Shown here piece after piece: positions 1 through 64,000 of a stretch of DNA of 64,000 nucleotides. This DNA comes from Leucoraja ocellata (taxonomy: Eukaryota): positions 6,138,001 to 6,202,000 of the forward strand of contig JAWMAR010000082.1 of NCBI GenBank assembly GCA_036785375.1, written 5' to 3'. Each line of letters begins with the position of its first letter. Position 1 is the first letter of the stretch. The notes below the pieces were generated by a model that ran no database searches, was not told the DNA's origin, and saw only the letters and a program-made list of their open reading frames with translations. Both the position numbers and the translations under genes were made by a program.

Positions 1-738
1 GTAGAAATGTTTTTAAGACAGTGAAGGGAGGTTTAATTAGGATTTGGTAACATCTGTGGGCTTGCTTTTGGACAACAATGGTTGCATATGGTTCTCCCCT
101 AATTTCAGCAAGGACCATATTGGCACGAGAAATGGTATCAGCCTTAGGGAACAAAATACAAAATCTGACCCATCTGAAATAAAATCTCATCCACACAACA
201 GCCTCTTATAATGAAGAACAATTGCAGCTCAGATCCATTTCAAGTGTGCTAGTTCTCAGAGACAACATAAACATCGGAGATTGTTTGATTTACTTCTTAA
301 TGACTTTAATAGCAGGCACAAAAATCTGCCTATATTCTTTTGTGTACAATACATTGTTATTAAATAGCATCTAACGCAAAAAACAAAATCACACATTTGA
401 CCAAAATAATCCCCAGAATGTAGCTATAAAGTCCTAGCTCCAGTAACTACTTGGAGTTAACATCAGATAAAAGTGTGCTTTATGAAGAATAAATAGTTAA
501 TTAAATCTCACAGATGATCTTGTTAAAATTATTAATCGAATATTTATTAACATCAAATTTGCTTAAAAATACTTGGAAATCCACAATGTTGTATCACGTA
601 CCATATAGTATACCAGTCAATTGCATTCTAAATCCCAATGGATTGTTATTTATGAAAGGCTTACAAAAGCTGAACTCCTATGTAATAGTAATGTACTGAA
701 AATGACCAAGAATTGGAAACAAACTGGAAGAATAATTA

Positions 739-833
739 AAGGTAGACACAAAATGCTGGAGTAACTCAGCGGGACAGGCAGCATCTCTGGAGAGAAGGAA
801 TGGGTGACGTTTCAGGTCGAGACCCTTCTTCAG
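739..833 (-). mobile_element. Short Penelope-like (PLE) terminal-repeat fragment with hammerhead-like motif
   Basis: The minus strand reads CTGAAGAAGGGTCTCGACCTGAAACGTC. It is flanked by a 10-bp direct repeat agaataatta (729-738 and 832-841, probable TSD). The same family recurs many times and is joined to a GIY-YIG C-terminus at 46762-47105 and 49314-49737. Confidence 0.75.
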
Positions 834-3800
834 AATAATTAGTTCATCAACACTAGTGGCTGTGGTTGACATGGCTTTAATAATTTATAACTAGAGAACC
901 CCCATTTTTATCCATCAAGTTTAAGAGAACAATAGATTAGAAAACCCCTAGTTTATCATTTCATACATTTCTTCCGACATTTACAGATATACTATCATAT
1001 TTTATAAAACCATCACTGCAAATTGTGAAAAATAATTCACATTTCATCCAGTTTTTAATTAGTTCGATGTCTGCAGTTCAGGACAGAATAAAAAGTTCAA
1101 GCACCACTCTGACTGACTTTCAATAATATTGTTTTACATTTTGTACAATGAAAGCAGCTTAAAAGACGATATGCTATGCTTTCCAGTGGAATATCAAGTT
1201 AATCCCAAGAGTAATGGTAAATTCAAACTTACACAATTACTCAAAGTGGAAATAGCAAAAATATAGAGCAGAAACATAGTAACCATACTATTTATTTGTT
1301 ATTTTTTAAATTAAAATATCATTCTATTTGCATTTAAATCTGCATTAAAATGGATATTTATGCGGACAAACATATTTCATGTGACACAATTAGATCATGT
1401 TGTGGGGGATTTGTGGTGTTTACAGAGCTAGCGTTTTTACTGAGATGAATTTCATTGTGCGACTATTCCTTTTAGACTTATTGCCTGACATATTCATAAA
1501 CTGAAAAGTGGTTATTGATTAAATATCCTCTCTGTACATGAAACAGGATCATCTTTCAGATTCTTCGACAAATGAGTTATGAGAGCCTCCTCGCGAGCAA
1601 ACAAACTATTGGCCTAATTAACTAATTCCCATGTAATATTCTCTCTATCCTCAAAGAATATTTCATCTTTAAAAGTCAGGAAGCAATAGTAGTACTACTT
1701 GATCAATTGGTGATCGAGTGAAGAAACATGTATTATTTTACACAGAACAATGACATAAAATATGTATATTTAAGTCCATTAAACTACTATTACAACAACG
1801 GATGATTGACCAGACTGTGAGACTGTTACTCTTGGTATTTTTTCTAAAGCAATCAGTCCTATCAGATTAATTGGACCTCTTAGCTTTCTACTTAACCTGG
1901 TTTTAAATGCTAGTCACAATAGTTCTTTTTTTTTTAAATCCACATGCCGTCAGCAGTAATTTACTATTGCATTCTTACTTTATAATATCTTATTTGTTCA
2001 GTTATAACTATATTCTTGCAGCAACAACTGTTGGAAAGTTAGAAAATAAGATTTGGTTTAAAAATGCATCATATCATGCTCTAATATCCTTGATATGTTG
2101 GTTAAAACTCTTGCCCTATTTCCCACGTATTTTAAAGTTAGTATGCACCTGTACAATGACCTGCTCATCCATTATGTTAGTCTTTACTGGCTGTTCTTTA
2201 CAAATCATTTATAACTTGGAAAATTTGAGAAATATGAATTATAAATGGAAAAAAAGTAATTTTACCTAAAAATATCTTCAGAAAACAGAAATTGTCAAAA
2301 TAAAAGTTTCAGGAAATTCGACAATCATAATAAAATGCAGGAAAGATATGCCTTGTAATTCAGAAAGTCTGATTTATCGGTGTCAAAATCTCTCGAAGGC
2401 TCACTGTGGAACATTTCAGTAACAAGTAGCAAAGCAATACTTTACAAATATGGAAATATTATTTGGAAATTAACACAGGAAATTAAATTGAGACGAGGCT
2501 TAGAAAACATTTACAATTATGTTAAGTTGTAATTTCTATGAAAGGTCAGTTTGTGCACTGAACATTACTCTCAGAATGTTTTAATTCCCAGCTGATTTAA
2601 CATAAAAAAATTGGTTAATTTCCATGTATTGTTTCACAAGAAATAGTTTAAGTACAAAAATGCTGAAAAAAAACATTACTGGATTACAATTGTCCTCAAT
2701 AAATAATGGCAATAGTCCCACCCGGCGAAAGACGCTACATAGGAAATATCACACTGCATAGCTAAATAAAAAAACAAAGTTCTTGCCTCTGGTTGAGATG
2801 CTTTTTATTTTTACTTGTGATCAATGATGAAATAAAGCATCTTCAAACCAAATCTTATGTCAACAATTACAGTTCAGTTTCTGAGCAAACTGAACTCTAA
2901 AGTTCATTATACTTAGTAATTATTGAATATCAGTTCTACATTTTCCAAATTCAGCATTTTGTACTTTAAGAAACAAATATTATGCATCATCCAAAATCAT
3001 GGTTATACACTTTAAAGTAGAAAACAAGAAAAGAAAGAACACATTGAATATTGACTGGCAAACATTCTGTAAGAAATACTACTGATTGGATTATGTGTGT
3101 AGAAGGTAAATTTGGCACAAGTATGAAATCTCAAGTTATACAGACAAAATATATATTTTTTCACTTGATTGGACAACCATATTTTCAAATAGAGAAAGTA
3201 ACTCATCTATATTGCAATAATCAGGGCACTGCTGCTTTAGCTACAGTTACTCAGCTTTGGCAACTGCTGATTACAATGTATGCCATGTTTTACCAGCCAT
3301 CACAGCATCTACCTCTGTACTGTATCAATTGTTAAGCTTCCAAGAAATGCATTACAAATTGGATAGTCTGCTTAAGCTATCATGGTGCTTCCGGTATAGA
3401 CACTCTCCATTAAGTACCTGACCTTGAAATCATTAGAGGTCACATAAAGTGGATGAAAGTTTAGCACTCTTGTGGTCACATTTCATGTGATAGTGGGTCG
3501 CTTTATCTTGATCTTAACATTGGCATAGTGATTGACATTGCCCTGAAAAAACCTTCCTTCTGCCCATCAGCATTACACTATTGCTTACTACTTTGCACCA
3601 ATGCTATAGACTTTGCCATTCATATCACCAACAGAGGACAGAAGAACTTGGTACTTAGGAAGTGGATACAAACATTAAGGAGACATTAATATGAATGCAT
3701 GTTTGAAACAAGGAGCTTCTTTTGTAAAATTCTCAAGCATTGTTGTTCGATTAAGGTTTCCGGGTATCCATGCAACCGTACCATCTGCCATATCCATAGT

Positions 3801-5610
3801 AATAAGTAGTGTGATGATATGAATTGTCAAAAACCGTGTACATTTATATTGAGGCCAGATTTTAATACCACATCTTTCTTTGGGTTGAAGGTTGCATAAT
3901 CAAATCAAATTAAAACCTTGGGAAGATTTAGTAGGGAAGAAGCTTACAATTAAACTAAATGTTTTAAATATGAAGGTGAATGTTTCCACTTAAAACAGTT
4001 AATGAATAGATGAGTAGCAAAATCCCAGAGACCAAACACAGCTTTAAAAAATGATAAATAGCTAGTCTTCACTTCCCTAATGAATGATCAGCCTGCTACT
4101 TTTGCCATCTGAATTTGCCCCACCTGTGAAGCAATTTACTGTGATGAAATGTTACCACAGATGATAATGATGTCATCATTCTGACATTAATTTGAGTTTA
4201 ATTATATACAGGATGTCTGCACTAGTGAAAGTCAGTGGAAGATGATAATAATTAAATCAGTATCACATACATGAAAAAAAAAACTCATCACACACTTTTC
4301 AGCAATTATATTGTTACTATGCTCCTATATTTGGTCTATTTGATAATCGTAGTTGAGTTTCTTTTGTTGCTGGTTTCAGGCAATCAATGCACTCTGTGTT
4401 GAGTTCTCAGTTATTTTGAGTCTCTGAGTCTTATTCTCAGTCTTTTCTATCCACTGTAAAAGCTGTGTTAGCATTTTGAAGAAAACAACACAGGCTCATA
4501 CGCTAACTGATTTATAAAAGTCTTAATTTCATCTTTAACAAATGAGAAATTAAGTTTGTAATTAATGTGAACAATGATAATAATTTAGCTTTCAAATTGC
4601 AAGTAGTGGGAGAATCTTTCATTTACCCAATGGATTAGCCATAAATAATTAACAATACCACAATTTGTCCCTTCATTTTTCACTATCTACTTAAGACATA
4701 TTTGAATAACAGTGACAAATATTAGCGAACATGCATAAAGTAAGTCTCTGCTACTTCCATTAATAGTGGTAAAGGTGAGTGCATATAAATTAATATGGCC
4801 TTCTTAAAGCAAATTACTGTCAGCTTAAAACGTGTAGCAGATTTGTAGCAGAACAGGAAAGCTTCAAGTGAATGCAATTCTAAATTTAATCTCAACAACT
4901 CAATTAAATAAATGGAATTTTTAAGGAACAAATGGGAATTGGTCTAAATTAAAACTGCAGACTAGTTTTAACTTTAGACATTTATGAGTGATAGCCAGAA
5001 GAAAAAAAACATAGCTTCTAGTTTCCTTTATTCGATGTCTCAGCAGTTGGAGGGGGTTGGCAGGCAGCATCACAAAAGGATAAAAATGTCTGCAATCGAA
5101 ACACAGTTTTTGCCTCACAATAAATCATCTGTCACATCATCACAGCCCTGTAGATAATGAGCAATAAAGTTTCCACACTCAGGGAAAGAAGACCCAGACA
5201 TAGAAACACTAGTAACCCTGCCATCAGCCGACTGTTTTCTTTCTTATCTCGATAGGGTTTTTGCTATTTACTTATCAAATGAAAGACTGAATGCATTGCT
5301 AACACCAATATCTTTATAGCCTGTAAAAAAAAACCCAGTTCCTAATACCAGGCAGTTAACAGAAATCCTATTAATGAGAATGTTCACTTTAAAAGGACAT
5401 TTGCCCAGACACAGATTAATTCGCTGCATTGGGTAATAGAAAACTACCAGTTTATTGGAACAGTTTTAGATTAGATGTGTGACTTTATAGGTGTAATTAC
5501 TAGGTAGAAAAAGCAATAGTCAAAGAGTTTCAGTTGGGTGTAATTTAGTTACTAAAGGACTGGGGCACTTTGTGACAAGCGTTGATTCTGTTACATGCAA
5601 ATACATTCTG

Positions 5611-5760
5611 GCTGAGTGACTTGGTTGTTCAGTAGGTTAGTTCACTGTCCATCCCCTCGGGGGGCCGGAGTTAGTATCTAGCCAGACTGATAAGATGAAA
5701 GTGTTATTTCTCTGGCAGCTGCAATGGTTCTTCAGCCCAATTCCTCGAGTTGTGTGCCAA
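5611..5760 (+). mobile_element. Degenerate LF-SINE-like ancient SINE relic
   Basis: Colinear similarity to the LF-SINE 5' region as I recall it: gacttggttgttcagt...cccctcgg...gagttagtatctagcca...gatgaaagtgtta...cagcccaattcct. No alignment was computed. Confidence 0.45.
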
Positions 5761-6360
5761 TTGTGTACAACTGATTTTAACTGCAGACAAGAGGCTGAGA
5801 AGGAGAGCTATATGGAGAGAGGATGCTGGTGTGAAGGTGAGCCCTCTTGCAGGTGAACATGCAAGCATTTTGTTGGACAAATTACATAAACCTGTGTTTT
5901 ATATTTTAACACATCCAGAGTTTGTTATCTTGACACTGCTGCCACAAATAACCATGTTCTATTCTCCAGCATTGCCATCTCTCACCTTGCAAAAATCAAA
6001 GAATAGTATAGATCTTCAAAAAAGCATCGAGTAGACACTGCATGACCTCTTGCACAGCACAGTAGAATGAATTTTACATATCTTCACAACCTCAATACTG
6101 CTTGAGATTGGTAAGGTGAGAGAGAGAGAATTATGTAGGATTGGTTACTTTTTTTCCACTCCAGGAGAAAAAAGTAATAACTCAGTTATTGCAGCAGTAT
6201 TTGTATCATGAAATCAAAAAGAGCAATTACTGACATTTTGTGGGGCTGATTCAATTAATTTTAGCATAAATTCCAACCTTCGAATCAGTTTGCTTCGTGT
6301 TAGCTTAGGCCTCACATAAATATTGGTAAATTTGATCATAAATATTGATAATTTTTAAAT

Positions 6361-6990
6361 AGACAATAGACAATAGATGCAGGAGGAGGCCATTTGGCCC
6401 TTCGAGCCAGCACCGCCACTCAATGTAATCATGGCTGATCATCCACAATCAGTACCCCGTTCCTGCCTTCACCCCATATCCCCTGACTCCGCTATCTTTA
6501 AGAGCCCTATCTAGCTCTCTCTTGAAAGTATCGAGAGAACCGGCCTCCACTGCCCTCTGAGGCAGAGAATTCCACAGACTCACAACTCTTTGTGTGAAAA
6601 TGTTTTTCCTCATCTCCATTCTAAATGGCTTACCCCTTATTCTTAAACTGTGGCCCCTGGTTCTGTACTCCCCCAATATCGGGAACACATTTCCTGCCTC
6701 TAGCGTGTCCAAACCTTTCATAGTCTCATATGTTTCAATAAGAATCCCTCTCATCCTTCTAAATTCCTGACCATACAAGCTCAGCCGCTCCATTCTCTCA
6801 GCATATGGCAGTCCCGCCATCCAAGGAATTAACCTTGTGAACCTACGCTGCACTCCCTCAATAGCAAGAATGTCCTTCCTCAAATTTGTAGACCATAATT
6901 GCATACAATACTCCAGGTGTAGTCTCACTAGAGCCCTGTACAACTGCAGAAGGACATCTTTGCTCCTATATTCAACTCATCTTATTATGA
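6361..6990 (-). mobile_element. CR1-clade LINE, 5'-truncated 3' end (ORF2 C-terminus plus 3' UTR)
   Basis: ORF 6449-6943 reads LYRALVRLHLEYCMQLWS...RTRGHSLRI...FTQRVVSLWNSLP, typical of the CR1 ORF2 C-terminus. It ends in an (agacaat)n tail at 6361. Confidence 0.92.
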
Positions 6991-7260
6991 AACAAAACAA
7001 GTTATAAAGTCACACATAACTGCAATGATACCATCTTTACCAAAACATTTGCATAGCTTTTCTCTCTAATGACACATATATTAATTTACACGAGGTGTAC
7101 TATGTGCATATGAATTAGCAATAAAGGGGAAAAATAACAAAGAATGTGACACAGCCAAACCAAATGTGTACTTCATCATGTGCTCTACATCCCTCATCCA
7201 TCGTTTCAATGCCTCTGTACAGTTTCCCTCCATCTGATTGCTCCACTGCTTGGATAGCAT

Positions 7261-7368
7261 TGCGTAGGAAGGAACTGCAGATGCTGGTTTACACTGAAGA
7301 CAGACACAAAATGCTGGAATAACTTAGCGGGACAGGCAGCATCTTTGGAGAGAAGGAATGGGTGACTA
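7261..7368 (-). mobile_element. Penelope-derived short repeat fragment
   Basis: gtaggaaggaactgcagatgctggtttaca...gacacaaaatgctgg...agagaaggaatgggtgac, same family as 739-833. Confidence 0.7.
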
Positions 7369-8270
7369 CTTGGGTGACTGGTACCTGCTTGGATTCGATT
7401 GTTTGGCACAAAAGATGAAGGAGAGATCTGCAGTTGATCCTAAATAGAATACCAATAGAACAATGCAGAGAAGCCATTATGAATGACACGCCTTCTTAAA
7501 GAGGAGGATCCAAGGGCTCTGATCTGAAAACAGGCAATAGGCTAATGTTGTGAGCCTAACCACAGATACAGGAATTGAGCATTGCTTGTGTTAGTGCCTT
7601 TTCATAGTCACAATGCTATTGAGCTTTTCATTACAGCTAGCATGTTAATTGCTGCGTTCAACTACAATGTAGCCAATCACTTCACATTATTTTTCATAAT
7701 TGGAACCATCCTATCTGACATGAATCTTTATTAGATTCTCAGCAATGATAATACTCTTGGTGACGTTAAACATTTGGACATCTATCAGGACTTAAATTCT
7801 CAATAGCATTAATGTCTGTGTTTCATTATCGACTTTGAATGCAGCAAATTAGGACCATCCCATTGCTTCTTTGTGTGTGCTACTTTCTTCCAATTTATTG
7901 AGAACACATGTCCCGTTGGTGCGAAAAAGCACAGAATATTGTTGTGCACCTGCCATCTTCTTTGGGTGGAAAATAACCAGGATTAGCAGGGAGAGAATGG
8001 GTTGAGAGGTCATATTCTGTGCGCACAGTTTGAACTTTTCCTTCTGTCCACTTGCTAACCAATTTCGATGATAAAAGCGCAGTGTCTGCATCATGGGTTT
8101 GATATCAGGCATGCAAATAGTGTGACTTGCCTAGGGTAGTTGACTGAGTGCCTCAGTATAGGGGATCTACACTAACATTGGTTTACTTGTCCTTCCAGTA
8201 AATTTGGAGGAATTTGTGGAGCCAGTGGAATTTTTCCAATGTTTGCTTTTGGTAGCCCAGGTCTCATGAG

Positions 8271-8878
8271 CAGGCACGAAAATCACTCTCAAAATATGGA
8301 GGGGACCGGGGGACAGGGGGGACACAATTTTTTGGCGGCCACGCACACATGTGCACACTCACACACACGCGCGCGAGGATTCGGAGGCTCAATCCAGCGC
8401 TAAATGCAGCTCAACTCTGCCTGTCTCGCCGGGTTAACCTACAGCCCTGTCTGGACATCAGCACTGCTTCTCCAGGCTGGCCATATTTCCCACAAGTCCA
8501 GGCAGGGATGTAGGTTAAACTGGCGGGACAGGCAGAATTGAGCTGGGTTTAGCGCTGCTTCTCTGCACTGGCTGTGGGCCTGAGGGTACAGCTCCCGCCT
8601 GACTCCCGACGTCTCTGGCCACCCGAGGGGGGGGAGGGGCACTTGGGTGGGGACGGGGCGGCGCCGGGATCGATCCTGGCTGTGGATGAGGCGCAGGTCT
8701 CCCTCCTCCAATCATCGCGCTGAATCATCATGTCCCGCCCACATTGCCTGCTGACTGACGTCTCTCTCGTCCAATCGGCACCCTCGATCAACACCACTGA
8801 TTTCACCGGGTTTTAAAATCCGGATTACAAAAACTTGGGGGGCGACGTTCCCCACCTCTCAAAACAGAGGGGGGACGG
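8271..8878. mobile_element. GC/CpG-rich interspersed element, probably a truncated non-autonomous DNA transposon
   Basis: Abrupt GC- and CpG-rich block starting CAGGCACGAAAATC. The motif ctctcaaaa...ggggg occurs near both ends (about 8286 and 8856). The right side abuts a SINE tail, and no matching TIR was found. Confidence 0.45.
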
Positions 8879-8879
8879 T

Positions 8880-9007
8880 AAAATTGTAAATTGTCACTAG
8901 TGTGTAGGATAGTACAAGCGAACGGGATGATTGCTGGTCGGTGCGGACTCAGTGGGCCGAAGGGCCTGTTTCCCCACTGCATCTTTAAAGTCTAAGGTAA
9001 AGTCTAA
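8880..9007 (+). mobile_element. HE1/V-SINE 3' fragment
   Basis: tgtaaattgtcactagtgtgtagg...gtgggccgaagggcctgtttcc...ctaaa tail, matching the full-length copies in this window. Confidence 0.8.
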
Positions 9008-9496
9008 AACCACCTAATGTCAAGAAATGGCTTCCAAGTCATGGGAAATGTTCTATATATTCTTCTGCTTCTCCGTGTATCTTTACTGTCAAAGGCACAG
9101 AAGTGAAGCAGTGGCTGGTCCATGGAAGAACACATCTGGATGTGGGAAATAATATCTTCACCAACACACATTATGATCACTTTGGCTGACCATATCAGTA
9201 ATATTTGCTGGATATATATATATATATATATATTTGGTAATACCAGTGAATTAAACCACTTCAGCACCAATCAACCATTTTTTAGCATCCGTCCATTTGG
9301 TCAAGAGATGATGGTGCAGCTTTGATGTTATTCTGTTTGGTGAAGAGCAATGTCTCACCTGTGGTTGCATCATTTCTAGCTGTTGCTGGCTGAGCCCATC
9401 CCTGGCAGGCACACCCTTCCACCACCATTCCACCAAGGTTCAAAATTAAAGGTTTTACTGCAACTTTATTTGCAGCACCTATAGTCGCACAATTAA

Positions 9497-9809
9497 TGTT
9501 TAGATTAGAGATACAGCGCGGAAACAGGCCCTTCAGCCCACCGGGTCCATGCTGACCAGTGATCCCCGCACATTAACACGATTACCCACTAGGGACAATT
9601 ATTACATTTACCAAGCCAATTAACCTACAAACCTGTACATCTTCGGAGTGTGGGAGGAAACCGAAGATCTCGGAGAAACCCCATGCAGGTCACGGGGAGA
9701 ACGTACAAACTCCGTACAGACAGCACCCGTAGCTGGGATCGAACCAGTGTCTCCAGCCCTGCATTTTCTGTAAGGCAGTAACTCTACTGCTGCATCACCA
9801 TGACCACCC
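9497..9809 (-). mobile_element. Full-length tRNA-derived HE1/V-SINE
   Basis: The reverse complement has an A-box-like head, a B-box (ggttcgatcc), the central ttctccccgtgacctgcatgggg domain and the gggcctgtttccgcgctgtatctctaa tail. Confidence 0.9.
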
Positions 9810-10208
9810 TAAAGTGTTTATCATCTGATCATTTCTATTGATGATCTCACATCACAAATTATTTTCTCATCCATGTTGCAGTCTATTTGATCCATTATTT
9901 CCTTTGAAAGACAGCAGCACTATCAGGATGGTAATGAATATTTCATCTTAATCTTTAATTTCATGGCCTCATTTTACATATTTCGCATTAGCACATTTAA
10001 TCATCTGGTCAAGCCAAATACCCTCTGATGAAGATCTCAGTTCCTATGTTTAAACAGAGCCATGTCACAGGTAAACGCAGACTGAGTGATTAAAGTTATA
10101 AAACGGCAAACACCAGTCCATTACAAATTGTCACCTCCATCCATTTTCATAATTGCTACAGATTGCACCACAATCTTGCACTATTCTATTGTTTTACACT
10201 CAGGTGCA

Positions 10209-10615
10209 GTCTGAAGAAGGGTCTCGACCCTAAACGTCGCCTATTCCTTTTCTCCAGAGATGCTGCCTGACCCAAGTTCAAGTTCAAGTGAGTTTATTGT
10301 CATGTGTCCCTGATAGGACAATGAAATGCTTGCTTTGCTTCAGCACAACAGAACATAGTAGGCATTGACTACAAAACAGATCAGTGTGTCCATATACCAT
10401 TATATAAATATATACACACATGAATAAATAAACTGATAAAGTGCAAATAACAGATAATGGGTTATTAATGTTCAGAGTTTTGTCTGAGTCAAGTTTAATA
10501 GCCTGATGGCTGTGGGGAAGTGGATATTCCTGAACCTGGTCGTTGACCCATTGAGTTATTCCAGCTGTTTGTGTCTATCTTTGGTTTAATCCAGCAACTA
10601 CAGTTCCTTTCTACA
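10209..10615 (+). mobile_element. Penelope-derived short element interrupted by a Rex1/Babar 3' end
   Basis: ctgaagaagggtctcgaccc...gatgctgcctgaccca | insert | tgacccattgagttattccagc...ttcctttctaca. The two halves rejoin into the family consensus. Confidence 0.75.
10275..10543 (-). mobile_element. Rex1/Babar-type LINE 3' end with 7-bp TSD
   Basis: (caagtt)n tail, tttattgtcatgtg poly(A)-signal region and atagcctgatggctgtggggaag ORF end. The sequence tgaccca is duplicated at 10268-10274 and 10544-10550. Confidence 0.75.
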
Positions 10616-10666
10616 TGTGTTGTATTTATTATTGTATTGTTACCTGGTGTATATGACAATAAACTA

Positions 10667-10828
10667 ATCTGAATCTGAATCTGAATGTAAACCTGAATCT
10701 AAATCTAAATCAAAATCTAAGAATCTAAGAATCTAAATCTAAACCTGAATCGGAACAGGAAACAAAATCGGGATCAAAATCTGAATCTCAATGTGAACAT
10801 GAATCTCAATCTGAATAGAAATCTGAAT
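10667..10828 (+). repeat. Degenerate hexamer microsatellite (TCTGAA/TCTAAA)n grown from a LINE tail
   Basis: Follows gtatatgacaataaac. The 6-bp periodicity is clear and decays to the right. Confidence 0.8.
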
Positions 10829-10989
10829 TGGAATCACTATGTGGGGATAGGACATTGTGCAGGGAAGTGAATATAACAAGAGGGCGCTGTTCTGCATGAT
10901 GCCAGTTTCAGTAATCAAAGACAAATTTCTTCCCGTTAGTTTTTAATGCAGGTACGTTCTATAATCAAAGAAGACCATGAGATAAAAAT

Positions 10990-11181
10990 GGGCAGCACAG
11001 TGGTGCAGTTGAAATTGTTGCTGCCTCACAGCACCAGAAAAAGGTTTGATCCTGACCTCGGTTGGTGTCTGTGCCGTGTTTGCACGTTCTCCCTGTGACC
11101 ACATGCGTTTCCCCTGGGTGCTCCGGTTTCCTCCCACATCCCAAAGATGTGTGGTTCATAGGTTACTTGGCCACTGTAAAT
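10990..11181 (+). mobile_element. HE1/V-SINE, 3'-truncated
   Basis: gggcagcacagtggtgcag...ggtttgatcctgacctc...gttctccctgtgacc...ggtttcctcccacatcccaaaga. Confidence 0.85.
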
Positions 11182-11264
11182 CATTACTGCAGGTATACTG
11201 TTTACCCTGTGAGATTCATGTAAATGAGGAATTTCATTGCACCCTTGTGTATATGACGATAAAC

Positions 11265-11434
11265 TGTGTAGGAACTAACTGCAGATGCTGGTTTACACCG
11301 AAGATAGACACCAAATGGTGGAGTAACTCAGCAGGACAGGTAGCATCTCTGGAGAGATGGAATGGGTGATGTTTTGGGTCGAGACTCTTCATTCAGACCT
11401 GAAACATCACCCATTCCATCTCTCCAGAGATGCT
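11265..11434. mobile_element. Penelope-derived inverted (palindromic) terminal repeat
   Basis: agcatctctggagagatggaatgggtgatgttt (11342-11374) pairs with aaacatcacccattccatctctccagagatgct (11402-11434). Confidence 0.8.
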
Positions 11435-11790
11435 AACTAATCTAATCTACTCTTTAAGGTCTGAAGTTGAGATTTTGACTATGCGTCATATTTTCCACTG
11501 ACATACCTCTATCAGCAGTAGAAGCTATTGAAAACTCTGTTGCAAACTTCTGTCACAAATTATAATATTATCCAACCACCCTGATGCATCAATGCCGCAG
11601 AAATAAGTGGGTTGTTAGAAATGGAAAATGTTGGGAATCTAAGGAAATATTCCAAAATGGCAAATTACAACCTAAAATAATCTATTACTGGGACTAAAAT
11701 GTAAATAGCTAGGTCTACATCAATCAAAATGCTGTCCATTTTCATGTACGCTCAGATTAAAACACACAGTTTACAAATCGGACAACGGGC

Positions 11791-11878
11791 TAGACATAAA
11801 ATGCTGAAGTAATTCAGCGGGACAGGCGGCATCTCCGGAGAGAAGGGGTGGGTGACGTTTCGGGTCGAGACCCCTTCA
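11791..11878 (-). mobile_element. Penelope-derived short repeat fragment
   Basis: tagacataaaatgctgaagtaattcagcggg...gtgacgtttcgggtcgagacccc. Confidence 0.7.
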
Positions 11879-12279
11879 AATCTCCTCTAACAACAGGCTG
11901 CCTTGTATTTCTTAATTTTTTTTACAGATGTAGAGAATATGAGTAAATCTAATTTTTTAACCATTTGCCCCAGGTATTTCCATGTAATTAAATATCCAGT
12001 TGTTATTTACAGCATTGAGTTGTATTGAGATTAGTGTATCTGCTGAAGTCCAGAACTGACTGCAACTCAGAATCACTCAGCACTAGCTTGTGGAATCTAG
12101 CACAATATTTATTGACACATTTTTATTGCTCCTCCAACAGCTTGTGTTGACTGAGGATATCATTCAATCCTCCCATCAGGTTCTCACACTCTTCATACCT
12201 CAGTTTATCTGCGACTAATTCCTTAATTCATGACTCTGCACTTGACTATTCCAACACATTCCAGCCTTTCAACTCTCGA

Positions 12280-12450
12280 TTAACATAAGGTCATCCAATC
12301 TCTGCTGATTATGCCCCAACTCCGAAAAAGTCTCGTGAAACCAACAGCTTTGCTGCCTGTTGCTAGTTAAGTTAAAGTTTGATTTTTAAAGTCCTCTTCC
12401 TTATTTTCAAATCCCTTTGTGGTTTCATCCTTCCCTAGTTATGTAAACTG
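12280..12450 (+). mobile_element. Highly degenerate L2/CR1-group LINE 3' fragment
   Basis: tttaaagtcctcttccttattttcaaatccctttgtggtttcatccttccct resembles the FKILILVFKSLHGLAPPY region of L2-type ORF2, recognised from memory. Confidence 0.45.
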
Positions 12451-12496
12451 TGTGTTCTATGTTCTATGTTCTTCTTGCCTTGCAATATATAGCCAT

Positions 12497-12838
12497 GAGA
12501 TACAAGGAACTGCACATGTTGGTTTACAATAAAAGACACAATGTACTGGAGTAAATCAGCAAGTCAGGCAGTATATCAGGTAAACGTCTCAGGTTGGGTC
12601 TCAACCTGAAAGGTCATCTAACCATGTTCTCCAGAGATGCTGCGAGACTTGCTAAGTTACTCAAGCACATTGCATATGTTTTTTCCCCCAATATATCCAC
12701 CCTTTTCCAATTCTATCCTCTTGAGAAGCCTTGAATTTGGACTGAAGGAAGGTCTCAACCTGAAATGTCACCCATTCCTTCACTCCAGAGATGCTGCCTG
12801 ACCAGCTGAGTTACTCCAGCATTTTGTATGTATCTTCA
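12497..12838. mobile_element. Two Penelope-derived short elements (palindromic 12497-12682; forward 12741-12838)
   Basis: Family motifs gacacaa...tggagtaa.tcagc and ctgaagg..ggtctcaacctgaaatgtcacccattcc...gagttactccagcattttgt. Confidence 0.7.
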
Positions 12839-13385
12839 CTTGTCAAGGTCTTTTCTGCATGCCCCTTTCTCCTCTTTAACTAAACATTAGGTTCTCTACC
12901 TATATTAAGTCTTACATAGCTCAATGTAGCCACAAACACAGCTATAACACGTGTAGGTAGTGCAACAATGACAAAAATGTTGTACTTACATGGTTATTTT
13001 AACGTGGATTCCTATATTTAAATTTATGATGACAAAATAAATTGACCAAAGCAAAATAAAATAAATGCTTTTCTTTAATGCTGCTATTTTTTTAGCTGAA
13101 TCTGTGAGAGATCCTGTACATTGAGTTGAGGCTGGTGTACAGTGGTACTAATGGTCAGTGGTATTCATCGGCCTTACTGAAAATTGCATTTGGGTAAGAA
13201 ACTGATTTAAGTTTGTTTTCCGTAAAACCCACCTTTATAGGGGCTGGTTTTAGCAGTCCCTACTGATTCCTGCTGGTTGGATCATAAAAATAAACCTAAA
13301 AAACACAGTGGAGTGTGCCACCTACACAAATCATTCAGTTTATGTAAGTTTCTTTGAAATTACATTTGGTCCTGCATTATCCAGT

Positions 13386-14291
13386 GTGGTACCCGGATGG
13401 GACGACGAAGGACGAGAAGTCGAAGCCAAGATACCGAAAGTACATCATGCCGAAAGGACACGGACCCAAACGGACACCACGCCACAAAGACAAGACACAG
13501 AACGGACATGACGTCGAAAATCCACCGAACGGACATGACATCTCCGGAGACAGAATTGGTCTGACACCTTGTCAGTCAAAGGTCAGCAATTGGTCCAGAC
13601 CCCCGCGTCCATCACATCATTAGCCAGGGGGGAGACGGGAGGGTGGGGGTGGGGGGGGGGTTGGGGGGACTGGGGTAGTTTGAGCTTGCGTTTGTAAAAT
13701 GGTGGTAGTGACTCCAAGGTTCTGCATTTGACACAGAGGCTTTTCAACGTTTCTGTCAGATTTTAAGCTGAAAAACAATCTGATGCCGAACTCACACGTA
13801 GCCAAAATGATAAATAGGTATGAAACACTTTAAAATATCTATATTTGCTGCAAGAATTGTTGTACCTTGTTACATTTTGAAATAGTTAAATTGTTGTACC
13901 TTGTACGTCTCCAGGGACGGGATTGGTCTGACACCTTGTCAGTCATCGACAAAGGTCAGCGATTGGTCCAGGTCCCAGCGTCCATCACATCACTGCCTCT
14001 GTGGCAATTGCAGCAGCTTGGAGTCACTGCCACCATTTTACAAATGCAAGCTCAAGTCCCCCCCCCCCCCCCCCCACCCTCCTGTCTCCCCTCAGCCAGT
14101 GATGTGATGGACGCGGGAGTCTGGACCAATCGCTGACAAGGTCTAGGACAAATCCCTTCCCAGGAGACGTCATGTCCGTTCTGCGTCCTGTCCATTAGGG
14201 TTTGTATCCTGTCGGCGCCATGTCCATTCATGTATCCTGGCTTCCACTTCATGGCTTCGGCTTCTAGTCCTTCGACGTCCCGTCCGCACAC
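13386..14291. mobile_element. Foldback-type non-autonomous DNA transposon with long imperfect TIRs (Mutator-like?)
   Basis: The left arm atgggacgacgaaggacgagaagtcgaagcc...gcgtccatcacatca is the inverted copy of the right arm tgatgtgatggacgc...ggcttcggcttctagtccttcgacgtcccgt. The sequence atccagt is duplicated at 13379-13385 and 14293-14299. Confidence 0.8.
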
Positions 14292-17200
14292 AATCCAGTA
14301 CATCCATGGACATATTCCCTGTTTAAGCTATCACAGATATGCCATGGAATTATTTCATTGTACCTTTAAGACACAAGGCCTATTGCTTCTAAAATAGATC
14401 TACAATGATCGATGTTCGTACCCTAAAACTGGGGAAGACAATGCCAGTCTCATCCAACTTTCCTCTCTCAAAATTCCCTCCACCCAATCTTTGGTTAAAA
14501 ATGAGAATACTAAACATAGTTTAAGTTGATATTATTGTCTTATAAATGCAAGGTAATGTGAGTATTTGGAAAACTGAAGTTACCAACCGGATATCAATAA
14601 GTTACGCAGCAGTCTGTCTGAAATCAGGCTCGATACAGTGAATGGATTTGAAATCAGGTGTCCAATGATTCAGATCAAACCTTTATTACTCTGTTTGATC
14701 AGCTCTTTAATGCAGGTAGTGTGAGACAATGGCTGTAACACTTCCGAGGTCATTATGCTTAGTGTGGTCCATTGTGTTTATGTGTATTGAACGGTTCCAT
14801 TGCAAATTTTCGATGAGAAAATTAGGGCATGAAATAGCATCACTTCATGGGTAAATTAGCTATCTAGTAAAGCTTAGACCAACAACATGACCAGCTTTTG
14901 ACAAGTAGTTTCAGTACACAGTCACTCAATACTCAAGACCCTGACTTGAACTTGGTACGGTAATGGTCATTAAATAGGCCGCAATTCTTGTAATGAAAAC
15001 ATAAATATCTTAAAATTTTACACAAAAGGATTTGCAACATCCTGCGAATGACTGCTGAAAGCAAGTTGCATGATAGCACATTTGGGGTATTTATTTTAAA
15101 CAGTTTTGATAAGGTAAACGTGTAGCATTTGTACATTTAAATGCAAAGTGCTGAGTCTACAGGCATCAAAAATAACATGACCATTAAAACATGCACATAT
15201 TTCAGCTGATCATTCAAAAATTTAATTAGATAAAATTACAGAGGAAAGTGAGTATGAAATACTCTAATGCATCTGTAAAATCACATAGCATGCAACGAGA
15301 CTGAGGAAAAAGAATGAGATGCTTATTCTCGCGGTAAATTCACAAATTAAATATTTTGAGTAATCTTGTTGGAAGGCTGAAGTATTTCTGTCCTTACACA
15401 AGATTGTCATTGCTGACATTATTGCAACAATGTTTTACACTAGATTTACATTTAAAAACTAAAGGAAAGCTAAACCAAACGGGTGTGAGGTTTGTACTGG
15501 AAGGCAAGTGTTTGACACCTTAGTGTACATTGGATACTACAAGCAGACTTTGTCCTAAAATACTTTATTTATAAGCAAATTTATATAGTGAGTATATGGT
15601 TTTTAAGATTTCCCCTATTATAAGCAATGACTGAAGGGTGATTGTACAAATGTCCTGCAACATTCAATCATTCCTTCATTTTAATGTCTTTATTTTATGA
15701 TTTTATTGATGAAATACTACTTACCCTGTGCTCAGAATTCCTTTTAGGCTTCAGGCTGAGGCTAGCTTGACATGGGTAGTCATATATTATAGCTATATAT
15801 TTTAACTCACCACAGGCCAATCAGGTTAGACCAGACAGTAGCCAAGAAGGTTTTCAAAACTGCTGGTTATAATTTACTTGTATTTATTTATTTAGGCAGT
15901 TCTTGTCTCTGTCTTTTTATTCCCTATTCTTATCAATCAATTAATGTCCAAAAACATGATGCACATTCAACGTCATGCTGTGCCACAAATGTATCAAATC
16001 AAACCAATCTTGGTAACCAAAGTCACGTTAGGGAGAATCATTCACAAATAAGGATAGAGGCAATACCAATTTTTATGCCAACACAGATTTATGGGGAAAG
16101 AGCTATTGAGACCACTCAGTTCCTTTCTTTGTTTTGTTCGACTACAGGAAGAACCTATGTGGGTTGTAAAGCCTGTATTCAATAAATCTCTGGTAAGCCT
16201 ATAAATATTACTTTTCCCTGCATTTACGTATTGGGAAAAAAACAATTTTCTAATCATATCGGATGGTTTTGCTAAGAACTCATTTCCTTTGCCATACGCA
16301 GAGCCTGACAATTATTAAATACTCATTTTTAGATTAAATGCAAATACATTGTATTACGAACTGGTTTTCAAGGTAAAACAATATACAGATATTGTAATAA
16401 GGTCAAGAGACCAGAGATATACAGAGAATGAGTACAGGCAACTGAAATAGTAACATGTCAGTGCACGACTATTGATTACACTTCGACATGGAGTTAAAGG
16501 AGCTGTATTGTCTCGATAAAGAAGTTTGGAAAATGAAAAACCTATCAGTTAGATGGGGAATAATCTCTAGGGTGGCTGTCATGGATTCTGAACAACTTTC
16601 TTTGTGGATGATTTCAAATTTAAGAAGAATACGTCTATGTTAGAGATTGTTTGTGACGTGATTGTTGAAATTATGGTGGATTGCATGGCTGGTGTCCACC
16701 TGCGCTAGGGTAGATATATTTATAAGACAATACAATCCTTTGATCTGTCTGCAGCCTCATAGCAACAGACTGATGCCTACCTCCAAGTATGTTTGTTTTT
16801 TTAAACAGATTTCCCATTCAGCGCCAGCAAAAAGTTTGCATATGTAGATGTGAGGAAAGATGCAGGTCATGTCAGCAAAATATATTTTGACTTATTAAGA
16901 CCACACCAAACTAGCAAGATGGACTGAAAGGAGCACTAACAAAGCCTGTGCTATCCTGGCTAAGCACAGCAACAAAATGGACCCCCCATATGAGCAAAGA
17001 GCTTGTCTACTCCATCATCAGGAATTGTTCTCCAGAGTCAGTACTATATGAAACATTTTTTAAACATGTGCCATATGTGGCTAAGAAGAGCCTAATTTGT
17101 CCACTTTGCAGATCCTATGTATTTTAAAAGGCAAGCTAATTCAAAGTAATTTTTCTGCAGGTGAAGCCATCTTCAATGCATCACCCTTAGTTCTGTGAGT

Positions 17201-19385
17201 AATTAGAAATTGTCATCTAAGATAAATGTCACAGTTCATGTAAATAACTATTTACCTAAAGGAAATGTGAATCCACAAGAGTCAGCATACTTTAATGAGG
17301 CATGACAATGGAGAAAACAATGGTACAGTGCATCTGCTGAAGCTGACAAAGCTTATGGTGAAAACTGGGCGAAACAACCATTATTTGTTTTTACTTTTCA
17401 GAAATAATGTAGTCTGGAAATTTCCAACAAGCATTGTGCGGTCAGACCATTTGTTACAACTAACTGCCTAATTGTTCTCCTGGCAGAAATAAAAAATTAG
17501 AGCACTTATGTCATTTGCCTAAATTTCTAATTAATGCAACAGTATCAGTAAAACTGGAGCAGGGGAAAAAAAAAGTGTTGGGTGAAAAATGCCTTGGCGA
17601 ATGTTCACATAATTTGTCTTTGTTAACTTTCTACCATCTTTTTTTCCACTTAAACAGCAGGTGTTCTAATCACTGTAAGTGTTCTATATTTCAGAAGAAA
17701 AAGGTACCGTATATCACCGGGTCTCGTGCCATAGAAGCAAGCCTTCTGCCGCTTGCCTGATAAAAGTCCCCCAACCCAGCTTTGCTAAGTTCAAACACGG
17801 AAGGTTACTGAAATTTCAAACTGTAGGGAAAATATCTTCATACCGGGGAGCAGTTTACAGCAAACAGCCTGCAATATGAAAATGTATTTAATGCAATTAA
17901 TAATTTAAGATCTGAGAGCATGTGCTCTTGCAGAGTTAAATGCTTGTCAGAGTGATAGATGCATGCTTCACCACCAATACATTTCGTCTGAAGAGCAGAG
18001 GGATTTTGCAAACTTGTGCTGACCTTGGGCTTCAGTACATAAGAGGCATATTGCAAGGCAGCCCCATTCCTATTAGAGCTGTGCAGCAGCTCTCAATTTA
18101 CTGCCCTTATACCAATTAAAATGCTGTAAAAACATTAAAATTAATGCAGTCTTAACTCCTGTAGCAGGCCTACTTTCCCTCTTTCTTAATTAGTGCATAA
18201 TTATTCAAATTTTGATATCCTGGAAAATTATCACATGGAAATTATTTTAGGAGCTGTAACAATAGCAAAAAATCCTTTCCCCCAAACTCTATTAACATGT
18301 GGAAGTAATTAACAGTTAATTACAGTGGAAATACTATTACTGTTAATGTTTAATGACTTTGCCCATTGCCGGGTAAGCAAGAAATTCAGGAGCCCGTAAC
18401 AGCACTGTCCTACTGTGGAATGCACTGCAAACGACTTGAAAAGATTAGGCAGCGGCTCCAGTCAGATAATTCGCACTCGAAGCAATTACGACGCTGTGGC
18501 TACATAAGAGTTTAAAGGTCAATGCTCAGGAAATATCAATGCATGTAAACTAGACTAACATATTCCATTCAGTGGTGAAACAAAAATGAAAAAAAATGGC
18601 TTTACTTTGTCTTAATTAACTCACTGCGCAGCTCGCCGACCAACAAAATCTGGACAAGTTCACAGCAAACACTACTCTGTAGTTTACCTTAAAATTCTAC
18701 AGTGAGGTGTTTACTCATCCTGACATCCCAAGACAATCATTAAAATACTTTGTGCGAAAATGTCAAATCGAGTGTCTCCATACCTTAAAATCAACTCTTG
18801 TTTTATAACTGGCAAGATTCCTTGAAACAAAACAAAAGTGATATTTGTGAAAAGGAATATATACATATACATACAAACCTGGTTCTACAGGTAAGCTACA
18901 GTCAGCAATATAAGGAAAGCTTGCAGCTGATAAAGTTTCAACTGCAGAATTAAGAAATCTAAATAAAATATAGTTTCACTTAATAATTCACTCAACACAT
19001 TTTTTAAAATTCACTTTTGATTTCCCAGAGCAGAAACCAGATGAGAAAGATACACATATGAATGTTTTACAAATCATCCCACATCTCTGCATTGAAAAGC
19101 AATCTTAAACATTCTCATGCAGAGGACAAAATTAGTGTGCAGATGTGAGAGGGGGGGAATGGAGCTTATTGCACCAAGCTGATTCATTTCTCAGTGATGT
19201 GACTTGGGCTGCGTTACGAGGAAGTTGCTTCAGATTAAATTAGATGATCTGACTCCACTTTAGTGGGCTTGAGCTCAAAACGCCAGATTTGACACTGAAC
19301 CAGATTGGCCTGTGTTTGTGAGTCTCGTTGGTTCTTGGCTGGGCCGCAGATTGAATTGCTCTGTCGTTTACAGGAGTGGAGTGGA

Positions 19386-19410
19386 GGGGGGGGGGGGGGG
19401 GGGGGGGGGG
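19386..19410 (+). repeat. Poly-G tract (G25)
   Basis: Direct read; a second tract of G24 lies at 28997-29020. Confidence 0.9.
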
Positions 19411-20550
19411 TGCTATGCTAGTCTTGGGTAGTGAGGAAGAGAAGGAATCAGTCTTTCGTCACTTTGCACAGTGAGCCCTTATTCCCCTGTAAAAGAAAAG
19501 GCAGCACTCCTGTCCAGAAACTAGCAGTGATATTCCAGCTAATGTAGTTGAAACAAAGAGCCTAAACTACGAACAACTTTTCAAAAAGCCTGTTGTGAGG
19601 TGGTGAGGTTATCATCATTTATAGCTTGGGCAGGTAAATGGTGCAGAGGCTAAAGATCAGGCCAGCCATGATGTTATTGGACAGAGGACCAGGCTTGATG
19701 GGCCATTTGGCTCCTACCATCACTGTTTTTTGTATTCATATGACTGAAAAAAGGAATACCTGACTAATTGGTTTAGTTATTAAGACAGTTGAAGGCAATT
19801 CAACTGGTTTCTTCTAGTGAGTGAAAGGAGTCTTGAAATATACATGATCAAAGACTCAAACACCCACACAATCTTTAGGAGGTGGTAAAATATTATTAGC
19901 CAGGGCTATTTCTCAGGTTGAAATGTTAATTAGCATGCAGAACAGCAGTGGAGATACATAGCTATACCCAGTGATCTTGCTACTAATCCAACCCTTCCAA
20001 TATTGTGGAGAGGAGATGATTTTCACTGCACAGTATGGCGGAAACAATGGCAAAGATTTTCCAAGACTTTGAATGATTCTCACAGGCATCAAACCAGGAA
20101 GCAAAAAGTACAACTTCTAAAAAACATCTTAAAGATTTTCTGGATTGTGAAATTTAAAAAAAATAGCACGTGCAATCAGACTGCAGCTAATGCATCATAT
20201 AGGTTTAAGAGAAAAACAAAAACATATTTTAAAGACAATTCTAATATTTAAATCATGGAATGACAATTCAAGCGTCTAACATATGTTAAAGCCGGCAAGA
20301 TAGCTAAATATCAGAATTCCATTAAAAATTCACTTACATTTCATGCAACGCAGCATAATATTTTTTCAGGGTATTTTACAGGAGGAAAAGTTCATAAATA
20401 ACTGGAGCTCATGCCAATTCACTGATTCAGCTGAAGGAGCCTGCAAAACAGTGGAGCACATGGACAACCTCGGAATTACTGACAGCGACTTCTGGATATC
20501 CGTGTTTAGCTGTGCATGTGCGGACTTCAGACGTTGCTGTCAATTTCACG

Positions 20551-20590
20551 TGTAATGATGGCGAATGCTGCCAGTTTCGCCATCATTACA
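20551..20590. other. Perfect 15-bp inverted repeat (hairpin)
   Basis: tgtaatgatggcgaa / 10-nt loop tgctgccagt / ttcgccatcattaca. Confidence 0.9.
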
Positions 20591-21785
20591 ACTGCGAAAT
20601 CCAGGCTATTATTTGTTGACTGAGAATGGGAACAGCAAGCAATGCTGTGACAGCAAAGTGTGAGAAACAAAGGCTATGATTTCTTAAGTAGCGCATCAGG
20701 AATAATTAGTTTCTTTGTGAGACATGCTTGCATAGTTCTGCTGGATGAACTGTACCTGCCTCTGCATGCAAAAAAAAAGCAAGAAAGTGACAATTCTGAA
20801 AAGATAGGTATAAATGCAACCTGTAAGGATTTACTGTTTGTCTATGATTAATATAGCTTTGATAATTGAGTTGGTGTTTTCAATATTGTATTTAAGTAAT
20901 TTGATCATATGCATATATTTTATATAACTAATACTACTCTAAATATGCAGAAGGAGGCCTCCAAAGTTGGCAAAAAATGGCCCTTCCTGGATAATAATTT
21001 ACCGTGACAAATTGATCCTCAGAGATTTTAAATACAGTCCTATCCATTACTCTTCAGGGTTCTAATTTATTCTCAATTACAACCTTTAATGCAATATCTA
21101 CAATTCCTGATGAATATACTTGAATTTTATTAGTATGGACGATGTAAGGGTCTTTCCCTTCCAAAAATCAACTTATTTATATTTTAAACTATCTTTGTTG
21201 GTTTATTACCCTTATTATGCATATTGCCTAAGTACATAATCTTTTTTTTTTAATTTACAAGACCTGAATTAATAACCTCCCACCTCTAACACGCACAGGC
21301 TATTGTATATTAAAAAAAAATTCTCCCCTTCCACGATGGACATTTCTGTTGCTAGGAGTGACATTTTTGCCGAGATACCTTGTGTAATACACTGCACATT
21401 AAATTTCTGCTAATGAGCACCTAACCGGCACACATCAGACCACAATTTCTTGGCACGTGGCATCTCAGGATCTGTCCAGTTAGTGGAGTTGCTCTTATTT
21501 CTTTGCTTTGTTAAATTCTTGGGAGCGTCGGCTGGCAACTGGGGTAAGAGGACACCTGGAGCTTTGATAAGTGAAAGGAAAACTTGCTTATCCGCTGATT
21601 CCACAAATGTAAAGGACTAAGAATAAACAGAACTACGATGGAACATTGATTCCAATGGATGAAGTCAATACCCAATTGGATCTGGAAAGAGAAAGAAGGA
21701 GAGGGAATAAAGATTAAAAAGAGGTGAAGGGGGAAAAATGGAAGAGGAGAAATGTGTGACATTTCACAATCTCCAACAACACTAC

Positions 21786-22091
21786 GGCACGGCGGTGCAG
21801 CAGTAGAATTGCTGCTTTACAGTGCTGGCAACGCCTGAGACCCGGGTTCGATCCTGACTATGGGTGCTGTCTGTACTAAGTTCTCCCAGTGACCGCGTGG
21901 GTTTTCTCCACGATCTGCAGTTTCCGCCCGCACTCCAAAGATGTATACATTTGTTGGTAAATTGGCTTGGTAAATGTAAAAACTGTTCCTAGTGTGTGTA
22001 GGATAGTGTTAATATGCGCAGATCGCTGGTCGGCGCGGTCCCGGTGGGCAGAAGGGCCTGTTTCCGCACTGTATCTCTAAACTAAACTAAC
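21786..22091 (+). mobile_element. Full-length HE1/V-SINE
   Basis: ggcacggcggtgcagcagtagaattgctgc...ccgggttcgatcctgact...gggcctgtttccgcactgtatctctaaactaaactaa. Confidence 0.9.
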
Positions 22092-22256
22092 ACTACCTGA
22101 AGGAGTGATAGTCTATACTTTTAATAGTTCATTTTCTGAGCCTGAGAGGCGGATAATTAGTTTTTCAATCAATATTATAACACTAAAAGGGTGATTATTC
22201 TAACTGCGAGGGATATCTTCCTGTTGCGCTCTGTCAAATGTAGGTAATGGATCTGG

Positions 22257-22430
22257 CGACACAAGAGACTGCAGATGCTTGAATCCTGAGCAAAATACAA
22301 ACTGATGGAGGAACTCAGCGGGTCAGGCAGCATTCGTGGAGGGAAATGAACAGACGACCTTTTGGATCAGGAGCCTTGCGCAAATTGATGGAGTAGAGGA
22401 GAGAAAGCTGGTGAAGGAGAGAATGGTGGA
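22257..22430 (-). mobile_element. Degenerate Penelope 3' fragment
   Basis: cacaagagactgcagatgct...gaactcagcgggtcaggcagcat, followed by a purine-rich 3' UTR segment. Confidence 0.6.
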
Positions 22431-22564
22431 AATTATAACAATTGATAATTGGAATAGCAAAACTGGACTGATATCTGATAAGAAAGAAAGATGAGTCGTG
22501 AAATGTAGAAGGGGAATGGTAGGTGAAAAGGAGGGGGAGGGGAGGATTGGCAGAAGATACCAAC

Positions 22565-22870
22565 GTTTGATTCAACCACATGACCAGATTCAAGAACAAA
22601 ATATTCCCTGCTGTGGTCAGACTTCTGAATGGGTTTCTCAAATGCTCAGGAAGTATAGCCAATCTTCCAATCTACCACTTGCTACCCTTGCACTTTGTAA
22701 TCTTTTTATTCCATCACTGTAAACATATTTTGGGCAATATTTATTTTTTCTTTTGCACTATATGATGTACTCATATATTGTATAATTTCATTCATGTACA
22801 GTTTGATCTGCACGACAGCAGGCAAAGCAAAGTTTTTCACTGTGCCTTTGATAATAAGAAACCAATCCTA
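22565..22870 (+). mobile_element. Rex1/Babar LINE 3' end
   Basis: Translates TRFKNKIFPAVVRLLN, the Rex1 C-terminal RFKNSFFP motif, then a 3' UTR with aagtttttcactgt and aataa. Confidence 0.75.
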
Positions 22871-23304
22871 ATAACAAAGGTAACTTCCAAGGGAATCGAA
22901 TAAGATCTCTGAAGAGTAACCCCTCTGACTGAAGTATGCTGCAATGTCTTAAATAAGAAGTATAAAGTACAGAATGCACAAAAGGTTGATGGAACATTGA
23001 AAATGTGAAGGGAAGCAATGACAAACATTGGGATAATGGGAGATACAAGTGGTAGATAGTTTAAATCTGAGGTTTAGGTTCATGTTCATGCTCCTCTTCA
23101 GCTGGTGGTTGTCCATTGAGCCACTGATGAATACATTACACAGCAGTGATGGAGAGAATCACTTACTGAAGAGATGCACAACCCAGACCAATGCTTCACA
23201 TCAGTTGTGTGTATTTTAAATATAATTGCATTTAAATAAAATAAGTTGAGGTGATTTTAAATGTTGTTATTGTACATTTAAAATATACTTAGTACTATAA
23301 CAAC

Positions 23305-23447
23305 AGTTTTAAAAACTTTGGGCAGGTACATGGATAGGAAAGGTTTAGAGGGATATGGACCAAAATGGCTGGGTGGAAATAGCGCACATGGGACAATTTG
23401 GTCAGCATGGACATGTTGGGCCAAAGGGACTGTTTTCATGCTGTATG
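23305..23447 (+). mobile_element. CR1 LINE 3' terminal fragment sharing the SINE tail
   Basis: tttgggcaggtacatggataggaaaggtttagagggatatgg...gggccaaagggactgttttcatgctgtatga. Confidence 0.75.
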
Positions 23448-26400
23448 ATATTCTTCTAATTAAAGGCATGTAGAAATTGTCAAATGTTCATTAAAAGCAT
23501 GAGCTTTAACAATAGCCATGACTGCAAGATCTGCATCTCATCTGGACTTGTGAGACTCCAGCAACCAAGGGCATTGTCAATTAGATATCCTTTTCATTTT
23601 CTTTTGTGGGACTCAGTCTCAACACTTGTGAAATTACATTTTCAGAGTTTGGTGAGATGGTAAATGTTAAATTAGCTCTTATTTCATCGTTAGTATCTCC
23701 GTACAATTCAATGTAAACAGTCATAATTTTTCAGCTATCGTTTTCGCAGAAGTTATGGGCATAATCTGAAAGTTCACGATATTACATCTATTTCAGCGCT
23801 GAGTCTATTGCTGAGAACTTTAACAGCATATCTCATTAAGTAGCAGGAAATCTTTGACAGAAGTTATAGCATTTCAAAAGGTAACGCTGGATACTTACAT
23901 GTCAGAAATTGTTCTCATATTTACCCAATCAATGCTGATAACCCATTGCAAAGTTAACAGCAAATTTTTAAGTGGATTTAGACTGCACAATTGTGGTTTT
24001 AGTGGGCAGCGGCAAATCTGAGAGGGAAGTAGAAGTGGCCTCCAATTCACCATTGATGTTTGACACTGTTGCATAAACATGCTAATCTACCTCTTTAAGT
24101 ACAATGTCCTCAACATTTATTTCAGCAGGAGGAACAACATCTTCCCTATTTCAAAGAGGGGGACAAAAAGTATTTTAAATGCACAGAGACAAATTCTGTA
24201 ACTATTGCTGATCACCTCCCCCTTATTGTTTCTCTGTGATAGCATCAATAATTCATGCCATTAAAGCATCTAGATATTAAGCTTTCAATAGTTTAATTAG
24301 AGTATTGGCTTGGCTTTTAAGAAAACAGAAGGACTTTAGCATGTTCTTGATCAGCAGAACAGTTAACCCACTTACTTGTTACAAATATAATAAATATTTT
24401 ATAATAAATAAAAGTTACAAATATAAATGTGATGATCCAGAACAGATTAGAAATATTTCATTCAAATAACTCTGATGATTTAAATGTATGCACAATGGCA
24501 AGTCTATATTTCTTGTGGATTATTTCCATGTTACCTATTTCTTTCCATTTTAGTAAATACATTTTAAACAAAATAATTATGATTCAATTATTTTGGGGGG
24601 TTTCTAATAGTCCAGTTTAAACTGACCATTTAAAGACTTATGTGATGGTATCCTTTTGCATTTCAAAAGTTTTATTCAATGAATTTGTACCTAAATTCCA
24701 CACAGCTTAATAAAAATAAACTAAATATTCATTTTAATTTACAGAATGTAACCTTTGTGTCAATTGGTATTAGCAAGCATCCCAAAATAACGTTGAACAT
24801 TTAAAATTAATCCATGTAAAAGTTTTAATAACTTAAAAAAAACAGTTAAACTTTTACCTTCAGATATAAATGAATTACTTTGAAAACAATGTAATTTTCC
24901 ATGTTCTAACTAACTGAAAAAATTACACAAGAAATAGAATCCAAGGGCAATAAATATTTTTGCTGTAAGACACTCTTCTTAGAGTATCTTGACTGTAGGG
25001 CCAAATATCTGAATGATGGGTCTCCAGAGCATTATTCTGTATATAAAATTATATTGTCATAATAATGTGGGTTTATTTATGTGCACCCAGAAGTAAGCAA
25101 TTTCCTGTGAAGTCTATAGAGTTTTAGAATTTAAAAAAAAAATCAGTGCAGCTGTCATTATTCAGAGCATATAACTCACTCTGTTGGAGTTGAATGAAGT
25201 GGCAGTATTGCACTCCAAGCTTTACACTTCCTGTTCCATCCCATTTTAAGCATGTAACACTTTGACAGACAGCTGAAGAAATCTGCATAAAGGAAGAGTA
25301 ACTGACAGCCAGGGTCAGGCTCTCTCTGTTTAATGACACTGCCAGTTACACATTTTGAATTGTTTAAATATGAGTCTACAGTTTCAACAATCATCATCTC
25401 ACTGGTTCCACTTTTCATACCCAACAGCCAGGAAACTGACACGTAATTACACACTTACTGATGGTATCGCCAGTGCCGATAATTAAAACTGCCACAAGAG
25501 GATTGCTATTGCTATTCTACAGCTGGGATGTTGTCAAGAGGTGGAAACTCCAGCAGCTTTTAACACTATCTTCTTAAAGTTGGGCCACAGGCACCAATGT
25601 TGAAATAATGGGAAGGCCTCAGCACATCATTCACAATGTCTCACACAAATGAAGAAAATCTATTAACAATCCAATAAGTGAAATACAAACACAATGACCC
25701 GAGGGTTAAACAGCCTGGGTGGACTAGTACTTGTTCCTGCTCCTCAATGTTCATTTTTCTTTTCACATTTGCAGTATATGAAAAGGGTGCTACAAGCTAA
25801 TATAGTGCAATTGATGATACAAATCGCTGGACTTTCCTTGGCAAGAACAGATTCATTTTGACGTTTTACAGCCACCTCTCCTCAGAAAGTCACGACTTCT
25901 TATAATTTATGCACAAGTCAATTACAACTGAGCATGTTGAATTAGGGAAGTACTTATGCAATGACTCAATCAAGATGGGTAATTCTCCCTGAATGCTTGA
26001 AGAATGAGTTTGTATATATGTGACTGACAGCCACAAGGGCCTTGAGTATAGTGTCAACATTTAAATTCCATTTTAAAGTCTAGTTATTTGAAGAGGACAT
26101 CATTTATCTCAACTTAGTAAATGTTTGGTTTGAAGTGGAATTATCCATGAAGTATTTTTACTTTATATTTGTTAAAGGAAAAACATAACACCATTGTTGC
26201 TTATTTCAGACCTATATAAGTTTAGAAACTGATTTAAGAATGAATTATATTAGTTGTAATTTGCCATCTCTGATGAGAGAAAATAATCTTTATTTTAATG
26301 GATTTCAAATGAAACAGGAAATGAGACTGGAATCTGTTCTAACGAATTAATTGGTTTTAATCTTGCAACCTTTATTTAACCCTAGATAACAAAGCGGACC

Positions 26401-28669
26401 ATGTATTTTCTGCAAGTTTGTACTAAGGCATTGTACAGATCAGCTTCTATTCAAGAGAAGCATTCAAGCGGATTTGAACATAAAAGTTATGAGAATTCCT
26501 AAAACTAAGATAAACTGGCACAGGAACATAGGATTAGCAATAACCCATTTACCCAAGCCATGAGATCATGACTAACTCCACAAATCCACATTCTTTCCCC
26601 AAATTCCTTAACATTTCCGCTCATTAAAAATCGACTATTTTCTGATTTAAATTGATCAGTGAAATGTAATAATTGTCACCTTCAGGCAAGCGTTCAAACA
26701 CCCTTTGACACTTAGTACTTGCTCACTGTACCCTCTAACACTTGGACTATGCCTCAGATTCTATGATAATCATTGAGGCACGAATATTAAAACAATGGAG
26801 ATGAAATGTTCAGTCAGTGAAAATAGCGTAGATACGCATTTAACATGGACATGGTGGACTAAAAGGCCTGTTTCTCTGCTGTATGACTCGAAGAACATCT
26901 CCACCAAGACTGAGTCTCACAGACATAATAAAATCATATACATAGTGTGCAGTTAGTATTTACAAGATTTTCACCCATGTAGCCTACAGTGGGAAAGAAG
27001 GAAACAGATTAAAAATAACCAAAAGGCCAACATTGGTCAAGGAAACTCTTGGAATTTTTTCTCTGGCCTCCTAACTGAGTAGTGTTAGACCAGGAAACCA
27101 AACTGGCCACAATTTAGCGTGCTCAGGATGTGAGTTGTGTACCATCACTTCTTACCCAGCCAACAGGTTCCTTTGGCAACTGTGCAATTAAGCTGAATTT
27201 TAGAACTGAGCACAAGTCATAAAGTTGTAATCAGGATGAAAATTACTGCACCTTTATATTTGTCTATTTGGATGTGAGGTTGGGACATTTCACTTTGTAC
27301 TTCTGAGAATTTGCCCTCAGTTAAATGGTTACTAATCCAGACTGAACCCTGGTAAAGGTGGGGAGGGGGTGGGGGTGGGGGTTGTGTAGAGGAGTTCATG
27401 GAGGAGAGATCAGTGTCATTATGGGAGAAGGAATGAAGTTACATATATCTTGCCAGTGTCCCAATCCAGTCATTTGTTTGATGGCCGGGCATTCTTGGGA
27501 ATGCCGTGCACTGCTGGGTCATAAAAGAGCACAACATTGGGTTAAACATTACCCCTATTTATCTGACGTGGAAATCATGGAAATGGTTCAAAATTCGCAA
27601 CAAGACAACAGTCGAGAGTCATGAATGTTTAATTGTCATATGCATCAGCAACAGAACAATTATATTCCAACTTGCTGTAGCATTACAGGTCCATTAATGT
27701 GAAAACAAAACAGAACAGTTTTGCAAAAAGTGAATCTCAACCAGAAATTCTCAGCTAAAGTTTCAAGATGACCTTGTTCAATTGCTCACATTGTGTCCCA
27801 TTCAAAAATAAATTAACTTTGGTTGCAAATCTGCACTATGGAATTTCAAACATATGGGACAGATCACCCGCTTACTACATTCAAAATGTTGCACCAAATC
27901 CCTGTAAGGTTTTTATACTCTGTGAGCAAATTTCTAGGCTGAAAGTTCAAAGATTCGCCTTGATATTTTGTACGTAGCTGACTTGTTAGGAAGTGGGAGC
28001 TGGACTACAAAGTCACTAACATTGTTCAGCATTTTTGGAAATTTGTCTTGGACATTTGGTTAAAAGGAAAGCATTTTCAAGCACTTATTAAATTCAAGGA
28101 AAATATTGGTGATCCTTACAAAAAACAGTAAAAAAAAAACCAATCTGAAGTTCCCTTGGTGAATGCAATCAGTCGTAACATCAAGCCGTAAAACTTGAAG
28201 CTGGAAATAGAAAGAGTATGCGCGGAGCATTCCCCAGTCAATCCGACTGCTCTTCACTCCCAGTTTCAAGTTTCTATTGATTATAAACAGATGGACTCCA
28301 ACTAAAAGGCAGCTTAGGATAAAATTCAAAAGTAGTTAGGATTTGATTTTTATGATGTTTGTAACAAGTTAGTATGATCCTTGACATAAATTATGGTCCG
28401 CAAATGTTTTCACCTTGAATGGAGTTTCATAAAACAAAGTTAATCGTAACCATGATCATTCCCGTTGCAAAGAATGGTGCAGCATTTTATCCCTCATGGA
28501 ATTTAATGCCATCAGTGTTGTCCTACATAGGATTCATCAGAGTACGTAATAATGATCTGTGTGCAATGAGGCTCTGATTTACTAGATGTACCAGGGTTAA
28601 ACTGTGCTTTTCATGCTATGATGTGTTGTGTTCATTAGGAACAGCCTTGCAGGAACAATTGTGGATAAA

Positions 28670-28935
28670 GTGCCAGTGGAGCAGTAGGTAAAGCTGCTGC
28701 CTCACCACGCCAGAGACCCGATGGGATTCCTCCCGTGCTCCAGTTTTCTCCCACATCCCAAAGATGTGCTGGTTTGAAGGTTAATTGGTCTTTGTAAATT
28801 GCCCCTAGTATGTAGGGAATGGATGAGACAGCAGAATAACATAGAACTAGTGTGAAGGAGTTGTCAATAGTTGGTGTGGATTCGATGGGCTGAAAGGCCT
28901 GTTTCCATCCTGTATCTCCAAATTAAACTAAACTA
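28670..28935 (+). mobile_element. HE1/V-SINE with internal deletion
   Basis: The head gcagtaggtaaagctgctgcctcaccacgccagagaccc joins directly to gggattcctcccgtgctccag, then the tail tgtatctccaaattaaactaaacta. Confidence 0.85.
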
Positions 28936-30596
28936 TACAGCAGAGAGTGGTATTTCAGAGAGGAATTGAGACCAGCTTGTTTGGAGGTTGGGGGGAGGGG
29001 GGGGGGGGGGGGGGGGGGGGAGCTGATCCCAGTGTGCGAGATGATCAGAGGGAAATTGAGCAAATGGGAGAAAAATTAAGAAAATGTATCCAAGTTAAGA
29101 TGAGATGTAAGATGGGAATTAATTTGTTGAAAACGGATTGTGGGGCTGCAGAACCTCAGCAAGGAGGAAGATGGAATGTGGGGATGGGCAGGAGCAATCA
29201 CTCCAAGTGTAGAGACAAAACAGAAACTCATCTTAAGAAGGATCATCTCCTCAGAGGCCTCAGGCTGCCTCGGTAGCAACAAGTCCTTTAATGAATGCCG
29301 GAGCAAGCCACATCTCTATGATTAAGACCTGCACCTGTGGATGAAACCTGCCATGTTTGCCAGCAGTGTGTGAATGATAGAATGTTGCACAAACGACATT
29401 GTACAAGCATGTTCACTGATTGATGTTGCAACACATACCCGGCAGCCACCATGGGTAAGCCTGTCATAGGCTCATAGAACCAAACTCAAATTGCGAGTTG
29501 CCCTATCACGCTATCAATCAGGATTTAGACAAATGAAAAGCACAAAATATTCTGCCATGCCAGAAACCTGAAGCCCCGATGTTTGAAATGAATTTTAATA
29601 CTACGTTAAAAACTTGAGCTCAGTTGCTTAGGAACATGGAGCAACTTTGAAGTTTAGGCCAACCTCCCCACACAACAGAAAAGTTTCAACACATTTGTCA
29701 GAGAATGTGGTAGCCACTGGAGTTTTAAGACTTATTAAATCAACCATTTTTTTTCCCCCTGGAATGTGAAAATGCTAAAGCAGTGGGAATAGAAAGGTAA
29801 TACTTTAGCTTCTATTGCTTTTTGATTCCGATTTAGATGCTGTGGGAAAAACTACAAACGGGGTCCATGGTCTAATTATTGGAATGTTAACCTCAGGAAA
29901 AATTATTGTGTTATCAGGAGAGTGAAATTACTCAGCTTGGTGAAGGTCCACTTCCTCAAAAACACCACTTTTAGGAGCCTGGTCCATTCATCAGCATAAG
30001 ACAAAGCAAAACACAATATGAATGGACATCACGTAGGCTATGAAGACATTTTTCCGGCCACCCACAGCCTTCGGTGGGAAAGCTCTAAACTTTAATATAC
30101 CAGCTGTGCAAACAGAGCCACAGTTAGTTCCTTCATCCGCACCTTCACATTTCAGTCAAGGAACCCAGCCAGGTATTCCCCTTTATTGCCATTTCACATC
30201 TGGAGACCAGCTTCCAGAAATGTATATTGGTGGGAAATGAAATTGTTTTTGACCAGAGAGATTCAATGCATAGTCAGATATACAATTTTCTCCTCTTTCT
30301 CTTGTGTGTAAAACCATAGCCTTCATAATTGCAGATTAAAATGTTGTATTCTTAATAAGAGAGGATGCTATAAGTTCATTGCATGTTTTGTTTTACTGAA
30401 TGAATAGTTTTTGCAGCTTCAGTGATAGATAATTGTATTTTTCCTGAGGTTTATATATTGGACTCCAACTGACTGTAAAATCGAACTACTTTTCACTGGC
30501 ACTCGACCAGATGACAAGAGATAAATTCCATTGGGGTCATGGAGTGCATTACCTCAGAAGAGAGGAATTGGCAGAAATAACTTTCCTGCCTCATAG

Positions 30597-30650
30597 AAGG
30601 CGATCTGTTACTAACTGATACAGAACAACAAGGCCATAGGCATACAAGAG
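30597..30650 (+). CDS. Weak candidate 54-nt internal exon (phase 1-1)
   Basis: Acceptor ctttcctgcctcatag and strong donor GAG|gtaaga. The open frame gives xGDLLLTDTEQQGHRHTR and is in frame with the exon at 44626. No homology recognised. Confidence 0.25.
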
Positions 30651-32064
30651 GTAAGACATTGTTCTTCTTGATGTTGTCAATAAAATAGGTTTAAGTTTGC
30701 AATGAAATGTATGGAACCAAGTGCAAAATAGGGGAGTGTGCAGGAATCTTTGCATCTCATGAATATCTGCTTATCCAACTATATTAGAAGAATGAGGTAA
30801 GGTTTACTTATTTTTTACATGCTCATATGAAGTAGCCATGGCTTCCCAGCATCTGTGTCTCTTATAGCTCGCTCCAATGGCATATTGGCTGTAAGAAGTC
30901 TCTCAGCAACAATATTCAAAGGATCAGCAGAGTATTTCCATTTGAATTCCTTTTAACAGATAATTTGACCTCAGCCCTAAAGTAAAACAGTCAAAGATTC
31001 CCCTTGATAAATCATTGTTTTTTTTGTACCATGTCAGTTTTGTTGCTTCCCTTGCAAAGGATCTGTTCTTTCTTAGATAGCATCTGCAAATTGATTGTGT
31101 TGAATATTACTGTAAATATTGTCAATAGTTAAGGTTATTAACTTTCATAATATTCCTTAATTTAAGAGAATTCTATCATAGTTGAACACCAGCATATGTA
31201 TTGACATAATAGATTCCCTGATGATTTTGTCACCTAAATTATGGAAAACCTGAAGATATCTCCAGAACTTTTGCTGAGGATTAGCACTCTACATGCTAAA
31301 TTAATTACCATCATACAGCCTTCCACCAAAGCTAGATCAGTGTTATAGACTTCTTGCTCTAATCACATCCAATTTGTTGCACCTAATGGATCATACATTG
31401 ACTTTTTCCATTAACACCACGGATCCCAAGAGCAATGCACTCCTAATCTGTTCCTTTCTCACATCAGTGTTTTCTTCCATTCATAATGCTACCCCACCAA
31501 GCCTATGCTTGTGAATCCAATCTAGATTCAATACATTCTTTCAGATCACATAATTTCATCATTCAGTGTTCCTCCAGACTCTCTCCTCTTTGTGTTCAGC
31601 CTCACAGACTGTCAGAGGCCAATGCAAAGGTGAGGTATGTCACACCTCATAATAAACAAATGAAGAATGGGCAATTACCTTTCCTGGATCCACCCTTCAG
31701 CCATGGCCAACCTTCTTGGAGATCAGATGGAAGTTCCAAATTACTGAAGATACCATCGGCTAACCTGAATTAATTTAGTAATTTCACATATGGTGTTTCT
31801 ACCCCAACATATGTTCTAGTAGATTGAATCCATTGAAACTTAGAATGCTGCTTCTAAGGCGCTATTTTCCCAGTACGTTCCTCAATATTTTGGGATGACA
31901 GAAATACAATGTCTTATTTGAAATCCTCCTCACACCTCAATCTAGCAGCTTTCCTCTTGCTCAAATAAAATTGTCAGCTCTTATTTTTAATGGAACAATT
32001 TATGAATGAGATTGATAGCTTTGCACGAGGCATGCTTATTATACTCATTCTTGTACTTTTGAAA

Positions 32065-32235
32065 TGCCCCCATCCCCCCTCTTTTCCAGCTTTCTTTCCC
32101 CTACGCCAATCAGTTTGAAGACGGCGCCCAACCCGAAACATCACCTGTCCATTCCCTTTCCAGATGCAGCCTGACCCACTGTGTTCCTCCGGCACTTTGT
32201 GTTTTGCTCAAGATTCCAGCATCTGCAGGTTCTTG
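32065..32235 (+). mobile_element. Degenerate Penelope 3' terminal fragment
   Basis: cagtttgaagacggcgcccaacccgaaacatcacctgtccatt...ccagatgcagcctgacccactg...ccagcatctgcag. Confidence 0.65.
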
Positions 32236-33366
32236 TGAGTCCTTGTGAGTAGAAAATCATTGCAATTTATTGCATTGGTGTTAAACTCAGGGAAGCTAAA
32301 TTGGTGTGGAACATCTGTATACGAATAGTTAATCCCATTATCTGTGAAGTGCCAAATCTTTTGTAATGTATGAGAAATTAAATCCTGAAAAATGTTTCTT
32401 AGTGGAACATTGAGGATAAATGTAAGGGATACATTAGAATTCCAAACATTTGAGGTTTTGATTCCTAGGGAAAATAAAATCATCCTGGTTATATTTTACT
32501 TTGAGTAAGTGCTTAAAAAGCAATATCCTTGCATTTGACCTAGTCAAACATGTTTATTACAGTTTTATGTCAGAATGTGAGAACAGGGTTACATCCATTA
32601 ACTTACAAAGAAAGCACAAAACAGATGTGTTATAAGGCTGTGTTAGTAATTACAGTAACAGATCATGCCTAATTGATCCCCATCTGCATTGTAATTATGG
32701 TCAGAGTCTGAACACTCATTCTTGGAAGGTTAAATGGAATAATCCCCAACTATATGACTTATGAGAAGGTTTCTCCCCAAGAATTGTCCTTAATGCATTG
32801 TAGAATCCTTAAATCAATTTAATTTCTTTGTGAGATTTTGGCTCAAATAAACAAAATTAACAATATAATTTTATTACATGTGTTCAACCAGGTACATGGA
32901 GAGGTTTTGTTAGGTAGATCAAGAAGGATTGGAGATCATGCATACCAAGGAAACTTTCTGTATGTGCACTGGAGCAGATAGGTGTGAGAAGCTCCCGATA
33001 TTGGTTTTACTGATGACCCATAATCTCTTACAGTTTCATGAAAGAGAAAATGCTGAAAACTTGCAGCTTCGGAAGCATCCATAGAATAATGAAAGTCATG
33101 AAGAGTCCTGAACTTCAGATGCTGCTCAACATCTTCTGTATTTATTTCAAATTTGCAGTGTCAGCATTATTTTTTGATTTACTCTTGCAGGACATCCTGG
33201 GTCCTTCACCTACCTATTATGCCTCTACTTTCCCTGGGACAATCCATGAGCAGTTTTGAATAGAGAGGACACCCAGTAACTGGAAGCAGAGTGGATCATT
33301 TGAACAAGGATTTGGGGGTGTGCAGGAGAGGGGGTGTGGTGGACGTGGGTGTGGGGGAGGGATGGT

Positions 33367-33537
33367 NNNNNNNNNNNNNNNNNNNNNNNNNNNNNNNNNN
33401 NNNNNNNNNNNNNNNNNNNNNNNNNNNNNNNNNNNNNNNNNNNNNNNNNNNNNNNNNNNNNNNNNNNNNNNNNNNNNNNNNNNNNNNNNNNNNNNNNNNN
33501 NNNNNNNNNNNNNNNNNNNNNNNNNNNNNNNNNNNNN
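33367..33537. other. Assembly gap (171 N)
   Basis: Run of N. Confidence 1.
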
Positions 33538-33599
33538 CTTGAATCTACTCACACGGCTGAGTGCGGCCTCTCCACTTTGGGGCTTCCGCCGTCAGCGGC

Positions 33600-33735
33600 A
33601 CTTCCACAATCAGCGCAAACTCTGCACTCACCGGAAATTGCGCAATCAGCATGACCTCTGCACTCACCGGAAATTGCGCAATCAACGTGACCTGACAACT
33701 AAGCGGAAGTTACGAAATGAGCGGGACTTTTGGAC
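33600..33735 (+). repeat. 36-bp tandem repeat, about 3-4 degenerate copies
   Basis: Unit ctctgcactcaccggaaattgcgcaatcagcatgac, seen as the repeated LCTHRKLRNQ in the ORF track. Confidence 0.8.
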
Positions 33736-33741
33736 TAAACG

Positions 33742-33945
33742 CAGTCGGACCTAATAAAGCATTTATTCCTTCCAAACACAGTCAGACGTCATAAAGCATT
33801 TATTCCTTCCAGGCACAGTCGGACCTAATGAAACATGTATTCCTTCCAAACACAGTCGGACCTAATAAAGCATTTATTCCTTCCAAACACGGTCGGACCT
33901 AATAAAGCATGTATTCCTTCCAAAACAGTTCGACCTAATAAAGCA
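33742..33945 (+). repeat. 37-bp minisatellite, about 5.5 copies
   Basis: Unit cagtcggacctaataaagcatttattccttccaaaca, starting at 33742, 33779, 33816, 33853, 33890 and 33926. Confidence 0.92.
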
Positions 33946-34484
33946 GTGCAGTTTCAACCACAGGAGGGGCAGCAGGCCAAACAACTCAAGGCATTGTCAT
34001 TTCATTTCATTTCATTTCCAATAAAGCATTGCACTTTCAAGCACAGACAGTGCAGCAGGCCAAACAACTCATGGCATTTTCATTAAGGGCCAACAAATCA
34101 TTTATTGCAAGTACATTGCAGACTCACAGTTCAGTTGATTCACAGCTTAGAATGACAGTGGTGGCCTCTTTCTCGCGATCTTGCAGACTGACTGACTCAC
34201 ATCCAGGCATCTGGGGGTTTATAGTCCTGCCCACCCCCCCTGGAAGGGAGTTACCTTCATCGTGGTGATTGACAGGCGAGAGAACCAATCAGCTGATCTC
34301 AAGGTTTTTTAAACACTCATAACTTTTCTATTTTTGATCAATGGGAAAAATCCTTGGAGCCGGCTCAACGGAGGAGAACTGTGAGTAAGATGGCCAAAAA
34401 TTAGTGATACAGGGTCGTGTTTTTTTCTAAAATCAATATACAGCGCAGACAGGAAGTGGTCAAGATGAGACTTTTAATTATATA

Positions 34485-34488
34485 AATT

Positions 34489-34521
<33 letters not shown>

Positions 34522-34979
34522 CCCCGAAATCCCACCAAAACGATACACGACAGCACTACAATTTTTGGCCCACCTTACTCAACATTGTCCTATGATGTAA
34601 ATGAACCAAGTTTCGTTCAGATTGATGGTATATTTTACGTTATTCACATTTTAAACTTTACAAAAATCATTTTTCCACTTGCCCTGCCCATTAGCCGCAT
34701 ATGACATCACAATGACGTCACAATGGGATCCCAAATATCATATTTTTTAAATCACCATGTTTTTTTTTGCATGTACTCACAACGGGGACCTAACGGCTCC
34801 ACGGGTAAGTTTCCTTCTACTTTACAAACACCTCCATGGGTCCTCTATTCACTTTATCATTAAATTTAACTTCATTTCAGTTGACAACGGCACAACTTTG
34901 AACGTGGCAGCCACTCATGCGCAGTTTGGTGAAATATTGCTTTGGGGGAATGGGCCCAACCGGTCCACACTTGGCCTAG
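34485..34979 (+). mobile_element. Non-autonomous Helitron-like element
   Basis: The 5' region has TA-rich sequence plus a (TG)n microsatellite. The 3' end has a GC hairpin-like gggcccaaccggtcc followed by ...ttggcCTAG|T, matching the Helitron CTRR end inserted before T. Confidence 0.55.
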
Positions 34980-35457
34980 TTAATGTATAAAGCTGCTTTG
35001 GCAGCCTGTGCTGAAATGAGGTGCATAATTTTTAGAATGTTGAATGTTGTCATTTGAAGCAATAACTTTTGAATGCCAAGGTATCCACCTAGAAACACTT
35101 TCTGGCTTGCCCTTGACTAACTTTCGCCAAAAAGTAATCATACATTCCAAATGGCAGTATGAAAACATTATGTGTCCTTGGGCAGCTGAAACTGCACAGA
35201 GTTTCCAAAATGCAAGAATGTGTCAAAATTACTCTTCAGCTAATGCTGAAAATAACAGGTCAGATGATATTTTAACCATTACACGTCCAAAACTAACAGG
35301 AATTGACCCGTTTCCTTTCTCTGCAGTTTAAAAGTATGAGTAGACCATTTAGCCTGAGTGAGCCACTGCATCTTTCAGATAGACTAAGGTTGTGTGTATC
35401 TTTGTTCTAAAGATTGTTATCTTTATTTTAACAAGAAAAATCTTGTAACCTAAGCCA

Positions 35458-35722
35458 ATCCTGACCTTGGATGTTCGCTGTGTGGAGTCTGCACATTGTC
35501 CGTGTGTCTGCATGGGTTTCCTCTGGGTGCTCCTGTTTCTTTTCACATCCCAAAGGTGAGCAGGTTTGTAGGTTAATTGGCCTCTGTAAATTGCCCATTT
35601 ACAGATAACATAGGATAACATAGAACCGGTGTGAACGGGTGATCGATGGTCGGCATTGACTTGGTGGGCCAAAGGCTGGTTTCCATGCTGTATCTATAAA
35701 CTATACTAAACTAAACTAAATC
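35458..35722 (+). mobile_element. HE1/V-SINE, 5'-truncated
   Basis: atcctgaccttggatg...tgtgtggagtctgcac...ccatgctgtatctataaactatactaaactaaactaaa. Confidence 0.85.
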
Positions 35723-35775
35723 AAAGCAAACCTAGGCTAAACGAAGAAATCTTTGAAGGTCTGAGGGGCATGTTA

Positions 35776-35963
35776 AGGGCCTGTCCCACTTGGCCGTCAT
35801 TTGCGAGTAATTTATGCGACATCATTTACGCGTCATGACGCACGAGTCATGATACGCACGTGTTACGCGCGGCCGCACGTGGCATCGCAGGATTTTGTGC
35901 TGCACAAAATCTTTGCGCGCCATCTGCGTGACGCACAAATGACAGCCAAGTGGGACAGGCCCT
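35776..35963. mobile_element. PIF/Harbinger-type MITE (188 bp)
   Basis: TIRs agggcctgtcccacttggccgtcatttg / caaatgacagccaagtgggacaggccct, with a TTA TSD at 35773-35775 and 35964-35966. Confidence 0.88.
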
Positions 35964-36099
35964 TTAATGCGCAACCATGGCAGTCGACAGACTGCGCAAC
36001 CATGACAGCTACCTTTTAAAGAAATAATATATGATTTAAAACAAACTTATATTCCTTTACGGCATAAAACACAACTGGCAAATCTACCCAGCTGCAGAT

Positions 36100-37403
36100 T
36101 GCAAGAACAATTAAAAGTATTAAATCCAAGGAAAAGATTTGTAAACTTTTTAGAAAAAAACACAAAGTTAGAGGACTGAAAACATTTCCTAGTTCAACAA
36201 AGGATAACCAAGAAATTGATAAAGAGAATAAAATTAAATGTAACAGTAATAACAGAAACACAGAGGATAGGAATGCCTATCGACCTGTAAGTAGAAAAAT
36301 GTCCACAAGAGCTAAAGGGGTTTCTTTTAGGCAGAGGTGGGAGAATATATAATGAGGAATAAGTTAAAGAGCAGAGCAACTAAACAAATTCCTTTTCATG
36401 GAAAAAGACCAAGAAATACTCACAGAAATAATGGAGATACCTGAAGATGTGGACATTAAAAAAATAACATAATGGTAAAGAGATAATACTGGAGAAGTCA
36501 ATGAACCTGAAATTTATAAATCCCAATTAGCCACATCCCAGAGTTGTGAAAGAGGTGTTCTGGTTATCGTCTTCAAAAACTCTGTCAATTGTGTAATTCT
36601 GCAATATTTCCTGCAGATTAGAGGTTAGCCAATGTGGCCCCACTATTCCTGAAAGAAGGTAGAGAGTAAACAGGGAATTGCCAAGCTGACAGCATTACAT
36701 CAGTCGGAAGAAGTTGCCAGAATCTATGATCATGGATGCTATATGAAGACACTAAGGAAATTAAAAAATGATTGAGCAAAGTGAACGTGGGAAAGGAAAT
36801 CAAGCTTGAATAATTTATCGAAGATCATTGGGGATGCATCGTGGAATGATTGAGGGGAAAGTAGTGGATGTGGTGTATTTAGATTTACAGAAGGCTTTCG
36901 TTAAGGTCCCAAATAGCAGGTTTGTGATCAAGGTTAGAACAAAATGGAATCGTGTTAATATACTAGCGTGGACCAAGAGTCGGTCAATGGCTAGAAAGCA
37001 TAGAGCAGGAAAGAAACGGGGCTCCTTACATTTACAGGTTGTAACTACTGGCGTGCCACACAGCTTAGTGCCTAGTTTTCAACTAATTACAATCAATATC
37101 AATGACCGGTTGAGGGGACAAGTTTGGAAATTGTAAAAAAATTAATTGGAAACGTGAAAGTGATGTGCATGCAAAAAGACTTCAAGGCAACCAGGACAAT
37201 CTTAGTACGTTGGCACTGACACAACTGACAACATACATTGTGGAAAATTGTGTGGTTAGCAGAATAAATAGAAATTCTGTGTATTTTTTTAAATGGAGAG
37301 TGTTTGGAAATTGTTGCTGTCTTCATACACAACTCACTGACAGCTAACTGGCAGGTAGGAAGGCTAATGCTGTGTTAGGCGTCATTGGTAGAGGATTGAA
37401 GTA
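36100..37403 (+). mobile_element. Degenerate CR1 ORF2 (RT) fragment
   Basis: Remnant motifs ANVAPLFLK and VVDVVYLDLQKAFVKVP (ORF 36828-37136), then VTTGVP, with many frameshifts. Confidence 0.8.
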
Positions 37404-37407
37404 GATC

Positions 37408-37910
37408 GAACATAGAAAAATATAGCATAGAAACAGGCCCTTCACCTATGGTGTCTGTGCTGACCATGATGATAATATGAACTAATCCCGTCTACCAGCA
37501 CATGGTTTATATCTCTCCATTCTTTGCTTGTTTATGGGCCTCTAAAACATTGCCATCATATCTGCTTCTACATCCTCCTCTGGCAGAATGGTCCAGGCAC
37601 TGAACACTCCCAGTATAGAATAACATGACACTTTAGTCTCCTTTAATCGTACCACCCTCTCCTTAAACCCATGCCCTCCAGTATTTTTGATTTCCACCCT
37701 GCAAATAAGATTTTACCCCATCTATGCCTATCTTATAATTTTGTGGCTTTCTGTCAATTGCCCCTCAGGCTACATCACTCAAGAAAAAAATAATCAATGT
37801 TTCCAACCTCTCTTTATAGCCAATGCTCTTTAATCCATGCAATATCCTGATGAACATTTTCTGCATCCTCAACCAAGCTTCGCATCCTTCATGTAATGCA
37901 ATGGCCAGAA
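37408..37910 (-). mobile_element. CR1 LINE 3' end
   Basis: gaacatagaaaaatatagcatagaaacaggcccttc tail, plus a RMQKMFIRILHGLKSIGYKERLETL remnant. Confidence 0.8.
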
Positions 37911-38004
37911 CTATGTCTGTTCCTTCCATACAATCCATCTTCATGGTGCGTTGTATCAGGAAGGCTGGAAGTATCACCACGGATATCTTTTAACCTGGCC
38001 ATTC

Positions 38005-38620
38005 CCTTTTCTCTCTTCCACATTCTGTGAAAAGATATCACGGGTTATAAAGCTCAGCGATCCAGACTCAAGAACAGCTCTTTTACCCCACTGCCACCCG
38101 ACTCCTGAACCATCCATCACTTTCTCACCTCATTCCTGGAGGTGCTGCCGCCTACTCTCACTCTTAACCCTACCTTGCTTTGTAATAATGAATATTATAG
38201 TTGCATATGCAGATTTCCTACTACAATCTTGCACCATTCTACTGTTTTGCACACACTGTTATCTTGGTCATTACTGTATGTATACTGTTTACTCTGTCAG
38301 TTTCATGTGAACAAGGAATTTCACTGCACCTAAGGCAGACACAAAATACTGGAGTAGCTCAATGGGGCAGGCAGTATCTCTGGAGAGAAGGAACGGGTGA
38401 CGTTTTGGGTCACAAAATCTTCTTCAATCTGAAGAAGGGTCTCGACCCGAAACGTCACTCATTCCTTCTCTGCAGAGATGCTGCCTGACCTGCTGAGTTA
38501 CTTCAGCATTTTGTGTCTGCCTTTGATTGAAACCAGCATCTGCAGTTCTTTCCTACACTTTTCATTGCACCTGGTGTATATAACAATAAAGTAATCTGAA
38601 TCTGAATCTTAATCTGAATT
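38005..38620 (+). mobile_element. Rex1/Babar LINE 3' end hosting a Penelope-derived insertion
   Basis: ccagactcaagaacagctc (RLKNS motif), then a 3' UTR ending caataaagtaa(tctgaa)n. Confidence 0.7.
38332..38559 (+). mobile_element. Penelope-derived element with inverted 5' arm, hammerhead-like core and 13-bp TSD
   Basis: Arm 38332-38425 is inverted relative to 38429-38522. The core CTGAAGAAGGGTCTCGACCCGAAACGTC is at 38429-38456. The TSD tttca(c/t)tgcacct is at 38319-38331 and 38560-38572. Confidence 0.85.
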
Positions 38621-38636
38621 TACATTTTCAACCAAA

Positions 38637-39225
38637 TCATATATGATCCAGCATTGATCCCTGTTGGACTTTACTGCTCAAAGACCTCCAGTCAGAATAA
38701 CACCTTTCCAACACTGTACTCAGTTTTTGAATCCAATCTACCAAATCAAGGATCCCATGTGCCTTAATCTTTTGGATGTGTCTATCATGAAGTAGCTTGT
38801 GAAATACTTTAATAAACTCCTTGTATAAAAAATCCACTGCCTTTCCCTCATCAATCATCCTCAAAATATTCAATTTAAGCCCTGATGATTATCCCTAGTA
38901 AGTCTACGACTTTCCAGATGTAAGTAAATCCTGTCCAAGAATCTTCTCCAATAATTTTTCCATCCCTGATGTACGGCTCAATGGCTATTGTCCAGTCCTC
39001 TCAGACCACATCTGTTGCTACAGAGGATCAAATATCTCTGTTAGGGCAGCAATTTCCTCTCTTCCCTCCATCAATAGCTTGGGATAGGTCCAATCAGTCC
39101 CTGGGGACATCCACTTTAATGTACTTCCTGCTGATACCTCACTCCCGAGCTTGCTGTCCTTCTCTTTGCTGGATATCAATGCAAAATACTCATTTAATAC
39201 TTCACCCGCTTCTTCAGGAGTAATA
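38637..39225 (-). mobile_element. Degenerate CR1 ORF2 fragment
   Basis: IDEGKAVDFLYKEFIKVFHKLLH...SKVQQGSML and EVLNEYFALI...SPGTDWTYPKLL...REEIAALTEIF remnants. Confidence 0.8.
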
Positions 39226-39289
39226 ATATTTTGCTGCAATTGTAGAGACTTAGTGAGATTACACCGAGAATACCGTGAAGCGGTTTTTG

Positions 39290-39790
39290 TCTCCTTGTCC
39301 CAAAAAGGAAGGACTTACAATGGACTAGTCTACAGTAAAGAGTCATTAGACTGACTTCTTGGGAGATGGTTCCTTTATATGAAGAGGAATTGAACAGTCA
39401 AGGCCTCTATCCTGTTAGAGTTGATAAGATTGTGACATGACAGCATTGAAATATGATCAATTCTTGGAAGGCTCAACAGGGTAGATGCTGGAGAATATTT
39501 ACCCTCGTTGAGGAATCTAGAAGAAGTCAGAGTCTCAAATTAAGGAGTCTAAAATAAAACAAAATGTCTTCACTCAAAGGAAGGTGAAACTTTTAAATTC
39601 TGTACAGGAGGACTTTTGGGCCCTTGCCATTGATTGCATTCAAAGTATAGATTGCTAGATTGCTAGATATTAACGGAATCAAGGGATAGGAGGGCAGAGA
39701 AGGAAAATGGTATTCAAACCATGGTTGTTTTGGATGGTGGAGCAGGCTCAAGGGGGTGAATGGCCTTCCCTTGCTTCTATTGCTTATGTT
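39290..39790 (+). mobile_element. Degenerate CR1 3' fragment
   Basis: agggtagatgctggagaatattt...cttcactcaaagg...ggaatcaagggata...ggtggagcaggctcaagggggtgaatggcct...cttatgtt. Confidence 0.7.
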
Positions 39791-42700
39791 GTTACCTTCT
39801 TAAAACTTTACAATTTGTGCCATAGTAGAGATTCTGGGTTAGTGTTTAAAATCTTCTCCAATAAACACAACCTTGCACCACTAACGCTCTCTAATATAAA
39901 TTATTTTACTCATGAGAAAGACTGCCTAAGTTATTCAAACATGTAGTTTATTTTGGCTAATGTTCCTTTGGCAAAGAAGAAACAACTTCCTGAGAGCACT
40001 CTTTGCTCCATGCTATATGTACGATGATCATTTCATGTGAAAGACAATCTCAGAAGCAAGCATTGAGTGGTCAAAGAGTTAAAAAAATTTAAGTGCTGAA
40101 TATGGCACTTCATCGAAAGAAGGACAGCTTTGGTATGGTCTTCCACAAGGCCAATGATTGATATCTTCCATTTGCTTATGTCACAAAGACTTGCTTTTTG
40201 CATTCACATTTAATCCGCTGGTGACCTTTAGCATGTGCAGCAAAGTTACTCTGGTAAGCCAGTACCTGTTTTAGTTGTTTTAGGCATGAAACCAAGAACT
40301 GCAGATATTTAAGCTGCCTTCTCAAATGCAAGATGCCAAAAATCACTTATCCAATGTCAAGAGTTCAGCTTTGCAGCCTGTGATGTCACCCGAGCCCCTT
40401 CAATGGGCAGCAGCCTTGTAACTCGCTCCTACATGTTACCAGTGAAAAGTCGAGCCTGTCACTTGAACCAACATGACCTTTTGAATCTATAGTGCACGTG
40501 TAACAAAGGTAAGAAAAATTAGCTCTGTTGTTGTCAGTAGTGACAAGAAAATTTGTTCATCAGAAGTACCTTCTTATTATTGAAAGACATGGTTTTCATG
40601 CTACTAGAGCCAAAGAAAATCATATCATAGTCTCGAAAAGACATACCTATTATTTTTCAGTGATATATTGCTTTTCAGCTGTAGCCAAAACAATCTAATA
40701 ACCACTATTAGATAAAGGATTCTGAATATAAATATATTGAATTGTAGTGAGAGAAAATGAACATATTGCAGCACTTCTGTCAAAATGGGTTAGGCTTTTG
40801 TGTCTCTCTTTCTTTAATAAATGCAGATCAAAAGACTTCAGTTATGTAAAAATAATAAAAATTCTAGCGATATGAAATAACACGACCACTTTGTAACATT
40901 GTGAAGGAAGGAAGCACAAATATGCTGCACTGCATACAAATAGCATTAAAGGTACATCGGCATCCCGGGAAAGCTTCCAACCATACATTTATATTCATAG
41001 CAGGTTCAAAAAATCCTAGAACAATGCTAGCTATCTAGTCACCATAAAGCATTCAGCCATTTACAGTGTCACTTATGACAGCTTTGATAGACATATACTA
41101 TATAAGAAAAATATCTTATAGTGCACAGTTCGTTTAATAAATTGATTAAACTTCTCCTCAGCCAATTGTTTTCGTCTTAAACACATTCTTAAACATCACC
41201 TGAAGAAACAGATTGGGCTGGTTGGTAAAGGCTACAGCGAAGAGACAGTTTAATCGAGGGCCTAACATTTGAGTACTGTCAGAATATTGCCCCAAATGAT
41301 AAATGATTGTATAATGCAACAGTCTACTGCTAGTGTTGAATTATATTAGCCATCAGTGTTCAAAATCCATTTTAAACTTAATTGTGCTATGATAGCTGTA
41401 TCCCCCAGTCAGCAGAACAGCAGGTTTATAAAAATCATCTTCTATGATTGTTAAATGCTTTCCTAATGAAGCTGATGATCACAACATTCCACAGTAAATG
41501 CTTCTGTCAGCCTGTCATACTCATATGATAGTGGCCCCTATAGTGAATAAGAGTGTGTGTGATTTGAGTTTATATCAAAGGCACGAAACTCAAAAGATCT
41601 GCCTGCATATGTAAGATAATCTCATGAAAAGGAAAATGTCATATATTAAAATGGGATTATTAGCCAGGCACAATCACACAGCTCTGCAATTCCGCGGTAC
41701 ACATACATAGCTCTGACCAATCGTACAAGGATATAATTGAGGGCTGTAAAACTTAATTCAGAAAAATCAATAAAATATAAAAGCAATCAGATAAGACCTC
41801 TTAAGAAATCGATCAACTCTTGTACAAAATCATAATGTGTTTTCCTAAGAGAAAAGAAGCTAAATGAAGCAGAGAAACCAACATAAAATCCCACAACCAG
41901 CTTTCACGGGGACTTATGAACTGGGAAAGGAAGAAGAATGAAATATATAATTATTCTCTACATTTCTAAAGTCATGTTCTGCAAATTGTAGGTGTACATG
42001 CTTTGTTTTTAATAATCAGAATAAGGTAACCATGACTATAGTGATGACTATTATTTTTAATACTAACACTAACATTGCAGCGTTTAACTCACCTGATCAT
42101 TACTTTCTTGTCCCAGGGCCAATTAAAATAACCGATATTGAATCTTGCTTTGAATATCATCCTCCATTTTGGGCTGTAGTTATCTTTGCAAATAAAAAAA
42201 AGGAAACAATGTGGGATGGTTTTCAATCAAGCAAAACATATATTATCTTTGCTTGTGTATAAATGGTAAAAGACCAACAAAGAAAATAAACAGGATTCAA
42301 ATTATTGGACCAATTAAGCAGCTAGCAACTCCGTATTGATTACAATTACCAGATTACCCAATGTCACCGTGGAACCTTTGACGCATGCAAGGTGACCATT
42401 GAACCGTTTGTTTTTACATTTGACCAAAAATAATTGAGGCTACATCTGAATTTACAAATATCATGATTCTATTTTTTTTACCTTATTTGAATTTTTTTTT
42501 TTAAATGAGATAGTGCGGCTTTCATTGTTTTTTTTTTAATGATAAGCACAATTTGTCTATGAATCTGTAAATATAAATACAACAAATTTATTTTCAAAGT
42601 ACACAAATAAAACATTTATTTATTATTCAGCTTGCCAGTTTATTATATAATCAAAGCAAATTTAAAAATAGGTATTATCCACAATTATCTTAATGGCAGG

Positions 42701-44625
42701 AGTGTCAGTAGATGTTATATGTACATGCACTTTCCAAACTCACTCATCACATATATTTTGGGATTATAAACTTGTACAAAGTAACATTTACCCTGCATCA
42801 CTGAGTAGACAAACAAAATGATACTGAACAAACCTTAGTCTGCTATTAGACTGAGCCTTTATAGCCGAAGGCCATAATCTGACACAGATTGAGCCCAGTA
42901 CAGTAGTCAATTAATGGCTCACTGCTCATACAATAATGACCTACTAACCTGAGCCTGTGTTGCTCTCACATTTTGCTGTCCCTTGGGACACCACTGTCAC
43001 TGTGTTATCTATTGCCTTCTTCCCCATCAAAGAAATAAGCTTGGCTGAAATGTATAAGCATCAAGCTAGTTCATTGCACACCAGCCCCAGTCACTGGAGG
43101 GACAATAGATTTATAAGTTTATCCTACATTAAACCAAACATGCCTGACTGCACTGTAAATTACTAAATAATAAACCTGGCTGTGTAAAATCTTGACTTGG
43201 AAAGAATATAAAAATCCATCAAACTGTATAGGACTATAACCATAAATGTGCTATGTATCTGGTGACACAGGTATTATGACATCTCTAACATCATTGACTT
43301 ACAGTGTATCTTCAGAGTAATGTATTTAATAGGTTAAAATAGTTTCATTCATGAATTTGATTAGTTCAGCAAGAGTGAGGCATCATAAATAAAATAATCT
43401 GATTGATGTGTCTGGCTTTCAAACTGTGGGAAATTGCTTGAATTGTATTTTGATAAAGTTAAGAAGCAACAGTTATTTAATGAATTGTACAATAATGACA
43501 GCAATATTCATTTGGAAATGTTTATTGACTCAGTCAAGGTTTACACTGAAAAATGCATGAGATAAACCAGTATCATCCATACAAACAGGATGAAGATAAT
43601 AGTCAGCCTTTCAAATTTATTTCAGCATTTGTAAACAAATGATCCCCTTCCAACAACAGAGCATTTAGCTGCAATGGCACGCCACTTGCTGAATCAGTGC
43701 ATAGTCGAGCACCGTAGTGCAAAATTAATCGTAATAGTGTACAATGGCATCTTGGCAGTTATCTATACTGGTGCACGGCTAGCTGCAAGAGGGTGCGGCT
43801 TCGTGCAAAATGAATTGAATTTCAGTACAAGTAGTGGAATTTATGATGATGTTTGTCTTCCCCTGTTTTGTGGAATTTGGAATTCTGATACTCTGGGCCA
43901 GTGGACGCAGAATGGGGGGTGTGCGCACTATTACCATTGACAATACTGATACCCCATTCCTGAACCTAAGATGGGCCTTATTGCCAATGGTTGCAAATCA
44001 GAACAAGTGAAGAGTGCATTTTCCTACAACATTTAAAAATAATCTTACATGTGCTGTTTCATTACACATAATCAACCTGCTTCAATACAAGACAGAGTCA
44101 ATCTCGCAAAACTGAAATTTGAAGCAACAACATCTGTCGAGTTATTCAGTCTGCTGTTCATTGCATTCAATTCAGTCCTATGCAGAAGTAACTTGGAAAG
44201 TATGTGCCAGCATAAAACAATGGATGAGAATCTATTCACATCCAAAAATATTTAAGATTAAGTTCCAAGTAAGTGTCTGATAAGAAATATACATTGGTTG
44301 TAAAGGACAACACCCTACCTTTGATTGGCCAGGCTTGAGGCTTGGAAACAAAACCAGTAATTAATAAAGTGGATTGGAATTTGGGTTTGAGAGGTTTGTC
44401 ACCCATTCCAAGTAACATCTTGGAATCATTATAAAGTCTACACATAGTCAACATTATAACTCAATTTTATACAAAGGACATGAACTCTACTTTATAACAC
44501 GTGGTTTATTTCACCAACAGAGCAATAAACATCTGATTTTTTTTTCAGTATTAGCCTCACCCTTGTCTAAGGTTTAGTAGCTGTGGAATAACAAAATCTT
44601 TTAATTTTATTTTCCATTTTAACAG

Positions 44626-44775
44626 GAGGGCAAACTGACCAAGTTACACAAGAAGCAAAGTTAAAATGGTTGCTCACACATGTGTCCCAGACTTTACTGG
44701 AATCCCGGGCCAGAGCCGAGAAAGTGAAGACAGATGAACATTTCATGAGACCAAAAGATGAGAGTTTGCAGAAAG
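44626..44775 (+). CDS. Probable internal coding exon (150 nt, phase 1-1) of an unidentified long-intron gene
   Basis: Strong acceptor ttttattttccattttaacag| and donor AAG|gtgtga. The length is divisible by 3 and only one frame is open: xGQTDQVTQEAKLKWLLTHVSQTLLESRARAEKVKTDEHFMRPKDESLQK. GC is higher than in the flanks, which are repeat-poor. Confidence 0.7.
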
Positions 44776-45701
44776 GTGTGAAAAACACTATGATTTTGAG
44801 AGAGAAATAATGAATCTTTTAAACTATTAAACCACAGTCAATCATGATGTATAAATTGCAATAAGAGTCACAGACTAAGAGTTATAGAGTCATAAAGATA
44901 CAATAATAATTGCAAAACTCAAAATAATGTTTATTACATATTTTTCTCACAAGCTTATTTTTAAGTATGACACAAAAGATATTTGGATGCACAGAGTGGC
45001 TACTAATTGTTGCATTGCTTGTCAAGGTAATAAAAAATGTAATAGTGTGTAGAATGTTTAATTATCGGTTTGTGTCAGTTCACCATATGAGTAATATCAC
45101 ACCAACTCGCCACACTCATTTAGCATGCCTCGATTTCCTTTTTTAACAGATGAAAGCTGTGCTCTAATACTAATACATCACTTTATTTAATATTATAAAT
45201 ACTGTTTGTATGAAGGTCATGATCCACACCATACATTGGAACGTATGAATAAGATTACAGATTGAACAATTATCAATCAACATTTAATTTTAAGTTTCCT
45301 TGTTTTAATTATTTCACTGATATATTTGAATTAATGGAATCATCAAATGAATTGAACTATTGTTTCAATCGCATACAACAGAGATGGAATACAGCACAAA
45401 ACAAAGGATCAAAGCTTACCAATGATTATATTCAAATTATAATATATCTATTATACTTTTCAGAGATAAAATGTTTCTATAGAATTTTCAGAGGGTGCAT
45501 TCGTTTATCATTAACAAGTTAGATGGAAAACTGACTGCATTTAAATTAATATCCCGCCAAACTTTAATACATCTTTTTATCATTAATAAGGATTTGAATC
45601 TTTATAAAATTCTTTGATATCATTGATATCAGCATCCATTATATGAGCACTATCAGTATTGCGAATTCTTGGGCTATTGTTCAAGACTTCTTTATCGGAT
45701 T

Positions 45702-45818
45702 GTGTGGAGTGTGTGGGTGTGTGCACGTGTGTGTGGACATATGCATGTGTATGAATGAGTGAACACGTGCATTTATGTACTTGTGAATGTGGGCAGTGGG
45801 AGTGTGTGTGTGCGTGCA
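45702..45818 (+). repeat. Degenerate (TG)n/RY microsatellite
   Basis: gtgtggagtgtgtgggtgtgtgcacgtgtgtg...gtgtgtgtgtgcgtgca. Confidence 0.8.
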
Positions 45819-46689
45819 TTGGAAGAGATGGAATTCACATTTAGTGAATAAATAAATAATTTGGGCTATGAATCATTCAAATCCTTAAGGATTATTGGCT
45901 AATTAGGAGTACAGAAATGTAAATTTGCCTCGTGTCAGATTTAGAGGATCAGAACAATAACATAATTGACTTGTGAACAAATAAAAGGCAGTTGCCCATA
46001 GATAATAGGCAATATATAGTTGTTCTTCACATCTGTAGCAAAAATATGTACAACACAATGGTATTTATTAATTTATGTATGAATGCTGCAGAAGACAATG
46101 GTGCTCACAAATTAAAACATTTATATACATTAATAATGAACTAAGCCAATCATTTATATCCTAACTCAGATTTAACAAGAAATTGTAGATGCATATAACC
46201 CCTCACAACATTAATATATCAGGTCTGAATCTAAAACCCACTTAGGTCTGCTGATATTGGTTGTAGTTTTGATTGAGTGCAGCACCAGGATCTAATGGCA
46301 AAGTTTCAGGAATGTAGAGCTGAAAGCCTGCTGGCTGTCTAGCTCCAGAGTGTTGTCTTACTTGAGCATGTGCCTTCAGTGGGGAAGGTCAATTCTAGAG
46401 TAGCTCCAGGCAATGTGTTCAGACCGACCTTGTTCTTGGTCTTTGTAAATGGCATTGAACATTAGTGTACTTTTGAAATTGATATGTTTACATATGGTGC
46501 CACGATTTATCAAACCAAGTCCTGCAGCAATAGCATAAGTGTGGTTGTTTTCATCAACAACCTAAAAGCTATCAAGGACAGAGCACCATAGTAGTTTGCA
46601 GGATTCTAGCTTCAAAACACCACATCACTTGCCTTCCAAGGAAAACAAAAATGAATATATTCTATTGATGATAAAGAACTAGAGGTCTT

Positions 46690-47350
46690 CTTCTTAAGCA
46701 GTCCCTGGAGATTAGAAAATATCTCTGGTCAGTGGGTTCCATGGTGGCAGATGAGGCCAATGTGGGAACTGCAGATAGATGGAGTAACTCAGTAACAAGC
46801 AGCATCTCTGGATAGAAGGAATGGGTGAGATTACGGGTCGAGGCCCTTCTTCAAACTGAACATCAGGAGAGAGGAAATTACAGAGGTGAGGAAGTGTAAG
46901 AGATCAAAAGAGTTGCAGATGAAGGAACATGTAGACCATTGTTAGCTTGAAGAAGGTGACAACAAAGCAAACAGAGATATAATGTAATCAGAGGGACAGT
47001 CAGACTGGTCGGAGAACTGGGAAGGGGAAGGAATGAGAGAGAGGGAGAGCAAGCCCAAGCGAGATATGAGGTGCTGTTCCTCCAACTTGCACTGGGCCTC
47101 ACTGCAGACTTCCACCAAGGGGGCAAGCAATGCCTGATAAGATGGGTAGATGGGTAACCACACTATCTTCTGCCTGAGCCTCTGCATGCTTCTAATATGT
47201 GTCCTCAAAGTTCTCAATACTATTCTGAGTGCTTCTGCTCCACTCCTGGACTAGACTTTCTTATGTGTTCATGCAGATATGTCTTTCAGAACATCACGTC
47301 CTTAAATCTCTTCCTCTGGTGACCTCCTCCCATGACAGAGTGCATAATAT
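46690..47350 (-). mobile_element. Degenerate RTE-clade LINE 3' fragment split by a Penelope piece
   Basis: The reverse complement of 47290-47345 gives LCHGRRSP...KRFKD (RTE ORF C-terminal motif). The 3' UTR-like cttcttaagcagtccct is at about 46693. Confidence 0.55.
46762..47105 (-). mobile_element. Penelope-like element 3' end (GIY-YIG C-terminus, 3' UTR and terminal repeat)
   Basis: ORF 46942-47217 contains CSEAQCKLEEQHLISRLG. It is followed by a pyrimidine-rich UTR and the tgaagaagggcctcgacccg motif. Confidence 0.8.
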
Positions 47351-47407
47351 TCATGTTTATACTCGACCATCTGAAACTGAAAGGAGCATTGTGAGTGCAA
47401 CCTCGTA

Positions 47408-48220
47408 GTTTAGCTTAGTTTGGTTTATTATTGTCATGTGTAATGAGGGGCAGTGAGAAACTTTTTGTGGCTTGCTATCCAGTCGGGGAAAAGATTCTAC
47501 ATAATTACAATCAAGCAGTCACAGTGTACAGATGCAGATTAAAGTGTGTAATGTTTAATGCAAGATAAAGTCCAATAAAGTCCAATTAAAGATAGTCCAA
47601 AGGTCTCAAATGAGGTAGATGGGAGGTCGGGACTGGATGGAGAGAGGATGGTTCAGTTGCCTCATAACAGCTGGGAAGAAACTGTCCCTAAATCTGGACG
47701 TGTGCATTTTTAAACTGTTGTATCTCTTGCCTGATGGGAGAAAGTAGACGACGGACTGACTGGGGTGTGACTGCTCCTTAATTATGCTGCTACCCTTGCC
47801 GAGGCAGCGTGAAGTGCAGATGGAGTCAATGGAAGGGGGATACGTTTGTGTGTTGATCTGGGCTACGTCCACAATTCTCTGCAATTTCCTGCAGTCTTGG
47901 ATGGAGCTATTCCCAAACCTTGCTGTGATGCATCCTGATAAAATGCTTTCTATGGCGCATCTGTAGAAGTTGGTGAGAGTTTTGGGGGGGACATGCCAAA
48001 CTTCCTAAGCATTCTAAATAAGTATAGATGTTGGTGTGCTTCCTTAGCCTTTGCTTTGATGTAGCTGGCCCAGGATAAATTGCCGGTGATATTTATTGCT
48101 AAGAACTTGAAACTTTCAACCCTCTTTACTTTAGTGTCATCAATGTATACTGGTGTGAGTGTGCTACATCACTTCCTGAAGTCGATCATAATCTCATTTG
48201 CCCTGCTAACATTGGGGGAG
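47408..48220 (-). mobile_element. Rex1/Babar LINE 3' portion
   Basis: ORF 47606-47884 reads LQRIVDVAQ...SHPS...LPSGKRY...TSRFRDSFFPAVMRQLN. Upstream is a VESFKFL remnant, and the element ends in a (ctaaa)n tail. Confidence 0.9.
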
Positions 48221-48794
48221 ACCTCGTACATAGAGGCCTACTGACAAATCTGACCACTTTAAACTCCCACTCCCCTCCCCCCATACCCACACCCCCAGAT
48301 AACCAAACTCCCAATTACAGGCATGGTTCACTATGAAATGAATAAATGAATGAATACTTTATTGTCACATGTGACAAATCACATAAAGGACGCCGACCAA
48401 GTATGCCTCAGGTCCTCCTTGTCCACCCCTCCCCACCCCTCTTCATGGTGGTTTTCCCACGCCGGATCCTCCTTGGTGCAGTTTATCTTATAAATGGATT
48501 AAATAAAAAGTTAGCGTTCTTTATGCTCTGTACTGGAGGTCACACGATCGCATCTTCTACCCGTATATCAATATATATTCTGGTTGAAGGAAATAGTTGA
48601 GTACCATTGGGTGCTTGATGGACAGCACTGCTTTGTAGCCACATTGCCTGGTTCTGCACTGTATCACTCTGTGACTATGATTCCATGAAATAGCAGCATA
48701 TTACTTTCTACATGTCATGACAGTGCAGTGGAGATACTCTGGCATCTGTGGAAATCCAGATTTTTGGAACCACCTACCTTGGGGAGTGGGTGGA

Positions 48795-48860
48795 AAGGAG
48801 TGTAAGCGTTGTCCTTTCAGCTCTGGGATCCAAGTTTTGAATCCACCCAGACGGGAGCAA
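48795..48860 (+). mobile_element. LF-SINE-like head fragment
   Basis: cctttcagctctgggatccaagttttgaatccacccagac resembles the LF-SINE tRNA-derived head (cctttcacctctagg...gggttcgaatccagcccagg, from memory). Confidence 0.35.
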
Positions 48861-49313
48861 ATTCTTCCCCGACAGATGTAGATATCCTGAGTGATATCAT
48901 CGTTTCTTTAGACTTTCAATGCAACCTCAGGTTCAGCCAGATTGCTCGGGCAGCGCAGAGATTATTCAGCATTGTAATAAACAAAACATAGAGAAAGCTG
49001 GTAACACTTAGACAGATTTTGTAGACGGGGTTAAGGTATCAGTCCAATGGCATTTCACCAAAGTTCTGTTGGTCACTAATGGGAAAGTAATGAAGTAATG
49101 GAAGGGAAGTGTTAGGGATGGTCCACATGGAAAATAAAGGAGGGATGGATGTAAGAAGGAAAGTTAACAAAAGTTCCCAATGAAACGAAGAGAAGAAAGT
49201 GCCCCTGAATCAGTCCTTAATGAACTAGAAGAATTATCCAAGTAGGGGACTTGTGTTAGTCAGGAAGAATGAAATCCCCAGATATACCACAAGATAACAA
49301 CAAAGTTAGGAAC

Positions 49314-50788
49314 TGTGTAGGAAGGAAATGCAGATGATGGTTTACACCAAAGATACACACAAAATGCTGGAGTAACTCAGGAGGACAGGCCGTATCTCAG
49401 GAGGAAAGGAATAACTGATGTTTCAGTTTGAGATCCATCTTCATTCTGAGTTGGAGGAGAGGGAAACTAGAGACATTAAAAGGTACAGAACAAATCAGGG
49501 CCAACACCAATGACCATGGAAATGTGGAGCACACAATGGTTGATTGTTGCGTGTGGAAGAGGTGATAACGAAGGGACACAAACGGTGAAACTAGCAAGAT
49601 GGCTAGGGTGGAGGAGCAACGGAGAGAGAGAGAGAGAATGCCAGGGTTACAAAATTAGAGAAATCAATATTCATACCACTGGGTTGTAAGCTGCCCAAGT
49701 GAAATATAATGTGCTGTTCCTTCAATTTGCGTGTGACAATAGATAATAGACAATAGACAATAGATGCAGGAGTAGGTCATTCAGCCCTTTGTGCCAGCAC
49801 CGCCATTCACTGTGATCATGACTGATCGTCCACAATCAGTACCCCGTTCCTGCCTTCTCCCCAAATCCCTTGACTCCTCTATCTTTAAGAGCTCTATCTA
49901 AATCTCTCTTTAAAGCATCCAGAGAATCGGCCTCCACTGACTTCTGAGGCTGAGAATTCCACACATTCACAACTCTCTGGGTGAAAAAGACTCCCCCAAC
50001 ATCGGGAACATGTTTCCTGCCTCCAGTGTTCCAATCCCTTAATAATCTTATATGTTTCAATAAGATATCCTCTCATCCTTCTAAACTCCAGTGTATAGTA
50101 GCCCAATCGCTCCGTTCTTTCAACATATGACAGTCCCGCCATCCCGGGAATTAACCTCGTGAACCTACGCTGCATTCCCTCAATAGCAAGAATGTCCTTC
50201 CTCAAATTTGGAGACCAAAACTGCGCACAATACTCCAGGTGTGGTCTCACTAGGGCCCTGTACAACTGCAGAAGGACCTCTTTGTTCCTATATTCAACTA
50301 CTCTTGTTATAAAGGCCAACATGCCATTCACTTTCTTCACTGCCTGCTGTACCTGCATGCTTACTCTGTGACTGATATACAAGGACACCCAGATCTTGTT
50401 GCACCTCCCCTTTTCCCAACCTGCCACCATTCAGATAATAATCTGCCTTCCTGTTCTTGCCACCGAAGTGGATAACCTCACATTTATCCACATTAAACTG
50501 CATCTGCCTTGCATCTACCCACTCACTCAACCTGTCCAAGTCACCCTGTGTACTCATAGCCTCCTCCTCACAGTTTACACTGCCACACAGCTTTGTGTCA
50601 TCTGCAAATCTGCGAATGTTACTTTTAATACCTTCATCTAAATCATTAATGTATATTGTAAATAGCTGCGGTCCCAGCACCAAGCCTTGCGGTACCCGAC
50701 TAGTGTGGCCTCTGACAGTGGAGGAGGCCCAAGAGAGAAAGGTCAATATAGGAATGGGAAGTGGAGTTAAAATGTTTGGCAACCGGGA
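49314..50788 (-). mobile_element. Penelope-like element 3' end, split by a CR1 insertion
   Basis: 50699-50788 translates PVAKHFNSTSHSYIDLSLLGLLHCQ and 49648-49737 continues TRKLKEQHIIFHLGSLQPSGMNIDFSNF (GIY-YIG C-terminus). The UTR and terminal repeat run to 49314. Confidence 0.85.
49738..50698 (-). mobile_element. CR1 LINE 5'-truncated copy (same subfamily as 6361-6990)
   Basis: VPQGLVLGPQLFTIYINDLD...FADDTKL...LYRALVRPHLEYCAQFWSP, with an (agacaat)n tail and frameshifts. Confidence 0.93.
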
Positions 50789-52134
50789 TTGTATTGCAAA
50801 CTGTATTGGTTACCATAGCTTTTATTTGGAAAAATTGAATGGAATTCAGGAAAAACTATTCAACATAGAAGTATTTTCAGCCAAGCAGAAGAGGGTGGTG
50901 TCAGCTAAACCTGGCTGTAGTGTTTTAGGACTGCAGTTTCTGTGGCTCTGCAGGAAACAAGACAGACAGTTTGTGCGCAGGAAGCTCCCACACACCATCG
51001 AACATCTTTGTTTCATGTTACATGGAGTGAGGAATAATCATCGCCCTGGAAAGCAGGCCAACATATCTGGGGAACTTGTCAGCCTTCAGCCTCATTATTT
51101 TCAGTGCACCATTTTTCTGGCAATAGAGATTATTTCAAGTTCCTCCCTTCCCATAGCCCCTTGATTACCTACTTTTATTGGAATGTCTTTCTGTGTTTTC
51201 TACCATACAATGGAAAATAATTACTTGAAACCGCTGCCATTTCTCTCTTTCCAATTCTCAATTCCCCTGTCTCACCCTCTAAAGGATTTATGTTAGCTAC
51301 TCTATTCCCTTTACTTTTTTTTAAACTTTCTTCCCTCTTTTCTATTTGTTCTTTCTTTTATGACGGCGGCCTCTATTATTAATCTCCAAGCCCGCGGAAA
51401 TAGGTTCTCTCAATCCATCATTACGCCTTATTATCTCGAAATTTCAGCCAGTCAGCCCAAAACATTATAGATTCAATGAAACATAACCCCAGTTTATGCA
51501 GCTACGCCTCAAAATTTAACCCATGGCACATTTTGCACAATTCCATTGCATCCTTTCTACAAGGTGACCTCCAGAGTTTCTCAAAGTATTCCAGATATGG
51601 TCTAACCAGACCCAGATATTTTTGTGGCATAACGTCTACTGATTCATAATCCAGTTATGAGGCATAATGAGGATTCCAATAGCCTTATTATTTTCTGTAC
51701 CTGTGTCTGACATTTTAATGATCATTGCATGTGACCGCTTCAGGTCTCCTTGAACCTCTCCTGCTTCCATTCAAAATGAAGACTTGGGTTTTCCAGAAAA
51801 GGTTCACAGCATATGTATGATTCATGTTTTAAATTTCAAATATTTATCTCTCAAAGAAAGTCAGAGAGCTGGCTATAATTAATCTCCGAATATCTCTGCG
51901 GTCTCCCAAGCTGCAGGATAGAGTAGACAAAAAGTTAAACATTCCACTCAAACTCAAGTAGATGGGGTATTTTTTAAAACAAACATGTAATGAAGCAAAA
52001 TAATGTATCAAAGGTTCACGGCTTTGTAATACAAAACAAATGCAATTTTAGAATAGCCGTGAAATATTAATATTAAAAATGAAGCAAGAATATGGCCTTG
52101 TGTAATGCTGATAATACTCACCATTGACCAGACT

Positions 52135-52228
52135 TTAGACACAAAATGCTGAAGTAACTCAGCGGGCCAGACAATATCTTTGGAGAAAAGGAATAGGTGA
52201 CATTTTGGGTCGAGACCCTTCTTCAGAC
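52135..52228 (-). mobile_element. Penelope-derived short repeat
   Basis: tagacacaaaatgctgaagtaactcagcggg...ttttgggtcgagacccttcttcagac. Confidence 0.75.
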
Positions 52229-52268
52229 AAAACCAATCTCCCATGGTTCCAACTCTCCAGTTACCTGA

Positions 52269-52842
52269 AGGGCCTGTCCCACTTGGACAAACTAATCCAA
52301 GTGTTTAGAAGACCCTAGACAAGTTGAAAAAAATGGCAAGGTCGTTTTGACTCGCCGAAGTAAAAGACCTCTTACGACCTCCTACGACTATGTCTACGAA
52401 CTCCTACGACCCCCCTCGACCTCAGTCTTCCACACCTAAGACCAACTGCGACTACCTACGAGGAGAAAATGATCACATGATAAAATTATGTCATGTTTGC
52501 ATTTTTTTCCTCGGGCCAGTTACCGACCACTGACTATCTACGACTATCTATGACTACCATCACGACCTACTACGACTTACCTACGATCTACCTACAAGTA
52601 AAAAGTGTTAATTTTTTCCATGCCAACCTTTTTTTTACTCGTGGACATTTTTTATCAGGCTGGAAAAAACGCTGCGACCTACTTGAGGTCACGAATACGC
52701 GGAGACCACTCACAAGCACGAGGAAGAGTTACAAAGACCTCCTACGACCTCCTACAACCTCGTGACGACCATGCTGCAGGCATGAGCCAAGGGCAAACTC
52801 GGCAGAGGTCGCCAATTAGGTCGTGAAAGTGGGACGGGGCGT
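52269..52842. mobile_element. PIF/Harbinger-type MITE with internal CTACGAC repeats
   Basis: Left end agggcctgtcccactt and degenerate right end aagtgggacggggcgt. Many (c)tacgacc/t repeats; CpG-rich. Confidence 0.75.
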
Positions 52843-53877
52843 AAGGCTTCTCCAGACTTTGGTTGGTTAAAATTTCCAGTCCTGACTCCTTCAGCCACAT
52901 AATGCTACATTGATAATTAGGTTGGTTGGTTGGTGTCATTCTGGAAGTTTGATTGGGGAACTTCCCAGGATATTCACTTGTGAAACAATTTCAGGGTCAG
53001 TCTCAAATGGGATGACATTAGTCTCCACTTCGTTTGGAAAATCACTCAATATATTAGACCAGTCTTGTCCAGGGAGCAACCATCAGCTGTTTTAATCATG
53101 CATCACTGGATTTGGAAGCCAAGTAAAGTTATGTATATAACAATCATTGTTTGGGTTCTCTCCTCCACATGACACTAAATGCTTCCTTCTCTGCTATCAT
53201 CAATCTTACCTATGACATCTCCAAAGCCCAAATGTCAACCTCCAACAAACCAATCCCCTATGGTTCCAACTCTCCAGTTACCTAAAGCTTCAACATCATA
53301 TTAGCTCTGATATTACCCTGCCGTGACCCATTCTCAATAACCTGTCACCAGGCCCTGCTCCTTGACAACTTACCAGATCTTCACCATCCACCTTTGCCTG
53401 CATATTTTAACTGACTGGCACCCTCAACAGCCTCCTCATCTCAGCACTAACCTTTTGAGTTAGGCTCCTCACTACAGCCCCAGTCTTTCCAACAGACACA
53501 ATCCCTTCATTGTTACCACCCCACTACTCTAGCCACCTTGCATGTTCAGCAATCCAGCTCAAGGCCCTAGCCTTCAGTTTAAGGCCACCTAAACCCCAGG
53601 ACTAGCCTCAGTTTCTGATAGTGCCTTTTCAATGACAAAATGTGCAGCTTCACACCTGCTACGATGACCATTATACACTTAGAGCACTCAGAAAAGGTAA
53701 AGGGTACCACATTTGCTCAATCAGTACCATGTTCAAAAATCAGAGTCAAATCAGAGACATTGCCTAAACAGATAATTGATATTAGGCTGGTACTTATGAA
53801 CAGAATGTATGGAGTGCAACATGGTTGGAGGTTGCACCAGTCTGAGACATTGCCTGCCTCCTGATAATAGATTATCG

Positions 53878-54130
53878 ATGCAACATGGAAACAGACCCTT
53901 CGGACCAATGAGTCCAAGCTAACCATCGGTCATCCATTTACTAAGGCCAATTAGCCTATAAACCCACATGTCTTTAGGATGTGAGAGAAAGCCAGAGCAC
54001 CCAGAGGAAACCCATTAGGCCACAGGGAGAACGTACGAGCTCCACACAGACAGCACTTGAGCTCAGGATTAAACCTGCGTCTTTGGCGCTAAGAGGCAGC
54101 AGTTCTACGAGCTGCACAATTGTCCCACCC
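53878..54130 (-). mobile_element. HE1/V-SINE, degenerate
   Basis: catggaaacagacccttcggacc...gagcacccagaggaaaccc...ggcagcagttctacgagctgcacaattgtcccaccc. Confidence 0.8.
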
Positions 54131-54745
54131 TATGTGCCGCCCTTCTCTAAGTTAAGATGCTATTGCAACTAAATATAATATTGTCCATTCACTGCTCTTG
54201 ATAGGTAACACTTAAAACTGATTGACTAGTCAATCGTTCTAGTGGCTGACTACATGGTATCTGACAAATATTTGCTATTATGCAACACTTCAAAAATAAT
54301 ACAGAGAGAATTGCTGTGAGTTTAAGTGAGTATATAAATTTGTCTTTACTATTATTACAACAGCAATATAATGCATGTTTTTATGTTAGACAATCAGAAA
54401 TGAATCCCCATGTTTGGATCTGATTATTATATTTCTATTTGTAAATCCAACCTCATAATTCACTCTCTGATTGCGTAAATTTAAGGAGAACCGATTTTAC
54501 ATGCAAGATTAGATTACTGTTAAACAAAAAAAAAGGATTTCTCTTCAAATCTTTATATCCTAAGCAATGTTAAGAGTGTGGGAAATTTAAATAGTACGAA
54601 GTTTTCCTACAATTTATAATTTGTACACTGTGCACAATCAGGGAGCTCAGTCAAGGAGCAAAGCTCAGAACTGTCAAAGCATTTGTTTATGTTTAGTTCA
54701 AGTTCAAGTTCACATGTATTGCCACATTTATTATGTTTATGATCA

Positions 54746-55061
54746 GAGATACAGCACGGAAACAAGTCCTTCGGCCCAACGAGTCCACTCCAACCATCGC
54801 CCACTGGTTCACACTAGGTCTATATCATTCCACTCTCTCATCAACTCTCGACATGCTAGGGGCAATTTTATAGAAGCTAATTTATCTGTAACCCATACGC
54901 CTTGGGATGTGAGAGGAAACCAGAGCTCCTGGCGGAAACCCATGCGGTCACAGGGAGAATGTAGTATAAACTCTACATAGACAGCACCTGAGGTCAGGAT
55001 CAAATCCAAGTCTCTCATGCTGTGAGACAACAGGTCTACCAACTGCGTTACTGTGCAGCCC
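54746..55061 (-). mobile_element. Full-length HE1/V-SINE
   Basis: agagatacagcacggaaacaag...gcggtcacagggagaa...gaggtcaggatcaaatcc...ctgcgttactgtgcagccc. Confidence 0.88.
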
Positions 55062-56114
55062 AAAGTAAACATTTGATGGCATAATTAATTATTTATCTAT
55101 CTTCCACTTTTAGATTACAAAAGGTTTGATAAGGAGATCTTCAGCAAGAGATAGCACAAAAAGCTGGAGTAACTCAATGGGATGGGCAAGCGTTTTCAGA
55201 AATTATTGGCACGACCTTTCCTGCTTTCTGTTCCTGACTATTAACATGCGAACACACATACTCAAGTTGCTTTGGGTAATTGCAGTTCTTTTCCCATTAA
55301 TATCCGATAACAAGGAAAAATTCCAGGAGTTCCATGCACCAAGTGAAAATGATCTGTGCTGATTTATTTATCTATTTACTACTTGCATCTCTTCAGTGGG
55401 AGATGAGCACGGACTGCAACCATGCTGTGGGAGAAAGTGGGAATAATCATCCACTCGTAATGGCCATCTGGAGGAACCCTTATTCTGTCCCCAGCTGTTT
55501 AACCATTGTGTTTTTGCCCACGACTTTTTGACCATTTGGGCAAACTGCCTTCTTGATATTAATTTCAAGGCCAGTCCTGCTCTAAAATTTCTTTACCGTC
55601 TTGAGGATCAAATTTGCTTGATCATGGTGAGATAGTGGAGTCTAAAGCCGATAGATCGAGGCACACGGTATAATTCCTAGCCATCTGCAACTTGTAAACA
55701 AATTAACAAGGGTCGGACTACTTGATTGCGATCATCAAGGAAACTTCGACCAGAGGTACCTGGACAGGCAAAAGAATGTGGAACACAAGTTCTTGGAAGA
55801 TTCACAAGGGTGAATTGTCATGAAATGTATCAACTTTGTCCCTGTACTCAGTTGCTGCATAAAATGATTTGGCATGTTTGGTTGTTTAATTGGCATTCAC
55901 CAGGCACTGAGATAATCAGCAGATGGATGTTAACAAGGAGATGTATTCACAATGGTAATCTTGGTTCATTTTTATCCACTTCAAACTGAGAAGTGGAGAT
56001 AGACATTTGGAACATGCAATCTACTTGGCAGATGTTAAAGTCATCATCAGCTACCCCTCAATTCAAGGCTGATGGCTGTTAAACTGGTGGGGATTATAGG
56101 CCAGGCGGGGTAGT

Positions 56115-56312
56115 TTAATGTCTAATGTCAAGGTACAGTAAAACGCTCTTGTTGCATGCCAAACAGTCAGCGGAAAGACTATATGTGATTACAATCAAGC
56201 CTCCTACATTGTACAGATATATGATAAAGGGAATAACATTTTGTGCAAGATAAAGTCTAGTAAAGTCTGATTAAAGATAGTCCGAGGGTCTCCAGAGAGA
56301 TCGATAGTAGGT
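56115..56312 (-). mobile_element. Rex1/Babar 3' UTR fragment
   Basis: Close match to 47420-47630 (cagtcagcggaaagact...gcaagataaagtc...aaagatagtcc). Confidence 0.75.
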
Positions 56313-56572
56313 AGGAACTCGTGTTGAATCCTCAAGAAAGGTCTGCATGCAAAATTGTTTAATGTGTGCAGAGGACATTGCCAGGAACTTGGCAGGAATA
56401 AACCTTCTGGCCTCCACCAAGGAGGTCTGGGACAACCAGAGTGCCCCTGACACCCACAGACTTTGTCGGAGATGAAGAGAGCTTGCAGGCCTTTGCTAGA
56501 AGTCACACCAGTTCTGCTGGAAGGGATGTTCAAACCATGTCTGCATGGTTGATAGTTTGGTAAAGCTTAGCT

Positions 56573-57081
56573 ATTTAGTTTAGTTTAGAGATACAGCGTG
56601 GTAACAGGTTCTTCGGCTCACTGGGTTCGTGCCAACCATTAATCCCTGCACACTAAAAGCCGTGTCCCACGTTCATTCCAAGAGCTCTCCCGAGTTTTAA
56701 AAAAATCAAACTCGTGGTAAGCACGGAGAATAAACATAGCGGGTACGTCGGTGCTCAGGGACGTCTCTTAGCGGCTCGTAGCGCTAATGGCAGGTACTCG
56801 GGAAGACTTGCTAATGGCAGGTAAGCTCGGGAAGAATCACAAAGATTTTTCAACATGTTGAAAAATATCCCCGAGAGCCCCGAGTACCGACGAGCGGCCA
56901 TTACCGTAAATCTCAGAGTTGGAGTCAGGGCAAACTCGGGAGAGCTCTTGGAATGAACTCGTACCGTGGGACAGGGCTATTATACTACAAACTCTGAACT
57001 GACAACAGCTGTAGTCAGGATCGAACCGGGGTCTCCGGCGCTGTAAGGCAGCAACTCTACTGCTGTGCCACCATGCCGTCC
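56573..57081 (-). mobile_element. HE1/V-SINE interrupted by a MITE, with loss of the SINE middle
   Basis: The tail (ttagt)n-agagatacagcg runs to about 56656 and the head acaaactc...gtcaggatcgaaccgggg...gtgccaccatgccgtcc starts at about 56987. Confidence 0.8.
56658..56978. mobile_element. PIF/Harbinger-type MITE with about 45-bp TIRs
   Basis: agccgtgtcccacg-ttcattccaagagctctcccgagttt pairs with aaactcgggagagctcttggaatgaactcgtaccgtgggacagggct. The left TIR lacks about 7 nt. Confidence 0.85.
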
Positions 57082-57309
57082 AGTTGTGAGGTTTTTTGTG
57101 ATGAATGAGTTAAAGCTTCTTCTCTATCTTTGGAGCTGCTGTATCAGAGGTATCGGGAGAATGCCCTTCAACAACCCAGACTCCTATCTTGTAAAGACTT
57201 AATGTCTTTGCCAATTCATTTGTGGAGTCCCTCGTTGCAAATTCCACAGCTTCCATATATATGAACATAGTATTTGAACTCATGGCCCAGGTCAGTTTCT
57301 GGACAATAG

Positions 57310-57475
57310 TGATCCCTAGGATGTTGTTGATGGGAGAGCAGACAACATCAAGGGGAAATGTTTAAATGCATTGGTAGTCATGTGTCTGTGGCACAGTGGA
57401 AGCTTGCCGCTCACTGATCATTGCAATGTTGATATTTGGCTAAATATTCGCTACATATGGGCACAGACTGCTTGC
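57310..57475 (-). mobile_element. Very degenerate CR1-group LINE fragment
   Basis: gatccctaggatgttg...catcaaggggaaatg...tgtggcac resembles an elasmobranch LINE RT region, recognised from memory only. Confidence 0.35.
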
Positions 57476-58149
57476 TGCCTTCAACTAAAGGAGGCAGAAT
57501 GAATTCCCCTCTCCTTGAGTGGAGACCCACCTTAAAGGCACAAAGGCAGCGAAGAGATGTGGTGTAAATCAGACCTCACTGTGTGCAATAATCCAGGGAT
57601 AAGAATTCCAGTGACACAATGATCTCACCCCTCACAGTACGAGGGAAATGGGCAATTGTTTTGAAAATTATATCGAGTCAAGAGTGTTTTATTGTCATAT
57701 GTCCCAGATAGAACAATGAAATTCTTACTTGTTGCTTTTGACATTACAGTTGTCAGGCTCCTGTACCAATGTCAATGGTGAAATGAGAGTGTGGCCAGGA
57801 TGGTGTGGGTCTCTGATGATGCTGGCTGACTTTTTGAGGTAGTGACTTGCAATGTTTTGGTGAGATGTTGTTGGAGAATATCATTAGTGGAATGGGACCC
57901 TCCATTTCCCTCTCTCTTCCACTATCAGGGCATGTTCACCTTCCCCTTGACCTGCTACATGGAATGTTCAATGAGTCTACTATCAAAGGAATCTTATTTA
58001 AACAGAAAAAAAAACATATCTTAAACATCTAACACAATTAATAGATATTAAATGCATCTAGGTAGAAACAGACAAGGGACTTGACAAGGTACTGACCCCC
58101 TGTAGAATCCCAATAGGAGTAGTCACAAAATCAACTGTCAACCATTACT

Positions 58150-58232
58150 AAAGATAGACACAAAATGCTGGAGTATCTCAGCGGGACATGCAGCATCTCT
58201 GGAGAGAAGGAATGGGTGACGTTTTGGGTCGA
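58150..58232 (-). mobile_element. Penelope-derived short repeat (left part), the target of the LTR insertion
   Basis: aagatagacacaaaatgctggagt...gtgacgttttgggtcga. It resumes after the LTR element as gacctttcatcagact (61208-61223). Confidence 0.85.
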
Positions 58233-58436
58233 TGTAAAGAAGTGTCATCAACACACTGTGTCTTTACTTCACTTTATTCATACTGTAACATACATTACTG
58301 CACTAGCTGTACGTGGTCTGTCACGGGAACTAGAGAGAGATCAGTGGGTGGGGAGGTTGTAATTATACTTGTGATATGGGAGTGGTTAGTAGTGGTGAGG
58401 TCACTATGTTAAAGGTACATGCACATATCATCTACA
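58233..58436 (-). repeat. 3' LTR (204 bp)
   Basis: Differs from 60998-61202 by one substitution and one 1-nt indel. The minus strand contains TATAAT and AATAAA. Confidence 0.97.
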
Positions 58437-58448
58437 TCCTTCCCCTTA
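58437..58448 (-). promoter_or_regulatory. Polypurine tract
   Basis: The minus strand reads TAAGGGGAAGGA immediately before the 3' LTR TGTAGA. Confidence 0.92.
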
Positions 58449-58505
58449 GAAACCAAAGGCAACAAGGTAGTGACAGGGCGACCACGTCACATGCGCTATG
58501 AGCAG

Positions 58506-60950
58506 TTACGCAAAGTCGCCATAACGGACAGGCGGCTTGTCAACGCGTCCCGACCGGGTTCGCATCCCGCCATCTCCCCTCCCTGCAGGAAGAAAAGGAG
58601 CAGGTGCAGGTGCAGGTGCAGGTGACCGAACCGGAACGGGGGACCCGGGAGGGGATGGAGAAGACGGACAAGAAGGAGGGGACGCGGGCGCAGTAGCGGG
58701 CAGACGGACAGGCGATGGAGGGTGAGATGGGGGAGAAGTCGGCTGATAGAGCTGAGAAGGCAGGGACCGAGGCATGCGAGGAGCGGCGGGAGGGGTGGAA
58801 GACTGCAGCGGCGGAGCAAAAGGGTCCGCGGGAGGAGGTGGTGGCTCGTTGACAAGCCGCAGGTGCTGTCGTGACCGGCGGTAAACGGTGCTGTCATGGT
58901 CGACCAGATAGGACCAAGGCGAACCTGCGGAGCCGACAACGGTGGTGAGCCTGGAGTGACCGGAGGGGGACTGCATTCGGACAACTTGACCGGAGAAGAG
59001 ACTCGGGAGAGGACGGCAGGACTTATCATGGGAGCGCTTCTGGATTTCATGCTTAAGGGCAATGCGCTCCTGGACAGCAGCGGGCTTGAGGACGGAGGGC
59101 ACGAGGGAGCGCTGGGCCACCGGGATCGGGGGCCTCATGGTGCGAGACACGAGTCGCTGCGCAGGGGAGCCCATGACAGGGTCGCGGGAGATGTTGCGAA
59201 GGTTAAGGAGGGCAAGGTAAAAGTCAGAACGAGACAAACGACAATGTTCCAGCAAGTCTTTGGCACTGCGGACTGCGCGCTCTGCCAGGCCGTTGCTCTG
59301 CGGTTACTCCGGGCTACTGGTGTAGTGGCGGAAATTCCAGCTGGCCGCGAAATCCCGAAACTCGTGAACTGGCTGCCATTTGCTGACTGCAGACTGGCCG
59401 GGGAGCCGAAGGTAGCGAAGTGGCGGCGCAGCTTCCCGATGACGGCCGAAGAGGTGAGGGAGTGCAGCTGGTCAACCTCGAACCAGCTGGAGTAAGAGTC
59501 GACAAGGACCAGGAAGTGCTTGCCACGCCACTCGAAAATGTCAGTGGCAACCGCCATCCAGGGCAGTTCGGGAGCAGGCTGCTGCAGAAGCGGCTGCCGT
59601 TGCTGGTGGGGAGCGAGACTACAGATGGAGCAGGCAGAGGCCCTCTCCCGGATGTACTGAGCCATGCCGGGCCAGTAGAACTGGCTCTGAGCGTGAGACA
59701 AAGTGGCCTCAGCCCCAGGATGACCGCAGTGGGCGGCCTGAAAATAGTGGTCGTGCAGCGCAGTAGGTACAACCACCTTGTGTCCCTTCACAACCACACC
59801 GTCGTGCAGCACGAGCTCATCCCGCACCAGGAAGTAGGGCACGGCACCTGCCGGCAAAGCGGAGCAACGGTCCGGCCAGCCCTGCTGGATGACGGCAGCA
59901 AGCTGTTGCAGGGCAGGATCATCGGCAGTGTGCTGGACCAGGGACTGCATCTGCTGTGAAGGTACAATATTGACTTTGAGCACCATCAAGTCAGATATTT
60001 CATATGGGTGGTGATCGGTGGACGTTAGTGGTGTGCAGGACAGCGTGTCGGCCACGAACATGTCCTTGCCTTTGCGATAGACAATCTCGAACGTAAAACG
60101 CTGGAGCTGCAGCATCATGCGCTGCAACCGGGATGAGGCAACGTGGATCGGCTTGTTGAGGATGGTGACAAGCGGCTGGTGGTCGGTCTCGATGGTGAAA
60201 GTGTTGCCCAGGATGGAGTCCTTGAACTTGGAGCAGGCAAATATCACAGCCAGCAACTCCTTCTCTATCTGAGCATAGCACTGCTCGGCAGGGTTCATGG
60301 TGCGGGACGCGTAGGATACAGGCAGCTGCAGGCCATCGTGGAACTGTAGACAAGCGGCACCAAGACCGAACTGGGAGGCGTCGCAGGTGATGACAATGGG
60401 ACACTGGAGGTCGACAAATTTGAGCGTGGGGGTGCTGACCAACCTGGACTTCAGGACGTCAAAAGCTCTCTGGTGTTGAGAGAACCAGGCCCAGGCAGTG
60501 TCCTTCTTAATCAACTCCCTCAGGGGCGCGCTCAGCTCGCTGAGGTCGGGGATGAACTTTCCCAGGTAATTAACCATGCCCAGGAAACGTTGCAGGCTGG
60601 GCACGTCAGTAGGTGAAGATATTCCAGAGATGGCAGACGTTTTCTGCGGGTCGGGCTTCAGCCCCGAGGCTGCAAAAACGTGGCCCACATAAGTGACCTC
60701 CGGGACGCGGAATCGGCACTTCTTGGGGTTTAATTTGAGGTTAATCTTCCGGGCCCGGTCCAGGACTTGGCGGAGGTTGAAGTCGTGCTCAGCAACATCC
60801 TTACCGTAGACCAGGATGTCGTCAACGATGATGGCACATGGTAGACCGGCAAACAGTTGCTCCATTGTCCGCTGGAACACCTCGCTGGCAGAGTTGATCC
60901 CGAATGGCATCCAGAGGAACCGGAACCTGCCGAAAGGGGTGCTGAAAGTT
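58506..60950 (-). pseudogene. pol: Truncated, disrupted Gypsy pol (partial RT, RNase H, integrase)
   Basis: RT: TFSTPFGRFRF, IIVDDILVYG, FLGMVNY. RNase H: CDASQFGLGA, YAQIEKELLA, TDHQPL. Integrase: HCGHPG...CSIC, VDSYS, QSNGLAERAV and C-terminal RTRSGRVDKPP. Lesions are SDNG to SANG (59381-59383), a frameshift at about 59360 and a TAA at 59304-59306. Confidence 0.93.
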
Positions 60951-60997
60951 CTGGTCTCCAATTGGAGGCGTGGGCTCGAATCCCACTTCTGACACCA
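60946..60997 (+). other. 52-nt copy of the 3' half of tRNA-Leu(CAA) including CCA (extended primer-binding site on the - strand)
   Basis: aagttctggtctccaattggaggcgtgggctcgaatcccacttctgacacca matches vertebrate tRNA-Leu(CAA), as recalled, from the anticodon loop through the variable arm, T-arm and acceptor stem to CCA. It abuts the 5' LTR. Confidence 0.9.
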
Positions 60998-61202
60998 TGT
61001 AAAGAAGTGTCATCAACACACTGTGTCTTTACTTCACTTTATTCATACTGTAACATACATTACTGCACTAGCTGTACGTGGTCTGTCATGGGAACTAGAG
61101 AGAGATCAGTGGGTGGGGAGGTTGTAATTATACTTGTGATATGGGGAGTGGTTAGTAGTGGTGAGGTCACTATGTTAAAGGTACATGCACATATCATCTA
61201 CA
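60998..61202 (-). repeat. 5' LTR (205 bp)
   Basis: Near-identical to 58233-58436 and followed on the - strand by TGGTGTCAGAAGTGGG. Confidence 0.97.
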
Positions 61203-61479
61203 GTCGAGACCTTTCATCAGACTATTGCTCTTTACTTTCTGCCACTGAGCCACTTCTCTATGGATCTCATCTACTTTTACTTTGTTGGAACAATGTGACA
61301 CTTGGGCCTTGTCAAATGCTTGGTTAAAACCAATGTGGACAACATTGCTTCAAAATGCAATTATATAACGCTGTTTTCTTTTTCCATCATCATGTACGTA
61401 AATGATGTTTGTTTATTTATTTTCTTAACAATGATAAAACGTTAACAACTACTTCCTGGTTCAGGCACATTACTGCAAA

Positions 61480-61920
61480 CTCATTGGTAATAGTTTATTT
61501 ATGTCACGTGTACCAAAATACAATGGGGGAAAATAAAATTCTGTCTGCTCTCCAGACAAATCATGCCATACATCTTCTCCCCTGTTGGGAGAGTGGAGAA
61601 GTGAGCATGACCAAGGTGTGAGTGACCATTGAATGTGTTGCATTAGATGTTGTGTTTAGAGCATAGTGGTATGTCCACATAGTGGAAATAAAAAAAGTAA
61701 AAATGGTCGCAACAAGGAAGATTGGAAAATCGGTAATTCATTGTTAACATATGAGACGTCCACACAAATCTGATAATAGTGGGGGGAAAGCTATTCTTAA
61801 ATCTGACGGTACAGACTCTCAAGATTTTTTATCTTACACCTAATGGAAGAGGGAATAAGAGAGAATGATGAAGGCGTTAGTGATCCTTGACTATGGCTGC
61901 AATCCCAAGGCAACACAAAG
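61480..61920 (-). mobile_element. Degenerate Rex1/Babar 3' fragment
   Basis: tttatttatgtcacgtgtacc tail region and gggggaaagctattcttaaatctg...atcttacacctaatggaagaggg. Confidence 0.55.
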
Positions 61921-62353
61921 GCAGATGGAGCCAAGGGCAGGAAGCGGCATCTCAGATGGACTGGCTAGCACTCAGGAAGGCCGATCTAATATCTGCATGG
62001 TGACCATGGGTACAAGTATACCCAAGGATATTAGACAAGTGGCGTTATTCCACTATTCAAAATGCATTGTGCTCAATGGGGTGGAATGCATTGATACCAG
62101 CAATTCTGCCTGACTTCACTTTTAAGCCCATTATAGCACTCAAATTTTGTCACAATCAATGGGTATTTGTGTATTTGCTAAACTGGGACTCTAACTTGGT
62201 CTGGAATTGTTTCTCAGCAATCCCTAAAGGCAAGACTTCCTACATAAATCCAGATTATCCAAAGTCATGAAAACCTCAAACTTGGGCTTCACTAGGGAAT
62301 GGATCAATTAGAATTAGGGAATGCTCAGATTGATGTGTGCCATGACTAGCCTC

Positions 62354-62540
62354 TCAAAGTGCTTTGTGATAATCTGCCAGATGGTAGTCATTAAGGCACG
62401 CTACCTGGTTTTTCTTTGGCATCGCGATGGTAGTGGTCTTCTTCAAGCAGGTGGGAAGCTCACATTGGAGTAGGGAGAGATTAAAGATGTCCACAAATAT
62501 ACCTGGCAGCTGGCCTGTGCAAGTTCTGAGCCACACAGCC
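62354..62540 (-). mobile_element. Rex1/Babar RT fragment
   Basis: LRTCTGQLPGIFVDIFNLSLLQCELPTCLKKTTTIAMPKK...CLNDYH. Confidence 0.85.
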
Positions 62541-63780
62541 CTCTGCACGTTTACTGATGGGTACTTCAGACTAGTGTCCCATGCTGAGCAGCTAAGCTAA
62601 TCAAAATCATGTTTAGCAATGGCTAGATGCTGTGATCTTCATAATGAGCATTTAGCTCAGATCTGGCATGTTGCCTGTGTCAAGTCAAACAGGCAAGGAC
62701 ACTTCACAGTCCCAACCCCTATTACTGACCCAACATAAAACGTAATATACTTAAAATCATCATCTTCAATTGTATCCCTTGTATGTGTCATTTAGTTGTG
62801 TCCATAGACTAAACACTGCATTTCAAGGAACTGAATTACTGGGGTGATAGCCACAAGTGTATGATATGGCATCATGCATTGGTTCGTGTGACTGAGAAAT
62901 AATGTCTACTCTCCTTGTTACCCAAGTTAAATAGTGCAGCTTCAAACCCGTGTCAAATTTTTGTCTGATAACAATGAATTAATCATCTTAATGCAGAAAT
63001 TAGATGCAAGAGTTACATTATCAGATTACATGCACCCATTATTAAAAATACATCAGCCAAACAGAAATAGGTCCAAACACTGCAGAAAATGCGACATCAT
63101 GATGGCTGTGTATTATTTTCCTTTAGAAAACAAATTAACTTTTGAAATGTATCAATTATTTTTAAGGTTAATGAGGGGGACCTTCTGGTTGCCAAAGTCC
63201 TGAAGTGGAAAAACAAAAACAATGCAACTCACTGGCCAGAGCATCCGGCTACTCCCCGCAGACAGAACAAAAGCTGCGCCTGCCAAAACAAACATCACCT
63301 CGTGGAATCCTGAGAACTGGCAAGGACTTCAACTTTTCCTAATGACATCCACAGCTGGACCATTGAGATAATGGAGTCATTAAATGCTCAGCATTGCCAA
63401 TAAACCACTTGGAATGACTCATTCCAGCAGAGGAAAAGGCAAGCTGCCAGGGAAGTAAGAGAGGATGGCCTGATCTTGAACAATGGGATAAAAGATTAAT
63501 GAGAGGACCAGTGAAGTTATTTACTCACCATGAAGGTATACAAGCAGAAATTAAAAATTATGAATTATTACCCCTCTTAATGTAATATCTCTCCAGCTCT
63601 TGCAATCTCATAGCAAAATATACTGGTTGCATTTTAACATAATAGAGAGTCACATCCCAGACAGAAAGCTTAATCAAGATTTATCAATGCAAATTTAAAT
63701 TGAAGATGAAATTGTAGCTTTCTTTTCCATTAAGTGTTGGCCATCTCCCTCTACTTTCTTCCTCCTTCTTTCCTCAGTAG

Positions 63781-63792
63781 GCCACTCAGAAG
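63781..63792 (+). CDS. Candidate 12-nt (or 15-nt) microexon
   Basis: About 35-nt polypyrimidine tract, NAGNAG acceptor cag-tag, then GCCACTCAGAAG and a consensus donor AAG|gtaaga. Both lengths preserve frame. Confidence 0.35.
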
Positions 63793-64000
63793 GTAAGAAT
63801 TGTGACTAAACCCCTCCCTGGCTCAACAGAAGCAAGGAAAGATTTGTTGGATCCTATTAAGATTATCCTTTTAAACTCTTCTGAATAATTGGAGGAAGAT
63901 TGCTGTGGAAAAGGAAAGGGGAGGAGAAGAGGAGGAGAGCAATTTTAATTTCAACCAAAGGGACTACGCCTGTTCTTTGATCTGCAGCCGATGGACTTAA

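Follow-up and report, generated by a model that had tools for sequence, protein, structure and literature searches.

Tails of tRNA-Leu(CAA) at LTR ends in Leucoraja ocellata: probable dead-end plus-strand strong-stop DNAs of Mag-like Ty3/Gypsy retrotransposons

We analysed a 64,000-nt stretch of the Leucoraja ocellata genome (the window: assembly GCA_036785375.1, contig JAWMAR010000082.1, positions 6,138,001 to 6,202,000, forward strand) and found an element whose 5' LTR runs directly into a copy of tRNA-Leu(CAA) and from there into pol. This locus very probably represents an integrated dead-end plus-strand strong-stop DNA of Mag-like Ty3/Gypsy retrotransposons, of which the genome holds hundreds. 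The CCA end, splicing and base signatures of the tails show that they were copied from mature, modified tRNA. Our confidence in the joining step is lower than in the overall route.

The window element and its tRNA-pol junction

The element occupies positions 61202-58233 on the minus strand. It is a young Mag-like Ty3/Gypsy copy with LTRs 99.0% identical to each other (1 mismatch, 1 gap). Its features, in window coordinates, are listed below.

61203..61207, no strand: target-site duplication (TSD), 5' side, TCGAC
60998..61202, minus strand: 5' LTR, 205 nt, TG...CA; 97.6% identical to the LTR of the short-PBS copy L278
60980..60997, minus strand: first 18 nt of the primer copy, CCA to tRNA position 59; normal copies have the first 7-8 nt only
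60946..60979, minus strand: read-through copy of tRNA-Leu(CAA), position 58 to 35
60979, plus strand: tRNA A58, putative m1A site; correct base in the window copy, altered in 41/81 loci
60962, plus strand: variable-loop site (loop C) with a putative m3C-type signature; T in the window copy, C in 27/27 tRNA gene loci, altered in 43/55 loci
60946..60950, minus strand: 5-nt microhomology common to the tRNA copy and RT
58509..60945, minus strand: pol remnant (C-terminal RT, RNase H, integrase)
58437..58447, minus strand: polypurine tract (PPT)
58233..58436, minus strand: 3' LTR, 204 nt
58228..58232, no strand: TSD, 3' side, TCGAC
58155..58227, no strand: host repeat interrupted by the element; empty paralogue in the window at 52136-52250

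Two TG...CA LTRs, a PPT, a TSD, the pol order RT-RNase H-integrase and an rve domain in homologues place the element in Ty3/Gypsy, and the Pfam domains RVT_1, RT_RNaseH and Integrase_H2C2 were detected in the window pol. A Leu or Ser primer, a 5-bp TSD, short LTRs and one or two ORFs (a 1,398-aa frame in a relative) agree with the Mag lineage, a putative assignment made from element features and source names such as K02A2.6-like. Its protein relatives were 'K02A2.6-like' Gypsy polyproteins with a single ORF, found in fish (52-59%) and in marine invertebrates, with one partial match (70%) in skate. The window integrase is disrupted near 59350 (frame change) and near 59305 (stop).

The interrupted host repeat is one that we take to be SINE/LINE-tail-like. 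TCGAC is single in its empty paralogue (~52190-52250) and doubled around the element, which supports the clean integration with a 5-bp TSD claimed in the initial annotation. Beyond the element, a stop-free frame of 240 aa was observed at 50442-51161 (+).

Positions 60997-60946 directly abut the 5' LTR and are complementary to mature tRNA-Leu(CAA) over 52 nt, from the CCA to A35, after which the sequence passes directly into RT at TFSTPFG. This had been read from the window alone and was borne out when 60946-60997 was aligned to the tRNA genes, the match to host tRNA extending far beyond 18 nt. No whole tRNA was found in the window by ARAGORN or Rfam. Two differences separate the stretch from the commonest Leu-CAA gene, one at 60975 (tRNA T54), private to the window copy, and one at 60962, where the variable-loop C was read as T. 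AACTT immediately precedes the same RT bases in the close relatives L018, L019 and L139, so the 5-nt microhomology proposed for the junction is real. Because these 5 nt are shared with RT, 47 of the 52 nt are certainly tRNA-derived and the exact stop can be fixed only to positions 40-35. Taken alone, the window copy has the CCA and the loop change, and its splicing is ambiguous owing to the microhomology. From the coordinates we computed that the 52 nt replace ~1,715 nt, which in the relative L278/L019 hold the leader, gag, protease and N-terminal RT.

One contig from public run X1, 152 nt long at a depth of 40 (60853-61004, 4 differing letters), spans the junction. With this contig, the long match to host tRNA and the lack of that match in full-length relatives, none of the three refuting outcomes named in the initial annotation arose. 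X1 is probably not the window's source run and differs from the window in the flank too. Its contig covers the junction only, and no single record covered the whole element. Run X22, considered as further support, was set aside as it covered the tRNA-like stretch only. LTR plus flank was present in runs X1 and X15.

Primer copies across the genome and their template

When the junction was used as a query against the skate's own genome, we recovered the window locus and many LTR ends with ~50 nt of the same tRNA complement, the junction being different each time. Exact pattern searches of the 3.44 Gb found 350 read-through sites (at least 28 nt of primer copy) among 1,325 sites with LTR plus 18 nt. 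The reversed read-through pattern had 0 matches in 3.44 Gb, and the control for the 18-nt pattern likewise had 0. With at least 350 such sites in the genome, the aberrant event envisaged at first was not a rare one. In the read-through loci the tRNA complement begins at CCA precisely at the LTR end. Several LTR families contribute primer copies, and their junctions are scattered. Pairs of near-identical loci on the same contig, 50-330 kb from each other, were frequent (e.g. L101/L102, L142/L143), and raw counts are inflated because of segmental or assembly duplications.

For closer comparison we fetched the first 60 of the 1,325 sites and 60 further ones out of the 100 that were listed for the 350; 11 loci whose flank and junction repeated those of another were removed. 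These samples are first-listed loci on large contigs and may retain a few duplicates. Among the 57 unselected unique loci, 29 extended at least 27 nt, 5 extended 20-26 nt and 23 stopped at 18. A loose read-through pattern for other primers, which excluded tRNAs with A at position 71 and hence left out Ser, gave 8 matches versus 6 in the control (2 Leu-AAG/TAG tails, 3 Leu-CAA variants and 3 chance-like). In L221 and L223 the LTR ends are followed by tRNA-Leu(AAG/TAG) read-through copies with position 58 altered in both; a second primer and mis-priming on a short PBS are possible readings. The tRNA gene search also brought up L062 and L072, primer copies with two extra bases at the LTR junction instead of the exact CCA complement. 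The read-through pattern was absent from the viral contigs searched and from 80 metagenome loci.

The tRNA genes were compared with the tails. An intron after G37 and a C at the third variable-loop base are common to all 27 Leu-CAA gene loci. A58 is present in each of the 26 whose 3' end is whole, and CCA follows none of them. In the 81 unique read-through loci position 58 was A in 40, T in 24, C in 9 and G in 8 (41/81 changed), and the first 100 listed of the 350 sites, counted by eye in the cDNA sense, gave T 50, A 31, G 10 and C 9. Loop C, scored in 55 loci, was T in 34, C in 12, A in 6 and G in 3 (43/55 changed). At the remaining sites, those not fixed by the pattern, 14/736 cells differed (~2%), with 1/234 in 14 young elements; comparison of the hot sites with the other sites gave Fisher p values of 1e-34 and 1e-47. 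The unselected sample alone gave 14/29 versus 11/253. A third variable site (A/G) corresponds to a difference among the genes. We rejected CpG decay as an explanation for the two hot sites, since neither is CpG. The splice junction was crossed at four sites, two of which are one duplicated locus reaching ~66 nt.

The scrambled bases at A58 and loop C are as would be expected for m1A and m3C, names that we take from the signatures. Arrest plus misincorporation is described as the RT signature of m1A in the section of PMC4787781 used here. Published m3C at e2/47d concerns Leu-CAG and Ser in zebrafish and human, Leu-CAA not being among them. The Leu-CAA genes here have the 3' loop context in common with Leu-CAG, and we predict that loop C is m3C in Leu-CAA. 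The initial proposal that RT read past m1A58 on a mature tRNA and that the product was joined by microhomology onto RT is supported.

Ending rates per nucleotide were 0.013 before loop C, 0.078 at loop C and 0.44 at 39-37, with tail ends blurred by a few bases through microhomology. Loop C was the end point for 11/73 tails, and 14/17 of those going as far as 39-37 ended there; most tails are over by these positions. The largest group of ends (24/53) lies at v2-44. This peak counts against our best explanation, as it matches no modification that can be named with confidence.

Among tails reaching tRNA position 32, a changed base was seen there in 2/3 independent ones (L288/L289 at G000:C80, L160, L004), and the longest tail goes beyond position 26 and stops near the D-loop; further modification signals at position 32 or beyond are possible, at numbers too small to call. 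Leu-CAA genes with introns are clustered (L195-L214; G000:C46, C2329), and 11/27 loci have A57 instead of G57. The read-through pattern demanded G57. A57 was found in just 1/29 unselected tails, so A57 genes seem to supply few of the primers.

Short PBS in normal copies and the joining of tails

We examined the PBS of copies that retain a leader. Among relatives of L156 with an intact leader, 38/39 have 6-7 matching bases after the LTR, the exception being the L156 duplicate. For the window's U5 group, the 100 of 123 matches that were listed comprised, by eye, 76 with a short PBS, 14 with at least 17 nt, 3 with 14 nt and 7 unrelated; the pattern under-counts read-through copies, its last letter excluding A at PBS position 23. 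L278 has an 8-nt PBS. In the remoter families the PBS is ~8-11 nt in most listed sites other than full primer copies, and 34 of the 80 metagenome relatives match the skate tRNA for 9-15 nt, none longer, their own hosts' tRNAs being possibly different. Normal copies have a PBS of about 7-8 nt for tRNA-Leu, and the normal length of 18 nt assumed at first was wrong; relatives were also without the long match seen in the window. Because intact copies carry 7-8 nt, a perfect 18-nt 'PBS' is mostly itself a fossil. Progeny PBS are shorter than the primer copy, with a few copies having inherited 17-18 nt, and the primer appears not to be inherited normally, as in Ty1/Ty3.

The 81 read-through tails lead to coding sequence in forward (36) or inverted (9) orientation, back to the U5 end (5), into a fold-back (2) or elsewhere (29). 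In the last 29, element sequence could not be recognised within 150 nt of the tail, and since most of those examined lack a TSD, these loci require another joining route. Of 28 short-tail loci, 19 join straight onto coding sequence, 11 of these inverted. In 30 two-LTR read-through loci we found 20 exact 5-bp TSDs, 3 with one mismatch, 5 without and 2 uncallable; two minimal U5-return loci (L147, L162) also have exact TSDs. Microhomology, scored in the 34/110 loci for which a relative at least 85% identical was found, averaged 1.8 nt versus 0.43 in shifted controls (n=34). The 11/34 junctions with no microhomology, a point against our best explanation, may have been made by RT or by host end-joining.

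Several junctions were seen more than once. Some are same-flank duplicates (10 read-through pairs; L156/L229, L006/L007, L014/L015, L023/L024, L028/L161). The others (L163 versus L023/L024; L140 versus L141) carry different bases at the modified sites and have a different second switch, suggesting junction hot spots. Re-mobilisation of shared junctions was rejected for all except L074/L075, the rest having the same flanks or being independent events. That the tailed LTRs are 3' LTRs with unremoved primer was likewise rejected, with element 3' sequence upstream in 0/110 and a purine-rich 12-mer upstream in 3/23 host-join loci. L156 and its duplicate L229 carry a 40-nt tail back to the U5 end, then a normal short PBS and leader; a primer copy can therefore precede a long element. 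In L016 the tail runs nearly directly onto an LTR start, followed by integrase-region sequence and another LTR.

We propose the following route. Starting from a normal copy with its 7-8-nt PBS for tRNA-Leu, the plus strand copies the LTR and runs on into the attached mature tRNA, as its products show. Synthesis ends at 59 in fewer than half of the fossils and otherwise passes 58 with frequent misincorporation, to be over almost always by 39-37; m1A58, variable-loop m3C and m1G37 are the putative blocks. Tailed molecules would normally be discarded, because the short PBS would not allow in-register pairing of the tail, and by analogy with Ty1/Ty3 the primer would not be inherited. Occasionally 0-5 nt of homology would let a tail end join internal sequence, forward or inverted, the U5 of its own molecule or host DNA. 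These joins presumably arise by mis-priming within the particle; where a TSD is lacking, host end-joining is the likely route. Those products that keep both LTR ends intact integrate, as seen, with a 5-bp TSD. At the window locus the tail would have met AACTT in RT, with the loss of ~1.7 kb.

Other explanations differ in how much of this route they replace. Recombination with genomic DNA (a tRNA gene, pseudogene or SINE) as the source of the tRNA piece, or a long match that is a family trait combined with an ordinary deletion, is exceedingly improbable: 27 Leu-CAA gene loci exist as potential donors, but they have introns, lack CCA and are invariant at 58 and loop C, the two hot sites are not CpG, and the PBS of intact relatives is short. 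Another idea makes the window copy the founder or a member of a non-autonomous family whose PBS is very long, starting from its two LTRs, PPT and long PBS, all kept, and from the recurrence of some junctions. We consider it very improbable, as the window locus alone matched both sides of the junction among 40 scored matches and, except for L074/L075, recurring junctions share flanks or differ at modified sites and in the second switch. A TRIM- or LARD-like family would comprise multiple copies that share one internal structure but differ in TSD, and these were not found; the founder role raised in the initial annotation thus left no sign. A more substantial possibility, though still an unlikely one, is that RT made the tailed strong-stop DNAs and host double-strand-break repair (NHEJ/MMEJ) joined them, like Ty1 cDNA captured at breaks in yeast. 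It concerns the joining step alone and may be true for the host-join class. Homology of 0-1 nt in 19/34 junctions and the frequent lack of a TSD in loci with LTR, tail and host DNA fit this, as do the yeast 3' LTR insertions at breaks, 40/56 of which have cDNA-only extra bases in the data cited from PMC11372161. However, the exact TSD in 20/30 two-LTR loci suggests that integrase acted after the join in the window and most two-LTR loci, and certain internal sites received inverted joins repeatedly, with homology of 5 nt (L123/L124, L104, L132), which fits priming inside the particle.

The remaining alternative concerns a second tRNA-complementary block (box 2) in the leader of the window's clade, complementary to tRNA 50 to v5. 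Here read-through would be a working route: a tail reaching the variable-loop C would pair at box 2 and transfer in register, and the leader would be an eroded, periodically refreshed copy of the primer. We regard this as rather unlikely. Box 1, 8-19 nt and box 2, here a complement of tRNA 49-v9, occur in this order at 986 sites with many different spacers, versus 0 in the control. In 21 fetched loci box 2 extends to ~12 nt with one mismatch, mostly 60-90 nt before gag. One read-through tail (L191) is joined in register at box 2, and in 3 of the 21 loci (L282, L284, L285) a 17-18 nt primer copy is spliced to a normal leader. Pooled spacers resemble the skipped tRNA segment more than 500/500 shuffles do, the copies being related and not independent. 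Against this, the in-register join was seen in just 1/81 read-through loci, box-2 conservation runs past the tRNA-complementary part, and box 2 could act at initiation only. It is absent or gapped in 18 loci of remoter families (only 3/18 were matched by at most 32/300 shuffles, and ~5 of the 18 look like chance matches) and was absent in the 80 metagenome relatives; a search for covariation with Leu-AAG/TAG gave 0 matches and hence no sites to compare. The predicted tRNA-leader duplex of -36 kcal/mol, computed on the real sequence alone, carries no weight. Judged from sequence, a pairing role for box 2 has about an even chance, and a role in strand transfer would be unlikely. Somewhat more doubtful still is the full scheme, in which the clade's leader would be an eroded copy of ~38 nt of tRNA, far primer copying would be part of normal replication, the variable-loop m3C rather than m1A58 could set the working strong stop via box 2, and the primer would keep rewriting the leader; dated fossils would then be a record of germ-line tRNA modification over time. 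Four metagenome relatives (L327, L329, L345, L362) have a short complement of the T-arm 5' strand 3' of the PBS, or a degenerate ~28-nt match, and these blocks are possible analogues of box 2.

Known systems and implications of the fossils

We compared the tailed fossils of our preferred dead-end route with systems described in the literature. In Ty1/Ty3, as presented in the parts of PMC5371799 cited here, the PBS is short or split, the first plus strand copies tRNA past the PBS and the primer sequence is normally lost; for Ty3 the first plus-strand strong-stop DNA is described as a dead end, without inheritance of the primer. The Ty3 overrun totals 12 nt and was observed in particles, whereas the tails here measure 18 to ~66 nt, pass several modified bases, are integrated by the hundreds in a vertebrate germ line and are known from genome sequence. 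The HIV-1 minor strong-stop products P3-P5, among them the stop at modified position 37, likewise show that RT can pass m1A58 and halt at the anticodon-loop modification. They are minor, and the long product is called inactive or unable to integrate in the relevant passages of PMC13191261 and PMC8599865, whereas about half of the fossil primer copies pass 58 and many have TSDs. Reviews state, in the portions drawn on here, that strong-stop DNA copied beyond the T-loop cannot complete transfer or integrate.

Mag-lineage elements share with ours a single ORF of ~1,350-1,400 aa, LTRs of ~200 nt, a 5-bp TSD, a tRNA-Leu primer and the order RT-RH-IN, but the sections of PMC3286476 cited mention neither tailed fossils nor a second box. 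In Ty1 cDNA capture at double-strand breaks, LTR cDNA with cDNA-only extra bases also enters chromosomes by end-joining, although this was a laboratory break assay for which the cited part of PMC11372161 reports no long tails, modification signatures or two-LTR products. tRNA-derived sequence within LTR elements is known from Helenus/Cassandra TRIMs and the mosquito element cqgypsy_1 (PMC10886601, PMC3286476). The Helenus tRNA-like piece, however, lies inside the LTR and is not complementary to its own PBS (PMC10886601), and cqgypsy_1 is a single element that has two complete tRNA-like sequences at its PBS (PMC3286476); in the excerpts used, neither is described as a primer-copy population with RT signatures. 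Mapping of m1A and m3C by tRNA-seq relies on the same site-specific arrest and misincorporation, according to the portions of PMC4787781, PMC11417395 and PMC11233606 used, but here the RT is endogenous and acts in vivo, and the signatures are fixed in the genome. PMC4516963 has no mention of tRNA or PBS. We found no report of genome-wide primer fossils with modification signatures in a search that covered subscription and older virology papers thinly. Retroviral vector studies of the 1980s-90s reportedly saw tRNA inserts at deletion junctions, and single laboratory precedents probably exist.

The hundreds of integrated cases show how the plus-strand stops of an animal retrotransposon are distributed in vivo; the genome has recorded both modifications of the RNA and an intermediate of replication that usually leads nowhere. 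Non-inheritance of the primer, as in Ty1/Ty3, would be extended to a vertebrate, in a model testable by genome comparison alone. In this group a perfect 18-nt 'PBS' marks a defective copy and not the active form, and can mislead annotation and predictions of tRNA-fragment silencing.

Contigs from runs of organisms A, B and C, a weak measure, had mostly T at the loop site when weighted by depth, which suggests that the same fossils are present in these organisms. A contig of run X9 matches the window flank (61203-61320) but not the LTR end, a hint of an empty site in organism B.
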